From: Paecilomyces variotii
Lineage: Eukaryota
Direction: 5' to 3' (one strand)
Assembly: GCA_004022145.1 (NCBI GenBank)
Contig: RCNU01000007.1
DNA: 64,000 nucleotides
Part shown: in pieces, positions 1 to 64,000 of the stretch
How positions within the stretch are numbered: position 1 is the stretch's first letter
Layout: every line of letters starts with the position of its first letter
Translations under genes and position numbers: made by a program
Notes under the pieces: generated by a model
What the model saw: the letters and a program-made list of their open reading frames with translations, nothing else
The model's database searches: none
Told to the model about the DNA's origin: nothing

Positions 1-403
1 GATATTCGGATAGAAGAAATCGTTTCAATTCAAGGTTATCCAGCTTTGCTGGTATTCCTATTGTACAGTACTGACAAACCATCCGTTCAAGTTAATATTT
101 GCCCCCAGAAAGCTTTCTACAGAAGACCAACCCTTCTCTCAATGAAACAAGACACCCAACAATGGGAGGGAGAAAACTTCAGTACAGGCATGGTGAAAGA
201 ACAACACCGCTCTCTGTCCGTAAAGTTACAATTTAGGAAGAACAGGATGAAGCAGGGGTATGACAAAGAGACAGTACATGACTCCAAACGCCCAGGTCAG
301 ATGGTAAAAGAAGGCCATTAAGGACAAACATACAAATGTTCCCAGATCCACGTTCGACAACGCCATACATGTTGAGGAAGGGTGGTGACTGAGAGATCTT
401 GTA

Positions 404-2608
404 TCACCACTGGCCGGCATAGTGCTGTGGATTATCGTAGCCTTGGCCGCCACGCCCTCTTCGGCCGCGACCGCCGCGACCACCACGACCACCGCGACCG
501 CGACCTCTACCTCCCCGTCTACCGAAGGAGTCGTCACGGCCGTAGCCACGGTTGTTGTGGTGGCGGTTCGAGGTATCCGGGGCAGGACCGGCTGCCATAC
601 GGGCGTCCCGTTCCTCCTCCGTCAAATAGAACTTGTTCTCGATACCAAGCATCTCGCAGAACTCGGCTGTCTGTGGATTGTTGTACTCATGGGGCTGTTC
701 AGAAGTGATCACTGGGATAGCCGGATCATAGAAGGGGGCGGTGGGGACAAAGTTCTCTGGTATGACAAGCTTTCCCTTCTGAACAATGTTTTCTTCCACC
801 CACTTTTCTGCCTCAATAATCTGATCTTTATAGAAGAGATCACCCTTGTTCGGAGGGATCCCAGCGTAACGATCACCCACGCGTAGATCATCTGCGAAGA
901 CGCGGGTGATTGCGAGCCATTCCTTGTCATAGTGCAGGCGGAAGGGGCGCTCCTCCTGAACGCCATCCTGCTCCGAAACAGGGTAGAACTCCGTAAGCTG
1001 CAGGAACTCCTGGTTTGGCTCACACTTTCCAAGGGCCAAGAAACGCGTCTCCTTGTTCGTGATGGCCTCTGGGAAAGGTCCATTCAGTGGAGGCTGAGGC
1101 TGCTGAGGACGAGCGAAGCTGGCGGGTAGCTGACGGCGAAGGTCTTCAGAAACCTCATCAACTCCATCAACTTGCTGGATCTGGCCTTGTCCAGGAGCTT
1201 GAACATCAAGGGGAGGCCCACTGTTTTCGGGAGTACCAAGGTCATCGGACATTTTGACATCTTTCTTTTCTTCAGCTTCTGCCGAGCCAGGCTTTCCTGC
1301 ATCGGAAAGATCGTCAAGATCAAGATCGATCTCATCAGAGTTCTTGACAGTGGAGGCTTCAGCTACAGTGTTTTCATCCTTGTTGGCACTTTCATCATTT
1401 TCATAGCCTGTCTTCTCGATCCCAAGTATCTTCCTGTCGCCGGATTCTTCGTCAGGGTTAACTTTACGCCAGGTCTGCTGATAGTTCACCTCTGTGGAGT
1501 GAAGAGGAACACCAGCATCTCGCTCTGTGCGTTGACGCTCAATGAAGTGAGCGTTTGCTTCAGCGTCAGTCTTGGCAGCGACAGCGTGGAAGTTGTTCCA
1601 AGCAGAGAGCTGTGCTTTCTCAGAGTGCGGTTTGCCAATGTCTCTGACTGGTTCAGCAGCATGTGCAGGGCGTTCGATACTAGCTGCATGCTGAAGAGCT
1701 GCCTGAGCATTCTTAGCATCGGCAGTAGTATAGCCAGGAGCTATATCATCATGCTGGACAAGTGCTGCAAACTTGACGTGCAAATGCGCTGAGAACCAAT
1801 ACGCTGGACGTAGACGTTCGAGAACTTCCTTGGCAGCATCGCTGCCGAGTTTCCCGCTGATAGAGTCCTCACGGAGAAATGGCTTTCTGCGGAAGAGCGC
1901 TTGATGATCCCCTGAATATTCGACTCTCTTTGGCCAATCGTGGGAGAGCCCCAAGTCGACTTGAGAGCGGATTTGGAGAAGCTTCCGCACGTCCAGTTCT
2001 CTAACATGGTACGCGGAATGGACCTCCGAGTCATTGTAAGGCAGGCGCTCGAAATGAGGTTTCCGGTAATCGTAACCCTTGAAGATTCCAGATATGCCTG
2101 CGATACGTAACGGTCCACAGCGAAGCACATTGGCCGCACCCAGATAATAGATGTTGGGCGCAACCCACCCACCGTGGTAGAGTTCGAACTGATGGTTGTA
2201 CGCTTCGTGGTTCCCACCGACATAGATAGTTAGATATGGAGCAGTACGTTTTCCACTGTAATACTCGTGAAAATCACCAATCTGCCTGTACTTTTTGGGA
2301 ACCGACATTCCATTCATATCATAGGAATTGCGAACGGCCTGGAGGGATATCAGACTCTTGTCGCCAGGACGAAATATTTAGAATGACTTACTTGGAAATC
2401 ACCGCCGATAATGACCAAATCGACACCATCCCAGCCCTTGAGCTTGGCAGCTTCCTGGACTGAGGCATAGATGTCATGAAGTTTTCCATGTCCCTATGTA
2501 TTATATCAGGTCAGTCGAGACTCAACCAAAACACTGGAGACGGAGACAACTTACGCAACCTTCAAGAGCCACACGCAAGCCACGGCGTGATGCGTTCACA
2601 GGTTCCAT
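404..2608 (-). CDS. DBR1: RNA lariat debranching enzyme (metallophosphoesterase + DBR1 C-terminal domain), 3 exons (~2608-2555, 2493-2392, 2338-404)
   Basis: Spliced N-terminus MEPVNASRRGLRVALEGC-GHGKLHDIY..IIGGDFQ; GNHE, SHDWP and FSAHLH motifs; RGG-rich C-terminal tail; GTAAGT donors on the minus strand. Confidence 0.95.
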
Positions 2609-3035
2609 GATCGGAAGTACTGTTTCCCCGAACTGCACGGAGCTGATTGCCAGGAAGGGGGGAGATGGGACGGAAGATAGGACGGAAGATGGGACAAAGT
2701 GTGAGAGTAGATGGACAAAATGACCGTTGATGATTTTGAAAGGACACTAGATGGTCCAGAATACAGTGAACTGCCTCACTCTGAAGAATAAGGCACACTG
2801 TACTCTCCTAAATAGAGAATCTATTTGGTGCTGCGGGTAGCAGCAGGAGTTGGTGTTGTTGTTGAAATCAAACAGGAGCCTACTGCGTGGTGAGGTTAGT
2901 ATTTCTTTCAGCGGGAACACAGAGAAAAGCTCCTCCGCAGAGGGCGAAGGCCGCCGGACGAACTTGCAACCCTCGCTTTTCTCCATCTTCCATCGACTTC
3001 ACACGACATACAAGGGAGACTTTTCGTTACTCGCC

Positions 3036-3662
3036 ATGGCATTAGCAGAATCAGCTCCGCAACTGAATTTCCTGCGGGATTCAGCGCAGTTTCTAAGCTC
3101 CCAAAGTCCATCCACGTCTGCACATCTCTTGGCGGTACACAACCGGATTCTTCACGACCAGTTCAGACCATTAAATTTCCGCCAACAGGAAACATTCTGC
3201 GGTGCCTGCGGCAGTCTCAGGACACCACATATCACCAAGAAGGTTGAGATCAAAGAGAAGAGCGCAAAATCCAAGGCCCAAAAGTCCAAGGTTACCAAAC
3301 AAGGTGGTTCTCAAGATGCTCCTCCAGGGGCCGTCGTCTACAAGTGCTTGCGATGCTACAAACGGGCGGTACAACCAATCCGCAAACCAGCATCACGAAA
3401 GAATATTCAGTCAGTCCCTATAGCTGCTACTGAGCCTGTGGTTTCTTCTACAGCAGCCTCTACAAGCAAGACTTCACCCCAGGAGGCTGCAGACGCGGCG
3501 ACACCCAGTGTTTCCACCAAAACCACGTCTGAAAATGCCAGCAGCAAGAAGAGGGCGAAAGCGAGGAAGCAAGGCGGACTACAAGCTCTCTTGGCCTCCA
3601 AACAGCGCTCACAGACCCAGACGTCCTCGTCCCTCGATCTCTTCGACTTTCTGCAGCAGTGA
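3036..3662 (+). CDS. RNase P/MRP Rpr2/Rpp21/Snm1-family zinc-binding subunit
   Basis: LNFL..SA..L N-terminus, FCGACG and YKCLRC zinc-ribbon pairs, basic low-complexity tail ending LFDFL; likely ATG at 3036. Confidence 0.75.
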   Translation: MALAESAPQLNFLRDSAQFLSSQSPSTSAHLLAVHNRILHDQFRPLNFRQQETFCGACGSLRTPHITKKVEIKEKSAKSKAQKSKVTKQGGSQDAPPGAVVYKCLRCYKRAVQPIRKPASRKNIQSVPIAATEPVVSSTAASTSKTSPQEAADAATPSVSTKTTSENASSKKRAKARKQGGLQALLASKQRSQTQTSSSLDLFDFLQQ

Positions 3663-4005
3663 CTACTTTCACGTGACTTGTTCGTTTCCGGTTAGCGCGG
3701 GGGTTGCCCGGATGGAAGACTGACTAAGTAGTAACTGACCCCGCCACAGCGAAGAACCGCGAAAGTTCCCGTCGCTAGTAGATTATTTTTTTTCTAGAGT
3801 GACTGGGAAGAAGCTTGTGACTGCTCAACACGAGACAATCCTGCATCATAAGACCTCTAGAAGGGCTCTTTTCTGAGTGGTTAAAAGAATTGGGTTTGCA
3901 CTTTACACCACTGATCAGAATACATCTACATACACACTGAAGAGACACTGAAGGTCACTGCAACGACATACGCTAGATCTACCCCCCACTTTACAATTCG
4001 CAATC

Positions 4006-5531
4006 ATGTCCGTTGAAGGAACGGAACAGCAGCAGAACAACGACCAGGCGCATGCTGCTGCGCAGATGGACAAGATGCTGGACGCCTCCATGGCCCAGAA
4101 GAATGACTCCCAGTTCCAAAAGCCCAGCGATCTCGTCGAGAGGGACGAAGATACCGGATTGGTGTCAGTCGAGAGTCTGTGCATGAACTGTGGTGAGAAT
4201 GTAAGTCTAAGCCGAGCCTATCACACGAACGAACGAGGCCTAACAATATGCAGGGAACGACTAGACTTTTGTTGATTCGAGTCCCTTTCTTCCGTGACAT
4301 TATCCTAGAATCGTTCGAGTGCCCGCACTGCTTCTTCAAAGACAACTCGGTCAAGTCTGCCGGGCAGATCCAGCCACAGGGAACGAAGTACACACTAGAT
4401 GTCGAGGACGAAGCGGACATGCAGCGACAAGTCATCAGGAGTGACACTTCCATCTTCAAGCTCGAGACCCTTGGAGTCGAGATGCCCAAGGGAGAGAGCC
4501 AGATGACGAATGTGGAGGGCGTTTTGCGGAGAATCTATGACTCCCTGTCTCAGGAGCAGCCATTGCGGAAGGTCCAGGCACCCGAACTCTATACTGCTCT
4601 GGAGCCTATCATTGAGAAAATTGGCAAGATGCTTGAGGGCCAGTCTTTCCCGTTCACGATCTCTCTGGATGATCCCACTGGGAACTCATGGATCGCTCCT
4701 AATCCTAATGACAAGGGCCACAAGTACAGGCGCAGGGACTACCCTCGTACCCATGAACAGAACGAGGAACTCGGTATCGCCGCTGATCCCGAAGCTCAGA
4801 AGCTTGAGGGTGTCGTGCTCAAGGAAGCAGCCGGAGACCCTGAGGATCTGGATATCACCGATGGAAAGGTGTACACCCTCCCGGCTGAGTGCCCAGGCTG
4901 TACTAAGCAATGTGTCGTCAACATGCAGAAAGTCAGCATCCCTCATTTCAAGGACGTCATCATATGGAGTACGGTCTGCGACCACTGCGGCTACCGCACC
5001 AATGAAGTTAAGACCGGCGGCGAGGTCCCTGACAAGGGCAGGCGCATCACTCTCAAGGTGGAGAATGAGGTGGACCTCTCGCGTGATATCCTCAAGTCCG
5101 ATACCTGTGCTCTGAAGAGCGAGGACTTGGACCTGGAGGTTCAGCCAGGTACTCTGGGTGGTCGTTTCACAACCATCGAAGGTCTCCTCACTGAAGTGCG
5201 GGATCAATTGCACGGACAGATCTTTGACCTTGGCACTGGTGGTGGAGACAGCATGGCTAGCAGCGATAAGGAAACCTGGGAACGCTTTTTCAACAAGCTC
5301 GACAGCGCTATCAAGGGGCAGATGAAGTTCACCATCATCCTGGAAGATCCGCTGGCCAACAGCTACGTCCAAGACCTGTGCTCGCCTGCTCCTGACCCAC
5401 AGCTCACGGTCGAGGATTACACCCGTACCGATGAAGAGGAGGAAGAACTAGGCCTGAAGGACATGAAGGTTGAAGGTTACGAGCAGGATGCCGAGCAGAA
5501 CGAGGATACCAAGCACGAGGAGACCAAGTAA
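4006..5531 (+). CDS. ZPR1: Zinc finger protein ZPR1, intron 4201-4253
   Basis: ESLCMNCGENG-TTRLLL..PFFRDIILESFECPHC, second finger CPGC..CDHCGYRTNEVK, LDDPTGNS and GGRFTTIEGLL motifs. Confidence 0.96.
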
Positions 5532-5989
5532 GAGTTGTGAACTGAATGCTGTCGACTCTGCACTTTATTTCTCATTCTCGTTTTATGATGTTTATGATTT
5601 CCTTTTTTTTTGACGACAGTTGTCATTCCAATCGGATGTGAATCATTTATGCTGTTGCATGCATAACGGTGCCTTGTGATGCTTGTGCTGGCTTTCGGGT
5701 TATTGCGTCCCTTTATATCCCGCATTTATGGTTGGATGATATTGTTCATAGCATGTTAATAAGTGGGTGATGTTACATAAGAAAAGGCTGGGGGAGTTGT
5801 TGAGGTCGTCCGGCTAATTTCCAGAATCAGTGGTGTTACTATGGAATGAAAAGTACATGTTTACATCTCGGGAATGAATCATTTTCTTCTCATTCAAAGC
5901 ATCATTGCCGCATATCAATCGTGGGTATTTGTAGTATGCTAGCCAGATCTCTGAGCAGGACGTGCTGTCTGATGTCTCACACGCAGTCA

Positions 5990-6600
5990 GTATTCCCGAC
6001 AATCACGTTCTTCCGGTCCTGGTAGGCGACAGGAGTCTCAGAGTTTTATCTGGGAATCTTATTAATGACATTTGTCATTTCAATTGAAGGCGACCCCTTT
6101 CTGTGTTTGCATACACAGTGCCTTGTCAGCCCACTGATACTGGGCTAACTAAATAGAATTCCATATAGGGAAACACCCAGCAGATCGTCTTCTGGAAGAG
6201 CCAACTAGGTCACACCCTAAATGATCTTGCGCAGAATGAAATCGAGGCACTGCAGGTTCCTGCAGCTGCTCGTTGTTAGTCGATACTCGCCCTCTTGGCC
6301 AGCAAACAAGAAATGCAAAGATGAGACTTGGGGGTCTCTGACGGCTATGGTACTGTATACCCTCATGGAGAAGCTTCCTGGGACCAGTGTTAGTAGGTTT
6401 ACGGGGTTTGAAGCGCGAGAACTCCGGTGCCCTTTCAAAGATGCTGGCCGCATGCTCAGGACCATTATTCTTGCCTCTTTACCTTCATCGCTGACGCTGA
6501 TAACCAAGGGAGGTCTTCTCAAACGGAATAAAATGGGTGTCGTTATATTCAACGCAGAAAAAAAAAACCCGAGGCATTGTTAAAATCTCCCATTTGACTA
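5990..6600 (+). pseudogene. Decayed Eurotiomycete protein-kinase-like gene
   Basis: After branch/acceptor GCTAAC..TAG (~6145-6157) the fragments read IPYRET..RAN*, NEIEALQV..ARC*SILALLASKQEMQ and VLYTLMEKLPG..ELRCPFKDA in different frames with internal stops. This resembles the fungal QIPY..RAxQA / E.EAL..L..C..P.LL..K.E.Q / YILMEKLPG family recalled from memory. Confidence 0.5.
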
Positions 6601-7148
6601 TTCTAAAATCAGCGGGAGCAAGCGACTGCCTCTCATGCACAGTTATTTCCTGCTGATTGAATTGCCCCGTGTTTAAATACACACAGCCCAGATAACCTCT
6701 ACTGGGCCACCCGCATAAGAACGAAGACACAATGCAGGTACAACACCTACAAGTGACCCTACGTGTAGATGCGTGGTTAGTTGCCTCGGTTTAGGCTGGT
6801 TTCGTTTCATAAGTTAGGGGAATGTTTCGATATGGGCCGTATGCCAACGTGCTGAAACCAACCATGCAGCTTGGGCCTTAACATCACTTATTGGGTATAC
6901 TAGGACACAAGTCACTAAGAAAAGCCACGCTTTGTGCTCGACTGAGATCTATGACAATGAATCGAGAATCGTTATCACTATTTAGTCCCGCAACATCGCA
7001 ACCGTTTTGTCGTATGCGGAAATCTTTTTGAGGTCTTCATTGGGAGATATAAATTCTATTTTCTGATTTGACAGCTCCCAGAGAAGCTCGAAGCTCGTTT
7101 TCCCTAATTTAAGCTCTACTTTACTCGGGTCTCTGGGGCAGCATACAA

Positions 7149-9473
7149 ATGTCAACTCCGGCACTTCCTACTACATATCTGTCTCGCAATGATTCCACGC
7201 TGTATGAAGATGTCGAATACTCGAGTTCTGATTTGACGATCACAGAGGCAACGACATGCCCGAATACTCCGAGCTTTCTCTTGCGGACCTCTTCGACTTT
7301 CGGTGTGGTAGATGGTAGCGCCCAGAGTTCTCAAGCTACATTGAGCTCTACAGATGCTCTGACGCAGGAACCGGTATCTCAGAGAGAATCTATGAGTTCC
7401 AATCGACGCTCTACCTATCCAGGAGAGACAACTTCATCGGGATTCCTTTCTCCAGTTCCAAGTTTAGAAGATATCGAGAAGTGCTGCACCAGGTCCATGA
7501 CTTCCGTGGCTTCTGATTCTGATACTGAAATGGGATTTACGGACAACGATGAACCAAGACCCGAGAGAACATTAGGGTCACCTCCTTTCTTGATGGAGCC
7601 GCATTATTTGAATTATATTCGACTTCTATCGTTGGATCTGCCTCACTTGGCATATAGCCCTATTCGCCCACAGCACGATATTATGTCCCTTACTGTATTG
7701 GACTTTTCGACTCGTTCGTCTTGTTGTCGAACTCGGTTCTTCAATCATGGCTCAGCTTCTGCACTCTCTGAGACTGAGATATCGAATATTACCCAAGTTC
7801 TTCAAGATTCTGCGCGACCGACAGGGAGCGATATCATGACGTCTGTCATTATCGCCGAAGACCTGTCTTGCGAGGTAATGGAACTGCTTGGTTCTACTTT
7901 TGAACTTCATCCGGAGTTCTTCGAGACACACTTGATAAATTCGAGGTATGCGCGTCCAAGTCCGAAGCAGATACCAGTTCCCCAGCCTATCTGGCCAACA
8001 GCGTCATTACCAAAGGATTTCCAGTCCGTCAAATGGTTCAGGCCAGTCTGGAGAAGTCCAGGTGCTGGGTCCCAGAGACTTTGGGATAGCTATCACCGGC
8101 AGCCCTTTCATGGACTTATTGCCAGTTCTCCTAGGAGAAATAAAACTAGTCGTGGGTTAGTTTATTTTGCGAACAACATTATCCGATTTGGATGGAACCT
8201 TGCAGCAGAACCACAGGAACTTCCTCAAGAAAATAAAGAAGACTCTTCCATGGGCACCACCGCGATACCTGTGGCCTGGGAAGAAAGGGCGACCTTCTGT
8301 ATGAAGACTATCGGGAATAGACGATGCAGTAAGTTTGGTGCTTAGAACAAATCGATGATCCTGCTGATTGAAGTTTTAGTTGTACTTCTTCTTGATCCAT
8401 TACCGATGGTAAAGGAAAAGCTGACCAGGAACGAGTCTGATCCTGCTGCTGAGCATCACGGAGATATTGACAGCGAGCGAAGGAGCCAAGAGAACCACGA
8501 CTACGCTGTTTTCCGTGACATGTACCTTAGAGGACTCAGTGAGATTCCTCTGCAGCAGGTCGACATTAACAACTGCTCTAAGGTCCGCCAACAGCTAAGA
8601 GAATCCGTATCAGCATCTTTTTACCTACGGCAAAGGTGCGGAACGAGGCATAGACATTCGTCAAATTCTACTCCCAATGATCCTTTGGAAATCCTCAATG
8701 AGCTTATCTGTCACGATTCCTTGAACCTCCTCCGAGTCATCAACGGGACGCTGGATCGTATCCAGTCTAGTCTTTCAGACAGCCATCTCACCGAGACGCA
8801 GCTATGCCACTGGCACGAGTTTATTAGAAGATGTGAAGCGAATATTCCAACACTGCGGACCACTCTTTCTTCCCTGTCTAGAGAATATCAGGACACTACG
8901 GTCGAGCCACCGCTCCGAAGCACGGTCCGGCTTTCCCAAGAGGCTCTCGAAGTCACGGCTGCAACTTCAGCCCGGTTACAAGAAGTATCTGCGTCTTTGG
9001 TGTCGAATATCAGTCTCCTAGGAACGAGACAGGATATCGCTAAGAAGAAGAGCATTTCCAGGCTCTCAGAATTAGCATTCTTTTTCTTGCCTATCATTGT
9101 CTCAGCGAGCATATTTGGTATGAGAGTCCGCGAACTCAACCACCCTCCAATCTGGGCCTTTTTTACCCTGTCTATCATTCTCATGCTACTTTCATACGGA
9201 CTGCGCTGGATGATGGCAATTGACATCTGGAAGAGATGGAAGGAGTTCTATCCAACGCAGTCTCAGCACGAAATATGTCGGTACCGGGATGATGTCCTGA
9301 GCGAAAGCACTGCACGGCGAAGCGTCATGCGATGGACGATGAAGCGACGTAGATTACCTTCTTACACTATGTCTGGTATGTTTTCCCCCCAAATAATGCT
9401 ACGAGAAGCATCTGGACGTCCAATAAGCTTGAATGTTGCGGATTACGACATCAGTAACTCCGCCCACCGCTGA
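7149..9473 (+). CDS. Fungal CorA-like domain membrane protein, intron 8329-8379
   Basis: Two long ORFs join in frame via GTAAGT..TAG. EDLS...LGSTFELHPEFFETHL motif and C-terminal SISRLSELAFFFLPI..ASIFGM plus a second TM helix, typical of CorA-like C-termini. Confidence 0.75.
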
Positions 9474-9887
9474 TAATTTATATTTAAACAGTTCCAAAGC
9501 TGCGAATAACTCTATCCAGACTTAGAGAAATGTTTAGGAGAGAACCTCAGACAGCCCGGGAGGGTAGACAAGCAGTGTCTGGCTAGTCAATTATTGATAT
9601 GCTTCGAGCGTAACTACATATGTTTCATGCCTCGTAGAGGTATGTGAATGAAATCAAATGCATAGCTAAGGAAAACAACGGAGTTGTAGTTAGATGCCAG
9701 ACTCACAGAAGATAGGATACCTATTAATACAGTACAACTGCTTAGCGTCCGGCCGATCTTTTTAAGGTTGCAGGCGTACCCACAGCTCCGAGCTTAACGC
9801 CGGACTGTCAACCTGCGTATATATTTCTGCTTGACAATTCGAACCACGATATACTGTCTCTGTTAAGGGTCGACACACCTTAAAGCC

Positions 9888-11312
9888 ATGAACAATAGAC
9901 CTGTTGAACAGGCTCTCGCCACCCTTCTTCCAACGCATGCGGATGATCTGCCCCCCGAGCTGCTCAGCTTGGCCCTATCGCTTGTTGCGCAATCGCGGAG
10001 CTACTCGACGAGTCTGAAGCCCGAGGAGGAAATCGCGCGGCCGTATGCGTGCGCGGAGATAGCTTGTAAGAGGTATGTATACGCGAAATTCAACCATCTG
10101 ACTGTTCTGGGGACTATTGCTGACCCTCAATTCTGAATTTCTAGACTAAGTCGGTCGCTCAAACTTCCGCCCTTATTGGGACATCCACCATGCCCTCCAC
10201 GCCTCTACAAGAAGCTGTACGCGTTCCTTGACCGGTCACTCGCGAGTAGCACCGTTTCTACGAAACGTACGGGATATGGGTCGGTAGCAGGGACCCCTAC
10301 GCGACCTTCATCTGTCACAACGACACCGACGAAGAATGGAGGCACGGGATTGAGAACGGCCACGCCTCGGACACTGCAGGGCACGCCTACCAAATCGACT
10401 CCTCTGAAGAGGAGCACGGTTGATCCGGCCACGTCGCCGTCAATATCGCGACAACAACTTCCTGTGAGGAGGGCGGGAATCAATGGTTCTGCATCAACAA
10501 TCATCGGCGACGCGCCCAAATGGGTGATGCCCGCCATCCGTACCGTGTGTAAGACGCTTTCCACACCAGCACCCAGGATGAGCACATGGTCACGGCCTCC
10601 AATCTCGAGAACACTTCCGCCACATATATTCTCCGGAGTCTCGTCGATATTGCATTTCATCCCTTCTTCGGAGGCGGACAGCGGTGACCTGGATGAGGAC
10701 TCACTGGAGTTTTTGGAGCCGATTACCATGACACAGGACAAAGAAAAAGATGAAGATTATAAAGAGCTTGTCAGCGCTCTCATAGTAGCAGTTTACTTCC
10801 TCGTCCTTGCTAGACGGCGCAGTCCGGCCCCCGGAGAAGGTTCTGGAGAAGGTAATGGCGAAGGCAGAAAGATGGACAAGAAAACCTTCTCGGAGATGCG
10901 CCAGACAGCGCTCACCAGCCTTGGACTTCCAAGTAATGAGAAACGACACCGTGAAGATGTTGACGCGTGGATTGCTCTCATTATGGAGCAAGGTTGGGCA
11001 AAGGGCAGGGAATGGTTCGAAAACGTCCCGCAAGCAGGCGCAGACTGGGACGAGGCCGCCCAGGATGATATGGGTCTAATGGACGATAACGAGGAAGGTC
11101 CTTCTGGCACAATAGGTACCAAGAGACGTAAGAAGGATCATCTCCTAGACGAAGCTTCCACAAGGGGCGGACTTCTTCCAGGTCTCGGTACTATGATGCA
11201 AGCTCGTATAGACTGGCTCAGCGAGGAACGACAGGAGGATTACCTGGAGTGGAAGAAGGATATATTGAAGCGGGTTGAAAAGCTAGAGAGGACCAGCAAG
11301 GCCGTCGCTTGA
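9888..11312 (+). CDS. ORC6: Origin recognition complex subunit 6, one intron (~10073-10144)
   Basis: LKPEEEIARPYACAEIACKRL and PPCPPRLYKKL at the N-terminus; GLGTMMQ..DWLSE...DYLEWKK at the C-terminus. Confidence 0.9.
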
Positions 11313-11587
11313 TCCGCATGCCCAGGAAAATTTCACTTGTATATGATACCCAGGATAAAGAGTCGTGATAATGTGCATTGAACAGTAATGACTGGATTCT
11401 TCTATTTCTATCTATCGAAGTTGCGTATTATTATATAATAGTCCTATAGATCAGCAACGACCGGCGAACAGATCTCTCATAATCCTTCCAAATCACAAAC
11501 CACAGGTCCCCTCATCTGTCCTAGCTAAAACCGCCAAACATGAATTTCTATACGAACGAAGATCAGATCGAAAGACTGGGGATAACC

Positions 11588-13057
11588 TCAGTACCAGATG
11601 CTCCTTGTGCGATGATGCGGAATACTTTCTGCTCCCTTGGCCTCCAATTCTTTCATGGTATCGTAAAGGAAAAAGTCTATCAAGATCGCATTGACGTTGA
11701 ACGATGAGGATGGCGACGCGGACGGAGACGGAGACTGAGGCGGAGATTCTGATTTGGTTTCTTGACTGTCTGATGTTTTCTCCTCTTGCGATTCGTCCAT
11801 ATGAACGTCGTCATCTTTCTCAGCAATGGACGCCGTCGTCTGCACCCGCGTTTCTGGATGTTTTCTCATGATCTCCTGTCTGATCAGCTCCACGCACCAA
11901 ATGGAAGTGCCGCGAAGTTCAATTTCCCAATTTGAGCCGCTGGGGATTGGCTTCAGTTGTCTGATGTGGCTCTCCAGAGGAGGGGAGTAGACGAGAGACC
12001 CGAGCTGGTGGAGCATTTGGGGTATACGGTAGTCTTGAAATATGTTGCGTTAGACAGCGGCGAGAAATAATGGAGGCACAGAACTATACGAACCGGCAAA
12101 CATGGTAATCTTGTCAATGTCATGGAACTCCCCATAGCTTTGACCCTCGAAACACGCCCATAGATCTGCCACTAAGATCTGTGCGCGCTTATACAGGCGG
12201 ACTTTGCGTCCTTCGAAGGTCGACTGGTCCCGGAAACAAGAAAAGTTATCTGCTAACAGGTTGACTAGAGCAGCAGCGGAATGATTTGCGTCATAGAGAC
12301 AGTTTACGAAGCTACCGTCGAACTTCTAGATCTCAGCTCATTAGTATGGAAAGGAAAAAAAAAAAAAAAGGATATGGGGTGCAGGAAACAGGTACCTCGC
12401 TTAATACTCTGCCTGCCTCACGCAAGCATTGCACACGCTCTTCGAACATCGGAATCTCTTCGTCTGTCGCCGAACGAAAGACATGTCTCAATAGTTCATC
12501 TGTGCATTCATGTTCATCGTTCCAAAATTCCGGGCTTGTAATTGGGATCTCTGTAATCCTCAGCTAAATTGTTCAACAAGGTACAAGATATCGGGACCAA
12601 ACAGGACCGAATCCAACATAGATAGATAGGCCTTACCTTCATCGAGAGCTCTCTGAAGTGCAGCGACGAGGCTCCAATATCCCGTCCATCGCCTGTCATG
12701 ATATTCAATCGCAAACCGTCTTGACTGATCAGACTCCTCTGACCAAAAGCTGAAATTCAAGAGATCCATAGTGAAGATGAACTCCACCGTGCTCTCGTCC
12801 TTGGTTTTCGGATGTAATTCATGCTCGGACCACGTTTTTGTTGAATATCCCTTCTCTTGCATCAGGCGCCATATTATCTCTGCTGCTTCTTTGGTTTTTG
12901 GAACACTCAGAGCAACGTCGATGGAGTTGTCAAAAATGAACTGTGCGCTCTCAAGGACTTTCGTCTCTGGTGGTGGTGGTGTCGATCGGCCACCGCCCAA
13001 ACCGAGAGACTTCCGCAACAGCTCCAGGAGTTCGGGATCCGCTTCGTCGTCTGACAT
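11588..13057 (-). CDS. QNG1: Queuosine salvage protein (Q_salvage/DUF2419, queuosine 5'-phosphate N-glycosylase), 4 exons
   Basis: FIFTMDLLNFSFW and GYWSLVAALQRAL; spliced YKRAQILVADLW and ITMFADYRIPQ; EIELRG, NAILIDFFLYD and PHHRTRSIWY. Confidence 0.92.
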
Positions 13058-13830
13058 TATGGGATCTCAAAGATATTGATGGATCTCCTGGCCTGGATAT
13101 AAAGAATATTCTTTGAGAAATGTCACACGGTACGGGGGTTGCAAAACATCCAGCCTCGTATATAAAGAAGTGCACAATGGAAAGCTAAGTATCAGTGCCG
13201 CTGTTGACTCCACAGTAACGCAATTCCGCGACACCATAAGCAAACACAATGCGGTGAATATTCTTCGTCTACGGGTTGTAGACAATTTATTGGAATAAAG
13301 AGGAATCAAACGATCCCCCTCGCCAAGAAAGGGGATCTATATTTGCAGTGCGGGAATCTTAAATCCTTCCCCTTTTGCCCATCACTTCCTTGCGGACAGA
13401 CGGTGTCTGTTTACATAAGCAAGGGGCAGAATGGTGCTATTTACGTTGGCGGTTCATGGTCAATTTTTACGGAGTATACCTCGAAGCACTAGAACACGCG
13501 GTTTTCTTTTCCTTTTTTTTTTTTTTTTTTCTTTTCCTTTTTTTTTTAACAGTAGCATATTCCGAGGCAGTTTGAGCTGAGGAGCAATACTATGCATATG
13601 AGAATCAAGGGCAATTACTACCATTGATGGTCCACAGAGCCTAACTCAAGTTTTATGACGCCGATTAATTGCTATCTTTCTACCTCAATTCTGAATGCAG
13701 TGGAACTGGTAATTGTTGGACGGCACAGCTATGCTTCTTTCTTATGTCTTAAAACCGGCTTGACAGCAAAATGAGTGCTTATGCCGCTTCCTTTCGGTAC
13801 CAGCTTCAGTCCTCAAGAGTCCATAACTAG

Positions 13831-14340
13831 ATCTTTCTGGCCAGGACATATCAAACTGTTGTTCAGTTATCCAGTCTGCTCGAACATGAAGGCCCAAAAA
13901 TAGTGTCCTTTGTGAAATCTAGGCCACCGGAGAACATTGACACGCTGGGTCCGAGAGAGAAGAAGGCAGCTAAGGAGCTCTTGCGCAATCATCTTCAGTA
14001 TACACTATGGAACACAGGCCCAAAAGAATCACCGGATCTGAATCATACATTCGGCTATCAAGACACAGTTTCTGGCCAAGGTCTTGGGCTGATCGGGACA
14101 GTCTTCGATGATGGTGAACCACACATCCAAAGGCCACTCGATGATCTGACTAGCGAAGACGCTTGGAAGACGGTCGTTGGACAAGATGATGATGGAAGCC
14201 CCCGCATACCCTGCCTCCTGAGGTATTCACAGAGTGGTTTCAAAAGACAAGGAAACATCCAAAGAGCAAAGTTGAAGTTTTTGGATCGGGAAGCTGAAAT
14301 TCTGGAAGAGCGCAATCTACAGGAAAGGTGTGGTACATAG
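13831..14340 (+). other. Orphan open reading frame or gene fragment (~170 open codons, no in-frame ATG found)
   Basis: The frame is open from ~13831 to the TAG at 14340 with protein-like composition; no recognisable motif. Confidence 0.3.
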
Positions 14341-15248
14341 TTGTATTTCTTAGTTCGATACCCTTTGGTTCCTGATGTGGAAATGGCGTAACTATTCCAT
14401 TATCAACTAACTAGGTAGCTGCCTGCTAGTGATCGAGCTTCGTTCTTTACCTAACTTGGAGAGCCAGAGAGGCACACTTCCTTTCAGGCTACCGCAGATT
14501 GGTGAATTTTCCATTAGCAGTAGCTGCCTAGGATAAATCCAGAATAGTTGAAGATTCATACAAACTGCAGGAGGTCAATTAGTCGCCCATGATACCCTGT
14601 AGATAAAAAAAGACCAAACAGCTGCACAGCGGCTAAAGATGCTTGTTCTTCGCGGAAGGAAATCCGACTGGACAAGAAGAGTTGGTTGTCTGTGAAAAGG
14701 CCGATTGGGGTTGCTGCATGCACCTTTCTGTCTTAGAGTACTCATTATTGACAAAGAGTCTCAGCTGTGTCTGTATGAGAAGGACTCTGACTGTGGCTGA
14801 CTAGTAGAAAGTGAGTGAGATGTCGTGCATCAACTGGAGCAAAGATGAACACCGGCGGTTGCGGAGACGTCAGAGCTCCATCCGGATGGGCCCTGACTTT
14901 CCCGAATGCGCCTCCAAGCAAGGCTGAAATTCTCCTCATTTACTTCCGATGCGTCGCCTCCTCTTTAGCAACTCTCCCCGGTACCAAAAATAGTGCAGGT
15001 ATATCTCAGAATCCCCTGGTCTTACTTCCCCCGTTGCTCGTGGCCTCCACGTTGATGCTCGATCTGGGCGGCCTGTGACGTCCATCCCATCCAGCTTCAT
15101 CCGACACTCCCTCCCCTCCTCCCCCCTCATTCTGCTTCTTTAGCTGCTCCTAACCGGTCTTTTTGCCTCTGACACGCGACAATTCGACTAGTATATCACC
15201 CCTATGCGCTGCTAGGTACACGTGAGATCCGCTCGGCGACGCGCAACC

Positions 15249-17720
15249 ATGACGCGGGACGCCTACTTGAAAAGGTCCCTCGGGACCCTATCGAAGAAGA
15301 TCAAGGAGGTGAGAGGTTCTGAGTACCTGCGCTTCTTCTTTGCGAATCCCCCAGTGCGTCTCATAAGCTGCAGAATACTGACCTGTTCATTGCGCTTCTA
15401 GTCGCGCGTTCTTCTCGTGGGCGCTGGTGGTATCGGCTGCGAGCTCCTCAAGAACCTCCTCCTGACCGGCTTCGGTGAGATCCATGTAATCGATCTGGAT
15501 ACGATCGATCTGAGCAATCTGAACCGGCAGTTCCTTTTCCGCTACGAACATATCAAGAAGCCCAAGGCTTTGGTGCGTGCTCCACCTTGCGCCCTTCCTA
15601 TGATCCTCCCTCGTCGTCCGGACGCCCTCGTACGGTTTGCGCCGCAGATAATCTGACATTATTGGGGGCGAAAATAGGTAGCCAAAGAGGTCGCGCATAA
15701 GTTCCAACCTAACGCCAAGATTGAGGCCTATCATGCGAATATCAAGGATAGCCAATTCAATGTCGACTGGTTCACGACGTTTAACATTGTCTTCAACGCC
15801 TTGGATAATCTCGATGCCCGGCGACACGTGAACAGGATGTGCCTGGCGGCCAATATGCCCTTGATTGAGAGTGGGACTACAGGATTCAACGGACAAGTTC
15901 AGGTCATCAAGAAAGTAAGATACGCCAGCTCGGCCCAGACAAAGTGATGCGCCTGGCCAATAGGATCATAGCTGATGCGAATCATCACAGGGTCAAACTG
16001 AGTGCTACGACTGTAATTCGAAGGAAGTGCCCAAAAGCTTTCCAGTCTGCACGATACGCAGCACGCCTAGCCAGCCTATTCACTGCATCGTATGGGCAAA
16101 GAGCTATCTTCTCCCGTGAGTCTCATTAACGCAAACGATTCAGAGCTTTTACGCTGACCTATACCAGAGAACTTTTCGGCGAGAGCGAGGACGATGCAGA
16201 GTTCGACCATTCCGAAGACTCTGATAATGGTACGCTGCACTACACTCTAAAATGCATCTGATCACTCGGACTGACGTTCTCGTAGCCCAAGAAATCGAAA
16301 ATCTTCGTCGCGAAGCCCGGGCTCTTAAGGAGATTCGCAGTGCTATGGGCTCGGATGAATTTGCGCAGAAAGTGTTTAACAAGGTCTTTAAAGAGGATAT
16401 CGAGAGGTTACGGGGTATGGAAGACATGTGGAAGACGCGCAAGGCTCCGGAACCCCTCGATTTCGATACACTACAGCAGCAGGCTTCCTCAATAGAGACG
16501 ACCATCTCCTCCAACGACCAAAAGGTCTGGACGTTATCAGAGGACTTCGCAGTCTTCAAGGACAGGTGAGACATCATTTTTCATCTATGATCATCACCCC
16601 TGGTTGACCGTAATGCAGCCTGGATCGCTTAAGCAAGCGACTACGGACTCTACAGGAGACTACAAAGGATAGCATTCGCCCTATCATCACCTTCGACAAG
16701 GATGACGTGGATACACTCGATTTCGTCGCCGCAAGCGCAAACCTGCGGTCTGCTATCTTCGGTATCGAGGCAAAGTCAAAATTCGATATCAAGCGTATGT
16801 GGACCTCAGATCCTCCACCCATGCCATGACTGGAGTTTGTATTAACAATATTGTGCAGAGATGGCCGGAAACATCATTCCAGCTATTGCAACTACGAATG
16901 CTATGACGGCGGGTCTATGTGTGTTACAAGCGTTCAAGGTCCTGAGAGATGATTACGAACATGCCAAGATGGTAAGAATTTGGAAACTGCTTATTTACGC
17001 TTGATGATTGACTTTTACTGTCCGAATAGGTCTTCTTGGAACGCTCCGGTGCTCGTGCCATCAATTCAGATAGTCTGAAACCGCCGAATCCTAACTGCCC
17101 TGTTTGCTCCGTCGCACAAGGTCGGGTGTTCTATGACCCTGAGAAGGCCACATTGAAAGACTTAGTCGAAGGGATTCTCCGTTCGAATCTTGGCTACGGC
17201 GAAGAGTTCTCTGTTACCACTGATCTTGGTACCATATTCGACCCTGACCTAGAAGACAATCTTCCAAAGAAACTGTCTGAGCTAGGGGTTAAAAATGAGA
17301 GCTTCATCACTGTCGTAGACGAAGAGGATGATGAGCCACGAGTCAATTTGGAGCTGGTATTATCGGTGAAGTGAGTATAATCGCAGGCAATCTCCCCGAA
17401 GATCGAGATACTAACAATTAGTCAGGTCTGAATCTGCCCAAGAAGGGAAGCCAGTCTCTCTCGAAAAGGCGATCGAGATTCCCCGGAAGCCTAAAGCACC
17501 TGCTCCGGAACCTCCAAAGGATGAACATGTCAATGGCGTCTCTGGCCCCGACACGAACGGTATTGCCGGAAAGCGGAAACGCGATGCTGAAGAGGCAGAA
17601 ATCACTAATGGCCAGGAAAGAGCCAAGCGGTTCCACGGGAATGCCGTCGATGGAGACGGTGACAATCCTATCGTGCTGGACGAAGCAGATAGTGGTGCTA
17701 TTTTGATCGACGACGATTGA
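15249..17720 (+). CDS. UBA2: SUMO-activating enzyme E1 catalytic subunit, multi-exon
   Basis: [46 protein letters not shown], catalytic [44 protein letters not shown]. Confidence 0.95.
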
Positions 17721-18260
17721 ATGAGTCGCTAACTTACTATTCTAGAATGGGGTTCCTAGATAGTAGTCTGTTGACTCACTGCCTCTGGACCAGTTCTTGC
17801 CTTGCAGCACGACGGGCCCGGAGAAAGTGCCCGGCTTTCGTCGGACAATCTGACCGATTTCTGTACCATACACTCGAAAAATATCTCCAGGAGTTCCGCA
17901 AAATTGGGTTTGGTGCTTTTTAGAAAGCGGCAGGGTTGGGTGTTTTGCATCTAGCGGAGTGGTCGTTCAGAGCCGTTTAATGAATTACATGTCGCATCGT
18001 CAGCTTGAAGGACCATGGCCATCCGTCGTGGTGTGTCAACCATTCCCAATCAAGGTCGCTGAAACGTGAACCAGTGTACAAGATAGACCTCCTTTGCAAG
18101 GGTGGCACGATAGGTAGGAACTCTGGGAAAACGGGAGTTTGGTCCATAGTCGTCACCACCAATGTCAATAGGAGCAATAAGATTCTATCGTCATGGCCAC
18201 TCTTCACGATTAAGGCCATCATCGAAACTCCGCATTCTTTGGTAGACCTATGAATAGCCA

Positions 18261-19499
18261 TCATACTGCACTCAATCCGCCGTCGAGATTGAGCACGCAG
18301 TTATTGGCGTATTCGTTCTCTGCTAGGAAGACTGCTGCATCGGCAATCTCCTGGGGGCTTCCAAAACGCTTCAACGGGATGCTCTGCTTCAGTCTTTCAA
18401 GCTCGGTGGGAGCCATGTCTGCATTTCCAGCTTATCAGCAAAGAGTACCAGTGCACAAGGGACTGAAAAAAAAAAAAAAAAAAAGGTTTATTTACCTTCA
18501 ATCATCGGCGTTTCTATGTATCCTGGGACGAGCACATTGGAACGGATCACCACATCTCGAAGGGTCTCCGAAGCCTCAACTGTGAGCGAACGTGTGAGCC
18601 CCAAGAGACCTGCCTTTGACGCAGCGTAGGGCACGGCGCCGGTTCCACCTTTGTGTGACAGCAATGACGAAACATTGATGATACATTTTGAACGTATTCT
18701 GGACTCTGGATCGGTCTTATTGCGGTTCTTAATGCGACTGCGAACAGAAGCGCGTAGAAAAGCACGGGAAGTGAGTAGTGCGCCTTCAAGATTTGTACGG
18801 AGTGTTCGGGAGATGTCTTTGGGGTCGATCTTCGGAAGTAGATTTGATAGAGATATTCCAGCAGCATTTACTAGGATATCAATAGATTCCTGTAGGTAGA
18901 AATGGTAGTGAGTTCGTTGTTCTTGGAACTTATTGAGCTATATGGGACGAAATTAAATGAAGATCATGCTTGATTCCTCTTACCAATTCTTTCTCCAACG
19001 TCCTGCTCCAAGAATCGATTTCCGAGACGTCTCCTACCAGTATAGAGATCTTTTCCGACACTGAAGTCACCTGTCCTTGTGCTCCATCGTTGCTATTTGG
19101 TTTATATTCTGTGGAGATAGATGTATTTTCAGCACCGTGCTGTAGTTGTTTCGCGGCATCTAATAGCCTTGGATAAGATCTCCCAACAATAACGACCTTC
19201 GATGCTCCCTCATTGAGAAACCTTTCAGCTATAGCCAGTCCTATCCCGGATGAACCACCGGTGATCATACAGCTGCGGCCACAGAGACGGGCACTGGACG
19301 AAGGTAATGAATCGTGTCGGCTGCTTTCCTTGGGCGATGAACGTTGCTTCGGTTGTCGATCCGGATTGTCTAATTCTTCATTGGGAACATGGCAAATGAA
19401 TCGATTCCGGTTGTTATTCAGACGCCATGGAAGTGAGTATGGAGTAGGGCGTAGGAAAGGTCGTCCGAAGGCGACGGAGAGGGACCGGCCAGACTGCAT
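18261..19499 (-). CDS. Short-chain dehydrogenase, probable mitochondrial 3-oxoacyl-ACP reductase (OAR1/CBR4-like), 3 exons
   Basis: Arg-rich presequence, ITGGSSGIGLAIA, LVNAAGI, YAASKAG, NAIVPGYIETPM, IPLKRFG..EIADAA, LNLDGGLSAV*. Confidence 0.85.
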
Positions 19500-19810
19500 T
19501 GAGGGAATGTCGCTAATGACAAATGAGGAACTGTAGATGATGTCACAAAATGCAATGGTAGAATTTCATTACTGAAAGACAACAGCAGCATTCAACGACC
19601 GGAAAACATTCGAAAGATACCATCAAGAGATTGTCACTTGAGCTTCGCGCGTCCCCCGAATCGGAGCTTGAGCACAGACCACTTCGGACATGGGAGGGGA
19701 AAATAACTTCAGCTTCCGCTAACTACTTCATCTGCCTAATAATAATTTTCTCCCGGGGCGACTTTTCCAGTCTTTCAAAAACTATCTTTCAGCAACTTAT
19801 TTGCGTCAAT

Positions 19811-20268
19811 ATGTCTCTAGAGGACTCGACGCCCGCTGAATATGTGACTCTGGTCTCCAGCGACGGGTTTGAATTTGTGCTTCCGCGAAGCACAGCATGC
19901 GTATCAGGCACGATCAGACGGATGCTGGATCCAGCGAGTATGTCTCTGGCTCTGGAGGAACTCGACGTGTTTTCGCTAACGACATCATTTTCTGCGCTTA
20001 GGTAAATTTTCAGAGGCAATCACTGGTCGTTGTGTACTAGAGAATATCAGGTGTGTTATGGTCCAAGCTTCTTGATACATGTAACGTATCCATGTGCTGG
20101 ATGTGCTGACAGTATTCTGCGGGAAATAGTGGAGTTGTTCTCGAAAAGGTCTGCGAGTACTTCTGCTATAATGAGAAGAATAAGGATCAGGCAAACGTTG
20201 CGGATATGGACATACCATCGGAGCTCTGTTTGGAGTTACTGATGGCGGCGGATTATTTGGATACCTAA
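19811..20268 (+). CDS. ELC1: Elongin C, 3 exons
   Basis: YVTLVSSDGFEFV..R..ACVSGTIRRML; spliced LENISGVVLEKVCEYF; ELCLELLMAADYLDT*. Confidence 0.95.
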
Positions 20269-20864
20269 GGTATGTCTATCATTGACTTGGATCTAAGCCC
20301 GCTAGAATTCCATACTAATACAATAAGCCGAAAATTCAGATGGAGTATTGCAACTAATTACGATTCATATATGTGTTCATGGGATCTGGTCTGGGCACGA
20401 TGGTTGGTCGGTGGCGTTTGGCTGCGTTTCTATCATTCTATATGGGAGTAATCATTGCGCAATTATACCTACCTCAAGGGAGAAGGCTTTCAGTGTCATG
20501 ATCATCATTAGCTTATATCAATTGCCGCTGTGGTGGCCACCGCATGACGAAGGACACCGGTGAAGCTTTTTTAGCGTCTCAGAGCCAGCGCGACTCTCCA
20601 AGCCAAAAGAATTGGCAAGGTGATGAGTCCTATGCTGCAATTCTTGCACTGAGCACCCGGCCATCATCAGCATCTCGTCCGTCCTTTCTTCTTCACATGG
20701 ACTGACGACCTAAAGACGATGGCAGATTGATATCGAGGAGATCTCCTTCCTATTCAGCCGATAATCTGCATCTTTAGATATTTGGCCTTATTCCGGGGGA
20801 GACATTTCCTGTAACTTTTGCGTTCCGCGCGAGAGATGATTTAGCACCTGGGATGCACGGATAA

Positions 20865-22405
20865 TCATCTTCCTCTACCTCGTCCTCTTCCACCTCTTCC
20901 ACCTCGTGAGAATCCACCTCTTTTACCTCCCCTGAAGACACCCTTATCCTCATAGATCTTCTCGCGCGAGAATCCTGCGTCTGCAATCCTCAAGAAGCTC
21001 ACGACTCCTTGATCCACGACAGCCAGGACAACATTCCTGTACCCATGTCGAAGTCGCATGTATAACATTTTGTCCATTTTCTCGCCGCGAGGAGGATCGT
21101 ATGGGGTGCTCTCCAGGAGAGCGCTAATTTGTGACTTTGTAGGCAATGTCGTCTGCTCGCGGGCATTAACCACAGCTATCCGGAAATCGGGCGTCGGTGG
21201 AGCTGATTTGCGGAAAGGTGTGGACGGCTTATATACATGGTAGGCGACGCGGAATGGGGGCGTCGTGGGGTTTCGAGCAGGCTTCTCAATTGCGGGATCC
21301 TGAAAAGATATCAAAGACAGTCGTCGGTATATATCATCTGCAGTCCGATTAATATGACATTCAATCACTGGTATGTTTCTGGAGATCAAGCCGTATGACT
21401 TACTGTAGCTGCGATGTATACCCAGCCCTACCACTGGGCCCGTCGCCGTAGACGCTGACGAAGTGACATTGTATATGGACCTGCACAACCGACCCAAAAA
21501 TCCCATCAGATCCACGACTTTACCGCTATTGGATCGGACATCCGCCAAGGCACCTTCGTTGGCTTCTTCTGTGCTCTCGTCCCAGCTTGGTGCTCGGACA
21601 AGCGTGTATCCTCCTCTCTTGAGACCAGAGTAGACAGTGAATCTCTCCAGCGTCAAACCTCCTCTTCCAATGAAACATGCATATGCCGCTTGGAGACTCA
21701 TTGGGATGCTCAGGTCCTCATCGTCTTCCTCATCTGAATCTTCCGACAGCCATCGAATATCCAAGCTCCCTCTCTCAAGCAAATACAGGGCCTCTTCTGG
21801 CAGTAGCCAGACTCGATTCCACCGATCTCCCTGTCCTACTGTTCTGAAGTGCTGGCCCTTTGGATTCGGAACATAAACGCATGCATCGGGAGATATTGTA
21901 GATCCTGTCCCTGCGCTCTTTTGTACTTTTGGTTCCTCGGTCTTTTTCTCGCCTTCCTCCTGAATGGCTGTCATGCCCGTAGACTTCGAAGAGGGTGAAG
22001 GCGGTGCAAATCCGTCTGGCGCGTAGTAGCCGACTACCTTATTCTTTGGATGATGCAGACGTGGAAATGAGAGCGCATTGTGCATAGCCTGTCGCGAAGC
22101 AGCTAAAGCATCTGACTGGAAAAGCGTCGGGTTTGGTTCGAAGTCTTTCTCTCCACGACGGGGCAGGGCCGTTTGGGACGTGTCTCCGACACTGCTCGTG
22201 ATTCGGAAAGAGTTAGCTAGGATATCTCATAATTGACGAATAGGGAATAATGTTTGAACGCGATTAAGTGATAAGCTGCTACACACATTGACAAATTATT
22301 CAGGAACCGAAAGTCCTGTGTCTCGTCGGAGAGGTCGTGGTCGATATGCGCACCGGAGTCATGCGAGGCGGGGAGATGGATCGCATCTTCGTCTGCGTCC
22401 GCCAT
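20865..22405 (-). CDS. SEN54: tRNA-splicing endonuclease subunit Sen54
   Basis: DLSDETQDFRFL, LPRRGEKDFEP, KGQHFRTVG, WLLPEEALYLLERGSL, VYSGLKRGGY, VYKPSTPFRKSAP, VVLAVVDQGVVSFL. Confidence 0.93.
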
Positions 22406-22966
22406 TGTAGATGAAGGGCGCCCGAATTATACCCAGAGATGAGTAACGTATTGCGAGACAATTTTATGTCCTTGATAAACCGTGAAGGTGAATAGAAAGC
22501 TGATATTGAATTCTCCGAGATCTGAAGTTTAAGATAAAAAAAGTGGACGCCGATCCATGATGTTGGGTTCCGCCTTAGCGCCTCGGATCCTTCAAGGTTA
22601 ACTACATAGTTAGCTCCACGCCAACTCAGCGGGGGATGGAGATGCACCCCGCGGTCCAAATATATCGAGATGTTGTGCCAGCATTTTCCTTCTGCAGCTA
22701 TGTCTAGATGCCTCATCATCTCCGCTAGGATGGGGTAGCCTCTCGTTTATCTTATCTTCTTGGTACGTTCCCTCGTCGCGTGGAAATCGAAATATTAAGA
22801 CAATCAATATTTCCTGTTCAAGTGAACGCTGCCCCGCATGACAATGCTGATCCCAAGAAAATATCCACAGAGCCCAATAAAGCAATGATGACTACCTTGA
22901 CCTCGACCTGAAAGAAAGCGTTATAATTGCTGGTGTATCTGGATTATTCGCAGAACTGTTCGCACC

Positions 22967-23529
22967 ATGTGTCCTCCGCCGTTCAAAGAGGCAAACTCGG
23001 ACTCGTCTCCGAACTATAACGAAGTCCTCCTTCAGGTACGCTTTTCATAACATATTTCTTACTGTTAGAACTTCTCCATTACGCTAGTGGTTCTATTTTG
23101 CCTTTCTTTCCAGAAGTATAAAAATAGAGAAAGAAAAGAAGCGCGGATGTATTAGCATCATTCTTTTATCACACACGCGATCATCCACAACCACTCTTGG
23201 TTCCCCGGTCTTTTCACCCGTCTACTATTCCTAGCGTCTCTCTGCTCCATATTTAGAGATTGGTTCTATGCAGAACTCTGGAAGTGTCCATACTAATTTA
23301 ATTGCAGATATCTACCAACCTATCAAACACTCTTCGTACATTCGGGCCTTCTTCGCATCAGTATCAGGTCGTCTTACAGACACTCAAGGACTGTCTTCAA
23401 GAAATTGACAGTCACAACGCCGAAGCACAAAGATCTGCTCTGGGAGCAGCAAATGGGGCCAAGAATCCACTCGAAATAGACCCTGATATGCTGAGTACGG
23501 CGATGGAGTTTTTGAGCTTAGGCAGCTGA
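22967..23529 (+). CDS. Small hypothetical protein (~97 aa), intron 23036-23307
   Basis: ATG in CACCATG context; exon 1 MCPPPFKEANSDSSPNYNEVLLQ joins in frame via GTACGC..TACTAAT..TGCAG to ISTNLSNTLRTFG...MEFLSLGS*. Confidence 0.65.
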
Positions 23530-24947
23530 GGATGAAATCTCTTTTTGATTTTTGTACGGTCTAGCGTGCCATGTAAATACTTTGATTGGCGATGATCCTC
23601 TAAATGAATATAACATTCGTGAACATATATTGCTCCGGTCATGCGAGATTGATGCCATAGAGTTAGCATACCGATAGAATCGTAGAATACCGCTCGAAAC
23701 ATCGTGAATTTCCTGCTTACGTTGTGCAAAGCCCTGTATTCCAGAGCCTGATAGCCGCCAAGCTTTCTGTTCTCAAATGATGTTTCTGGTATATTTCAAG
23801 TCTTTATGTGGGACCCATGCATGTTGCTATGTATATTATTTGTCCATCGACGTACTATTCTTTTGAAAATGAACGGATACTAGGAAAGGCGAGAGAGAAT
23901 CTGCTAGAATCATTTCTAGTTCGAGATAAATATAGGAAGTTTACCCTTATTGGAAAGGCGTGTGGATATGCCTCTATACGGCGCAGTCACATTATCCATA
24001 GCCTCGAAAGGCAAGGGGCTCGCCGCTGAGACTGAAATGAAATCGGAACCGGCTTTCCGATATGCTGCCCTGAACGAGATATAATCACAAGACCTCAGAT
24101 GTTGCAGCGATCTGTCACTGTCCCCCCTACCCTGTACGCAAGCCCCGTGTAGACTGGCTCGTTTAATGGAGACAACAGCCCGTGGCAATGCAGGTCAATA
24201 GTGATTCGATGTCTAGGTAAACCTCGGGACATACCTAGAGCAAATCGCACCCCGCAGATCTAAGTGTCGATACTAGCGATGGCGGCTGGTCCGTTCGCCG
24301 CCCAGGCGCCGAAAGGCCCAAAACAAAGTGCAAGCGCTTGTTCTAATCAATAATGTCCTTGTTTGCTTGGCGATAAGCGGCGTAGGGTTGAGAAATCAAC
24401 ATAGCTAGCGTCAGATCTAGGTGGGCACTATTATTATGTTGTGCGTTGAAGAAAGGGAGAAACAGTGATGGCTCACAAGCAGATGTCAGAAAGATATCCT
24501 CATCGACTCTCCATGGCGGTTGTTTGGTGACTTTCTGGCTTCTCCCGTGCCCGCTGGTCATCCCCACAGCGCCAATAAACAGACCTCCGGTGCATGGACG
24601 GCTGCCCGCTCACCAGAACTCAACCGCAACAGAAGTGTTCTGTGGCAGCCTTACCATAACTCCGTTGGTGCCTCCTGGTGATCTAGTCGCGCATATCTCA
24701 ATCCTTCTCCCCTCCAGAGTCATTGCGCTCCAATTCTCTCTCGGCTGCAGATCCATCGGGAGCTTCAGCAACTGCGTCATCGCACCGGTCCTGGATGCTG
24801 AATGATCAGCGGTGGCCGCTGCTGCCAGCTTCATGATCATCCGTCACTTTCGAACATCATAACAGAGCAGGCCTGTGAACTGGGTTCCTCGAGCGCTTCG
24901 ATCCACCTGCTGCCGGCCCATGGTGGTCTGGACGCTGCGCTCTCAAC

Positions 24948-26270
24948 ATGGCCGCCTTTGTGCGAGTGTCCGGTCCGCCGAATGGTAACTTCCTCATCGG
25001 CTACCCGGGCATATCTGCCACCATGGTGAGTGTGAATCAAGGTCATCTTTTGTTCTGATGTAATTGCTGACTATCCGAAAGCCGCGAATCGAGGGGAAGG
25101 TGGAGATTCGACCCAGCGTTGGGATCACAGCTCCTGTCCGCATATCCATGGTCACAATCGCCCTCCAGCGTCGAGAGACAATACACCCTTCAGCCGACTC
25201 GATGACGAAGAAACATTTAGCAGCGCCTAGAAAAGAAATCACAGATGTTGTAGGGAAGGAGATGCTTCTGTATCGATGCGCCGCCGGTCGAGATTATGAA
25301 GAAATCACGTCAATGGATCTACCATTTGTCCTGTTCATACCATGGGGGAGAGGAGGTCAAGAGGCGTCGAGACGGGTGCCACCAGCAAGCTTGCAACTAC
25401 CGAGTCGGACAGCTGAAACCTACTATGAAATGGTCGTGATGGTACAACAGGGATCGCAAGAGCAGAGGAAATACGCGTTTCCAGTGCCGATATGTCGATA
25501 CGACACGCTCTCGACATTTGGGATGTATAATCGACCAGAGTCAGCAGAGAGAGTCTCGGATCATTTGGTCACCCTTGGTATCTCATTACCACGGTGGTCT
25601 TACGGGCCTCTCGATCCTGTGAGCGTCTACGTGAAACTGTCGCCTAATCCGGATTGGTTGAGTAAAGCCAAGAAAGTTACGATAAACAAGATCACGATTG
25701 GCATTGATGAAGAGATTATATATAACCACGAAGGAGATGAGCCGCAACGAAAAGTGAAGACCTTAACAAAAAAGACGGAAACGATAGGAATTAAGCTCCC
25801 GGATACCGGATATCTTACGCATTTGGGGCTTGTTTTCCCGGCGAAGGATATGCGCGACGCTGATGGAATTCTCCCACGAGGCAGGGCCGCATTTCCGCTT
25901 CACGCAGTCAGTGGTTTCACAACCACAGCCAGTCTCTACAAAATCGAGTACTATGTGACTGTCAAGGTGCGTTTCACGATCTATACTAACTGACCATTTG
26001 CCAACGGGTCCTAACATTATTTAACAGGCTCATTTGACTTCCGCTCGAGACATTATTATCCGTCAGCCGATTGTCGTTTGCCCCATCGACCATGCTGGGT
26101 GTAAATTAGAGATGGAGGCCATCGAGCAAGCCGCCCGGGATGCAGCATATATCAATCCTGACAACCCTCTGTTACCGCTTCCAACCGTAGTCCGGCCGAG
26201 CGATCCTAACGCATTGTCATCTCTTGGTGTCGCTATAGTGGGCAACCATAAGAAACCACTTATCGACTGA
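24948..26270 (+). CDS. Arrestin-like (alpha-arrestin fold) protein, 3 exons
   Basis: MAAFVRVSGPPNGNFLIGYPGISATM-PRIEGKVEIR; beta-rich body with DLPFVLFIP and YKIEYYVTVK; introns 25026-25081 and ~25967-26027. Confidence 0.7.
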
Positions 26271-27206
26271 GGCATTGGCATGAATACAAAGTCAATTCAG
26301 GTCCCAATAGCCTTCAAACGGCGTCTCAGTCTCCCGGGCGGGCATATACGACTCGCATTGTATCCGGAGAATATGGAAATGGCCCGTTTAGTCACGCAAT
26401 CCCGCCGGGTTCGGACTGCTGTTCATATCTATTGTCTGACTCAATAGTACAGACAAGCATTACCCTTCTTTGCTTACCGTTCCCGCACAGAGGCAACAGG
26501 AAGCGCGGCAAGAGCTGCTTTTTAATTTATTACGGATTTTGTCCATCATTTTTGGGCTGCATTACAGAGCGGCGGTGGCGAGTATAGCTGCATTGGTCTT
26601 GGAGTTTCACGGAGGTCTTGACATAAATTATGCACTACGCCGTTGGACTCATCTGGGTTGGTGATGGATGCTGCTTTTTGATGTTATGTCTGCAGTACAT
26701 GATGTCCTTCTGACGTGCTATGTCCATTTCTGATGATTGGCCATTGAATGGTTATTTGAGTCTTATTTTTATCGACATCATAAATACCGGTGATGATACT
26801 ATGATGCTCACTGGTACAATAGTACAATCGCAATAGCGATGTGATAGACGCAGCTGTTTCTTTTGTCCGTAAGAGAGTGTCCCGTAATATTTGCATATGC
26901 ATTCCCATGAACTGGGTTACTAGATTGTAGAAGTATCTCTTGCAGGTGCGAGAATTAGCCTATCACATTATGATCTGCGCTGATGATTGTATCATTGGCA
27001 TTGGGTATTTTGCTATGGACCTAGTTATGTATGTTAAGTTAGTTAGTTTTATGCATTCGATTAGGTAATCAATGCGGGAATCCTAATCAGGAAAGCTTTC
27101 TATCTTCAGCTTCAACTCCGCTGCTTGATCTTTCCAGTCGCACCAGTACAACTCGCACACTTCTTTTCATTTATAGCGTTCGACGTACCTAGGCTTATAT
27201 CTAATT

Positions 27207-28018
27207 ATGTCAGTCACTGTAAGTTGTCCAAAGTCATCGGAAATTATCGCGCGTCGTGCGCCACAAAGATATCCCATCTCGTTCTACGCATGCAAAGCTC
27301 CAATACTAATCGCGAAACGAATAGCTTCACACCACACATGGGGACCTCAAGGTCGAGATATTCTGCGAGGCAGTTCCTCAGACAGCAGAGGTGAGTGCCT
27401 CGTATGCCTCTTTGCCGCACCCCATCCTAACCACTGACCATGTATCTACCGCAGAACTTCATCGCCCTCTGTGCCTCCGGCGCATACAACGACACTCCCT
27501 TCCACCGTCTCGTCCCTGGCTTCATGATTCAAGGCGGCGATATCTCTCTTGGTCCGGCTCCAGCCTCTCTCTCAACTTTACATCCCATCCTCCCCGTGTC
27601 GGAAATCCCCAAAGGCGGCACATCAATCTACCACCCCTCGGCCTTGAATCAAGAAATCCACCTCCCGACCCTCCGGCATAACGCGCGCGGTATCCTCTCT
27701 ATGGCTGCGCGACCCGTGAAGGACCGCACTGCTCCCGGCTCGCAGAACGCGACTGGCGCCACCGTCAATGGGAGCCAGTTCTTCATCACGTTCGCGGCGG
27801 CGCCACATCTAGATGGAGAAAGTACGGTGTTTGGAAAAGTGCTGAATCTGACGGCGCAAGATGAGGGTGGAGACGTTCTGTCGAAGCTGGAGAAGGCGAA
27901 TGTGAAGATTGATAAGAAGGGGAGGGTCGTGCAGCCGAAGGATGGACAGGAGGGTGGGGAGTATGAGACGTTGAAGTTGAAGAGCGTGACGATTCATGCG
28001 AACCCGTTCGCAAAGTGA
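27207..28018 (+). CDS. cyp10: Cyclophilin-type peptidyl-prolyl isomerase, PPIL3/Cyp10-like, 3 exons (first exon 12 nt)
   Basis: Spliced MSVT-LHTTHGDLKVEIFCEAVPQTAE-NFIALCASG..FHRLVPGFMIQGGD; RGILSMA, NGSQFFITF, HLDG..TVFGKV, VTIHANPFA. Confidence 0.9.
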
Positions 28019-28668
28019 AGAGAATCGGCTGGGATATCTGATGGAAAAGGTGGGCAGATCTGCTATACTCCCTTGATGGGGATTTGGGAGATAGGATATG
28101 TCCTATTCCGATACGTCCTACTTCGATCTGAGGCATGATGACCGAGATAGCCCAGCTGGCCCCGCAGGCCGTGGGCTCAAAGCAGCGTTGAATAAGGCCG
28201 CGACAAAAGCGTCGACGTTAGCCTCATGCATTCTCGGGCGCAGCCCATAAACTTATTCTGTCGCTCGCCATGACCGTCAGAACACAATCCGCGGAGAGCC
28301 TGATGTCTTCTGGTCACCTATTGCCGGACGGCGCATCGTTCTCGGAGATCTGGCTAGTACGCCACGAATACGTACGACGAATACGTTGCAATGACACTAT
28401 GAATGAGAAGAAAATTCTTAATTCTCACAATCTCTAAGAAAGATCAAACAGGAGAAGTTTACATTGTTAGTCAGACGTGAGATAAGTGACGAATGTCCAA
28501 CGAGTTGAAAGTTCTCCAACGCAGTGGGACAGTTTCTAAAAACATGATGTTAAATTCTTTTTTATTAATTGAATCGACTGCGTCAGGTTTATATCCTGGC
28601 ATGCCGGGTATATCGTAATTCTTTAGATGTGGGGTATTCTATTATACAGTATATATCATGATGGTACA

Positions 28669-31190
28669 CTATTTATCCACGTCCATGGGATCGCCAGCTG
28701 CAACCGGTGCTGCGACAGGAGCAGGAGCAGGAGCTGCGCCATTCGTACTTGGGACATTTGGTTTGTCATTTTCTTTCTCTTTCCCCTTCTCCTTCTCTTT
28801 TTCCGCCTCCTGGACACCATCATTCTTAGCATTGCTGTCACTGGGTGCAGTCTTGGGCTTTTCTCGTGGCTTTGTGGGATCCAGGAAGCGCTCCGGAACA
28901 CCACGCGCAGCAACACCAAGTGGGCCTACGTAGCACCCCAGCATGGAGCTCCAGACATGCTTCTGAGCCACAGCACGTCGGATCTCGCGGTAAGCATAGG
29001 AATTTGCATAAGGTAATCCGGTTTCGGGGTCTTTATATCGAGCTGGTAGTGAGGTGATGACGCAGAGGTGGGACGATATTTCTGTTTAGATAGAATTATG
29101 GTTAGCTTATTTATTTCATGAGGTGGGATGGGGTAGGAAGCCGTACTTGTCAGTCTAGGTGGTTTCTTTGTGTTGAAATAGATGCTGTAGTCTCGACTTT
29201 GTGCTGTCTTCTCGTCGAAATTCTCTAGGATGATCAGATTTCGCCCAGATTGCTCCACTACTGGAGGGACGTCTGGTTGTTGTGGGTTTGCACCGTTCGC
29301 GTCTGTGTTATCTTTCGTATCGGCATGTACAGGGGCATTCGGATTTGGCTGATCTAAAGCGGTTGGCGGTGCCTGATCTGCTGAAGGTAGAGGAGGAGTT
29401 TCTGTCGAATTCCCCTGTTTCTCCGATGATCCCTCAGTTACACCTTCTTGTGGTACAGGCGCGGATGTTACTGGTGCCGCGGGTTCTTGCGGTGCCTTTT
29501 CATCAACCGCTACGGGATTAGCTTGTGGAGACACGGCTGTAGATTTCGAGGCCGATTCTAACGACGATGCATCCACATTAGACTGAGGTAGAGACTTTGG
29601 CGATCGAGGTGTTTCTTGAGATGTCTCTTGTGTTTTCGATTCTGGTTGTGCCGAGGTAGCGGCTCTTTCGGGCGATGGCTTCTGCGCTTCGTCTTTCGCT
29701 GAATTTACCTGTTCTCCAGCTGGGGCACCTGTGGTAGACAGGGCTGTTGTATCCTTGGAAGATGCTTCCGCCATCGCAGACGGTTGAGCTGGTTTAGATG
29801 CTGGTTCTTGTCGGGGTTCTGGTCCATCGTCGGTAGTTGAGCTCTCTGGCAGGGATGCATACAGATGGATACCATCGAGAAAACCTGCTTGTCGTCGAGA
29901 AACAGCAGAAGCATCCTCCTTCGCCTCAGTCGACCCCTGTTCGGGAGGTTGCTTCTGTGAAGGATCCGAGGCTTTATCAGCCGGAGTTTTATCAGTCGAA
30001 GGTCCATCAGCCTGCGATGATGAAGTGGGCTCCGGAGCTGTAGTCGAGGTTGGAGCAGCAGGTTTGTCTTGGGACGTTTCCGAAGGTTGAAGAGCTGTCG
30101 AGTCTTGCTGTGCATTCGATTCCTTCTGCGCGTTTTGCTCTTTTTCGGTACTGTCCACTTTCATCGTATCTTCCGCGTTCGCTTTGCCTTCCACCTGCGG
30201 CTTTTCCTCTGACTTCTCCTTGCCGTCCGTTTCCCCTTTATCATCTGTCTTGTTTTTGTCGTCTGACTTTCCTTTGTCCTCCCCCTTTTTCTTCCTTTTG
30301 GGCTCCTTCTCTTCCTTCTCAGGCTTCTGTTGTATATCGACTTTACCGACGCGCGTGAGCTTTCCGTTTACCCAAACCGCAAGACCACTCCACCACGACA
30401 TAACCGGACCCTCTAGGCGTCGATTCTGGAGAGCCTCTAGTCTTGCCCTCTGCTCTTCCGCCTTCTTCTTCTCCATCTCCTCCCAGCGGTTCAAGCTTTT
30501 GCTGTTGATTCGTTCCACCCGAGCGGCCTCCGCCAGACGTTCTGCTTGGGTCATTTCCTTGGGCTTGTGTTTCTCCTTCCTCCTGGCCGCTTCCTCCATT
30601 GTTGCGATCAAACGGGTCCGCTTCTCCTCACTGTCCTTCAGTCGAGCATGCGTAAGTTCCTTGTTCTTCATCGTTTGACGCCGTGAAGAAGACCGGGTAG
30701 GGCCCTCTTCGGGAGTAGGTAGCCATGAAATTCGCTCCGATTTCTTCTTCGGTCGGGGAGGTGGCGTAGAGACAGTAGACGTATCGATCTTGACCCTTTT
30801 CCGTATCGCTGCGAGCTTGAGTGATTCGTGCGCCTTGCGTTTCTTTGCTAGACGATCTGCCTTGTCGAGTTTTTGTAATTCTTTCTCGCCCTCGAGGTCG
30901 TTATCCTGCGCGTTGGGTCCTTGATCTTCATCGTCCTCCGAGGACGAGTCCAACTGCATGTCTTCAGCATCTTCTCCAGCGCCTTCCTCCGCTGCGCTTT
31001 CAAACTCTTCATCATCTTCATCTTCCGCGAACAAGAGCGCCAGCTCATCGTCGGCCTCGGCGTCTAACAAGGTCGACAGATTCCGCCCTGCGGTGCTTCG
31101 CCTGGCGCGACCTGCAACGAGCGTCTCGACAGGCTCAACGTCCTCTGCGGAGGACTGATCTCCCGCGCGAGACGTTTCGTCGTCCGACAT
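28669..31190 (-). CDS. VPS72: SWR1 complex subunit Vps72/Swc2/YL1, one intron near 29085-29147
   Basis: GRARRSTAGR plus acidic N-terminus, MTQAERLAEA..VERINSKSLNRWE; spliced YL1_C LCVITSLPARYKDPETGLPYAN. Confidence 0.92.
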
Positions 31191-31663
31191 CCTTTAGTGC
31201 TTGGCTTCGTGCCGCTCGGAGATCGTTGACTGAAGGCGCATCTGTAGGAATCCTGCCGGGTCAGAATGCCGGAATCGCGGGATATGAATTATGCGAAGTA
31301 GATCCCACTCTGTAACCAGGGTCGTAGCATGGGTTGGGGGAAGCTTGACACGCGTGGTCGATGGGCGCGTCTGTACAGGCTCTTCCGACGCCTTTGGTGC
31401 GGATGCGGAGAGATGTTACCGGTAAGTGAGTGGCGCTGCTGTCACTGACGACCTTTCGCGCTAATCACTTAACTATGTATCCGCCGCTGACCTTTCTTGG
31501 TTACAAAAGAACCTGATAGTTATCCAGTTCATTAAGCTACTCAAGAAACTGCCACAGCTGCATTGGCCAATATTTGTGCTCTATATATGAGATTAAACTA
31601 TAACCCCTCTGTGGACAGTAAAATGTAGCCTCACCCCTACAGTACATACATACAGTACTACTT

Positions 31664-32155
31664 TCAACTCTCCGAAGCAGGTATCTCCTCATCGCCAGAC
31701 AATATACAATCACGTCTAGTCTTTCCCCAAGGATATGACTCGTCCGTAATTTTGCGCACCTCGCGATAAAAATTCCTATACCAGGGACTATCCCGGTAAA
31801 TGCCAATCATCCTGACGATATTAGTATTAATATTAGGTGGAGAAATAACCTACTTAAGGCCATCCACTCACAATTTATTATCAACGCGACAAATACGATA
31901 TATTTCATGCGGGAAGTCATGATGGATTGGCCCGGAGAAACAGTCCTTTTCAATATCCATAATAATATAGATTTTGGGGTTTCTTTGGGTTATATCCGAA
32001 TTCGACGGTTGGATATGAATGAAATGACGGCCAGTTTCAAGTTCTGTGGCTGAGCGACCGTTCTTTTCAAGGTATAATCGAACTGCTTCGTAGGGGTCAT
32101 GGGGGTTGAAGTCGGGTTCTGGTATGCGGAGAATTACTCGTTTTGCTTGGTTCAT
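31664..32155 (-). CDS. Hypothetical orphan protein (~143 aa), 2 exons
   Basis: 95-codon ORF interrupted by GTGAGT..TACTAA..CAG, which rejoins in frame to MIGIYRDSPWYRNFYREVRKITDESYPWG...*. Confidence 0.6.
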
Positions 32156-32384
32156 TTTGTATGGAGGGGAAGATGGGAGGGTGGTGGTTTGATTCTATGT
32201 GTTTGTTATCTCAGGTTCATGTGTCTTTGGTAGGAGAGTCGGTCAAAGCTGATAAGTAATAGGATTAATGTAGCCTGGTACTGCATAAGCCAGTAGGTCC
32301 TCGACCTTTTTTAACGCCGTATCAAGATTTACTCAGTTGATATGGTAGAACCTGGTCATAATCGACTACATAAGTACGTACACG

Positions 32385-32433
32385 AAAAAAAAAAAAAAAG
32401 AAGAAAAGAAAGAAAAAGAGAAAAAAAAAAAAC
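32385..32433 (+). repeat. Poly(A)/AAAG-rich simple repeat
   Basis: aaaaaaaaaaaaaaagaagaaaagaaagaaaaagagaaaaaaaaaaaaa read directly. Confidence 0.9.
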
Positions 32434-34963
32434 ACCTGATACCGCAGCACTGCTGTACCTCTTCGGAGCCAGTAATATTCTTCTTCACCTTCACTGTGTA
32501 AAGAATATACGTAGTTATTGCGGTTTCCACATGCGCCCTGCCTATTTAAGACACGCTATAGTCACGTGGACGACGTATATACAGGTATAAATTAATATAC
32601 ACACAGTTCTCCTACTCAAGCCAGATCCCTACTATTCATATATCTTCGTTCTAAAGACCAATAGAACACTAGAAGCGTCGTACCTAAGGCATGCTTCGTA
32701 ATGTATGTATGTACTTGCGAGAGCCTTACTGTCATATGTACCTAGGTAGTATCTGAGACATAAGTGCCTGAGGCAGTAAATGAAATACCATAAGTATGGT
32801 ATGGTTTACCCTGAAGTATGGTCAGTTTGCCCTCAGCGGCCGGTCCATCCGGTGTCTTTGAAAAGGATTTTCAACACTTGTAGGCTACTGGACACATATA
32901 CATAGTTGCCTAAAGGACCCCACCCTCTAGAAGATTTATGGTTTGAGTAAGAGTAAGACATCCAAGAATAATCCATAATAATACTGGTAGAGTAGAAGTA
33001 GCACTTGGGGATATACATTAGCTGGAGCATAATTCGCTGTCATTGGGCAGTCTTTCTAGTGAGTATATGGAATTCATCCGATGATTCCTTTTCTAAAATA
33101 AGAGCTGGAAAATTCCCTATTATTCTGTATGATTTTAATGCCCAGTCCCTGATCGGACCTCGTGGCGTTTGTTACCGGATCCGTCTGGAAACCTTCAGAT
33201 CCAAATCTGAAACTTTTGACTGGTGTGGTGTGTGCGCCTTGATCCGAGAGCATTGCGGGGCGGTTTGGGACGCGAACACAGACCTTGGGACTGACGAGCG
33301 ATTTATGAACGCCCTTTGGCTTGCCGAAGCCGAGAGCTAGTTTTGTCTGCTCGTCTAGAACATGCAAGCTGGGTTCGATTAACCGACAGCATTGCGTGTT
33401 CAGTCGACCTACTCGACAGTGGACTCGTCATGAGTGTTGAAAGAGTAGAATAATGCAATAGTAGAGCAGAGCACATTCCATGCAACGTGTTCTCTGAATG
33501 GTATAACTACTGCGGCCCCAATAATGGCTGAGGTTCTCTTAGGCTGCTTGTGGGACATTCTTGGCAGCGTCGTTTGGTGTTGCGGAGAGCAGAAGATCGC
33601 CATCCGTGCGAAGCTACGTTTCAGGTGTTTCAGGGTCCGAGTTCGTGCATCTGGTCAGGAACACGCAGCGATAGGGCCGGAGATCCCATACCAATCCAAC
33701 CCAGACATTGATTGACTCGATGATCCATGGCTATATGGACCCTTGCTGTGATCCATGCCGGTTTGAGCAGCAAATTGGGAATCAGCCCCCTTGCTCACAG
33801 CTCAGTAATAAATCTGGTGACTCTCTGCCACCGTTACAGTCTCCTTTCTGAGCTCTTATCTGAACATCCCGATGTTTAACCGTAGTGATCTAGACCTCTA
33901 ATACCGCTAACATATACTCGAATCGAATCTGGGGATGAATTAAACCAAGCGTACCGTGAAAACGCCTGTCAATAGGAACCGACTAGCTGGAGTCTGCAAG
34001 ATGTCAACCATCACCCCTGTATCCCTGATGAACAGGTCATTTTTAGCCAGCGGAACGAGTTTCTGTTCTTTTTGCTGAGGCCTTTTTTGGTGTGTATTCT
34101 GATTCTTTGAAACATCCACTCGAGGCGATCCCGTATATCTTCACAGAGGGAACCAGGAGCTCATGACTGTCTGCTGCGACTCGTCAATGGTCAATGGTGA
34201 ATCAGGAATGCGGGGGAGATGCTTTCGCAGGAACGATCCTATACTGTAAAGGGTATGTGGCGAGCCGCTCCAGAGCTTCATTAGACTCAGGGACGAAAGC
34301 TTGTCTGGTGTACCATATGGAGTAATACCACACCGGCATCGCGGGGTTCTTTGGGATTATTTGTATCTATGCTGAAAATTGAAATTGCTCGAGAGCATAG
34401 GAGATGGAGGCATCTGTACTCTGTATCATTGTCAGAGTCCCCTGATGGGATGTAGTGCAGTAGGTTAACTACCTCATCCCAGATCTGTCCAGGAACGCTT
34501 GTTTCTGGACTGCTTGAATCATTCTATTGTGTGTGAGTACCTACAGCAGCACCGGAAACTCGAGGACAGGCTATAAACGACGCAAGTCACTAAAGAGAAA
34601 GGTAACTTGACACTTCTGAGTTTCTGCCTCAGTGGCTTGGATGAAACTGGCTCGTCCGCCGGCATCCGTCAGATGATATGATGGTATGGACTCTCTCGCG
34701 TTGGTGCGAGCGGGGGGCGGTGATCATAGATGCCATTATTCAACTTGTGTCACTTTTGGTCTTTAGTCTTTTAGTCATAAGAGGGATCTGCCGGATCGAC
34801 TCTCAGCAGTGCAGAAAAGACTCTCTGGAGTCGAAAGTACCAGCCTGAATCAATGCTGGCAGAAGAAGAAGATGGCTGTGGAAGGGTTTCCACTCTTTCC
34901 ATTTTCCCAGAGACTCCGGCCCGCCACCGGGCATCACGACGGCCGTGAGTCAGGATGGAAGAG

Positions 34964-35112
34964 AATAGGATAGGATAGGATAGTAAAATAAATAGAATAA
35001 AATACGATAAAATAAAATAAAATAAAAATACAGACATGGCAGATTGAACAAGGAATTTATACAGAACAACAATAATAATAATCATCCAGTAAATAGAGTA
35101 ATAATAATAATT
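34964..35112 (+). repeat. (ATAGG)n/(ATAAA)n/(AAT)n microsatellite patch upstream of the JSN1-like gene
   Basis: taggataggatagga, aataaaataaaataaaaata and ataataataata runs. Confidence 0.85.
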
Positions 35113-36054
35113 AGTTAACCGGCAACGCCAACCAGCGGCTGTGCCCGGCGCTCCGGCGAGCTCGAGGACGTCCAGCCGCACTCTCGATCCTCTCAGTCCA
35201 AAGTCAACGCCCATTCGTAACTAACTTAACTCCCCTGTCCTCTCCCCGTCTGCCCTTTGCAGCTTCACCCCCTTCCTCGTCCATCTCCCTCCTCATCTAC
35301 TTCTTCTCTTCTCTCACCCCCCCCAATACTAGACTTCTCTCAATTCCATATCCTTTTTTCGTTGATCTCCTTGGCCTACTACGGCTGCCGTAGTCTTACG
35401 TTGCCCTCTTCCAGCCACCTCTTTTCGGTCCTTTCTGTTCCGTATTAGCTATCGCTTTCCTTTCTCTGGCGCCGTCCCTCGACGCCTTTGTCTCGACGAC
35501 AACTTACTTTTCGGCCGTCTTCGAGCACGATCAGCGGCTGGCGATACTTTTTAATACCGGAATTCCATCGAGACCGGATCCCACTGGCTCTGCAGTTTAG
35601 CGGCCTGAAAACCGTTACGCAGCGTCACAGCTTTTGCTCTTCCAGCAGCCACTTCTGAAGACGACGGATTCGGTGACGACGACGTTCTTTTCAGCAGCAC
35701 ACACCTCTGGAATTGCACGGATTTTGATCTCTCCTGGTCCCTCTCGCTACCCCACTGCCGTCATCCAAGTGAGGTTTCACGCATTCCTCGACTGCTTGAC
35801 AGCCACGTCGGTCGTCGGACCTTTCGAAACAAATCTTCGTGCGCATCGCTCGTTGAACCCTCCGAGCTTGCTCTGGTGCTGGACAGCAACGAGAAGCCGT
35901 TATATGCCAGACGACAGCATCTACGCCACATGGTCTTCTCTATGCTGAGTTCCCTTTGAACACAATAGCAAAGTCGACGACGGCTCGCCGCGGATCACGA
36001 AACAAACATAGCGGCGTATCTTAATAATCGAGGCAGAAGTCTTCCAAGTCTATA

Positions 36055-39000
36055 ATGATACCTGCTTCACGACCGGAAGGTCATCTGAACCTTAACTACA
36101 TTCCGACATCTCAGCCAATGTCCGGGACCTCGACTGGGAGCAGCTCGCCCAATGATCCTGCTGCCACCGCCCCGGCCAAGTCACCATTCGGTGGCCCAGC
36201 CGGTCTAGGTGGTAGTGGAGGATCGTTGGCGGGTCCAAGACTCGGGGCAGGATCCCCGTCACATGAACTGGGGGCTCGTCTATATTCGAAGAGGTACGCA
36301 TCCACAATAGCGCACGTGTGACTGCCGTTCGACTAATGTTTTGTGTCCGATAGAGCCAGGGAGATTCAAGCCCAAGAAGGAGTTTCCCCAAGCATTTGGG
36401 GTCCTCCAACGAGTGGCCATTCTACACCTCTGCGCGAAAACATTCCCGAATCCCCTGGCCAAGATGGCTTCCCTGATCTTGTCCCTCCGTCCGAAGGCAA
36501 CCTCAATAGCCCTGCACGCAGAGCTCGAGCCGGTACTGTCCCTTCGCGATTTTCCCCCGTTGATACGCTCAACGGTGTAAATGTGCAACAACAGTCGTAT
36601 CTGTCCAAAACCTCCCGGCCGACCCCATCTACAAGTCCCTTCCGGCCTCCCGGTGTCACGAGTGTTGAATCGGGCGCCAAGACTGCAACTGCAAATAACG
36701 GAGGTAACACGACGATGTTGTCTCGTCTAAGGGCGGGTTCGATGCCACAGCGGCCGGGCTTGCTCGGATCCTCCAACCCATTCGGGCCATCCTTGTTCTC
36801 GACAAGCTGGTCTACGGGACGGGAACGGGCGACAACGCTCACCAGCATCCGTTCTTCTGAAGGTCCAAATTCTCCAACTCAGTCTTCTTTCTCGAGGGAC
36901 GGTCTGGCGGATACCGACGTAAAGACGCTGGACTACCTTGGGCTTGCTGAGACCCCCCAGCAATCGCGAGCGACTCTGGCTCGATCTTCGGTTGACATGC
37001 TTCTGCAGCAACAGCAACAGCAGCAGCAGCAACAACAACAACAGCAGCAGTCCACGCTGCCGCCTCTGCTCGCGGAATTGGCCATGATGAAGAGTAACAA
37101 TCGTTTCAGATCCTATTCAGTCAATGCGACGGAAAAGTATGCGGATGACGAAGAGGAAGAATATGCGACTCATTACTCTCAACTTCCTTCTGGAACTTTG
37201 ACGCCCTCGGCTGCAGCGACCGCAGCTCAACTTGCAGCGACACAGGCTCAGATTCATCAGCACAATCTCGCGGTGCAAGCCTTTGCCAATCACGCGTCTG
37301 CTAGTCGGCCTCGAGCGCGCACCGCTGGAGTGTTGGAAACGCCTCCACAGCGATCTTCCATCCGCAATTATCTTGCTACCCCGTCACGGTTGGACAACAG
37401 TATTAGCGCGGCTGACCTCCGGATTTCGGAGAGCGGAGAATATGACGAATTGTCAGAGGCTGTTCACATGATGCAGCTTGGCGGAAATGGAAACGGAAGC
37501 CTTGGACTTCGCACTTCTGGAGAGGTGGACGAGAATAACCTGGATGGTCCAACCAGGGCGTTGTGGATCGGCAGCATACCCGTATCAACAACTGTCACCT
37601 CTCTAGATGCCATTTTCAGCTTGTACGGGAAAATTGAATCGACAAGGGTGTTGACGCACAAGAACTGCGGCTTCGTCAACTTCGAGCGCGTTGAGAGTGC
37701 AATTCAAGCGAAGTCTCTACTCAACGGAAAGGAAATCTTCCCTGGTGCTGGCCCTGTGAGAATCGGCTATGCCAAGGTTCCAGGGACGTCGGCATCTGGT
37801 ACTCCGGGCGCCAATGGTGCTCAACCCTCGCCGACGCCCGACCCCAACGCAAAGCAAGATGGCTCGATTGATGTTGCTGCTGCACGCTCTGAGAGTGCGA
37901 CTCCACATGTCCCGCCTTTGGTCGAGTTGCAGCCTGAGATGGCCCAGATAGTCCAGGAATTCGGCGCCACGGATGAGGAGGTTCACAAGATCACCTCCAG
38001 TGTGAGCAAGGCAATTGATTATCAAGACTTTGAGAGCGAGATCCCGCCGATTCCAGAGCCTAGCCAAACGAGGATGCATGATGCCCCTCGTCTTCGCGAC
38101 ATCAGAAAGAGAATTGACAACGGCGCCTGTTCCATCCAGGAGATCGAGGAGACGGCCAGCGGAATGCTGCCCGAAATCGCAGAGCTATCCTCAGATTACC
38201 TTGGCAACACTGTCGTGCAAAAATTGTTTGAATACTGCTCGGAACAGACAAAGGAGCAGATGCTCGTCCAAATCGCGCCACACATCGCGGAAATTGGAGT
38301 GCACAAGAACGGCACCTGGGCTGCCCAGAAGATCATCGATGTTACCAAGAGTCCTACACAGATGCAAATGATTGTCGACGGTCTTCGGCCATATACTGTA
38401 CCTCTGTTCCTAGACCAGTATGGAAACTATGTCCTGCAATGTTGTCTGCGTTTTGGCAGCCCTTACAATGATTTCATCTTCGAGACTATGCTTAGCAAGA
38501 TGTGGGAAATCGCTCAGGGGCGATTTGGCGCGAGAGCTATGCGGGCTTGTCTAGAGAGTCATCACGCTTCAAAGGATCAGCAGCGGATGCTCGCAGCTGC
38601 TATAGCGCTGCACAGCGTTCAGCTTGCCACAAACGCAAACGGCGCTTTGCTTCTGACTTGGTTCCTCGACACATGCACCTTCCCCCGCCGGCGGACAGTT
38701 CTCGCTCCTAGACTAGTACCTCATCTGGTGCATCTCTGCACCCATAAAGTCGCCTACTTGACAGTTTTGAAGGTGATCAACCAGAGGAACGAACCGGAGG
38801 CTAGGGAAATCGTTCTTAAAGCCCTTTTCTTTAGCCCTGGAGATGATGTACTGGAGAAGATCCTGAGCGACCCGACCTCCGGTGCGACGCTTATCTTTAA
38901 GGTCCTCACCACTCCTTTCTTTGATGAATCCATGCGCTCGGAAGTCGTCAAGAATGTGTCCAAGGTTCTTACAAAACTGAAGGCCACTCCAAGCCAGGGA

Positions 39001-39801
39001 TACAAGCGTCTGATGGATGAAGTTGGTCTGTCCTCCCGAGGCGGTGCCCGGGAACACCACCACGGCAGGGATGGTGCTGCTAGTCACGCATCCAACACGG
39101 ATAAGCAGCAGCATCGCCCCAGTTCGCGTCAGGTAAATTCGAGCTACAATCCGCAGAGTCCGATGGAGAGGCAATACAATGGCCAATTCGGCTCAAATGT
39201 GTTGTCTCAGAACTTTGACAGTTCAAGGCCTCTGTCGGCTGACCACAACGCGGTGCCGTCTTTCGATCAATACGCGGTGAGTGGCATTAGTGGCATGCCA
39301 GGGGCTGGTGCAACGGGTGGTTTAAGTGCCTTGAATGGCCTTGGCGGTGTCAATGCAGCTGCTTTCGGCCAAGACACGATGATGCCAATGAACCAGCAAC
39401 AGCTGCAGTACCAAGCTTATCTCTCGGCTCAAACCAGGGGCGTGTCTCCTGCGGGGCTATATCCAACCCTGTCTGGAGCGAATTTCGGATATCCAGCTGC
39501 TGCGCCTTCTATGGACAATTTCAGAGGTCTGCAAACGCATTCCTCACCTCTCTCAGGTGCACCCAACCAGATGAGCCCGAGCCCGATGCTCAGCCAACCT
39601 GCATTTGCCCCACCGCAGTTCAGCCCCGTGCTCAACGGCGCTCAAATGTATCAATATCCTCCGCAGTTCTACCCTCAGGCGCAGACGGTACAAGGTCAGT
39701 CTGCAGGAGGACGGCGTGGACGCGTAGGTCACCCCCGATAGGTTTACGATCTGATGTTATACGGCGTTCAAACACTGACATCGGCTTGATTGCAGCGTTA
39801 A
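36055..39801 (+). CDS. JSN1: RRM + Pumilio-repeat RNA-binding protein (Jsn1/Puf2-like), introns 36294-36353 and 39724-39795
   Basis: RRM TRALWIG..KNCGFVNF..VRIGYAK; PUF repeats DYLGNTVVQKLFE, HKNGTWAAQKII, DQYGNYVLQCCL, GRFGARAMRACLE; polyQ tract. Confidence 0.9.
37006..37050 (+). repeat. CAG/CAA polyglutamine tract (15 Q) within the JSN1-like CDS
   Basis: cagcaacagcaacagcagcagcagcaacaacaacaacagcagcag. Confidence 0.9.
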
Positions 39802-40924
39802 GACCCTCCTAGTATGACTTTCTAATCTGCTTTTGACCTTCACTTGCATGTATAAATTTCTGAACAAAAGAGGATTATCCGGTTATGTGAACGAAATGAC
39901 AGCCTTGCCCCAACCGACGCTGGACCGTATCGGAGAGGAAAAGGAGAAGAGCGGCCGAGGGTCATTTGTTGACCACTGCCAATACATCCATCATCCATTC
40001 TTCCTATTTCAAAAAGATATTTGGGGTTCTTTATCATAAAAATTTTTTTTCTTCTCTCTGTCTTGTTATGTTTGTTGTCGGCGGCAGCCCATCTAGGATT
40101 GCTCATCACTGGCATTGGTCGATTTTTGAGATTTGAGATTTGTCCTTGCTGGCTCTCTGTGTCCTATATGTCTATGTCAAATATGCTTGGGTGCGAGCGG
40201 ATGTCTCTTGTGACGAATCTCCTTACATTATGTTCGCAAACCAAATCATATTCTGTTTCTGAGCCAACATGTAGCATGAATATCCTCTCTACTCTCTTGG
40301 CTTCGGCTTCACCAAAATTCAAGGCGTTCTAAGCGTCAATTGAAAAGTTGGGTCTCAATTGGAGATGTATGTTTCTGGGCACTTTTCGTTTAGATCGGAT
40401 CCGTGTCTATTAACATTAGTTGGCAATCGAAATAATTCTGACAGTCGCTATATCTTCCATTGGAGATCGTTCAAGAGGTTGAATCCTTTTTGTGTAGTGC
40501 AGTTTCAATAGCGAATACAGGAAAGCCGATATTGTTTCTGATCGTTGCGGTCTTTCCCACAAATTCCGAGGAATACTTACAGATAGGTACTTACAATAAC
40601 TAAATTGAATAGACATCTTCCCGAAATAAGCTAAGTAATACTATATATATATCTAAGAGAATATTACCACATGGTAGTAATTCTTTATCCTTCTTGACAA
40701 AAGCGCCAAGACATGTTTTGCATACGCTAACTTACAGCACCGAACGATACAATCAACGGAAAGAGCAACAACATCATCAAAACGGAAAAGAACTACAACA
40801 ACAGTCACAAGAGAATTCAGAATAACCGTGTCAAATGGAAAGGAAAGAGTCATGACATATCAGCTAGAAACAATGACTCTGCTCCTCGTGCTATGAATAA
40901 AAAAAATCGCCCATCAACAGAATA

Positions 40925-42424
40925 ATGGCCCGCTCAGCAATTATCTACCAAAACTCTGCGAAAACAATATTTCTCGTTGATATCCCTACTTCTATCGCCG
41001 TTGCTCAGGATATACCCATACCTGACATAGCAGAACAAAAAGGAAAGGAAGAAAGCCAAAGTACCAGCGCAACCAGCAGCCACAAAACAGCTAAAAAACC
41101 CCCAACTCTTTTTCGACAAAGACATATCCTCTCCGCACGGCCTCTAAAGACCCCATATCCATCACCGCCAGAGCCGAAGACAGAAGCTGCGCGTAAAAGG
41201 GTCCTAGAACGGATTCCTTCAGAGGAACGTGCTCTTCATGCTGATGTTTTCGGACCTCTTGTCAAAGATGCCTTGAGGGAACTTAAACAGAGTGAGCATG
41301 TGTGGGGTTTGTGGTGTCTTGCTCGATGTCTGGTTGACGAGGACGAAGATGACTCCCGAAGGGCGAAGAGGAGACTTTTGAATGAGCTTGAAGTGTCCTC
41401 TTGTTCCACCATGTCTACTAGGAATGCGACTCAGTCGCCTCCGTTAATCCTATCGCCAGGCGATAATGGTTTTCAGTCCTTATCGGAACTTCAGAATGTT
41501 TTAGTCAAGAACACATCTACTGTCTCAGCGAGAGTGAAAGTGAAAGATTTCCCTGACTCTGGGAACAGGGACGAGATCCAGAACCAGCAATCGGAAAACA
41601 TCACATTTACAATCCCGCCAGAATCGGCCTTTATCCTTAGTACTCTGTCCATGGAGTCGCTGCTATCAGTGTCATCAACCCGACAGAAACCTATCCCGGG
41701 GATACCACCGGGCCAGAAATTCAACCTTATACTTCTAGACCCACCCTGGCCAAACCGTTCAGTTCGTCGATCTTCGCATTATGCAACACATTCATATTCT
41801 GATATGGATACTTTGACGAGGTACATCGAAGCGATCTTACGGAATTATCTACATGAGCCTGGTGGTATTTCTTCCGTAAGACAACAACAACAACAACAAC
41901 CGGACGCCACAGAACCCTATGAAAAGTCCATAGCAGCTATTTGGGTAACAAATACCGCGAAGTCGAGAAAGGCCGCATATGACGCCATGCTAGGTGCAGG
42001 ACTGTCCATTACGGAAGAATGGATATGGGTGAAGACGACGGTGGATGGAGAGCCTGTTTCGCCGATCGACGGTCTATGGCGGAAGCCGTATGAGGTTCTC
42101 GTTATCGGCCAGAGATATCATCCCAGAGAGCAAGAAGGGAGAGATCATGGGAGAGACGGTCCCATGCAGAGGAGAGTTATAGTAGCTGTTCCTGATATCC
42201 ATTCGCGGAAGCCGAATTTAAAGGAGTTATTTGAGATGATTTTCTTTTCCGAAGCATGTGCGCAGAAGGATAGTGAGAATGGGGAAGGGATGCGGAGACA
42301 TTCATATTCATCACGGGTCAAATATTCGGTTCTGGAGGTATTTGCGCGAAATCTCACGGCGGGGTGGTGGGCTTGTGGGAACGAGGTTTTGAAATTTAAT
42401 CAGGAGAAATGGTGGACTGAATAA
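40925..42424 (+). CDS. MT-A70 family N6-adenine methyltransferase, METTL4-like
   Basis: FNLILLDPPWPNRSVRR catalytic motif, AIWVTN, EEWIWVKTT..GEP, RKPYEVL, HSRKP, LEVFARNL..GWWACGNEVLKF; intronless ORF. Confidence 0.9.
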   Translation: MARSAIIYQNSAKTIFLVDIPTSIAVAQDIPIPDIAEQKGKEESQSTSATSSHKTAKKPPTLFRQRHILSARPLKTPYPSPPEPKTEAARKRVLERIPSEERALHADVFGPLVKDALRELKQSEHVWGLWCLARCLVDEDEDDSRRAKRRLLNELEVSSCSTMSTRNATQSPPLILSPGDNGFQSLSELQNVLVKNTSTVSARVKVKDFPDSGNRDEIQNQQSENITFTIPPESAFILSTLSMESLLSVSSTRQKPIPGIPPGQKFNLILLDPPWPNRSVRRSSHYATHSYSDMDTLTRYIEAILRNYLHEPGGISSVRQQQQQQPDATEPYEKSIAAIWVTNTAKSRKAAYDAMLGAGLSITEEWIWVKTTVDGEPVSPIDGLWRKPYEVLVIGQRYHPREQEGRDHGRDGPMQRRVIVAVPDIHSRKPNLKELFEMIFFSEACAQKDSENGEGMRRHSYSSRVKYSVLEVFARNLTAGWWACGNEVLKFNQEKWWTE

Positions 42425-43270
42425 TAATGACTGTGCTGTATAGATATCTAGATACATGTGGACTGTATCTTTTCATTTGTTTTCAAAGTCCATATTCCAT
42501 CGCATGTGGATTGGGAGTAAACTACTTAGCGATATATACTTAACTAGGTCCTCAGGAGTTCAATTATATAAGGGAAGTTAGTCGGACAGGTTATTACTCT
42601 CTAGTCTTTTTTGGACGAAAGGTCGTAGATATTAAGACAGGCCGCTTGTATCCCTTACAAGTACTCAAGAGTAGAAGAGATGTTGGTTTCAGAAGGATAT
42701 ATCCCCGATAAGATTCCAGTCTCTTAGAGTGGGAATTTCCTTATGTTTCATTTATTCAGTGCTTTTCCATCAATAGCTTCTGGAGTTCCCCAGGCTTGTA
42801 TAATGCCAAAAAAAAAGAAGAAGAAGAAGAAGAAAACATGTCTAACTTGATTTTTATAGTCTTGGTATTGAGTGCCTTCGTCTTCGGGGAAGAAAAGCCT
42901 TATCCCAGGTAGTAGAGTACATTAATACTGTAATGTAACGAATAAGCTACTTCAAGTTAATGCTCTCCGATTTGTAATCATTGTTGCATGGTTTTTATTA
43001 ATGATACATGCCACTGACAATATCACCAGTAATATAATGCTTGGTGCCGCGAGCACGCCCTTGAGCGTTTGTTTCAACAAAAATGAATACTAACAGTGAG
43101 CAGGAGCTAAACGCAGGAAGTACTGTTTTGATTTATAAAGTGACAGGCTAGTTAGTTACTCAATTCAGCTGTATTTACTAAGGCGACAAAGGCCAACTAA
43201 CTACCTAGGTATCTGCCAGGTTCCTATTTCTGGGAAGAAAAGTCCAAGACCGAGCCATTTTGATACAAGC

Positions 43271-44323
43271 TCAGACAGTAACAGTGCCATATGAGTGATT
43301 CATCTTCTGCAGATAGTGCTCACCAGCCGTGATGCCCTTATACTTCTGCGGCCGCGTCTCCGTGATACACGACGGCAGCGTTTCCATCACGATGTCGAAG
43401 TTCGCCCCGAAAAAGAACGGGATGGAGAACCGCTCAGTACCAGAGCGGTTCACGGCACGATGCAAGGTAGACACAAAGATGTTGTTAGTCCAGATAGAGA
43501 GAGCATCGCCGATGTTGACCACGAAGGTGCCCTCGATGGGTGGAGCTGGCACCCACACGCCATCTGCGTTCACAACCTCGAGGGCAATCGCACCTCCAGT
43601 CTGGTAAAGGATAGTAAACAGTTCGTGGTCGGTGTGTGCCTGAATCGCAGAATGGACGTCAGGCTTTTCTGCAACCCTGTCCGCGTAGTAATTCATCGAC
43701 AGCATAGACCACGGTCGGTCAATCATGTTTTCGAAGAAACGTTCGTCGAGCTTGAGCGACAAGGCAAAGATTCGGGTGAGCTTCCTGCTCAAGGCTAACA
43801 ATTCACCAAAATACTGGCCCACAGCTGCCTTAAAACCTGGAAGCTCGTCCTCCTTCGGCCACTGGTTAGCTGCGTCCTGCTGAGGATCGACCTTGGCACC
43901 AAACTCGCGGTCAAAGGCTGCTTCTCGACCAAACAAGATGGACTCGAACAGATGGATCCGGTTGGCGCCAGGTTGCTTTTCCTTTTCAAAAGGTGAGTAG
44001 CCCAGATGCTGCTCGTTCCGGCTGCGGGATAAGCGCGTCTTCTGTTCCAGCGAGAGGTCCTTGAAGAATCGACCAGCTTCACCAGTAATCTTCTCCAGGG
44101 ATGACGACGCGATGCCATGATTCTTGATATAGAAGAAGCCCACCCGCGTACAGGCGTCGTAAATCTTACTTGCCAGTGCCTCCCGCTTGCTCAAGTCTGG
44201 GTTATCAATGTCCGTTATGTCGATAATGGGAAGTTCTTGGAAGGTCGTCGTCGTGTCCGGCTCTCGCACCTTACGGGCCTCCATGATGGAGCCAATCTCG
44301 ATCTGGGCGGCGGTGGTCGTCAT
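43271..44323 (-). CDS. 2-oxoglutarate/Fe(II) dioxygenase (DIOX_N + 2OG-FeII_Oxy; IPNS/thymine-7-hydroxylase-like fold), intronless
   Basis: LPIIDI..ACTRVGFFYIKNHGI, NQWP, HxD triad AHTDHE, VVNIGD, STLHRA and RFSIPFF (RxS). Confidence 0.93.
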   Translation of the reverse strand: MTTTAAQIEIGSIMEARKVREPDTTTTFQELPIIDITDIDNPDLSKREALASKIYDACTRVGFFYIKNHGIASSSLEKITGEAGRFFKDLSLEQKTRLSRSRNEQHLGYSPFEKEKQPGANRIHLFESILFGREAAFDREFGAKVDPQQDAANQWPKEDELPGFKAAVGQYFGELLALSRKLTRIFALSLKLDERFFENMIDRPWSMLSMNYYADRVAEKPDVHSAIQAHTDHELFTILYQTGGAIALEVVNADGVWVPAPPIEGTFVVNIGDALSIWTNNIFVSTLHRAVNRSGTERFSIPFFFGANFDIVMETLPSCITETRPQKYKGITAGEHYLQKMNHSYGTVTV

Positions 44324-45371
44324 GGCGAGAGACTTACTATCAGGGAGACAGGACGTTGGTTTCCTCTTTCTTCTGATGTGCTTTCCAGACTCGAATAATG
44401 CCAGCGAAGGAGCTTGATCTTCGTCCCCCCCTAAATATCTTGAGTTGCCGTCGACATACGTTTCATTTTAGCTTCTGGACCATCGAACTGACCTGCATCT
44501 CGTACCTATAGAAGACCAGATCACTGACGATTTGGACATCGGAGATAACCTATCGTTCTTGTTGCCCCACCTTTTGATCGATGGACCAAGCCGTTATCAA
44601 TATATCAATAATGTAGCCGATCTGGCCTTCCCATGGATTCCCATCACAGCTCGAACTCCGCACCCCCACTTAATTTGACAAGGCTAAGTATAATGCGGGT
44701 TCGGTTAGAAGGTAATATCACTATAAGAATTCCTTCTAACCCTAAAATAGGACACGATATATCTGAGTGGCGCTTTTCATGATATAAGTGCTAACACTTA
44801 TAGTAGCAAAAAGGTCTACGTTCAGCTTATCAGTAGCACTCTTATGGAAACCGAGTCTTCGCCATAGTTGTCGAGTTTTCGTGCTAGAAATCAGGCAAAG
44901 CCATTGTCTCAATATGATACGATGGGATCCTTTTTGCCCGAACGCTTATCGATTGCTACGGTGGGGGTACAGGGGTACATGAGTATTTACCCCCGATCTT
45001 CTGTATCACCCCTGTAGCTTGTTGTGCCCTGCTTCTCGACGCAGCGAGTTGTATAGATACTGAATTAGCAGCAGCGGGAGGTCATAACTTCTGATCTAGC
45101 GCTAAATTCAATACTTAAGTGGTCCTGATTGGGATACATAATAATATTGCAACGCCAAAATTATTTGTGCAATATTATTATTGATCTCAAGGGCTGGATT
45201 TCTATTGCATTTGTCCATTTTCATTAAAATAAGTGATCTAATTTATGAGGAAAGCGAAGACATTTGGCTTTCCAAGGTTGACTATGCGAGTTTCCTTATA
45301 AAGATTAGCGTACGATAACTAACTAGCGCTGCATCAGAACTTACCTATGACCTCTCACTGTATTAGTATAC

Positions 45372-45600
45372 TGATAAGACTGTCGAGATAGAGCATGGGT
45401 ATGGCAATAACCGGGATTTTTATTCGTCAGCAGGGAGAATCAGCCAGATAGCTGCTGGTAAAAAGACAATTTGATTTAGCTCTTCGGCGGTAGGAGGTGC
45501 TCATCCATCCTTGTTTAGTTATCTTCCTATCGCCTTTATTGAGTGTGATTCTAGTCATTTATCATTATCATATTCCTCAAAAGTGGTGTACGCGTTATCT
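45372..45600. promoter_or_regulatory. Cluster of HGATAR (GATA factor/AreA-type) sites upstream of the permease; TATA-like run at 45761-45770
   Basis: TGATAA 45372, AGATAG 45386 and 45446, TTATCT 45519, TTATCA 45559 and 45565, TTATCT 45595. Confidence 0.5.
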
Positions 45601-45839
45601 CACGTTTTGGTCGCATTATTACTGAGAATCAGCATATCTGTTATTCTGGTTCAGTGGTTAGCAGCAAGTGTGGTAAAAGATGTCTCGTTGTTTGTCGATA
45701 TTTCATATTCAGGACTCGATGTTAAGGCTCAGAAAGACATATCATTGAACTGCCAGAATCTATATATATATCTACTAGATTAGAGACTAGGCAGTTCTGG
45801 CTGGCTGCCTGCTACACTTCTCAGCGCTGAACATGCAAA

Positions 45840-47357
45840 ATGTCGGACATCGAGAAACAGCTTTCCGAGATCCCTCAACCGGCATCCAAAAGCGAAGTAA
45901 TCACTGGATATACTGAGGAGATCAAGACATACGACTCGCGAATCTGGAAGTTTGTCCGGTTTCTCCATGCCGAGGAGACCGGCGTTGAACGCATCCCAGA
46001 TGACTTGAGGACAAATCACAGCGAGTATTCCATAGGAATCCTCTTTACAGCCATCAACATGGTGTACCTGGGAATCTCTATTGGGGTGAATGGGATTACT
46101 GCCTATGGCCTCACATTCTGGGATTCGGTCTTGTGCATTATATTTTTTAATATCATCGGCTTCCTTCCCGTGGCGTATATGTGTACATTTGGTCCAACAT
46201 TTGGGATGCGCCAGATGGTGGTCTCTCGCTTCTGGGTTGGCTACCAGACCATGAGACTCTTTGCTGCAATTAATTCATGCATTTGCATCGGATGGGCAGT
46301 GCTGAATCTAGTTGCTGGAGCGAATCTGCTGCACACTCTGGGTCACAGCGCATTACCTCCGTGGGCAGCGATTATAATCATGACGGTGGGCACATTGTTT
46401 GTGACTGCCCTGGGGTACAAGGCCATCCACCTCTTTGAACGGTGGGCCTGGATACCAACATTTCTAGTTACATTCGTTATTATTGCGAGAGTTAAGATAT
46501 CAGGCTCATTCTCACCCGGATATATGTCTGCTGGGCGTGCAGAGGCGGGTGCGGTACTCTCATACGGTGCAGCCCTGTTCGGTAATGCGTCCGGCTGGAC
46601 CTTATTCGCCTGTGATTACACCGCATATATGAAGACGACTACCTCAAAATTGAAGCTGTCTTGCTCTGTCATGTTCGGTTGCTTATTTACGACGATGTTT
46701 CTGCAACTGGTCGGGGTATCGGCCGCAGCCTGCTTGAATTCGAATCCACTCTACAAGAAGATGTATGACGAGTTTGGAGCCGGCGGACTCTTCTATGCCA
46801 TTCTGGTTGAGGACTCTCTGGGACGCTTTGGCCAGTTTTGCATTGTCCTACTGGCTCTGACCTTGACTACATGCAACATAGCATGCGTATACTCCTCGTC
46901 TCTTTCTGCACAGGCAGTCTGCTCTAGGTTTCGACTTCTCCCTCGATTTTATTGGGTTCTACTAGCCAACGCTGTTGCGCTAGGCGTAAGCATACCATGC
47001 TACTATCGGTTCACAGAAGTACTGTATGATTTCATGAGTCTTCTCTCATATTTCATATCACTCTATATCGGCATCGTTCTATCCGAGCACTTCCTATACC
47101 GACGTCAACGTGGCTATGCACCGGATACTTACATGGCTCCGGAAAAACTTCCTGTTAGCTATGCAGCTCTGTTTGCCTTCTGCTGCGGGGTTGCAGGCGC
47201 CGTTATCGGTATGAGCGAAGCGTGGTGGACAGGGCCTCTGGCGAAAGCGATCAGTGAAGATGTCCCAGGAGACATTGGGTTTCAATTATCATTTGCATTT
47301 GCATTTATAGGACATGCGAGTAGTCGGTGGGCGGAGCTGAAATACATAGGAAGATAG
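45840..47357 (+). CDS. Purine-cytosine permease family (NCS1, Fcy2/Tpn1-like) transporter, intronless
   Basis: About 12 TM segments; EETGVERIP, GPTFGMRQMVVSR, GW..FACDY..YM, FGQFCIVLLAL, GDIGF, ELKYIGR. Confidence 0.92.
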   Translation: MSDIEKQLSEIPQPASKSEVITGYTEEIKTYDSRIWKFVRFLHAEETGVERIPDDLRTNHSEYSIGILFTAINMVYLGISIGVNGITAYGLTFWDSVLCIIFFNIIGFLPVAYMCTFGPTFGMRQMVVSRFWVGYQTMRLFAAINSCICIGWAVLNLVAGANLLHTLGHSALPPWAAIIIMTVGTLFVTALGYKAIHLFERWAWIPTFLVTFVIIARVKISGSFSPGYMSAGRAEAGAVLSYGAALFGNASGWTLFACDYTAYMKTTTSKLKLSCSVMFGCLFTTMFLQLVGVSAAACLNSNPLYKKMYDEFGAGGLFYAILVEDSLGRFGQFCIVLLALTLTTCNIACVYSSSLSAQAVCSRFRLLPRFYWVLLANAVALGVSIPCYYRFTEVLYDFMSLLSYFISLYIGIVLSEHFLYRRQRGYAPDTYMAPEKLPVSYAALFAFCCGVAGAVIGMSEAWWTGPLAKAISEDVPGDIGFQLSFAFAFIGHASSRWAELKYIGR

Positions 47358-48007
47358 GTGTATGCGCAATAATACTATCAGACCTTTTACTGTTATAATT
47401 TTTTTTATATCGATCTCGTTCGTCTCTTTCTAGATTCCGAGCAAATAGCAATTTTGTAAACAGTCATATAAGATACGTATTTTCTCGGGGAAAGGAGGGC
47501 GTTAACACCAAATGATATAGTATGAAAACAACAAGCTGATGTTTTATTTCTTTTCTATGGACATCTATTGCACGATACAGTATTTGGCTTTGTGGGTCGG
47601 TCTGGTTCCGAACCCACGCTGGGATTTCTCCCGATTGCTGAATTTAAGGGCCTATCTTCATCCTTAAGTCCCAGACTTTATATGCCGAATACAGCTCTAG
47701 GCCATATGATGTATTGTTGCATTAGTCAATATCAGCGTTCGAACATATGAACATTTCAGCTTTTTCCACGAGTGCTTTTATAAGCCCCCAATACGCCGCA
47801 CGCCGTCAGTTTAGATTATAATAAATCCAGCCAGCTCCGACATAGGTTCTTTCTCATCTCTAGCGATATACTAGTGTATATGTATATTCAGCTTACCCTG
47901 AGTAGCGGAACTGGATAATCACGCCTAGAATGGTCTTATGCTTCAATTATCTAGTGAGCGGTTAAATACTCCGTAGGTAAGTTTAGGTAGTTCAGGGAGA
48001 TTTTGCA

Positions 48008-48190
48008 TAGTGTTGGCATCGGGTTGGTTTGAGCCCAACTTAATTTAACCTAATCCGCTAAGATCTTTAGGTTAAGCTTAATTTTGTAGTTTGATCTGAC
48101 AGATTGGGTTTAGAAATTTGACCCAATTCAATCTGTGGGTTAGTTAGGCTACATTTAAAAGCTTAGCCTAACCCAGCGGGTGTCACGATT
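48008..48190. mobile_element. Degenerate non-autonomous DNA-transposon (hAT/MITE-like) relic
   Basis: Begins tagtgttggcatcgggttgg; many GGGTT/AACCC-like motifs in both orientations with internal palindromes; AT-rich; no ORF and no clean TIR pair. Confidence 0.4.
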
Positions 48191-48742
48191 TCCCCTAGAG
48201 AATAGGGGCTGCTAGGACATATAGTCAGTATAACCATGCTTAGGCGTAAACTAGTTATTGTGGTCTTTTAGTAGATCGGCGTCGATTTTACAGGTCCGGC
48301 ACTATTGTATGTACAGTACATATGGTTCGGCATCAAGGCTTTCATATTAGTTAACTTAACTGCCAGATGGCATGATCCTACGGGGAAAAAAAAAAGAAAT
48401 CTATCATCATCCTTGGCTACTAATCGGAAAGTTGCAGCATCCCATACCCGATACCCCGCACGTGTGCAGCATCCGATCCGTTTGCGCAGACTCATTCTGA
48501 GTTGCAAGTGCACGTTGATCTCATGATTGCGAAATGGACAGTTTTCGCGAGCGGGGATATATAAGCCAGGCCGATATTGGAAATGGGTGAATCAAAGAGG
48601 AAAAAGCATCATTAACAACTCTCTATTTTCGAAAATACTGCGCATCACAGGGGATAAAGTCCCTGAGGTCCACCACATTCCATTTGGTGGATGTATACTA
48701 TGCTTCATGTTATCTACATATATCTCAAATCTGACTGTGTAG

Positions 48743-49842
<1,100 letters not shown>

Positions 49843-50361
49843 GATTTAGCAGGTCCTCTTCCGCTCCATATTGACGCTATTGGCCTGTGTATATTCAGTG
49901 GGAATTGTGATACATGCTCACATGTTGGAACTCACCTGAATATCAGATAAAATACGGCTGCGCCGCTGAGATAAACAAAGACGCCTGAATACACGTAGGC
50001 GTAAGTGACAACAATTGTATATGTTTGTCCTCTCATATGTTCAAGTCCAGGACTGCTTGAGCGATGATACCGAACATAAGTACTTCCCGAGGTCTAGAAT
50101 TGAATTATCAAGGAATCATCGTATCCTCCACGCTAAAACTTTCCCCGCAATCCCCATAGTCACGACGGTACCCCTCCTTCGGCTAGCTAATTTTATATGT
50201 AGCTTTTTGCATGCAGCTCATAGTAGGGTTTGTTTTTTATTTTTTAACCTCAACTCCGCAAGCGCAAGATTACAACGCAGCGACACCGCCGCAACTACTC
50301 GGTCTACGGCGACATTACTTTCGACTTGCTTGATCAAGCTGGTGAACAGCCGCGTTGGGGG

Positions 50362-51282
50362 ATGGGTTCAACCGGCAATGACCGATTCAATGAGGAGGCG
50401 GCGACATGGGATAGCGATCCAACCGTCAACAAGGCAAGCGAGGAGGCGTTCAGAGCAATTGTAGATACCTTTCCGCAGCTTAGACAGAATGGAGGTCAGT
50501 AACTACTCTCTTGGACTGAGGTAGTATACATTCCCGCGATTATTTACTTGCACCATGCGTATGGGAAATACGTAGTTTGTTCACCACGTACTGGTCTTCT
50601 CTGTTTTATAACCATTACGCCCGAGCACCATATATAGTAGTCTGCTGACATTTTTCAAGAGGAAACCATTGACGTCTTGGAAATTGGCTGCGGCACTGGA
50701 CTACTGTCACTCCGCATCGCGCCACTCGTGCGGTCTCTTGTCTCTGTCGACGCAGCTCCAGGTATGATCACGGCCCTTGAGAGCAAGCTGCGTGATCCAT
50801 CAGCACCCAAGAACATCACTCCACTAGCTCTTATTCTCACCGATCCTTCTGATCGGAACCTCCCGCCGCAATCACCATCCAATCCAGAGGGCCCGCGGCG
50901 TCAATTCCATTTGATCCTCAGCCATCTGGTATTGCATCACATTCCAGATCTACGCGAGACCTTGCAAACCATGTACGACTGCCTCCTCCCAGAGGGATCG
51001 GTCGCCCTGACAGATTTCGAGGACTTTGGCCCCGAGGCGCGTCGTTTCCACCCTGAGTCAAAGATGGAGGGAGTGGAACGTCACGGTATTCATGCCGAGT
51101 CGTTTGCGCAATTGATGCGTGAAGTTGGCTTTGTCGATGTGGACGTGCGTCCGAAGTGGAAAGTGATAAAGGATGTTGAAAGGTTTCCCGGTGAATGGGG
51201 ACCTAAGAAGCCCTCTGGCGAAGGTGTCACTCTTGAGAAAATGGAATTCCCGTTCCTGCTATGTCGGGGAAAGAAAGCATGA
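50362..51282 (+). CDS. Class I SAM-dependent methyltransferase, intron 50495-50659
   Basis: MGSTGNDRFNEEAATWD..; motif I VLEIGCGTGLL, VDAAPGMI, FHLILSHLVLHHIPD, G.VALTDFE. Confidence 0.88.
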
Positions 51283-52131
51283 ACCTGAGCGAATTGGGTG
51301 CACAAGATGTTCCTCTCACTATCTTCGAAAGGCATCTACAAATTGACTGCTCAGGAATTATGTACATACAGTACTACAATTTCAGGTAAACATATTTAGC
51401 AAATGCGTACATTAATACAGACTGGTCGTCATCTCTGCCTTCTTAGTACGTTGCCGACTAACTGAGGATCTTTCTCAAGGAGGTGTATATGTACTGATCA
51501 CACTATATGGACTATTACTGTACCTGTTCATGGTCAACGCATATTAAGACCGAACATACGAGCCATTGATAAGCGACAGGCCGATGAAGCGGGAATGCAA
51601 GACCAGACAGGGTTCCAAAATAAAGACTTCCGTTATGTACTGGGACTATCAATGTATATGAAGCATACTTTCGATTGCCCCCGGATCCTTAATTAACGTA
51701 ATAGAGGCCAACTGAGTCTCGTTTCTGGTCCCAACCTGTTCGACTAGGCTGTTGATTACCGCTATCTTATTTTATAGAAGCACGACACGAGAACCCAGTA
51801 GTTACATTCGATATGTCCCGACTCCGGAACATGATCGTCAGAAATGATAAAGCCGACATTGACGTCCTGAACAAAGGTGTGATGTTCCCTTGATAAAGCC
51901 ATAAGGTACGGTTATCATCGGATATAGATCTAACAGTGGACCATATCTTATCGGCGCGGAAATTAAATGTGTTTCGATTTCTCCCCGCATTCGTCCCGAC
52001 ATCGGCATGAAGTCCGGTACTCATCTTGGTAGCTTTTCTATTGAGATTATTTTGCCAGGTACTTGCCAAATAATCGCGTAGAGATACTGCGCGCGTTTTT
52101 TCCCACGGAAGGTCTTCAAGCGCACTCAAAC

Positions 52132-53504
52132 ATGTCCTCCAACACTATGCGCGCGGTCGTGTTCAAAGGCCCATTCAACGTGGCTCTTGAGGAACGGCCT
52201 ATTCCTAAAATCGAAGAGCCCACAGATATCGTTGTGAAGGTGATATATACAGCACTGTGTGGAAGGTGCGTGTCACATCGCCTGTGCTAGATGTAACTAG
52301 ATTTTCACATGGCGACGTGAGGGCTTACCTGTTTCAAGTGATCTACATGTCTTCCGTGGCATCGAGGTGGCTGAGCCGGGCTTTATCATGGGCCATGAAT
52401 TGACGGGTACTGTTGTGGAAGTTGGCAGCGCAGTCAAGACAGTTCAGAAGGGCGATAAGGTTGTCAGTGCCTTCACAACATCTTGGTATGTCTGCTAAAC
52501 AGTCCCATGAATTAGCATCTGTGCTAACTTACTAGTAGCGGCGAATGCTTCTACTGCAAAGAGGGCTTGTCATCGAGGTGCGCAAAGAACACCTTGTTTG
52601 GCTGCGAGGTGCTCAACGGTGGCCAGGCTGAATATGTAAGTTCCGGCAGAAAAGAAAAAACATCGTCGATACGTTTATTGCAAAGTCTTATAGACTTCGC
52701 GCATTGTAGGTTCGGATTCCGTTAGCCGACGGCACAGTGGTCAAGGTCCCGGAAGGAGTCCAAGAGCAGCTCCTGGTTCTCATGGGTGATATATTCCCAA
52801 CCGGTTACTTTGCCGCCAAGAATGCCTTCAAAGAATACTCCCCGGAGAAGATTTCCCAGCAGACTGCGGTTGTTATCGGTTGCGGACCTGTTGGTCTCTG
52901 TGCAGTGATAAATGCCTTGGAATATAAGCCTAAGCATGTCCTTGCCGTCGATTCTGTACCGTCGCGACTGGAGCAGGCAAAAGCTCTTGGTGCTGAACCG
53001 TGGAACTTCATGACTGACCGCCAGGGACTCGAAGAGCGTGTGAAGGAACTCACCGATGGCCGAGGTGCCGATGTTGTCATCGAGGTGGTGGGATTGAGCC
53101 CTGCATTAAGAACAGCCTTTGAACTTGTCAGACCTTTCGGGACAATTAGCAGTGTTGGTGTCCACAACGGCGAGGTATGTTTCAACTGTCCTATATTGAG
53201 AGATTGGATGCTAAGCCTTGTAGATCCCCTGGACCGGACAGGACGCCTATAACAAGAACTTGAAGACGCAAATGGGAAGATGCCCTGTGCGATCTGTCTT
53301 CCCGGAAGCTCTAGCGGTCCTTAAGAAAAACCAGGACAAACTTGCGTAAGTTTTTCACTGGTGCCCCAAACATGCACTACAGCAGCTAATGCGTGGTATA
53401 GATTCATGACACAGAATATTATGCCACTTTCCAAAGCCGTGGAGGCGTACGACCTTTTCAACTCGATGAAGGTCCAGAAAATCATCTTCGAGGCCGAAAA
53501 ATAA
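52132..53504 (+). CDS. Zinc-dependent medium-chain alcohol dehydrogenase (FDH-like), multi-exon
   Basis: MRAVVFKGP; spliced ALCGSDLH, MGHELTG, SCGECFYC..C, GGQAEYVRIP; GDIFPTG, VIGCGPVG, GRGADVVIEVVG. Confidence 0.92.
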
Positions 53505-55217
53505 GACGACACGATATAGTAATGATGAGTTACGTCATCTGACATTGTATACACTTTGTTGTGTATTGTCCAAAATAAATCACTGGCGTAGGTGAATAAG
53601 AAGGCGCCTGAAGAGGGCTTCTTTGTTATCGGGTGTTTGGTTGGCGATTTAAAGGTGTTTGAGCAGCTAGCTTATAGGACCCCTTGATAAATGGAATGAT
53701 TGGTCAAAGACTACGTATCAGCATTATGCCCATGGTTATTAAGGGTCTAGAATCTCAGTGTCCATACTAACGACATAGCCGACATCAGCCGATTCTCAAG
53801 CATTCTGCGGGAATTGAAGCCAGAGAGCCGGGTCCATGATCAAAGCTCTTAGCTGAGTGGATTTACGGGATCTACAACCGTAGTTCCGAAGCACGTTTGG
53901 TTAAGGATGATTTGCTGTGGGCGATCTATATATTGTCGATCACTGACAGAGAAGTCGGCACGTCCAGCCGAAATGTGACACGGGACTGTATGATGCAAGG
54001 GTCCATGGTGTTGGAGAACACTAGAGCTTATATGAATGTTGTGTTAAGAGTGCAATTAGACATGAAGATTGTCAAAAGATCAGAGCAATTTCTATGGGTG
54101 GCTGGGCTGAATATCTAGAGTAGGTAGGTAAGGTATGCCACATAAATGTTGAGAGCGCCGCAACGTCACCCTAAGAAAACTAAACAAGGGGGATCGGCAA
54201 TCTCAACACTGCACTCTTACTTGATAGTCTACTTATTTGCTTTTCCAGACAGAAGAAATGAATGCAGTTGAAATAATCGCGTCTATTGGTATAATTTCTG
54301 CGATTCAAGTTAGTAAACTCTCTGTATATGATCAGAAGGACCATGGCAGGACAAGCGTCAACATGCAATTACATATAAAGAAATATCGTTCAAAGAGCAG
54401 AAGCATTGACCAAAGGCGCATTGTATCAAGAATGTGAAGCTAACTCGATATGCATCTACGGAAGTTTTGTCAGCCTTGAGATGCAACTGGAGACACAGAC
54501 ACTCAGTCCTAGTCATGCGTCAGGATCTTGATATATGGAAATCACGCGCCATATACCATTCCGCGGCATATGCGATGATTCATTGGCGTTTCCCCACTAT
54601 AAAATTATTAGTCTAGCTGGTAATGGCTATCAAAAAAAGGTCGCGACGCGTTTTCAAACATCATCAGTCTCCGGCCTTGACGCTTTCCATTTATTTAGCT
54701 CCAAACTACATACGACTTTACGCGCCTGAAGGTGATCTGAGCACACCCCCCTGTATTTATTTGGTCACTTTTTCTTGCTGCTAAGAGGCTCAGAAGAATG
54801 TAATCTAGGAGTCTGATGCTACTGTGTGGATGATGACCAAGTTTAACTGCTCTGCACCAAAACTTGAATACTTCTTACGGAATTTGTGGGCTTAGCTTGT
54901 TTGCAATAGAGTCGATAAATTTATCTTTTCCTAGTTAGAAGCTCTCCTCGATTAAGACGCTCGTATTGCCCAACGGCTATTAAGTGCCGAGCTGATCCCA
55001 TAAGAATCAGTGATTCCCCATTCCAAAGAGATCTTCCAGATCCAATTTCTCCACAGTCAGTCTACCAAGAGTATGCAGAGTTATTGATGACGTCGTATCT
55101 TTCTTCGATTTTTTTCTAATCTGATCCCTTGCCAGAGATCTAATGTTCTCTCTTCTTACTTCTTTGTGATAAAGGACCGAGAATATCGTGCCTTTACCAC
55201 AGCAATACTGGGTAGCA

Positions 55218-57518
55218 ATGGCTGAGAAGCGTGATTCAAACGAAAGTGCTTCCCAAACACAAGACTCGATTCCAAAGGGACCCAAAAAGACGAGATTTGT
55301 CAGTTATCTATGGGATACTTTCGACAAACCACCGGAAGAGAGAAGATTGCTTTCCAAGCTTGATGCAGCAATTATATCATTTGCGTCGATAGGTTCGTCC
55401 CTTTGCAATTCCATGATGTATAGGTCTCACAATTGGAACAGGATATTTTGTGAAAAGTATTGACCAGTACAATATCAACAATGCGTTCGTTTCGGGAATG
55501 TATGTACAGACTTCTTATGAATACCAAGAGCAGTTTCCGCTGACTTTCACAGGCAAGAGGATCTCAGTCTCTACAAGAATCAGTTGAATTACATCCAAGC
55601 GGCCTGGACGATTGGATATATGGTGGGACAGGTTCCGAGTAATATCATCCTCAGTCGAACACGACCGCGATATTGGCTTCCTAGTCTTGAGGTGAGAGCC
55701 TATTCTACTGCCAATGGGAAATGAAAACTAAAAGCTTGTTAGGTTATATGGTCTATTCTCTCACTGTCGCTATCGAAATGCAATAAACCCTACCAGTTTT
55801 ACGTGATAAGATTCTTCATTGGTGAGCTTCTCGTTAACGGAGCAGCGTGAAGCAATATTGACGCTAGCGAACAGGGCTTGCGGAAAGTGGCTATTATCCG
55901 GGAATTCAGTATACGCTCGGTTCTTGGTACCGTCGAGATGAACTTGGAAAAAGATCTTGCATTTTCCAAATATGCAGTGCACTTGGTCAGATGGTCTCCG
56001 GGTACTTGATGGCTGGAGTGCATCACTTGGCTGGAGTGGGAGGATACAAGGGCTGGCAATGGTGCGCTACTGCATATATTAGAAAACTTGCATGTCCAGG
56101 ACTCGAACTGACTGTGGTTTATTATAGGTCGTTCTTGATAAACGGTGCAATTGCTTTCCCTATGGCTTTGGCAGGATACTTTATTATCCCAGATGTCCCT
56201 GAAATTACAAATTCATGGTTTCTCACTGAGAAGGTAGGGAGAAACCACTCTTTTGCTTGACCACTATACATGCCTAGGTTTTAACCTGCTACAGGAAATC
56301 TCTATTGCTCAGGAACGAATGAGACTGGAAGGAAGAAAGCCGCGTGGCAAATACACCAAGGAGAAGATGAAAAAGATCTTTTCGTCGTGGCACATATATC
56401 TAATGTCAATCCTCTATGCGTAAGTTAAGCAGTTCATGGAGTTGAAACAGAGTCAAATTAATCATGCATAAACAGGGCCTTCAACAACGGTATAGCGCTG
56501 TCACAACCTGTATTCCAACAGTAAGATCTTCACCTTGACCTGAAACATTCTGATATTGACAAGCATTCTAGGTATCTTCGACTCTCAAAGAATCCCAAGT
56601 ACTCAGTTGCCGAAATAAATGACTATCCAACAACAACATCTGCGGTACAGGTCGTAATGACCATTGTTTATGCTTGTATGCATAATATATATCGCTTTAA
56701 GTATTTCCAGACTAACTCATCGGCAGGGTTGTCTGATAGTCTCCTTCGTGGAAGCCGCTGGCCACCCCTGATTTTTGGTGGGGTAAGTTATTATTATTAT
56801 TACTTCAGAATGGAAGGCAGAGGTTGACTGACTATTAGATTATCAACATCATATGCTATGTATCACTCGCAGTTTGGGACATCCCAACTTGGTGGAAATG
56901 GACTTGTCTCATAGTTGCTGGGGCGTCGTATGGACTCGGCGGTCTTTGCATGGCGTACGTCCACCTCATCTCGCTTGATTTCTGACAAGGAACAATGCAG
57001 CTAATCAAAGTAAATGCAGTTGGGCCAATGAAGTCTGCGAAGACGACAGCGAGGAACGCGCTATCACGGTTGCCTCCATGAACGAGATAGCCTACGTCTT
57101 TCAGAGCTGGTTGCCGTTGGTTGTCTGGCAGCAGGTTGATGCACCGGAGTATAGAAGCGGTTACATTACCCTCTGCGTGTCATCTGTGATCATGATAGCG
57201 ACATCTTTCGTCATCAGGATGCTAAGCGATCGAGAACTTTCCATCAAGAGAATGCAACAAGGACAGAGAAACGGAAGTGAGAGCTGCGAGCAGTTGCAGC
57301 CCTATCTGGAACAATTCCAAAGCCAGGAGAATGAGAAGCGATCTGAGTTCCAAGAATCCGCTCTTGAACTCGGTTCCATGAGAGCCGGCTTTTCCTCTTC
57401 GTCAACACTGGCTCTTACATCGTCGGCGCGAGGTAGATATTATAGTAGTGCGGCCTCCATAGCCGACTCATCGCAGACGGAGATTGAGATGGATGCAGGC
57501 CAGAAAAGGGCAAACTGA
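55218..57518 (+). CDS. MFS transporter, anion:cation symporter (allantoate/pantothenate, Liz1/Seo1-like) family, 12 exons
   Basis: EERRLLSKLDA, IDQYNINNAFVSGM, GQVPSNI, RFFIGLAES..YPG, GSWYRRDELGKR, GWQW, WANE....D.EERA; all 11 GT-AG introns traced and the frame is maintained. Confidence 0.9.
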
Positions 57519-58338
57519 TGCGGATGAAAGGACTGGTCCGATCGTTGTTGATGGAAGATCCCTACATATTGTTATTGGGCAAAACTGTATGATAATGTGA
57601 ACTTCGTAATATAAAAGATTCCGGAACCATATCAGATCACCGTCTAGAACTAACGTTAGTAATTAGAATACTCGAACTAGAACTCTTAATTATATATATG
57701 ATGAGAACCTTGAAGGCCGAATGCTATTCCGTGATTAAGCTCCAGCGACCCCGAGCATCTATAAGTTCTCAAGTGCAAGATCTGGTCACCCGTAAGAGAA
57801 GCCGTGTCGACGCTGAACCCACCGCCGGGTCTGTATCTGGGAACTCTTGTATAGCCCACTAAGAAGTCCCGAAATGGGAAAAGACAATGACGAAGCTGAT
57901 CGCCAGCACGGAAACCAAGATTGATTCGGTTGCCTGTCCGCTACTGCTGCCTCCGAGTGCTTCATCCTTCTAGTCCTCTTCGAAACAAGCTACTGCAGAG
58001 ACGGCCTGTAGTTCATCGGGTCTGTTAAGCTTATCACCAACTACTCCATAGTCGGCAATCGTTTGCGAATAGCGGTCAGAACTCCCTCCAATATCCAGTC
58101 AAAGGCCACCATTCCCGCCACTACTAAGTAACACGAAGTCCAGATTGCGGAATTCGCCCGCACCTGAGCCAGCAAAAGTCGAGTTAGGAAATAGTCAGCT
58201 AACTATACCTTATTAAACGGAGCTCTTTCCCCCCACTGATATAATTCATATCGATCTGCCTAGACATATGTCTATCGCCCCCATCCGTCGGGCCACTTCG
58301 TGCAAAGATTCCAGCGGGAGGTCGAGATCCGAGTCAAG

Positions 58339-60317
58339 ATGAGCGATAACGATGGCATCGACAATGAGAAAGGCCAGCCGGCTGTGGAGGCTGAAGAAAC
58401 GGTATCAATCTACGGAAGTCGTCCAAGATGTTTCAGCAATACGCTCCAAGAATGTCTATTTGTCCTCACAGCCACCATGGCCATCGGCCAGTCTTCAATG
58501 TTCCAGGGATCTGTGGTGGGTGTTACTGCTTCAATTGGTCGTGACCTGAATATGAATTCAGCTGAGATCACTTGGATCAGTTCTGGCTCTGCGTAAGTGT
58601 CTCTTAGCGATTTACTTGGTCTTTCTGATGGTGACTTGCGGTTAAGACCCAAGGGAGATAATGTTCGCTAATCGCATAGAACAGACTAAGCAGCGGTGCC
58701 TTTCTTCTGACCTTCGGGAAATTAGCAGACATGTTTGGTCGTAAGAGTATGTTTACCGCTGGCATGGCTGGGTTTACACTCTCGCTGCTTATAGCCGGCT
58801 TCGCAAACAACGCCATCTACATGGATGTCTTTTCAGGAGTAATGGGTCTTTTCTCAGCTGCAGTTGTTCCGCCTGCCGTTGGAATTCTTGGATCGGTTTA
58901 TGAAAAGCCTTCGAAAAGAAAGAACCTCGCATTCGCATGCTTCAGCGCTGGAAATCCACTGGGGTTCGTGGCTGGTATAATCATTTCTGGAGTCGCTGAC
59001 CACTTGTACAATTGGCGCGCTTCTCTATGGACTCTGGCGGTGATATACGCCATCTTCACTGTCTTCACTATTTGGACGGTCCCCCACGACGGGCATGATC
59101 GTCTGCCTTTAGCCTGGAGATCATTCAAGAAATTCGACCTCCTGGGCACATTTCTGGTAATAACTGGAATTGCATGCTTCTCCAGCGCCTTGACGTAAGT
59201 AACTGCCACTTGTAGCGTTGGTTATTCTCTTTGATGGCTTACTCCTTCTAGACTTGCTGGTGATGCCCCAGATGGATGGAGAACTGGTTACGTTATTGCG
59301 CTACTCGTGGTAGGGATTTTCCTCGTGGGACTTTTCTTATACTGGGAGTCGCTGTGTGCCTTCCCTCTGATGCCGCTATATGTTTGGCGCAATCGTGAGT
59401 TTTCATTGGTACGTATGGTGCATCAATTCTGTTTCGATGTCACAGTTATCCGTCATGGACTAGATCCTCTTCCCCTTTGAGCCAACCATCTAGACATAAC
59501 GGAGTCTCTGTTCATTCACTAACGCAATGATAGCTCATGCTGATATTTTGCCTTGGTTTCATGGGATTCGCATCCGTGACTTTCTGGATTTCGCTATACA
59601 TGCAGGAACTCAAACACCTATCTGCCCTCCTGGTTGCCGTCCAGTTGCTTCCCATGGTAGTCAGTGGGACTCTGGTCAACGTTGTTTGTGGTTTCGTCCT
59701 TCACAAGGTTAGCAACAAGCTCCTCATGGGTATTGGTGCTGTCGGTTATACCGCAGCTCTTCTTATCCTCAGTTTCCTGAGGGAGGATGCTCCATACTGG
59801 GCCTTCATTTTCCCCGGTTTGATACTTGTCGTGGTCGGTGCAGATATCGAGTTTAACGTTGTTAATGTAAGTTGCATTCTTTCCCCTCCTATATTTGGAT
59901 TCGTGTTAGCTGACAGGAGCCGAAATACAGATGTATGTAATGTCTTCTCTCCCATCATCGGAACAATCCGTTGCCGGTGGGATCTTCAACACTATCTCCA
60001 AACTCTGTAACAATATCAGCCTGGGTATATCCACGGCCGTCTACAACGCCGTCAGAGCTCAGCAGTCAAGCACCTCTATCAGACCATACTTGGCTACGTT
60101 CTGGTTCGGGGCTGCCATCTCCGGGATATCAATCTTCCTCGTCCCATTTCTTCGGCTGGGAACACAAGGTGGCAAAGAATCCCATCATAGCCCTATTGAA
60201 AAGTCCAGCACGGAAAAGAATACTGCTGAAGAGAAGATAAGGGAGGTTGGTCCCGGCAGTGACGAGAGCAGTTTCACCCGTCAAGGTGAGATCAGTGTGA
60301 TCGGGGCCGAGAAATGA
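58339..60317 (+). CDS. MFS drug:H+ antiporter-like transporter (DHA2/ATR1-like), 5 exons
   Basis: RPRCFSNTLQECLFV, GKLADMFGRK, FACFSAGNPLGF, WRASLW, FDLLG, PLMPL, Q.VAGGIFNT. Confidence 0.88.
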
Positions 60318-60661
60318 GGTGGTAAAAAGGTTATGGACTTCTTCACAATCTATGATGATGGCTAAACGACTCTGAAATTTCTCTCTTGAGATTGACTGAT
60401 AGATTTAGAAGGATTGATATATAGATAACACGAAGGTAACAATAAGACCTAGATTAACAGCTTTGAACAATCTAAAAATTTAAATTCACATTAACGCCAA
60501 ATCCGGGTTCCGCAGTAGCCCACAGGCAGTGTACATAATACTTATGCATGAGTCCCAAATGATGAAAATGATAATGATTATTACAGCTCATCTCAGCCAT
60601 GCGATATGCCATCATTAGATCCATGAAGACCTGCTCGTCCTGTTCCATCTGGTAGAGTAAC

Positions 60662-61509
60662 CTAATCAAAATGCGGTCCCAAACTAACAAGGCTGAACCT
60701 CAAGTCCGGATTACCACCTTCCTTCTCTATCTTCAAGAATCTCCTCACACCCAAATCAAGTGCCTTCTCACTCAGCACGTCCTCGTCATCCGCCAGTCGT
60801 CCCCGCTCCAACGGACCCTTTCGTCTACCATCGAGTTCCCACAACCGACCATCCCCACCCTTAACAAACGCCACAAAGTGTAGATCTACATTATCTTCCG
60901 CCTGCGGAGCTTCCGTATCACCCAACTTGGCTGCGTCTGCGTGTGCGCTCTCCAACGCCTTGCTCTCATACAGCAGATCCGCGCGTTGGATAGGAGGCAA
61001 TGACTCCGCAGCCTTGAGTAACTGCTCAAGATCGGAGCCAGGAGTGATGTTTTTTCGAGGTTCACCGTTGCTGACGGCGTGTAGGAGACCGATCAGACCA
61101 CAGGCGTTGCGGATTGTCTGCTTGAACCACATGACGGGCTCTGAAGGTCCAGAGCCGGTGTATTCGGGCAGTTGCGAGTCTTCAGCGACTCGACTGGCTT
61201 CGTATGTTGGAGATACGGGGAAAACAAGGAGAAGGGCATGTGCTGGTCGAGGAACGAATGCAAGGAGATCTGGTTCGTCGATTGAGTAGACGTCTGTGAA
61301 GCCGAAGGAGCGAGAAAGGCCCAGTTGGTGGACCAGATGGGACATAACTTCAGGGTTGTTTTCTATGAAAGATGAGAGATGTCAGTTCAAATTCTGTGAT
61401 GTTATAATTTGGATTGGTCCTTCATAGTAGTCAAATAATGAATATGAACGCTCGTACCTAGAGGCACGAAGGCCTTGTTTGTGCCGGGAGCATCCGCGTC
61501 GCTTGCCAT
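60662..61509 (-). CDS. YUH1: Ubiquitin C-terminal hydrolase (peptidase C12, UCH-L3/Yuh1-like), 2 exons
   Basis: FVPL-ENNPEVM, QTIRNACG (catalytic Cys), LHFVAF (His), ELDGRR (Asp). Confidence 0.88.
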
Positions 61510-61983
61510 GGCTGTGAAATTCTGATATACTAGCTGGTGACAACTTGGGTCTGATATTTTCCGCAGATATATTGTTGGATGATGAGGAGAAATGTATTGA
61601 TTGATACTAAGCTCTAGATAGAGGCACGTCAGTTGCTCATTATTATTGACGCGGGGCGGTTATAGGAAAATGCAAACGCTCCAAACGTGCGGGGAGAAAC
61701 GAGTGCTTCCCCGCCTCCGCAGCTTTATCAAGTTATCTAGATGTCGTAGTTGGCGAATTTATCTTCCGTTATACAGCGCATTGGAGAAAATGGTTACCTC
61801 GTAAAATGATAGAAAACATAATGAGCTATGTGGAACTAGGAGGAGTAAACCATATCTGACTTGATTAGGACCTCTTGAGTAGTTCGATATCCTTCATCAC
61901 GAGTCTAAACACATGAATCAATCTTGCAGGCCCCGTCTCTTTTTGTGTCATAACTTCTAAGGATATGAACAAATGTGTAATGT

Positions 61984-63116
61984 CTATTGCACCACGGGCT
62001 TCTCCCCACGCTTCAACGGCTCAAAAATAGTTGTCCATAGTTCATTTGCTTCCCCAAGGAAGTAAGTCAAACTAACATCGGCCATGCTGGCATCATCCCC
62101 CCCAGCAAGTGTTTCCAGTTGAGAGATAATGTTTTCAAGTCCGAAAGCCTTTCCGGTGGCTTGTGTTGAACCCGCTTCCAGCATAACATTAACGATGTGA
62201 ATGTGGAAGTGATAATAAGTTGGTTGATCTGTTATGTTCAGTATGTTTCCAGTGAAGTAGCAAAGATAGATTAACACTCAACGTACAATGAACGTAAAGT
62301 TTCAGCTGGTCCTGTTCAAGCTCAGGATACATTTCCACAGTAGCGTCCAGAAGCCTCTGTCTCAAATATCGTAGCCAAGGAATGTGACTCTTCCTCAAGT
62401 CACGCAAACTCCATATATCTCGCCTCTGAACTAAAGCAAGTAAATGAAGCGATCCAATGGTCTTGCGGTCCCAATTAAGGTCCGGGAGCATCAAGAAGCC
62501 ATCTTCAGGACTATTGCCTGGCTCCTTCAAGATCACGTCTTCTTGTTCCGTTTTTCCTTCTAGGATGTTGAAAATCCAGTTCAGCCTTCCTTCCTCTCGT
62601 TGTCTACTCATGTATGGCCTGACGTAATTTTTATAGACCTCTGGGGTCTCGGTGACCATGCGCACAAGCTGAGCGGAGTACTTCTTAATGTGCTTATCTG
62701 TGCACGGCCAGATAAGGTTGAGTTTGAGATCCGGAGGTTGGGCGCTTGCAGTATCACCACCAGACGATGCCATATACCAGCGATAAATGTCATTGTCGCC
62801 CAAGTTTGTCACCCGTGATATGGCAGCATGGAAAGCTCGCAGGACTTCTACTGATTCGGTAGCGAACACGGCCCGTTCTGCTGTCAGGATGCCCTGCTTG
62901 CCCGAAATTGTACCTAGAATAGAAATGCGACGACCATGCTGGTCTGTGCGGTACGAGGATATCAGTTTATCGCGTGTACTAGCGGTATAGTTCTCCTGAG
63001 AGGACGTATATTGCTGCGAAACTCAGAGTGTGAAGGCCAGGGATCGAACCTTGGTTAAGGAGTCTCTCGACCTCGAATTGCGAGATCAGAGCTTCCGGAG
63101 TGGTACCCCCGGCCAT
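61984..63116 (-). CDS. DCS1: Scavenger mRNA decapping enzyme DcpS (HIT family), 3 exons
   Basis: NDIYRW, LNLIWPCT..HIKKYS, ETPE.Y, LNWIFNILEG, LPDLNWDR, IWSLRDL; spliced HIT motif YVH.QPTYYHFHIH. Confidence 0.94.
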
Positions 63117-64000
63117 GTCGAAGGCTTCAAGGTACTACTCACGCTCAGATAAGAGGTATGTTAGAGTTGTGATAAACAAAGCAATTTGTGTCGGCAGTCA
63201 ACTTTCGTCGACTCCAGATTATTTATTGTCGGCAGAATCCAAAGGCGGTCAGGGACGCTAAACTGCGCTGTAAATATATGCCTGTTATCGGCAGTTAAAT
63301 TGTGAAATAGATACACGCCTATCACATAATGCAGGAAAGTATCATGTGTCATATATCGCAGATCTTGCCTATATCGCAATCCTTAGATGTCTAAGAACTG
63401 CCTCCGTAGCTATTCCGGACAACCAGGAATGATTCTGACGGTGGCTATCTGCATCTCCTCTATCTCTTTCGGCGACATCAAAATTGGGCCGTCTTTAGCC
63501 TGCGTTGGGTTCCCGAAGGGAGTTTGTTTTCTGGGTAGGGTTGCGGAACCAGTAAATTTCTTTTTCCATCGCAGTCCGAAGTCTTACCCATAGGCGTCGC
63601 CGTAGTTTTGAGACGCTCACTGGGAAATGTAGCGACATAAACACATGACATAAACACATGCATGTGCTATGAAGTCTTTGCGCCGAGAGGTTCAAGACTC
63701 GAATTGAGAAGCATCGGACCCTGGAAGGCACTAAACGGTCACATCTGTGTTGACCACAATCTAGAAGCGATGCGATTCGCTAGGGTCGTCTGTTATCACG
63801 GCATAACTTCCCCGTAGCTCTATTGTATAGCATGGAAAGCCACTTCCGAGGCAATGGTGACAATTTAGCTGGAAGTGTCTTTGCCCTCTCCCTCAGTCGA
63901 AGCTTCCGGACTCAGGTGCATCTGCCAAATCAGACATCAGACGTCAGCTTCTGCAGCACACGGGTATAGTATAACATCTGGGAGAATTACCGCCTCTGCA

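Follow-up and report, generated by a model that had tools for sequence, protein, structure and literature searches.

A divergent pair of intronless genes for a 2-oxoglutarate oxygenase and an Fcy-type permease as a candidate uptake-and-oxidation module in Paecilomyces variotii

An open reading frame (ORF) scan of the 64,000-nucleotide stretch of Paecilomyces variotii DNA analyzed here (the window) confirmed two head-to-head genes that are 1516 bp apart, one for a 350-aa Fe(II)/2-oxoglutarate (2OG) oxygenase (minus strand, 43271..44323) and the other for a 505-aa Fcy-type NCS1 permease (plus strand, 45840..47357). We infer that the two proteins are functionally coupled and propose, with a confidence that is about even, that they form a conserved uptake-and-oxidation module of P. 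variotii and a few other fungi. Import of a small planar N-heterocycle would fall to the permease, which, in line with related fungal carriers, is presumably a proton symporter. This cargo is proposed to differ from the canonical Fcy substrates (adenine, guanine, hypoxanthine, and cytosine) because the part of the permease binding site that is formed by TM8 has been rebuilt. The cytosolic oxygenase would then hydroxylate or oxidatively demethylate the imported compound, and this oxidation would be the first committed step of its salvage or catabolism. Both genes would be transcribed outward from a single spacer, probably under nitrogen control by a GATA factor of the AreA type.

The identities given in a preliminary description of this DNA, a 2OG-Fe(II) dioxygenase and an Fcy-type permease, were confirmed by Pfam, and the closest matches of both proteins were from P. 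variotii (98 to 99% identity). Each coding sequence is an uninterrupted ORF; the assignment of the oxygenase is based in addition on PDB relatives and an orthologue alignment, and that of the permease on PF02133 and an end-to-end alignment with 23 relatives. The shared AT-rich spacer of ~1.5 kb was likewise found as described (44324..45839, GC content of 0.42). A single unspliced RNA-derived contig from run X1 (1249 nt, 0 differences, 0 gaps, and no joint) gives the extent of the oxygenase mRNA (minus strand, 43207..44455), with a 5' untranslated region (UTR) of at least 132 nt and a 3' UTR of at least 64 nt. That X1 is RNA is shown by the spliced joints 49068>49128 (GT..AG) and 50492>50658 in neighboring genes. 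The permease contigs from X2 and X3 (45720-46051, 46092-47530, and 46354-47530) were also free of joints; both genes are thus intronless, as had been claimed. RNA-derived contigs for both genes were present in all three runs (X1, X2, and X3), with depths that are not a measure of co-regulation. Between the transcript ends observed, the real promoter space amounts to ~730 to 1265 bp. The intergenic region contains 15 HGATAR (GATA-factor) sites, which ranks it first among 250 sliding windows (mean, 5.1), and 6 of 500 approximately dinucleotide-preserving shuffles reached this number, corresponding to a modest enrichment. Since this is the densest set of HGATAR sites in the window, it hints at nitrogen control of the pair. 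A TCGG-N6-CCGA site was looked for in the spacer and not found.

The surroundings of the pair provided little indication of a foreign origin. In the preliminary description, almost all neighbors were said to have introns, and the lack of introns was taken as a mark of acquisition. The right neighbors, encoding a 2,3-dihydroxybenzoate decarboxylase and a methyltransferase, do contain one intron each, but the left neighbor, an MT-A70 gene (40925-42424), is also unspliced (1531-nt RNA contig), and the absence of introns is therefore not supported as a mark of acquisition. The GC contents of the coding sequences are 0.537 (oxygenase) and 0.490 (permease), and their GC3 values of 0.667 and 0.530, respectively, lie just above or inside the range of 13 other ORFs of the window (0.44 to 0.66), so that base composition does not speak for a foreign origin. 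The transposon-like relics reported around the genes were not recovered, as 40000-52000 contained no repeat family of note; an Rfam search gave no match. In one contig of a related strain, the 672-bp stretch 42538-43209 is replaced by 12 nt, which is the sole sign of instability.

On the basis of its domain scores, the oxygenase is a member of the isopenicillin N synthase (IPNS)-like Fe(II)/2OG family, since DIOX_N (E value of 5.5e-23, 82.3 bits) and 2OG-FeII_Oxy (E value of 8.9e-22, 77.8 bits) both exceed their curated cut-offs (27.3 and 23 bits, respectively). Its PDB relatives include 9ovh (1e-37), thymine-7-hydroxylase (T7H; 5c3p, 5.1e-33), and 6jyv (1.2e-31), and other solved members of the family include alkaloid, flavonoid, gibberellin, and penicillin enzymes. 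T7H has the identical pair of Pfam domains, and its residue roles are taken from the portion of PMC4787775 available (H214, D216, H271, R286, S288, Arg190, and Phe292). In a mapping read from the HMMER midline, in which target letters are not printed, H230/D232/H288 of the oxygenase correspond to H214/D216/H271 of T7H, R298/S300/Y213 to R286/S288/Y194, and F304 to the stacking Phe292. The predicted catalytic core (minus strand, 43424..43636) thus comprises the iron triad H230/D232/H288, also recognizable as an HxD...H motif, the putative ligands of the 2OG C5-carboxylate Arg298 and Ser300 (RxS), and, just downstream, Phe304. In an alignment of sixteen orthologues (56 to 85% identity), H230, D232, R298, and S300 were invariant (16/16), and H288 was retained in all but the Rasamsonia sequence, which has an Arg (15/16). 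The oxygenase hence retains its Fe and 2OG ligands and an intact catalytic core.

The permease matches Transp_cyt_pur (PF02133) with an E value of 8.1e-39 (134.1 bits versus a cut-off of 23.5), and its AlphaFold model (pLDDT of 78.9, pTM of 0.81) is closest to the folds of CodB (7qoa, TMt of 0.79) and Mhp1 (4d1a, TMt of 0.72), both with a probability of 1.00. Judged by this match and the predicted structure, it is a member of the Fcy/CodB branch of NCS1, with a LeuT-type fold. Unwound TM1 and TM6 helices are a feature of the NCS1 fold in the part of PMC3951388 consulted, and the model agrees with this in its helix breaks at ~74-75 and 252-253. CodB and Mhp1 (4d1a, 2jln) are the top structural matches but share only 14 to 16% identity with the permease and gave no match in sequence or profile searches with it. 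Among members of the PF02133 family, the permease is 38 to 46% identical to proteins named Fcy2p, FCY21, and purine-cytosine permease, and 30% identical to a Cryptococcus cytosine permease. Its transport core is intact in that both stacking Trp residues and the Asn of TM3 are retained: W152, N156, and W253 correspond to W159, N163, and W259 of FcyB, in a numbering inferred from residue spacing (W-to-W, 101 versus 100 in FcyB; W to the TM8 motif, 92 versus 91); W152 and W253 were invariant and N156 was present in at least 90% of 24 aligned sequences.

In contrast to these TM3 and TM6 positions, TM8 has changed. Codons 345-349 (plus strand, 46872..46886), located in the long helix 329-360 of the model, encode C-N-I-A-C, a clade-specific motif of the general form [C/A/T]-x-x-A-C, in place of the N-N-[IVC]-P-N of canonical Fcy2-like proteins. 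Asn350, Pro353, and Asn354 of FcyB are hence lost, with C345, A348, and C349 at these positions. The roles of these three FcyB residues and of W159, N163, and W259 are described in the available part of PMC3951388, in which mutations of Asn354 abolish transport. N-N-x-P-N was found in 14 of 15 aligned canonical relatives, the fifteenth being that of Cryptococcus (N-N-T-V-N), and among 110 representatives, the position of residue 349 is an Asn in 48 and a Cys in 1. Members of the permease clade on shared contigs (see below) and that of Exophiala xenobiotica have [C/A]-N-[IV]-A-C, whereas one short JGI contig has T-S-V-A-C and P. lecythidis, inside the clade, G-N-I-P-S. Because C-N-I-A-C stands where N-N-I-P-N is expected, the permease is unlikely to be a purine-cytosine carrier of the standard type. 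TM8 positions differ widely across Fcy-like paralogues, so the motif change points to a different specificity but not to which one.

Orthologues of both genes are few and were found in some Eurotiales, Exophiala-type black yeasts, and the yeast Pachysolen. In 4 of 4 comparable cases, contigs of equal size carry both orthologues, and this equality, which bears on linkage rather than on orientation or exact spacing, is the basis for assigning each pair to a common contig. These contigs measure 4650 bp (P0002/P0122; 85%/85% identity for oxygenase/permease), 4341 bp (P0004/P0123; 72%/70%), 47696 bp (P0009/P0127; 61%/62%), and, in the case of a Pachysolen tannophilus scaffold, 1,128,252 bp (P0016/P0130; 57%/55%), a size at which the evidence for linkage is weak. 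The two small contigs leave room for a distance of at most ~1.6 to 2.0 kb between the genes. The expectation that the same pair occurs across fungi thus holds for four pairs, but 11 of the 16 clusters of oxygenase orthologues (P0002-P0017) were associated with no permease by equal contig size or species match. The latter include contigs above 10 kb (P0003, 11,588 bp; P0007, 10,533 bp) and sequences from Rasamsonia, Thermoascus, E. spinifera, E. sideris, and Phialophora. Since only 8000 word-sharing candidates were scored in the search for permeases, a missing partner establishes neither absence nor presence. Conversely, P0125 and P0126, among which is the P. lecythidis entry, fall within the permease clade, and no oxygenase partner was visible for either of them. 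A search of 1.84 billion 50%-cluster representatives yielded one cluster for this clade (P0125, 63%), followed by a match of 43% identity.

Both gene trees contain a fully supported clade (SH-aLRT of 100), with 10 rows and a stem of 1.07 for the permease and 17 rows and a stem of 0.6 for the oxygenase. Pachysolen is sister to the rest in either tree (94 and 92, respectively), and the remaining sequences divide in both trees into a group of Chaetothyriales type and one of Eurotiales type. Since the orthologues share contigs and the trees agree, these sequence data support a co-inherited two-gene module, and the two genes, as foreseen, behave as a unit in a small and scattered range of fungi. 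Pachysolen groups with Eurotiomycetes, which makes the proposed acquisition as a unit possible, with no direction or event visible. A parallel in favor of the module comes from distant bacterial and metagenomic oxygenase relatives (37 to 40% identity), next to which a PnrA/Bmp-type ABC binding protein was found in 4 of 34 loci and paired BPD_transp_2 permeases in 2 more. Counting against the module, none of 80 metagenomic loci with distant oxygenase relatives contained an NCS1 gene.

Considering these data, we weighed explanations other than a coupled module. It is rather unlikely, in our estimation, that the genes are mere neighbors, the permease being a low-level scavenger of nucleobases whose specificity has shifted, comparable to cryptic Aspergillus Fcy paralogues, the oxygenase acting in an unrelated pathway, and their linkage reflecting inherited synteny. 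Three of the four shared contigs stem from fairly close relatives or carry no distance information, the 11 oxygenase clusters and the permeases P0125 and P0126 lack a visible partner, and IPNS-like oxygenases accept very many types of substrate. Against this, the genes have the same narrow distribution and tree shape, including the out-of-place Pachysolen, both proteins have the long stem branches expected for joint specialization, and linkage persists at 61 to 62% identity on the 47.7-kb contig, where synteny between orders is in general expected to be poor. Much less probable is a salvage of thymine or 5-methylcytosine, in which the permease would import the base and a T7H-type oxygenase would oxidize its methyl group stepwise. 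T7H, which works on the free nucleobase, is the second-best solved relative and shares the iron ligands, the Arg/Ser/Tyr set for 2OG, and the stacking Phe, and the permease gene is followed 1.4 kb downstream by a decarboxylase gene of the Amidohydro_2 type. However, identity to T7H is ~30%, and orthology was rejected, given that 5c3p scores no better than 9ovh or 6jyv, i.e., like unrelated family members. Regarding the substrate and catalytic residues, Arg190, vital for catalysis according to the part of PMC4787775 available, is replaced by Ser209 (variable in the clade: S/Q/A/G) and Tyr217 by His233, leaving Phe292 alone, and Asn87 and Asn294 correspond to His106 and Gly306. The Amidohydro_2 protein, the only one encoded nearby, matches 2,3-dihydroxybenzoate decarboxylase with an E value of 5.9e-130, compared with 1.1e-6 for iso-orotate decarboxylase; because it is an orthologue of the former, the P. 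variotii locus lacks an iso-orotate decarboxylase partner and a pathway of the T7H/IDCase type. The classical thymidine-salvage fungi are Neurospora and Rhodotorula, and both are absent from the oxygenase clade among the 120 matches listed.

A regulatory or tailoring role, with the oxygenase modifying a protein or a secondary metabolite and the permease being its target or a precursor importer, is the least probable of these explanations and would be surprising. Tailoring enzymes are common in the oxygenase family, and Isp7 of Schizosaccharomyces pombe, which was named in the preliminary description, controls permease expression. Yet there are no backbone or other biosynthetic genes in the neighborhood, which consists of housekeeping genes to the left and unrelated small-molecule enzymes to the right, and the 4.3- to 4.7-kb contigs of relatives have room for the two genes only. 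We also consider improbable, albeit to a lesser degree, a hydroxynicotinate- or vitamin B6-like pyridine-ring module composed of an HxnY-like oxygenase and a permease resembling the B6 carrier Tpn1. In the parts of PMC5746545 and bioRxiv 10.1101/2021.08.17.456622 available, HxnY of Aspergillus nidulans has the same DIOX_N/2OG-FeII_Oxy domain type, is proposed to convert 6-hydroxynicotinate to 2,5-dihydroxypyridine, a reaction on an N-heteroaromatic ring, and belongs to a cluster that AreA controls. Clustered transporters, co-regulation, and GATA-factor nitrogen repression are features of the hxn cluster, and a 40%-identical relative of our oxygenase is named hxnY (P0070). This protein, however, is located in a separate clade, in a different and well separated part of the oxygenase tree, and hxn relies on MFS transporters rather than NCS1 and comprises 6 to 11 genes with their own regulator, whereas the unit that seems to be inherited jointly here consists of no more than two genes. 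Among the 30 window ORFs scanned, there were no Oxidored_FMN, Cys2His2 regulator, or MOCO hydroxylase domains, nor hxnS/T/R/P/Z domain types, and none of the permease relatives retrieved was named Tpn1.

The coupled uptake-and-oxidation module can be extended to a bolder, less likely, and still tentative proposal: the pair may be a self-contained nutrient cassette, occasionally transferred horizontally among Eurotiomycete molds, black yeasts, and the budding yeast Pachysolen, in which an Fcy-type carrier that lacks the TM8 Asn/Pro/Asn has co-evolved with a dedicated 2OG oxygenase. The two would open a pathway so far unrecognized in fungi, with a non-canonical N-heterocycle as its substrate, such as a base methylated at N or C or a pyridine or pyrimidine with substituents. 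Hydroxylation of a purine by a fungal 2OG oxygenase has a precedent in the nitrogen catabolism of A. nidulans, in the form of the alpha-ketoglutarate-dependent xanthine dioxygenase XanA (PMC5746545, in the part available). XanA belongs to another, TauD-like branch of the superfamily.

Fungi contain many Fcy-like NCS1 paralogues and IPNS-like oxygenases that have no known substrate. If the two genes are unrelated, the locus is an ordinary one. With a permease clade physically tied to an oxygenase clade, the compound oxidized should be the compound imported, so that each protein can serve as a guide to the function of its partner. Should the cargo turn out to be a heterocycle such as a modified base, nitrogen scavenging in fungi would be extended by one step, and the pair would serve as a natural experiment on how TM8 residues set NCS1 specificity and provide an oxygenase for the functionalization of heterocycles that is small and easy to express. 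If the cassette proposal is true, a physiological substrate would be known for the first time for a "cryptic" Fcy-like clade, and the oxygenase would have a new activity of the nucleobase type.

The pair comprises two uninterrupted open reading frames (ORFs), one of 350 codons on the minus strand for the 2OG-Fe(II) oxygenase (43271-44323; Pfam DIOX_N and 2OG-FeII_Oxy) and one of 505 codons on the plus strand for the Fcy-type NCS1 permease (45840-47357; PF02133), separated by an intergenic spacer of 1516 bp with a GC content of 0.42. All three Pfam assignments far exceeded the curated cut-offs, and PF02133 is the cytosine/purine/uracil/thiamine/allantoin permease family. The top database matches were hypothetical proteins of Paecilomyces variotii, with 98% identity for the oxygenase and 99% for the permease. 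We aligned the contigs of four public sequencing runs (X1, X2, X3, and X7) over positions 40000-52000. Run X1 (organism A) contained the spliced joints 49068>49128 (59 nt, GT..AG) and 50492>50658 and thus derives from RNA. A single 1249-nt X1 contig covered the oxygenase mRNA (43207-44455) unspliced, with 0 differences and 0 gaps, and the run also contained pieces of the permease, e.g., 46622-47152. X2 and X3 are metatranscriptomes labeled "food fermentation metagenome", and their strain is 95-99% related; their contigs covered the oxygenase (43608-44989 and 43608-44740) and the permease (45720-46051, 46092-47530, and 46354-47530) without joints. Both genes are thus transcribed and, as claimed in the preliminary description, intronless; the observation made in that description is sound in its core. 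The cover in X1 to X3 shows transcription, not co-regulation, since contig depths cannot rank expression, and missing contig cover (both genes in X7, the decarboxylase discussed below in X3) carries no weight. The X2 oxygenase contig (43608-44989) reached 666 nt upstream of the ATG and the X1 contig stopped at 44455; the longer contig may reflect an alternative upstream start, an overlapping noncoding transcript, or DNA carry-over.

The statement that the neighboring genes carry introns held for the right side, where the decarboxylase and a methyltransferase gene have one intron each, but not for the left side, where the gene of an MT-A70-family methyltransferase (40925-42424; 499 amino acids, DPPW motif) is transcribed as an unspliced 1531-nt contig. 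The decarboxylase gene (48767-49842, two exons) is an orthologue of 2,3-dihydroxybenzoate decarboxylase (E value of 5.9e-130 to PDB 6m53), and its 59-nt GT..AG intron (49069-49127) was backed by RNA contigs of X1 and X7. This Amidohydro_2 protein was also considered as an iso-orotate decarboxylase, which belongs to the same superfamily, and was clearly rejected as such (1.1e-6 versus 5.9e-130). A further 51 nt (49884-49934), bounded by CT..AC, are skipped in the same X1 contig that shows the decarboxylase intron. Read on the other strand, these ends would be those of a GT..AG intron, and the skip may be due to an antisense, convergent transcript or to merging in the assembly. The 165-nt intron of the methyltransferase gene (Methyltransf_23; 50492-50658 and 50764-51282) was backed by an X1 contig, and this gene had a high contig depth in X1. 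Given the nucleobase-type permease and the oxygenase, it is suggestive that the MT-A70 gene, for an adenine-N6 methyltransferase, adjoins the pair; however, it is surrounded by housekeeping genes, and the 4.3- to 4.7-kb contigs of the relatives leave no room for it.

The left part of the window contains housekeeping genes, namely, those for DBR1, Rpr2, ZPR1, Sen54, cyclophilin, YL1, a PUF protein, and the MT-A70 methyltransferase, and to the right of the pair come the decarboxylase and methyltransferase genes, a fragment of a zinc alcohol dehydrogenase, and an MFS transporter, with UCH and DcpS beyond them. None of the 30 window ORFs scanned contained a Starship captain-type or transposase domain, and, given also the housekeeping left flank, we rejected a Starship or other mobile-element setting for the pair. 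The repeat search over 40000-52000 yielded short chance-level families only, none of which bracket the pair, so the transposon-like relics previously described around it were not borne out. The pair showed no compositional sign of recent transfer. Just 3' of the oxygenase gene, on the side of the MT-A70 gene, an AT-rich segment of 672 bp (42538-43209), edged by the short similar strings TTAACTAGG and CCTAGG, is replaced in a contig of the related strain in X3, which joins 42537 to 43210 via 12 other nucleotides. The spacer 3' of the oxygenase gene is therefore polymorphic, through either an indel or a replacement.

To either protein we could assign a well-separated tier of orthologues. For the oxygenase, it consisted of 16 clusters with 56-85% identity (next relatives at most 51%) from Rasamsonia emersonii, Thermoascus crustaceus, three Exophiala species, Phialophora macrospora, the budding yeast Pachysolen tannophilus, and metagenome/Logan contigs, and for the permease, of nine clusters with 55-85% identity (next relatives at most 46%) from Exophiala xenobiotica, Paecilomyces lecythidis, Pachysolen, and other contigs. 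A repeated permease search with a clade profile recovered the same protein set, and when 1.84 billion representatives of 50% clusters were searched, the clade shrank to a single cluster with a next relative of 43% identity. Co-location was judged from contigs of identical length in bp: four oxygenase/permease pairs reported equal-sized longest contigs (4650, 4341, 47,696, and 1,128,252 bp), and on the 4650- and 4341-bp contigs the two genes can be at most ~1.6 to 2.0 kb apart. In quick maximum-likelihood trees, both clades had a support of 100 (permease, 10 rows, stem of 1.07; oxygenase, 17 rows, stem of 0.6). Pachysolen was sister to all Eurotiomycete sequences in the permease (support of 94) and the oxygenase (support of 92) tree, followed in both by Chaetothyriales-type and Eurotiales-type groups; the two trees agree. 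The identities of 55-57% for Pachysolen came close to the 59-63% between Eurotiales and Chaetothyriales. With these identities, the placement of Pachysolen in both trees would fit a transfer of the pair, and it would also fit an ancient origin followed by massive loss.

The idea of a pair conserved across fungi is thus backed by the four shared-size contigs and the congruent trees, but not by every cluster. Eleven of the 16 oxygenase clusters, two of them on contigs of >10 kb, had no permease tied to them by an equal-sized contig or by species; since the searches scored the 8000 permease candidates sharing most words, these partnerless clusters prove neither the absence nor the presence of a permease. 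Conversely, the P0125/P0126 permease subclade (P. lecythidis and a 7212-bp Logan contig), which lies on a long branch inside the permease clade and has the TM8 sequence G-N-I-P-S, had no oxygenase partner visible among the search matches; it may be a duplicate that left the pairing and changed its specificity again. Both observations favor the alternative that the oxygenase and permease genes are plain neighbors with no functional coupling. We rank this alternative second and, in view of the shared-size contigs and congruent trees, regard it as unlikely.

The nearest folds of the permease model (pLDDT of 78.9, pTM of 0.81) were CodB and Mhp1, and neither sequence nor profile searches returned a PDB match. 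In an alignment of 24 sequences, W152 and W253 were invariant and N156 nearly so; by residue spacing, they match W159, W259, and N163 of FcyB, the purine-cytosine permease of Aspergillus nidulans. In a published comparison (PMC3951388), these FcyB residues are critical, Asn350, Pro353, and Asn354 are major elements of the NCS1 binding site, and Asn354 mutations abolish FcyB transport. Of the 15 canonical relatives in the alignment, all but Cryptococcus (N-N-T-V-N) had N-N-[I/V/C]-P-N in the corresponding TM8 stretch, which read C-N-I-A-C in the window permease. Clade members on shared contigs and the E. xenobiotica member had [C/A]-N-[I/V]-A-C, and one short JGI contig had T-S-V-A-C. Among 110 family representatives, position 349 was Asn in 48, Thr in 18, Ser in 15, Gly in 13, and Cys in only 1. 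The rebuilt TM8 and the great length of the stem branch point to a changed permease specificity, although the TM8 change does not name the cargo.

His230, Asp232, Arg298, and Ser300 of the oxygenase were invariant in an alignment of 16 sequences, and His288 was present in 15 of them. The AlphaFold model was poor (pLDDT of 63.6), and the ESM Atlas returned only generic "Fe2OG dioxygenase" clusters. The closest solved relatives, at ~30% identity, were 9ovh (1e-37), Neurospora thymine-7-hydroxylase (T7H; 5.1e-33), and a Pseudomonas IPNS-family protein (1.2e-31). The source of 9ovh, an ancestral-reconstruction paper on the ethylene-forming enzyme, provides no pointer to a substrate. T7H residues described in PMC4787775 were placed on the oxygenase via the midline of the HMMER alignment. 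The oxygenase retains the residues that bind 2OG (Y213, R298, and S300) and, as F304, the stacking Phe292; Arg190, described there as vital, corresponds to Ser209 at a variable position, and Tyr217, Asn87, and Asn294 are replaced by His233, His106, and Gly306. The protein thus appears competent as a 2OG oxygenase, and a planar ring could still be sandwiched in its pocket, but its assignment as a T7H was rejected. HxnY, a second fungal DIOX_N enzyme with a link to an N-heterocycle, lies elsewhere in the oxygenase tree, as judged from one hxnY-named relative.

The 1516-bp spacer contained 15 matches to HGATAR, the site of AreA-type GATA factors. This count ranked first among 250 same-size windows across the 64 kb (mean of 5.1) and was matched in 6 of 500 approximately dinucleotide-preserving shuffles. 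Such GATA-factor control is documented for the hxn cluster (PMC5746545). No UaY-type TCGG-N6-CCGA site and two CGG-Nx-CGG strings only were found in the spacer. Rfam returned zero matches over 42400-48800 at an E value of ≤1, and thus no TPP or other riboswitch. About halfway along the spacer, at 45129-45190, lies an inverted repeat of 23 nt with 87% complementarity and a 16-nt loop; it could be a site for a regulator or a hairpin of AT-rich sequence.

A metagenome scan with the oxygenase alignment retrieved distant bacterial or metagenomic relatives of 33-42% identity only (80 loci kept of 470) and no orthologues, and a tblastn search of these 80 loci with the permease gave 0 matches. Neighboring genes were surveyed at 34 of the 44 longer loci, using 70 of 151 flanking ORFs. 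In four of these 34 loci (L010, L015, L029, and L048) the oxygenase relative was located beside a PnrA/Bmp-type ABC binding protein, and purine nucleosides are the ligands of PnrA-type proteins; L010 and L015 also had an adjoining MFS gene, L029 an Amidohydro_1 gene, and L048 two tandem DIOX_N oxygenases. Paired BPD_transp_2 permeases were found beside the oxygenase relative in L024 and L064, and the remaining contexts varied, including betaine-type binding proteins, glutamine-synthetase-like genes, and creatininase. As a lead only, the wider oxygenase family may often be tied to the uptake of nitrogenous small molecules.

Literature searches on the permease-plus-oxygenase pairing, six orthologue locus tags, and horizontal gene transfer or nucleobase work in P. 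variotii returned nothing on this locus. The pairing is new to the literature searched, and its theme, a transporter and a first catabolic enzyme sharing a divergent promoter, is known. Taken together, the best reading of the pair, in which we have moderate confidence, is a co-inherited import-and-oxidize module, the cargo of which would be an N-heterocycle other than thymine, cytosine, and the canonical purines.
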